DNA of 64,000 nucleotides from Tubiluchus corallicola (Eukaryota > Animalia > Priapulida). The position numbers and the translations under genes are program-made. Within the stretch, counting starts at the first letter, position 1. Every line of letters begins with the position of its first letter. The stretch spans positions 82,435 through 146,434 of the forward strand of contig JAQGDQ010000544.1 in the NCBI GenBank assembly GCA_030141605.1, written 5' to 3'. The notes under the pieces are model-generated. The model saw only the letters and a program-made list of their open reading frames with translations, did not search any database and had not been told where the DNA came from. Of the stretch, positions 1 to 64,000 are shown piece by piece.

Positions 1-44850: not shown

Positions 44851-47800
44851 CCTCTCCTTTCAAATTTTGACGGTGTGACCTACATTAATACCCAGGTGTC
44901 ACCTGACTTAATACATTAGTGAAAGCAACTTAGAGCACAAATATCCATATCTTTTTGAAAACTAAAAACAGATTTAATCATCAAATTCAACAGCTAAATC
45001 AAGCAAGATAACCAATTCAATACATATTTTCTTTAGCAGTTAAAGCAGCACATTAATTAAACTGTCTTTTAGTTTTCAAATCTGAAAAATATTTGAGCAC
45101 TTCTACGCAGACCATGACTAGTTAAGCATGACTATTTGAAATTATAAAACTAGTAGTGGTGCTCAGCACACATTAAAATGTTGTTATTGTTTAGCAAGTC
45201 ATAGAAGATGGCGTTGCTGGTAGCATGCTTGATGGTAAAGACGTGAAAACGATAATGGATACGTGGGCTTTGCAAAATGGCTTCCCCTTGGTGTCATTAG
45301 ACCGGAACTACCAGGCTAACACGGCAACTGCAAAACAGCGGCAATATCTGCGTGATCAAACAATTATGAAATCTGCGTAATCTAAGTAGCCTTTTTCTTT
45401 TGATGTCATAATAACAATTAGTTAATGGTACTGGTTTCCATAATAGTTTTGCAAGTTTGCTCATTCATGTCTTATCTCTTATATTAATATTCTTGGTATA
45501 TATATTTATTTATATATGTATATATAAGATTCGAGGCTACAGCCCGGACGAGGGCACCATTTGCGGCGATCTATATATCAAACGAAAGGTCTCGATCTAG
45601 TGTCTTCTCATTGATGGTTTATTTTTCGAATTGGGCCCACCGGAAGGAAGGGGGGCGAAAAAACTCCAAAAATGGCCATTTTTCGGCCGTTTTTTGCAAA
45701 AGTTATACGGCTGAGATGTACAGAACGGGAACGGGCCGAGGGGGGTGCTGGGTATGGATAGATATCCCGTTAAAAAACTCGCGATTTTTTCGAAATTTTG
45801 ACCAAACAGCATGCGGAAAAAACGTTCTAGCGGCGCCTGGTGGGACTCTCGGAAGGAGATATACGGCTCATCAGAAAGAGGAAGAACGGGGCTACACGAT
45901 GATGTGGGTTATATTTTAGGACAGGTCCACCGAGAGGAGTACCGAGGAGTTAATTAGATGTTCGATTTTCGACAATTTTCGCCTTAGAAAACTGCTGACG
46001 CAAAGGCATTGTTGTGACGTCATCCATTGTACTCTACTCTGCTTATAACTTTAATTTAGCAAAAAGCTGCCTGCTACGGGTTTGCGTTAGATAAACAGAC
46101 ATATAGTAGGCAGGATGTTACAGGCTTTGTGTTATAAATGAGGACTAGGTAGGATGTTCGCGTATTATTGATTACACGTGGTTTTTTACGCAAAATCTTT
46201 TGCGGGGCCTTTGCTAGTTTTTATAATTATTAAACAAAATTCTTTTTTGTCGTTTAATAGCATCAAACTTTGTGGGTTACTCGTTTGCGAAGTAACTCTA
46301 TAAAGAGGTTCATTTTTCTTTGAGGCCGGGCTCGTTTTTCATGTAATAAGTTTTAATAATGTTACGTCGCAATAGCTACTCCGTATTCTAAATTTTTACG
46401 AAAAAACATATTCCATGACAACGGTAAATAGTGTTCTAAATGACATATCAAGACAGTTGGACAGAAAAATGCAATAAACGAATAACACTTTGCATCCCAG
46501 GCTAGTTGGCTTAATAGTAATTCCCTGGTGACTGTGTGCTTTACATCGACCAGCCCAGAATACTATACACCTATTTTTTGCAACTATTATAGGAAAAATC
46601 TGTATGAGGTTCCCCTCACATTTGTGCGGGCTGACAGGCAGTGGGAGGAGCAAACGAGAATCTGGATGCACAAGGAAGAAGAAAGTAAGCGAAAGCCTAT
46701 TATACTGTACTTTTTTTACTTTTTACTTTTATTTTTTATTTAACCCACATCACAAGTTCACAATTTGGAGACATTATACATGGTTTACATACCAATGCTG
46801 GATGAGAGACACATACATGGCAAAAAACGGCAAACCGTACGGGCCACCCAGGCAATTAACGGAAATAGCATACAATAGAGTACAGTAGTTTGATCGATGG
46901 TGACAAGAGGTGACGAAACATTGATGATCAGTGAACAATTTTTTATACAGGATGTTATCTATTATTACTATTACTCTTTCGGATTTTACCGATTGAAGTA
47001 TTAACATGCATAACCTGAAGTGAAACAATAATATAGCTCACATGGGATCAACTTAATTAACGACAACTATAACAAAGTGCGCATGCATAACAATTATCAG
47101 GTATACAAATATCAGAATAAGTGTCATGGAAAAATAATTTACAATATCTGGCGAAGGATTTATAACCATGAGTATGGAACTTATCAGTCACATGAATCGG
47201 AAGATTATTAACTAAAAAATAATAATATATACTAAAGTACGGTTTAAAAACATTAAATGTAAGTTAGGTGGACGTATAGTTTCTCAAGGTCTTGTGGGAT
47301 ATTCATGGTAATCAATTCTTCGCATTATGGGTAAGGACTGGAAATAAGCATGCAACGTCTTTTATTTGCATAACAGCTTAACAGTTTCATTCCAAATTTA
47401 GTTTGGTTTTATGACGGTAGCATCGTAACAAAGACAAAGACAAAGACCAAATTTATTTACCGTTGCTCTTTTAACAGAGAACATTGGTACTAATGGCTGT
47501 TTAGCTTCTTACACTTACAACAATACAGGTAAATACGCAACACACAAATAACGAATAACATGTAGAGTATATGCTCTAGCGTTGGCAGCTGCTAGTCTCT
47601 TACTCAAGGCCGAAATGTACCACCCAACACAGGACAAATTAATTAATTAGTTACTTTATTATATTAATACAATATTAATTACTTTAATTAGCCAATCACA
47701 GAAAGAGGCGGATCATATCAATTTGATCATTATTTGATAGGTTTCTAAGATATGTTCCAGAAACCGAACTGATATTTGTTAGAAGCCCGAAGTCCCGCTC

Positions 47801-50735
47801 TGCACAAATACATTCCCTTATCCAACATACCTAAGAGCTCCATTGAGAATGTCAGTAGATGACATAGCAGAATGTTAACTTACTGTTTCTTTGGGCCTAT
47901 TAATGCAAAAAGCCAGAATAGTCATGCCCATAGTCATGTCATTCGGCGATGTAGTCCATGGAATGTGAACAACAACTTCAAGGTATATATATGTATATAT
48001 GTATGTAGCAAAAAGTTATGTCTTCTGAGGGTCTCAGCAGTAAGTAAATCGACTAAGCGAGTTGCCCAGAGCCGTTTGTCCGTCAGAAATGGCGAATTCA
48101 TGTTACTGTGAACGTTTTACATGTTTTCATCATAATTTTGCTTTTGTGTTGCAGTAACTATTGGTGAAGACCACATGCCAAGCAGTACTGATTGGGTCAT
48201 CGCCAATCCAAATGCCGAAATGTTCTACAGGGTTTTATATGACGAGGAAAATTTCAATTTGATACTAAAACAATTAAACGATAATCACGAGGTAAGTTGA
48301 AACAAAATGATGTAAAACAGTTAAGAACGTGAATGAACTTGTTAGACAATATGCACTCCAAAAGTAGATGATTACCACTAGCAGGACTTTAGCTTCTAGA
48401 GAATACTTCTTAATTAGTTTAATTTATTCCACTTGCCAAAATAATACATAAATATTGTGAAAATACAAAATACAAATTTAAAAGAAAACAATCATGTAAA
48501 TAATAAAGTTGATTAATGGATTATTGGGGCTAACCAAAAAGAAAATTTATAAAGTTCGGGCTTAATATGGCAAACAGAAAAAAGTGTAGGTGCAAGAATA
48601 AAAGGTGGTTAAAGGGAGGAAAAGGAGTATGACAAGTGAAATGAAATGCAGATGTAGTATAAAGGTGAAAAAAAAATAAAAAATAAAAAAAAAGGTTTTC
48701 ATGAGAATGACATAAAAATGTATTAAATATAAATAAATCAGCAAGGCAAACACAATCGCAAATGGTGAGAGGAATCAGATTATGTCCACCCACCTACAAA
48801 GTTTCTTTTACTTCTTCTTCTTCTTATGGAGAATAGTCCATTCTTGTTCCTCTGTGAGTGCAATATGAAACATTGCAGGTTATAAATATTTGGATTGTGG
48901 TCCATAATAAAGAGTTTGAGGCTTTTTTATAAATACTATTTCCTGACTTTATATGATTAGGGAGATCATTATAAAAGCTCCAAATTAATGACCAGTAAAT
49001 GAGCTATCTCGCTAATTATGGACTTACTTGGTCTCACTGTCGTACAATTTGTAAGTTACTCTATAAAATGTCAGTTACTCACCCAGAAATTTCTGTCATC
49101 TCTTGATAAGTGGTAAAAGATTGCAACCAGTTTTACACAACGTAATACTTGGATGTCTTGATGCAGTGCTTGTCGACCTCTGGTCAGTGATTTAAGCTTA
49201 AAATCACGAAAAGTATGCGAGCTAGTATTGTGCAGCTTGTAATACCAGTCTGGCAAACGTCTATGCCAACGTCATCAGTGACTTCAAGCAGTTTTTAAGA
49301 TCAGCGGTTTCAACTATTTCAAAATTACGAGGCAATTCAAAATTATCTATAAACTGCACTGGAATGCACTTGAAAGGTATAAACAGTTTGGCGACTAACT
49401 TTGTGCACCACATAATACCAAATCGATTGATTTGGTGACATCGGGTGAGTATTGAATGTCAAAGGTCTAAAGAATTCCAAACTGAAAACAAATGAACCAG
49501 CAGTATGACAACTTATCGTTCTATGTAGTGAAATGAATTGGTAAAATAGGCAGTAATTTTGAAATAACGGGTTGTTCGACGTTGAATAGCTTAATACCTT
49601 TAGTAGCTCTGTGAAAGGAGAGAGACCTGTTATGGGCAGTGAATGACATTTTCAAAACGAATGTGAGAACTGAAACTGTATGTACACGAATGGACATTTC
49701 TTATCATCATATATAGAAAATGACGCAAATATGTGTAAGGAACAACATTATAAAACACACTATTGCTTACCTTTTTCTTTCTTTAGGTTATAGATGTTCG
49801 AAACAGGGCAATGTTGATTGATGATTACTTCACCTTAGCCAGGTAATATTATACATTTTCTGTCTTATTCTCCTTTAAAGGTTATAAATAGGTACTTGTT
49901 TGATGTATCAACAGGTAATAAGTGAAAGCTGTTGTATGTTGTATTTTAGTGCAACTTTGACAGATACCGTGACGGCAATGAAAACACTAGAATATCTTAA
50001 CAATGAAGAAGAATACATACCTTGGAAAACAGCTCTTAATTCACTCGACTATATTGATCTAATGTTCAGTAGAAAAGGAGAATATGGATTGTACCAAGTA
50101 AGTCCATGCAGTAGACAAGTATTTGACAGTTTAGTGATAACGTTATTACAATAGTAGTTCTTAGTCCTTCAAAAACGCATTTTTAAGGCATTTTTAATTC
50201 ATTACAGCAGTAATCACTGTATTTCTCAATTTCTTGTATCAGAATGAATTGAACTGAATTAAAACTTAATTTTCTCCGCTCTATAAAACGTGCATTGTAC
50301 AATAACCACATCCAGTTTGCAAGGGTGCAGTAGTTAAATAGTATACAGGTAAATAGGGCCTAATTTCTGATAATAAGTGCAAAGGAGAGAGGATAGCGAG
50401 CCGACATTGATTTAACCTGCTTGATTTCCTAACTTATTGAGTTATCGGTCAGATGAAAGTTTAAAAGCAGTGAGCTTTAGATTTTGTTGTAAACCTCCAA
50501 TGCCTGGAATTGGTACTTTGCTAAAATTATAATTTTCTAAATTAGCAAATTATAATGTAGATGAAAGTTTAAAGGCAGTAAGATTTAGATTTTCTTGCAA
50601 AGCTACACGCAGTGGTTGCAGTGGCTGTAGGAGACAGATTTACCACAATTAAGCTCTTCTGTCTTTGACTGGAAACTGAGGGCAGATATTAAATTTGTTA
50701 GAAACTTATGCTTTTAGATGCGGTTGTTTTTGTTT

Positions 50736-50796
<61 letters not shown>

Positions 50797-53700
50797 GGTT
50801 CGCAAAAGTTTTGCAGGAGCGATATAATATACATTAAAATATGCTTATCTGAACTACAATTGAAATTTAAATGTTCTGATCTCTAAAAGGGAAAATGTAT
50901 TAAATAAGAAATTTTGGGTATATGCTTTGTAATTATTTATTGTATTAATGATTATATATTTCCATTGTTTTTAGTCGTTTATGAGAAAACAGATAGAATA
51001 TCTATACAGTATTTATGGATGGGGAGCAACACCTGATAACAGCGAACAATTAGAAATGTAAGCAAAAAAACTTTACAGCAAATTAATCCTACGTCTGGTT
51101 GTGTTTTGTTTCTCTCGGAAGGCTCGTAGAGAAAACCAGAAAACACGTCGTCAAATTAAACTAGTATATTATACGAGAATTCTATAACACAAAAGTATGA
51201 AGGAACGCGAAATGTTTACAGTAAATGTGATAATCTGGAAACGTGAAAACGAGAAAGCGTATCTGAGAATACGAGGATACAAGAGAATAAACTCTAGCGG
51301 CCAGCTCCGCCTTATATATCAGTGCAAAGGAACAATCTAGAAATAGAAAGTTCTCAAAACTTCTACAAGGTAAGAAGATTGTTCTACTATACTGTAGAAC
51401 ATTCTACAATATTCTATTTAATTCTAGTGGATCTCCACAACAATTTACTTCTAAAGTTCTCTTACCTAGAAGAATTCACACATCCACATAGTTCTGAAAT
51501 TAACGATGCTTAAGCTATAATTTTTTCAGAATTAGGTAATATAAAATGTATCAATGAAATAAATGTGAGGGATAGTATAATTACATAGCACTGGCGCTAG
51601 CGACGAAAACAGACCAGACAGAATACAATAATTGAATTTGCGCAGGAATTAGGGCAAATTACGAAAAGACTGTCACTTTTTCTTTGACTTTCAAAGCTGG
51701 ACGCTAGTTTTGTAAGTTATAAAATGATTCTGGTTCGTTTACGTAATTCAAGCATAGGCCGTCCGTTTGTGCATTTTGCTCCTCTAAAGAATTTATTACG
51801 TATTTTTTATAGATATCTAAAAATAGCAGCTACAGAAACCGCATGCAACGCTGGAATGAGAGACTGTATTGATGGTGCAACTGAGGAATATCATCAGTGG
51901 ATGGAAGATGAGGCTGAAAACCCGTAAGATAAACGAATTAAAATTTTCATGTATAAGCAGAATATTTTTAAATGGAGCTTGCTTGTGCCTGAATGGAAGA
52001 AATTAGATTAAATAAATCTTACATAGCTAGGTTCGTGAAATTTTCAGGATTGGCCTGCTCCAAAACACTTTGCTTGCACTCTGCGATGTTTTTTGAGTAT
52101 GTTGGCACTTAAACCGCGAGTTTGAATGATTGCTCTAAATTGAATTTGTTCACATACCAAACCTGTAGGTTCCCTAGTTAGCTGTGCAGTTTACTCTGTG
52201 AATTAGTATATTATCTAAAGAAGACTTTTACAAGTATGGATATATTATCTAAGGAAGTCTTTTACGAGTATTAGTATATTATCTAAAGAAGTCTTTTACA
52301 AGTCGTCGTCGTCGTCGTCGTCGTCGGCTTTCACTCGTTTCCGAGTATTGTCCTTTCGGTCAAAGTTACTAGCTGTGGTGGGCACGTTGGTGGCTTAACA
52401 GCCCGATCCTTGCTCGAAACATTCTGGTGCATTTGTCACATTGGATGGTGGGAGTTACCTGAGATTGACGGGCCTTCTCTTTCCTTCGTTGACGTTTGGC
52501 TTCAATTGCTGCTCGTCTGGTTGTTTCAAAATGCTCAGTCCCTTCCTGGATGACTCTTCTCCACTTTGTTCGCTGCGGCGCTGTCTGTTCCCAGGTTTCT
52601 GGATCGATCCTTGCTGATTGCAGGGTTTCTTTTAGTTGGTCCTTGTAGCGGCGCCTAGGGCGGCCCAGGGGGCGTTTTCCAGTGCTCAGCCTTTTACAAG
52701 TATTAGTATATTATCCAAGGAAGACTTTAACAAGTATTAGTATATTATCCAAGGAAGACTTCTACCTGTAATAGCATAATTGTCTAAGTCAGTTTTTCCC
52801 GATTAGTACATTGTTTAAAGAAATCTTTACCTGTTGCTGTTAAGGAAAGCTTATAAGGTTGGAATTTCGCTATTTGATTACTTGTATGTACCTATACGGA
52901 GTCTCACTGACTGTTATAATGCCTTAGTTTCTACTAAATACATTAGTACAACCATACCATAATAAATCTTTAAACAAGTTCTGTGTGTATTACAGTACAG
53001 ACATTTTAATTTAAGACTAAACTCGTAAGATATCATTAGCCATTTGTTATGTAATTTACATTGCTTTTGCTAATTATTGCGAGAAGGAATACTACTAATG
53101 CCATGTTACTATTTCCGCTAATTCTGCCTGCACAACTACCCAATTACGCCATGTATAATGATAATATTTGCATTTTAGCATTTCAGTCAACTACAGAGAT
53201 GTAGTTTATTGCACAGCAATTAATGCAGGAGATGCTGATGAATGGGAGTTTGCATGGAAGATGTACAAAGATGAGGATTGGTCCTCTGAGAGATATCGTC
53301 TTCTCCGTGGAATGGGATGCAGTTCAGAGCCATGGATTATTAACAGGTGAGTATGTTAACCAGTGTAGTTTGGATGACATTGCGTGTCATCCAAAAATTA
53401 AATTATTTATCAATATTTTATATACTTTTTTAGATACCTAGAATATACAATGTCGAATAATTATGTATCGCGGCATGAAGCATATCAAATCCTGTATTAT
53501 CTACTTTTTCAGATATCTGGAATATGCAATGTCAGATGATTACGTACCGCAGCATGAAGCATATCGAATCCTGTATTATACAGCTAATAATCATTTGGGT
53601 AGATACCTTGTGTGGGATTTTCTACGTGCAAATTATGACAATATAAAAGACAGGTATGTGGCATATGTAGACAGGTATGTAAAAAAGCCATTAAGTGGAC

Positions 53701-56700
53701 TTGACTTTTCGTTCAATAGAGATATTTAGGCAAATAAATTTTAAAAAATGTGCGCCATGTGCATTTTGATCGTGGAGTGTTAAACCCATGATACGCCGAA
53801 GCGTCCAGCATCTGAAAACAAGTAAGAACGTATATATTGTCAATGGGAGATGAAATCAAAAATTCTGGCAGCGGATGCTGGGATCCCTTCCAATTTTTTG
53901 AGCATCTGGTATTCGCTGTCTAGGTGGCTGTTTCTCACCCAGGTAATGATGACTGAACCTACAAATTATTATACGAATAATTTTGAAAAAAATGTAAAAA
54001 AAATCTGTGGAAAATAAACTTGATATCGTCAATAGTTTGTTTTTCGGAGAACACTAGATTGGACGCCATACGCTTTAATGCTACAGTAACACAGCAAGCA
54101 TTTCAATATTGTAAACTCATTAATCTGTTCTACTAATGTAAATGCTCTGGGTAGCCTGCTTGCCTGTTTGCATCTGTATCTTGTGAACGTACGTCGCTTT
54201 GTAAAGAGTAGCTTCCTGTGAACGCCCTCTAGACGTGAGATTATACTACTTAAAGGAAAACTGGATGATTGTGTAAACATTAGTTCAGAATAAAGAATGC
54301 TCTAAAATACTGAAAACTACAATAGCTTCTTTTAAATCAAAGCTTAGATTAAATAATAATTACATCGGATGCTCAAATTTCGTTAAACTTTTAAAGCTAC
54401 GCGCGGCTCAGTGAATCTACTAAGATTGGCAGCGGCGCCTTTTGGCCACATTCGCGTGGCCGACAATTAGAAGGTGGTACCTTGATAAGCATGATCATGA
54501 ACTGCAGTGTTAGTTTCTGACATCATGTGATGTAAAACCCATTTTTCGTGACATCAAGCAGTACCGTAACGCTTATGCAAATGTGCTTGAAGCTCAAGGG
54601 AAGACGCCTGCCATACACAAACTGTGATTAGTTTCTGACGTAAGCAATAGCTGTGTTCGGTTGCCGTTAATTAACTTTCTAAGCTAATTATTCAATTATA
54701 AGAAACAATTGTTAACTTAACTATTATAAGCAAAAAAATGTATATTCTGGACAGTAACTTAAAATGAGATTGAGTCAAAACAATCGTCCGGTCTTCCTTT
54801 AAGAGTTAGGAGTCACTGACCCTACCACCCGAAGTATGCTAGAAGCTGGTATTCTAGCCAGTCAATTAGGATGTGTCTTATATTGCTGTGTGTGGAAATT
54901 GTAATTGTATATTTTAGGTGCTGCCATCTATGAACTAATCCCTTTACATTTTACTAGCTAAACTCACCCCTAGTATAATTGTACGGTCCAGTGAATGCAT
55001 ATTCACTGGATCTCTCCCTATTTTACAGTAATGGTTTTTGTGAAGCCAAGTTTGCATAATCACCTATGCCTATATATACTGACTGGATTTACTTTCTAGT
55101 CACTGTCTAACTCACACTTTCAGTGCAGTGCAGCAGTCGTGCTACTCAAGTTACTCTCTGTCTAACTCTCAGTGTTCAGTGCAGGACAATCTCATTATCA
55201 GTGTCCAGTGCTTGTGTGTATGTGGTTAATAAACACTTTCCAGTTTGTGCAAATATGTAGTATAGTGTTTTATTCTTGTTCTACAAAGTGAGTGATCTAC
55301 CACTTCAAACATCACTTTCACACTGTGCCTAAAGGCCGATCAACAGCAAGTTAGAAGTAGTGCCCATCTCCATGATGACAGCTTGCTATGTGTTGCTAAT
55401 GATAGATGCTGTTAGATGTGTGGCATCCGTTAACCAATTTTAGCCCTATAATTGGGGTATATAAGGAGCAGTATTATCAGCTGTCAGTTTGTAGACTCAA
55501 GTGCTTTGCTATAGATTCTGCACCAGACGTTTTTCTGCCCTCTTAGATTTGTTGTGTATGTTCTTCAGCGTACTTTATGTTCAATATACTATACGATCAC
55601 ATATGCTAAAAAGACTTTGAGTTTTATACTTCATCACGTTGTGAAACAACTACAAAACATCGTTCATTATTACTGATAATGAATCACGAAACAACATCAT
55701 TATTACTTTATCTTACTGGAAGACGCTGGTCAAACATTGGACGCTTTGGTGTATCACAACTTGCAGGCCTATTGGCTACGAAACTATGCCTAAATCATTA
55801 AACTTGAGTTCATTTTTGTTTGCCATGAAAACTCTGTAGTAATAGATTTAGATTTTACACGTAAACATCTTGGCTGTATCAATAGTATGTAAACCTGCCT
55901 CTGTTTTGACAAACCTACGCCTAGAGAGCACATAACAAACTTCATTAGTTATTATTCTTACTAGGTTGAACAATGAATTCAGATTCAGCGATGTAGTGAG
56001 AGCGGTAACTGATGCATTTAACACACAGTTTGAACTGGAAGAGGTAAGTGTCTAATATAAAGTGATATTGATATCATTTTAGTTGTAACTTGGGGAAACC
56101 CGATTAGCTAGCTGTCATTGCGGAGACGTTAGAAAATTGATGGGTTTTGGTTGGAATGCCGAACTTGTTAAGTTGCTACACCTAAATATGGTGTGACACA
56201 TTGCGTATAGATCTAGTGTGCATCCCTTGGTTTAGCAAAAGGAACAGCCCTGCCAGTTCGAGGACAGAACAGATGTATATATTCTGTCAACTATATATAG
56301 CTCTGTACCTGAAACGTCTAATAAAATTAATAAAATGTAAGAAATGTAAGAAATGTAATAAAGTTGGTTACGAATTCACGAACCACCATAAGCAGCAACA
56401 AGCAAACAACGTAAATATTTTGAAACAGCAACACGCACCAACCCAACTTTTGCATTTTAATAAAAACCAATATTTTACCCCAACGAGGCAAGATGCATAG
56501 TCGAGTGGTCACGGTGATGAGCTTGGAGACCGAACTTAAAAAACAAAAGCTAAATGGCAAGGCTGGTTTTAGTGTCATTCTGTGCATTTCATTCGCCATA
56601 TTGAATCCCGGTTTGTGGCTGTTTGCCTTCTTCGGAGAGGCTGAATTCACCCTCCAATAACACACCGTGTGTTTCCGATACATAAAAGTTAAAGGTAATT

Positions 56701-58329
56701 ACCGTAAAGGATGCAGTGTGACTTGTCCGCAAGTCCGACGAGGTCGTCTACCGCCCATGCCTCCAAAACCACCAAATAATCCTCCTCCGAATATGTGGGA
56801 AAACAAATTGTCAGCAAACAATCCTAGTTAAAAGCACGAAAGTTTAATATGAAATAAAAATTACAATTAGAAATTAAAGTTACTATTAATGAGAATCCAG
56901 AATAAAGCTGTTGCTTTTGTTTAAATAAGGCAAATGTTGCAGTGCAATACCACATAGAATCACATTCTCCTTTGCGATAAAGCTCAAAACAACTACAGTT
57001 TCATTTCGTAGCCAGCTGTCTGCTATAATTTCTAATATCAACAAAGGTAACCCAAACAAAGGGAATTACAAAAATCGATTACCCATTAGATAATTTAACT
57101 AATTTTTAAAGTCAAGCATTAATCCGCTATACATTTACATAGTCAATTTACAATTACAGACAGAAATATACCACATTAAAACAACATTTCTTCTATACCG
57201 TTTTCGCATTCTGTGACTAGACTAAAAAAACTTTAACTTATATGCAAAGTCAGAATGAATTAAGGTTAAAAGTGACAGACTATTTTAGCAATAAAACACT
57301 AGGATTTACGTTAATTACCAAAACTAGATTTAAAATAAATTGATTAAAATTAATTGGTAGCATAACAATGGCATCTCTGTCAAATCAGTAGCTCTAGAGG
57401 TAAGGTTCCATAAACATGTAAACTTGTGTCGCATGGTTGCAGTGTGCAAAAATGAATAAAAATCCCACTAGTACAACGTCCCATGTTCTGGTGGGGAAGC
57501 GCTGAAGCCCGGCAGGAAGAAGAACCTGATAAAGATAAAGAGTGGTATCAACCTTCTTCACATTAGTTGGCAATTACCGATATTATTAATTAGATTATGA
57601 CTTTGAATGCCAGAATGTTGGTAAATCTTCGCAGTTTACTTCACAACAATTATTACCCTTTGTGGATAATGAGGTGAAGATAGAAAGAAGACGCTGAAAC
57701 ACTACCAGCTAATTTGAAAAATGTTGACACGATAACTATCCCCGTACTGTGGGCATGGATAACAGGTGGCGCTGTTGGATTGTGCGCTACAAAGATGAAA
57801 TCTCGGGCCTCTCTGTCATGTGGGATTAGTAGCTCAGTTGACAGAGCATGGGATAATTCCAGGCCTCGGGTTCAAATCCCGACTCATTTACAAGTTTTTA
57901 GCGTTTCTTTTCCTTCTTGAACTCGGTACCTCTACAACAAGAATAATAATTGTTGTGTAGTAAACCACAATGATTTTCGAACAGCCTGTCATTCACAGTC
58001 ACAATCTAATTAATGAGTGGTATTGCAGCTATGTCATTGTTTTTATTCAGCTATATTCGGGTATAAGATCGCCAAAAGTAAATCAAAGACAATTATTCTT
58101 TACCTTGTAAACCTTTAGCTTTCAACAACATTAAATGATTTCATCAAACATTGTTTTCATACAACAGGTTCAATACTTCCGCTCCACAATTGGAAACCAG
58201 GACATGGTCATGTGGAGGACTGTGGAAGAAGTAATTCGCGCCAACATTGACTACATGGAAAAGAATCAGGAAGACCTAATAGAGTGGCTAGAAGAAGTAA
58301 ATTCAGGAACGCGATCTATATTTAAATAA
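35941..58329 (+). CDS. M1 family zinc aminopeptidase (aminopeptidase N-like), paralog C; complete, 22 exons, about 975 aa
   Basis: Exons: 35941-36154, 36652-36759, 37994-38297, 39772-39927, 40689-40803, 41558-41684, 41803-41957, 43217-43330, 44050-44193, 44426-44491, 44658-44723, 45195-45376, 46593-46684, 48155-48291, 49787-49842, 49950-50097, 50975-51057, 51813-51923, 53179-53346, 53513-53653, 55965-56043, 58168-58329 (TAA); total 2928 nt, frame open. Motifs: TM anchor, [29 protein letters not shown]18-E, ISYAKG. Confidence 0.95.
39098..39174. repeat. (TG)n microsatellite
   Basis: Read directly from the sequence. Confidence 0.95.
42409..43090 (+). repeat. Dispersed ~115-140 bp direct duplication (42409-42546 and 42976-43090) in intron 7 of gene C
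   Basis: Both copies contain GGAATATAAAATTGATACTTAATTGC...ATGGCAAACGTCCAGTAACTTTTGGAATTGGTGG...TAGTGATAGACAAAA; the second lacks an internal ~20 nt. Confidence 0.85.
43232..44199 (+). repeat. Right arm of ~1 kb inverted repeat (gene C exon 8-intron 8-exon 9)
   Basis: See 22512-23546; the 144-nt exon 9 appears identical in B and C. Confidence 0.95.
45509..46217 (+). mobile_element. Non-autonomous Helitron
   Basis: 3' hairpin CGCAAAA-TC-TTTTGCG (46189-46204) followed about 10 nt later by CTAG|T. AT-rich TATATAAGA 5' start, GC-richer body, and internal ATATATCAAACGAAAGGTCTCGA motif. Confidence 0.7.
52202..52765. repeat. 34-bp minisatellite interrupted by an RTE insertion
   Basis: Unit ATTAGTATATTATCTAAAGAAGACTTTTACAAGT on both sides of the insertion. 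Confidence 0.8.
52304..52690 (-). mobile_element. Young 5'-truncated RTE (BovB-like clade) LINE insertion
   Basis: Open frame [20 protein letters not shown]...[23 protein letters not shown] (C2H2 finger), short 3'UTR with ACTCG-GAAA-CGAGT hairpin, (GAC)n tail, and 11-bp TSD CTTTTACAAGT (52293-52303 and 52691-52701). Confidence 0.92.
54891..55322 (+). mobile_element. Solo LTR (432 bp)
   Basis: TGTGGAA...TTTCACA termini, 5-bp TSD CTGTG (54886-54890 and 55323-55327), internal TATATATA near 55071 and AATAAA near 55228. Confidence 0.8.
57570..58028. mobile_element. Foldback element with long imperfect inverted arms enclosing a tRNA-like (SINE head) segment
   Basis: Arms ATTAATTAGATTATGACTTTGAATG...ACAACAATTATTA and TAATAATTGTTGT...CATTCACAGTCACAATCTAATTAAT. 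A box TAGCTCAGTTG (near 57829) and B box GGTTCAAATCC (near 57869). Confidence 0.65.
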
Positions 58330-58454
58330 CAGCCAAAAATTATGATTCTTTTAACATTAATTGTACTTTTGTGAAAAGAAAGTGCCATTGCTCAGAGCAG
58401 AGCATATTTCAAAACAAGGGATGTTTTAAAACCGGTAATCTGTATGAGAAAATT

Positions 58455-58520
58455 AATAAAGAAATAAACTGATTAAATTTTCTATATTTGTAACAAATGC
58501 TCGATGTGACGATGAATAAA
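58455..58520 (+). promoter_or_regulatory. Polyadenylation signals of paralog C
   Basis: AATAAA at 58455-58460 and 58515-58520, downstream of the stop at 58329. Confidence 0.5.
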
Positions 58521-58614
58521 ATTTAATGGAAACACACAATGTCACTTTTGTTAGTTTCAAATTGTATTAGCTTGCGTTATTGTGTTTCACTTAATATTTT
58601 TGCAACTGATGTTA

Positions 58615-59010
58615 CTGTACCTGACTGTCTGACGTCCAGACTGGTTGACCCCACTCCACTAGGCAGCAAAAACCGAAACTGGGGGTGAGGAGATAATGCT
58701 CCTAGTGTCTAACTATAGTAACTTGTAATACATCAAATGAAAGCGCTCGATGAGACAAATTTAATGATTTAGTGTAAACATGTTTTATGAACATCGTATT
58801 TAAAATAAAATAAATTACTTATCTGACTCCAGATTGGCTGACCCTTGACTAAAGGGTCAGTTTGACTAAAGCGACATGCAATTCCCAGGCAGTCAAGTAC
58901 GGTGAATTCATTGAATTCATTGAAAGCGATGTTATGACCTTCAGAGCCTTGACCTTTGGTTTTGAGTGAGAAACTGGCAAACTCCAATTTCATTGCAGCT
59001 GTTGTAATGG
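58615..59010. mobile_element. Helitron/Helentron-like non-autonomous element fragment adjoining the satellite
   Basis: Motif ATACATCAAATGAAAGCGCTCGATGAGAC resembles the motif in the Helitron at 45575; hairpin CTGACCCTT-GACT-AAAGGGTCAG; TGACCTT motifs. Confidence 0.45.
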
Positions 59011-59015
59011 AGATT

Positions 59016-60015
59016 GAGTTGTGCTGTGTCAGCAGAACGTAACAAAAAGTACTTTGCCAGATTTGTGCTGTGTCAGCAGAACGTAAAAAGTGCTCTGCCA
59101 GAGTTGTGCTGTGTCAGCAGAACGTAAAAAAGTGCTTTTCCAGAGTTGTGCTGTGTCAGCAGAACGTAACAAAAAGAGCTTTACCAGAGTTGTGCTGTGT
59201 CAGCAGAACGTAAAATAGTGCTTTGCCAGAGTTGTGATGTGTCAGCAGAACGCAAAAAGTGCTCTGCCAGAGTTGTGCTGTGTCAGCAGAACGTAAAAAA
59301 GTGCTTTGCCAGAGTTGTGCTGTGTCAGCAGAACGTAAAAAGTGCTTTGCCAGAGTTGTGCTGTGTCAGCAGAACGTAAAAAAGTGCTTTTCCAGAGTTG
59401 TGCTGTGTCAGCAGAACGTAACAAAAAGAGCTTTACCAGAGTTGTGCTGTGTCAGCAGAACGTAAAATAGTGCTTTGCCAGAGTTGTGATGTGTCAGCAG
59501 AACGCAAAAAGTGCTCTGCCAGAGTTGTGCTGTGTCAGCAGAACGTAAAAAAGTGCTCTGCCAGAGTTGTGCTGTGTCAGCAGAACGTAAAATAGTGCTT
59601 TGCCAGAGTTGTGATGTGTCAGCAGAACGCAAAAAGTGCTCTGCCAGAGTTGTGCTGTGTCAGCTGAACGTAAAAAAGTGCTCTGCCAGAGTTGTGCTGT
59701 GTCAGCAGAACGTAAAAAAGTGCTCTGCCAGAGTTGTGCTGTGTCAGCAGAACGTAAAATAGTGCTTTGCCAGAGTTGTGATGTGTCAGCAGAACGCAAA
59801 AAGTGCTCTGCCAGAGTTGTGCTGTGTCAGCAGAACGTAAAAAAGTGCTCTGCCAGAGTTGTGCTGTGTCAGCAGAACGTAAAATAGTGCTTTGCCAGAG
59901 TTGTGATGTGTCAGCAGAACGCAAAAAGTGCTCTGCCAGAGTTGTGCTGTGTCAGCAGAACGTAAAAAAGTGCTTTGCCAGAGTTGTGCTGTGTCAGCAG
60001 AACGTAACAAAAACA
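59016..60015. repeat. ~42-bp satellite array, about 24 copies
   Basis: Unit CCAGAGTTGTGCTGTGTCAGCAGAACGTAAAAAAGTGCTCTG, head-to-tail without spacers. Confidence 0.95.
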
Positions 60016-60219
60016 TGCATGACGGGTATATGTTGTGTTTACATCACAGAATTAATCCCAGTTCAAGCTGGGTAGATTTTCTTGACTACGTACGGAGCTA
60101 ATCACTGAATGTCCAGTACCCATTGTGCACTTTCTGGCTGAGTGACCGTTTGCTATTGTGACAAACTTAAACAATACGTAGGCTTACATGCACACTTAGC
60201 CAACCTCGAAATAATTTAC

Positions 60220-61960
60220 ATGGACGCCAGACTATGACAAACTTCAGTATGATGCACACGCCAGACTATGACTAACTTCAGTATGATGTGCACGCCAGAC
60301 TATGACTAACTTCAGTATGATGTGCACGCCAGACTATGACTAACTTCAGTATGATGCACACGTCAGACTGTGACTAACTTCACTATGATGTGCACGTCTG
60401 ACTATGACTAACTTCAGTATGATGTGCACGCCAGACTACATCTAGCTTCAGTATGATGTGCACGCCAGACTATATCTAACTTCAGCATGATGTGCACGCC
60501 AGACTATAACTAACTTCAGTATGATGTGCACGCCTGACTATAACTAACTTCAGTATGATGTGCACGTCTGAGTATAACTAACTTCAGTATGATGCACATG
60601 CCAGACTATATCTAACTTCAGTATGATGTGCACCCCAGACTATGACTAACTTCAGTATGATGTGCACGCCAGACTATATCTAACTTCAGCATGATGTGCA
60701 CGCCAGACTATAACTAACTTCAGTATGATGTGCACGCCTGACTATAACTAACTTCAGTATGATGTGCACGCCTAACTATATCTAACTTCAGCATGATGTG
60801 CACGCCAGACTATGACTAACTTCAGTATGATGTGCACGTCTGACTATGACTAACTTCAGTATGATGTGCACGCCTGACTTTAACTAACTTCAGTATGATG
60901 TGCACGCCAGACTATATCTAACTTCAGCATGATGTGCACGCCAGACTATAACTAACTTCAGTATGATGTGCACGCCTGACTATATCTAACTTCAGTACGA
61001 TGTGCACGCCTAACTATATCTAACTTCAGTATGATGTGCACGCCTGACTATAACTAACTTCAGTATGATGTGTACGCCTGACTATAACTAACTTCAGTAG
61101 GATGTGCACGCCTGACTATATCTAACTTCAGTACGATGTGCACGCCTAACTATATCTAACTTCAGCATGATGTGCACGCCAGACTATGACTAACTTCAGT
61201 ATGATGTGCACGTCTGACTATGACTAACTTCAGTATGATGTGCACGCCTGACTATAACTAACTTCAGTATGATGTGCACGCCTGACTATATCTAACTTCA
61301 GTACGATGTGCACGCCTAACTATATCTAACTTCAGTATGATGTGCACGCCTAACTATATCTAACTTCAGTATGATGTGCACGCCTGACTATAACTAACTT
61401 CAGTATGATGTGCACGTCTGAGTATATCTAACTTCAGTATGATGTGCACGCCTGACTATATCTAACTTCTGTATGATGTGCACGCCTGATTATATCTAGC
61501 TTCAGTATGATGCACGCGTCAGACTGTGACTAACTCCAGCATGATGTGCACGCCTGACTATGACTAACTTCAGCATGATGTGCACGCCTGACTATGACTA
61601 ACTTCAGTATGATGTGCACGCCAGACTATGACTAACTTCAGTATGATGCACACGTCAGACTGTTACTAACTTCAGTATGATGTGCACGCCTGACTATATC
61701 TAACTTCAGTACGATGTGCACGCCTGATTATAACTAACTTCAGTATGATGTGCACGCCAGACTATGACTAACTTCAGTATGATGTGCACGTCAGACTATA
61801 ACTAACTTCAGTATGATGTCCACGCCTGACTATAACTAACTTCTGTATGAAGTGCACGCCTGACTATAACTAACTTCAGTATGATGTGCACGCCTGACTA
61901 TAACTAACTTCTGTATGAAGTGCACGCCTGACTATAACTAACTTCTGTATGATGCACATG
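60220..61960. repeat. 34-bp satellite array, about 51 copies
   Basis: Unit GATGTGCACGCCAGACTATGACTAACTTCAGTAT, head-to-tail. Confidence 0.95.
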
Positions 61961-62920
61961 GACGCCTAAGACTGTGACGAACTTAAAACTAATGTAATTG
62001 CACATCCTGTGGGGTGCAGATGTAAAAAATGATAATCCACAAAAGGGTAGCTTTTCAAGCTTTTATAATTATGGATTTTATGCTTTTATTGTGAAACTTT
62101 AAGCCTGAGGTGAATCCTCGTACCTGATAAAAAACAGAACCTTTTTCTATGGATTCACATGCTTATGCACAATAATATTTTGTTTTGCATAATAATATTA
62201 CCGTAATTTCAAAATCTATATTTTTTACGAATTACCAAATCCCAGCCAGTAATATCCAGGCTGATATTTACATGAGTAAGCCGAAACCCGTCAATTATAG
62301 GTAGTGTGCTAATGGTCTGATAGCTTTGCGCAATTCTATACGGTTCTTCATTACCAGGCAGATGCGCAGTAATGCATTGAATTGAGATGTAGCCAACAGG
62401 TGAGCAAGGCAGGTAGGACAGCTTACCTGAGTCTCAGAGCTATCCAGAGATGAACGAGACGAACGTTCCTCATTGCTGTACTATAATTTTGGTGTTGCGA
62501 GTTATCTTTGCATTATCATATTTGATTTATCAACAATGGATGCCAGTTTTCTGATTCTTTAGTGAAATTTGGTTTGTAGAACTTCAATAAATTAAAACGT
62601 TGAGGAAATAGCGACGTGATTATTTACGTGATCTAATAAATCTATCCAACTTAGAAAGTGAGTTTCTTGAGGAATTTCACAGACGATTATGATCAGAATT
62701 AAAAATAATTACAATTCGTGCTATTTAACACAATATTATACAGTAATATATAATTGCAAGACATTATTCCTTCTGTTGACTTTACGTTTCCGATAAATAA
62801 ACGTCAATAAAAATGCGTCGTGTAATACTGACGTAATTGCATCTGTATTTATTAAATTGCACAAACATTACCAATTGGCACAAACATTTTAAATTATTAG
62901 TCTAGTTACATAAGTCTTTC

Positions 62921-63298
62921 CAGCAGGTAAGTGAAATGCTAAGTAATATAGATTTGCACGGAAAGATTTTGGGTCATAATTTAACATTGCCTTTTCTTCC
63001 CCTGATTTACGTGGCGTAGTGACGTCATGTAATGGCGCCGTCGGAACAGTATTGCTGGAGATTTAAAATGAAGACAAACAAAAGATCCTTTCAACGCGAA
63101 TACGATATGTGCATAAAATTGCTGTAAAGTAGCATAATTTTTAAGGCGATTTTTCTGAAACCTATTTTAGGTGCCCCTTTTCTTGTCCTTTAAACATGGT
63201 TGTACATAAGCAGTTTTACCGATATTTATCATCCATTTAAATAACTTCTCTCATTTAAATAACGTTTTATTTAATTCTTTTTCAATCTTTTGGTGCAG
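62921..63298 (+). promoter_or_regulatory. Putative 5'UTR intron of the PstS-like gene, containing a CRE palindrome
   Basis: Consensus donor CAG|gtaagt at 62927, acceptor at 63297-63298 and TGACGTCA at 63020-63027. Confidence 0.4.
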
Positions 63299-63392
63299 GC
63301 CTATCAACTAGACCAAATAAAGCTGCTACTCATCAGGGAGGACAAACAGAACAAACAAAGCTAATTAATACACACGTTTTACTCATCAAATA

Positions 63393-63730
63393 ATGACACT
63401 AATTGCAACTATAGCATTTTTACGACTTCTGATCCTATACCTAACATCTCCAGTTCTGGAAACGTGTGCTTACGATGATAGAACTCTAAGAGGAGCAGGG
63501 GCTTCATTTCCTAACAAGGTCTATCAGAGTTGGGTGACCGCATACCAGTCCGAAAGGCAGAAGTGGTTATACTTGACGTCGTCGTATGATGCCATTGGCA
63601 GCGGAAACGGCAGAAAAAGAATTAAAAGTGCGGCAACAAGTGGCATTGATTACGCTGGTAGTGACAGCTTGCTGAAGAAAAGTGATTATGAAGAGAATCC
63701 AGATCTTCAGATGTTTCCAAGTCTTATTGG
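63393..63730 (+). CDS. First coding exon of a secreted or membrane protein with a PstS-like (periplasmic phosphate-binding, type 2 PBP) domain; gene continues beyond the window
   Basis: Hydrophobic signal peptide followed by LRGAGASFPNKVYQSW...YDAIGSGNG...IDYAGSD...LQMFPSLIG, colinear with the PstS N-terminus (GAGATFP...YQGIGSSGG...VDFGASD...FPTVIG). Donor GG|gtaagt at 63731; upstream acceptor with a pyrimidine tract, AG at 63297-63298. Confidence 0.88.
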
Positions 63731-63762
63731 GTAAGTTACTCTGTGCACTTTTTTGGGTAACT

Positions 63763-64000
63763 GTAGTAGTAGTAGTAGTGACAGTGGTAGTGGTAGTGGT
63801 AGTGGTAGTGGTAGTGGAAGTGGTAGTGGTAGCGGTAGTGGAAGTGGAAGTAGTAGCGGTAGTGGTAGTGGTAGTGGTAGTGGTAGTGGTATTGATAGTG
63901 GTAATGGAAGTGGTAGTTGTGGCAGTGGCAGTGGTACTGATAGTGGTAATGGAAGTGGTAGTAGTGGTAGTGGCAGTGGTATTGATAGTGGTAATGGAAG
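63763..64000. repeat. (GGTAGT)n-like hexamer repeat, intronic, runs off the window
   Basis: Read directly; begins about 30 nt after the donor of the PstS-like exon. Confidence 0.9.

What the first reader, a model, noticed from the sequence alone, without database searches (positions are those of the whole stretch)
63299..63736. Intron-containing animal gene encoding a signal peptide plus a bacterial PstS-type phosphate-binding domain: candidate extracellular phosphate sensor or scavenger
Seen: in plainly eukaryotic DNA, an exon bounded by a pyrimidine-tract/AG acceptor (63298) and a GG|gtaagt donor (63731) encodes a hydrophobic leader followed by GAGASFP, IGSGNG, DYAGSD and MFPSLIG in PstS order and with similar spacing. 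Established: PstS is the periplasmic subunit of the prokaryotic PstSCAB transporter, which animals lack. In E. coli PstS, phosphate ligands in this N-terminal part include Thr10/Phe11, Ser38 and the selectivity residue Asp56; their counterparts here appear to be S/F, S and D. Inference: this is a domesticated, possibly horizontally acquired, phosphate-binding module. It could be secreted or form the ectodomain of a receptor, for example fused downstream to a TM segment and a cyclase or kinase-like domain. Dedicated animal extracellular phosphate receptors are poorly defined, so either outcome matters. Only the first coding exon is visible here.
Basis: partly seen in the sequence, partly recalled or inferred. 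Interest (0 to 1): 0.88.

Follow-up and report, generated by a model that had tools for sequence, protein, structure and literature searches.

The report
Invertebrate receptor with bacterial-type phosphate pocket
This is the first coding exon of a real animal gene that encodes a hydrophobic leader and the first part of a bacterial-type phosphate-binding domain; judged by its full-length relatives in molluscs and worms, it is likely a cell-surface receptor that would sense phosphate outside the cell, which matters because how animals do this is still poorly understood.

Summary
Observation confirmed. Window 63393-63730 encodes a hydrophobic leader plus the N-terminal part of a PstS-type domain (TIGR00975 E=1.6e-10), followed by a GT donor; only this exon is in the window. 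It is a heterozygous, single-copy locus, and 4 of 4 allelic changes in the domain are silent. It falls in a well-supported animal clade (named members: molluscs, annelids, a priapulid). There, 24 of 26 aligned proteins have one transmembrane helix and 21 continue into the kinase-like domain of receptor guanylyl cyclases. The phosphate pocket is essentially intact in the 21 rows that cover it. The cyclase is intact in Owenia only (1 of 17), lacks key catalytic residues in 15 and is cut short in 1; its state in this gene is unknown. Recent transfer from bacteria is not supported: the clade sits inside a eukaryote-wide PstS clade whose sister is Anaerolineae PstS (direct grouping rejected, AU p=0.011). 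Ten literature searches found no description. The scan noted this family before, in an octopus (e1-8670190). Phosphate binding and signalling are inferred, not shown. Verdict: new variant of a known kind; interest 0.66.

The parts
63271..63298 (+). Pyrimidine tract and AG, likely splice acceptor of the first coding exon
   Evidence: Sequence only; not verified by RNA
63299..63392 (+). Likely 5' untranslated part of the exon; no ATG, in-frame TAA at 63366-63368
63393..63473 (+). Start codon and hydrophobic leader (residues 1-27), predicted signal peptide
   Evidence: Hydropathy 2.0-2.4 over residues 3-17; same place as the leaders of full-length relatives; both non-silent allelic changes (P20S, C25S) fall here
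63474..63730 (+). N-terminal part of a PstS-type (PF12849) domain, residues 28-113; codons of the phosphate-site residues S38 (63504), F39 (63507), S70 (63600), D91 (63663)
   Evidence: 4 of 4 allelic changes silent
63731..64000 (+). Phase-2 GT donor and start of the intron, with a GTAGTG microsatellite at 63763-63997; the rest of the gene lies beyond the window
   Evidence: junction bridged by DNA contigs of two studies; intron position compatible in 67 of 71 parsed short relatives; no further exons found by tblastn of 16 full-length homologs

Best explanation
This exon encodes the leader and the first third of a PstS-type domain, and the gene likely encodes a single-pass cell-surface receptor, built like a receptor guanylyl cyclase, that would bind extracellular inorganic phosphate. 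Predicted layout, from relatives: signal peptide, two-lobed PstS-type ectodomain in place of the usual ANF-type ectodomain, one transmembrane helix, kinase-homology domain, hinge, cyclase or pseudo-cyclase. Phosphate would close the two lobes (S38, F39, S70, D91 from this exon; R, S, G, T from later exons). That movement would pass through the juxtamembrane helix to the intracellular domains of a dimer. The output would be cGMP if the cyclase is intact as in Owenia; if it is degenerate as in most relatives, the output would be control of a partner cyclase or signalling through the kinase-like domain. Shown: exon, homology, first-lobe residues, clade membership, architecture and pocket of relatives. 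Inferred: downstream exons of this gene, secretion, binding, dimerisation, output.
For: PstS match of the exon. Best full-length hit is a snail PF12849 + kinase + cyclase protein, E=1.4e-17; 13 of 19 hits of the ectodomain search are named animal proteins with that architecture. The window exon lies inside the animal clade, SH-aLRT 98 and 100. 24 of 26 aligned animal-type proteins have one transmembrane helix after the domain, and the other 2 are models that end inside the domain; 21 of the 24 reach the kinase-homology domain (19 by Pfam; 2 as cluster mates). In the 21 of 26 rows that cover all nine site positions, S38, D56, R135, S139 and G140 are invariant, T10 is S/T in 21, F11 is F in 20, T141 is T/S in 21, D137 is D in 19. 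AlphaFold model of abalone P0190: pLDDT 93.6; best Foldseek hits are PstS, E about 1e-32, TM 0.85-0.88 by target. Owenia P0037 aligns to human NPR1 from kinase-homology domain to cyclase, E=1.6e-112, with all 10 checked catalytic positions kept. Almost all solved PBP_like_2 proteins bind phosphate (PMC10443332, passages). Silent allelic changes point to selection.
Against: Only 113 of about 1000 expected residues are in the window, and no genome was held, so this gene's second lobe, transmembrane helix and cyclase are unseen. 15 of 17 cyclase domains lack both the Asn and the Arg of the transition-state motif, and only 2 of those 15 keep both metal Asp, so a cGMP output is not the rule. Three of 24 membrane-anchored relatives stop soon after the helix (P0190, P0306, P0022). 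The exon's nearest row by tree path is Owenia, but the node is unresolved, and by BLAST identity a degenerate-cyclase snail protein is nearest (58.5%). In exon-only relatives the D56 position is E or T in 6 of 43 rows, so some members drift. A kept pocket does not prove a signalling role.
Confidence: 0.55

Rival explanations
1. Same receptor layout, but phosphate is not the signal. The pocket holds phosphate as a constant structural cofactor, or reads a related ligand (phosphate ester, polyphosphate end, arsenate, mineral surface), and the real signal is something else such as a peptide.
For: Bacterial PstS binds with very high affinity (recalled), so the site could always be full in body fluids. 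Two solved PBP_like_2 proteins also bind arsenate or tungstate (PMC10443332, passages). Animal members carry inserts absent from E. coli PstS. Other receptor guanylyl cyclases bind peptides (recalled).
Against: Near-invariance of all pocket residues, including the D56 selectivity position, across molluscs and annelids at 30-45% overall identity fits a buried inorganic phosphate site rather than a larger ligand.
Confidence: 0.25
2. The gene encodes a short membrane-tethered phosphate-binding protein without intracellular signalling domains, acting as a scavenger, buffer or decoy subunit.
For: Two abalone RefSeq proteins (436 and 444 aa, named 'phosphate-binding protein PstS-like') end about 30 residues after the helix; downstream exons of this gene are unseen.
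Against: 21 of 24 membrane-anchored relatives continue into the kinase-homology domain. The short abalone forms are 81-82% identical to full-length abalone receptors and group with them, so they look like local truncations or partial gene models.
Confidence: 0.12
3. The exon is a pseudogene remnant, a bacterial contaminant or a chimeric join.
For: Only one exon is visible, and it lies among repeats.
Against: Two haplotype contigs at about half depth in runs X1 and X2, depth like the flanks, contigs of two studies bridging the donor, no indels; 5 of 7 coding changes silent, 4 of 4 in the domain; animal-clade placement; conserved intron position; animal aminopeptidase genes as neighbours.
Confidence: 0.05
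4. The domain was taken up by horizontal transfer from bacteria directly into an early animal lineage.
For: Named animal members are only molluscs, annelids and a priapulid; no named vertebrate, insect, nematode, echinoderm or cnidarian protein appeared. The ichthyosporean Chromosphaera domains are not the animals' sister in the free trees.
Against: Animal domains nest among protist domains (98-99 SH-aLRT); animals + Anaerolineae as one clade is rejected (p-AU 0.011), while animals + Chromosphaera is not rejected (p-AU 0.06). Transfer from another eukaryote is not excluded, and bacterial sampling was limited to search hits.
Confidence: 0.05

Closest known systems
Bacterial PstS of the PstSCAB importer (E. 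coli, PDB 1IXH/1A54; TIGR00975, PF12849); nearest bacterial branch: Anaerolineae PstS
   Same: Fold (TM 0.87 for a relative), the phosphate-site residues, N-terminal leader. Anaerolineae proteins share the YAGSDSLL..DLQM signature and a Cys pair with the eukaryotic clade, and one checked locus has the gene ahead of pstC-, pstA-, pstB- and phoU-like ORFs (read by eye).
   Different: Nuclear, intron-split gene; relatives are fused to a transmembrane helix and intracellular signalling domains; no pstCAB neighbours in the window.
Receptor guanylyl cyclases (human NPR1/GC-A, PDB 9BCV; GC-C, PDB 8FX4)
   Same: In relatives: single helix, kinase-homology domain, hinge, class III cyclase domain (Owenia vs NPR1 E=1.6e-112).
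   Different: The ectodomain is a type-2 PstS domain, not the type-1 ANF_receptor domain (PF01094); 15 of 17 checked cyclase domains lack key catalytic residues.
Protist PstS-domain receptors (PBP_like_2 + 7tm_3; + phosphodiesterase; + kinase; Chromosphaera and Palpitomonas multi-domain proteins)
   Same: Same eukaryotic PstS clade used as an outer domain of membrane proteins.
   Different: Other output domains; the animal domains form their own long-stemmed clade with a conserved intron.
DING proteins / human phosphate-binding protein (PDB 2Q9T, 2V3Q)
   Same: Phosphate-binding type-2 fold reported from eukaryotes.
   Different: Clearly more distant in fold (TM 0.63-0.65, rmsd about 5 A, against 0.87 and 2.9 A for PstS); not among the 18 sequence hits of the exon.

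Membership tests
PstS-type phosphate-binding domain (PF12849 / TIGR00975) | Sequence homology to PstS profiles | tested here: met
   TIGR00975 E=1.6e-10 over profile positions 1-78; PF12849 E=0.015; both below the curated whole-protein cut-offs because only a fragment is present
PstS-type phosphate-binding domain (PF12849 / TIGR00975) | First-lobe phosphate ligands T10, F11, S38, D56 (list recalled; identities checked on E. coli K-12 PstS) | tested here: met
   S38, F39, S70, D91 in the window
PstS-type phosphate-binding domain (PF12849 / TIGR00975) | Second-lobe ligands R135, S139, G140, T141 and D137 | tested here: inconclusive
   Outside the window; R, S, G kept in 26 of 26 aligned relatives, T/S in 26 of 26
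PstS-type phosphate-binding domain (PF12849 / TIGR00975) | Two-lobed PstS fold | tested here: inconclusive
   Met for abalone relative P0190; the window fragment was not folded
PstS-type phosphate-binding domain (PF12849 / TIGR00975) | Binds inorganic phosphate | not testable with these tools
   Needs a binding assay
PstSCAB ABC importer subunit | Prokaryotic, intron-free gene beside pstC/pstA/pstB | tested here: not met
   GT donor, heterozygous alleles, aminopeptidase genes and repeats as neighbours
Animal PstS-ectodomain receptors (guanylyl-cyclase layout) | Falls in the animal clade of PstS domains | tested here: met
   SH-aLRT 98 (LG+G4) and 100 (LG+C20), quick trees, 84-86 columns for the window row
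Animal PstS-ectodomain receptors (guanylyl-cyclase layout) | Phase-2 intron after the FPxxxG motif | tested here: met
   GG|GT at 63730/63731; 67 of 71 parsed short animal-type hits stop or read on with a compatible residue there (15 of 86 not parsed; heuristic sorting)
Receptor guanylyl cyclase | Single transmembrane helix, kinase-homology domain, cyclase domain on the same chain | not testable with these tools
   Beyond the window end, no genome held; met in relatives
Receptor guanylyl cyclase | Intact catalytic residues (two Asp, Glu/Cys for guanine, Asn, Arg; list recalled, mapped through NPR1) | tested here: inconclusive
   Unseen for this gene; met in 1 of 17 relatives, not met in 15, cut short in 1
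Receptor guanylyl cyclase | ANF_receptor (type-1) ectodomain of the classical members | tested here: not met
   Exon and relatives match PF12849, not PF01094
DING proteins | Closest sequence and fold similarity to DING structures | tested here: not met
   No DING chain among the exon's PDB sequence hits; DING folds rank below PstS

The most novel reading that the evidence does not exclude
This gene is a catalytically active, phosphate-gated guanylyl cyclase: a dedicated receptor that turns extracellular inorganic phosphate directly into cGMP. It is ancestral to protostomes, intact in some worms, and repeatedly turned into a pseudo-cyclase receptor in molluscs, where it may serve shell or body-fluid phosphate control. 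An unnamed protein with two such domains, a helix and the start of an NPR1-like kinase domain (P0033) hints that the fusion is older than this animal clade.
Probability: 0.25. Interest if true: 0.88.

Novelty: new variant of a known kind. Interest (0 to 1): 0.66.

Why it matters
How animals sense extracellular phosphate is 'still incompletely understood'; the known candidates in mammals (PiT1/PiT2, FGFR1c, CaSR) are transporters or receptors with other main ligands (PMC9338892, passages). A receptor whose whole ectodomain is a high-specificity phosphate-binding fold, wired to a cGMP-type module, would be a purpose-built sensor. It can be tested directly with one purified domain and one cell assay. 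It would also add a new ectodomain class to receptor guanylyl cyclases and correct many 'ANP receptor-like' labels in mollusc and annelid genomes. Limits: no vertebrate or model-organism member was seen, and this window gives only the first exon of one more member.

Tried and rejected
No whole genome was held, so downstream exons could not be assembled; tblastn of 16 full-length homologs found only this exon in the window. No RNA holder was listed; a guessed-RNA run of the same species label gave no cover of the exon, and run X5 gave none; none of this is evidence on expression. The careful bootstrap tree did not finish; quick trees were used (55 of 73 rows, 18 long, partial or redundant rows left out; 32 rows, window row left out). 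The animal group of the window could not be fixed: identity is 40-59% to named molluscs and annelids, and 14 of the 16 exon-only or unnamed-source hits sent (not counting P0190, P0143, P0109, P0192) were looked up mainly for names, with few returned (Paralvinella, Capitella, Nucella; most unnamed). ESM Atlas gave leads only: ectodomain best score 0.89; a 57-member, mostly mollusc PF12849 + kinase cluster at 0.84. The profile search scored only 7997 candidates and missed known members, so absence from other phyla is not shown. In one search the D56 column of the exon alignment was off by one; it was corrected. An acceptor-pattern count was uninformative. Literature: ten full-text searches found no paper on this family; passages of PMC13401447, PMC11870399, PMC7280269 and PMC10445921 were irrelevant or only an abbreviation list. 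Subscription journals and all supplements were not searched, and gene tables there may list these genes under automatic names. Rejected: contaminant, DING protein, secreted-only scavenger, direct transfer from the nearest bacterial clade.

Full report
Observation. The + strand frame 63369-63734 is open, and the first ATG (63393) follows an in-frame stop. It matches PstS profiles (TIGR00975 E=1.6e-10; PF12849 E=0.015), and 16 of its 18 PDB sequence hits are phosphate-binding proteins, the other 2 being weak antibody hits. Against E. coli K-12 PstS, window S38, F39, S70 and D91 align with T10, F11, S38 and D56; that these are phosphate ligands is recalled knowledge. The exon ends at GG|GTAAGT (63730/63731, phase 2). 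The upstream acceptor is plausible but unverified.

It is a real host gene. Runs X1 and X2 (one sample, possibly the source of the window) each show two haplotype contigs at about half depth over 63407-63530 and flank-like depth over the exon. Contigs from X1, X2 and X3 (a second study) bridge the donor into the intron, with no indels. Of 7 coding differences 5 are silent; all 4 in the PstS part are silent and both replacements are in the leader (p=0.008 and 0.002 under equal mutation rates, which overstates the case because most changes are transitions). Neighbours are three intron-rich M1 aminopeptidase genes, transposon remnants and satellites. The last aminopeptidase exon ends near 58330, and the gap to this exon is mostly repeats. 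The intron position is shared: among 148 new representatives from the exhaustive search, a heuristic flagged 86 short animal-type sequences, of which 71 could be parsed. 44 stop right after the conserved Gly position and 23 read on with L, S, Y or W, as GG|GT read-through would give; 4 do not fit.

What the gene family is. The best full-length match is a Batillaria protein with PF12849, kinase and cyclase domains. Searching with its ectodomain returned 19 proteins, 13 of them named mollusc or priapulid proteins with the same three domains, labelled 'ANP receptor-like' and the like by automatic annotation. Of 26 aligned animal-type proteins (not independent; several are abalone), 24 have one transmembrane helix after the domain and 2 are models that end inside it. 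21 of the 24 reach the kinase-homology domain; two abalone proteins and one Nucella model stop shortly after the helix. No secreted-only animal form was seen. In the 21 rows covering all nine site positions, S38, D56, R135, S139 and G140 are invariant; T10 is S or T in 21, F11 is F in 20, T141 is T or S in 21, and D137 is D in 19. An AlphaFold model of abalone P0190 (65 rows, pLDDT 93.6) matches PstS best (E about 1e-32, TM 0.87, rmsd 2.9 A) and DING proteins less well (TM about 0.64); it shows a long helix leading from the domain into the membrane helix.

The cyclase. Owenia P0037 aligns with human NPR1 over the whole intracellular part (E=1.6e-112) and keeps all 10 catalytic positions checked. 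The Priapulus model keeps the first Asp and the Glu but is cut short. The other 15 of 17 (14 mollusc, 1 Paralvinella) lack both the Asn and the Arg, and only 2 of them keep both metal Asp. So the family likely began as an active cyclase and has become a pseudo-cyclase in most sampled lineages. Which state this gene has cannot be told: Owenia is its nearest row by tree path in both trees but the node is open, and BLAST identity is highest to a Gigantopelta protein with a degenerate cyclase (58.5%, against 51.8% for Owenia).

Origin. In trees of PstS domains rooted on E. coli, the window exon is inside an animal clade (22 rows, SH-aLRT 98; 20 rows, 100, mixture model). That clade lies within a clade of eukaryotic domains (99 and 98) that includes Chromosphaera, Palpitomonas and unnamed proteins fused to 7tm_3 or phosphodiesterase domains. 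Its sister is a bacterial PstS group (100) whose genome relatives are nearly all Chloroflexota, mostly Anaerolineae or 'Chloroflexia' (62 of 65 loci by title), with pstCAB-like neighbours in the one locus read. Animals + these bacteria as one clade is rejected (p-AU 0.011); animals + Chromosphaera is not rejected (p-AU 0.06). These are quick trees without bootstrap, with bacterial rows limited to search hits. The reading is an old eukaryotic acquisition reused as an outer domain of several receptor types, with the guanylyl-cyclase fusion typical of the animal clade. P0033 (unnamed; two PstS domains, helix, weak NPR1 match at E=0.001) groups near the animals at support 91 in one tree, a lead that the fusion is older.

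Mechanism. Most likely (0.55) a single-pass receptor whose lobes close on inorganic phosphate and pass the movement to kinase-homology and cyclase or pseudo-cyclase domains of a dimer, as is recalled for other receptor cyclases. Shown here: exon, homology, first-lobe residues, clade, and the architecture and pocket of relatives. Rivals: phosphate as cofactor or another phospho-ligand (0.25), short tethered binder (0.12), pseudogene or artefact (0.05), direct bacterial transfer (0.05).

Novelty. Ten full-text searches found no paper describing PstS-ectodomain receptor cyclases; subscription journals and supplements were not covered. Passages read: PMC10443332 (PBP_like_2 proteins almost all bind phosphate) and PMC9338892 (animal phosphate sensing incompletely understood). 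The proteins exist in public annotation under misleading automatic names. The scan itself noted the same family in an octopus (e1-8670190) after I had stated my reading; that note is not independent evidence, and its tardigrade claim was not checked. Verdict: new variant of a known kind, interest 0.66. The score is held down by having only one exon and no functional data, and held up because the family makes an open question directly testable.

Noticed in passing
window 4500-9500 (-), about 23100-31400 (-), about 37950-58330 (+): Cluster of three intron-rich M1 aminopeptidase (aminopeptidase N-like) genes; exons match PF01433, PF17900 and PF11838; the second has an N-terminal membrane anchor near 31050-31340; the last two are head to head; the final exon of the third ends near 58330.
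   Followed up: partly
window 23048-23628 and 43201-43706: Near-duplicate intronic or exonic blocks on opposite strands (similar ORF translations), consistent with an inverted duplication of the aminopeptidase gene.
   Followed up: no
window 62868-63194: Very high-copy interspersed repeat about 100 bp upstream of the exon's acceptor (summed depth thousands of times the flank).
   Followed up: partly
window 59016-60012 and 60224-61954: Two minisatellites, 42 bp x 23.7 and 34 bp x 50.9, filling most of the gap before the PstS exon.
   Followed up: partly
window 33089-33499 (-) and 52369-52710 (-): Tc1/mariner-like DDE transposase fragment (PF13358, E=6e-4) and a LINE-like 3' fragment ending in a C2H2 finger (the LINE label is by eye).
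   Followed up: partly
window about 57820-57890: tRNA-like sequence by eye (possible SINE head); ARAGORN found no tRNA gene.
   Followed up: partly
protein P0033 (ENA, unnamed): Two PstS domains, one helix and the start of an NPR1-like kinase-homology domain, read from one open frame; possible non-animal PstS receptor cyclase.
   Followed up: partly
protein P0034 (Chromosphaera perkinsii): 2386-aa ichthyosporean protein with four PstS domains, Cys-rich ephrin-receptor-like repeats and a TRP-like multi-pass region.
   Followed up: partly
L002-L066 (e.g. L004:4001-8827): A Chloroflexota PstS subfamily, in a pstSCAB-phoU-like operon in L004, is the closest bacterial relative of the eukaryotic receptor domains and shares a Cys pair with them.
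   Followed up: partly
proteins P0007, P0064: Two mollusc pseudo-cyclase domains keep both metal-binding Asp but lack the Asn/Arg pair, the pattern that half of a heterodimeric cyclase would show (the comparison is recalled).
   Followed up: no
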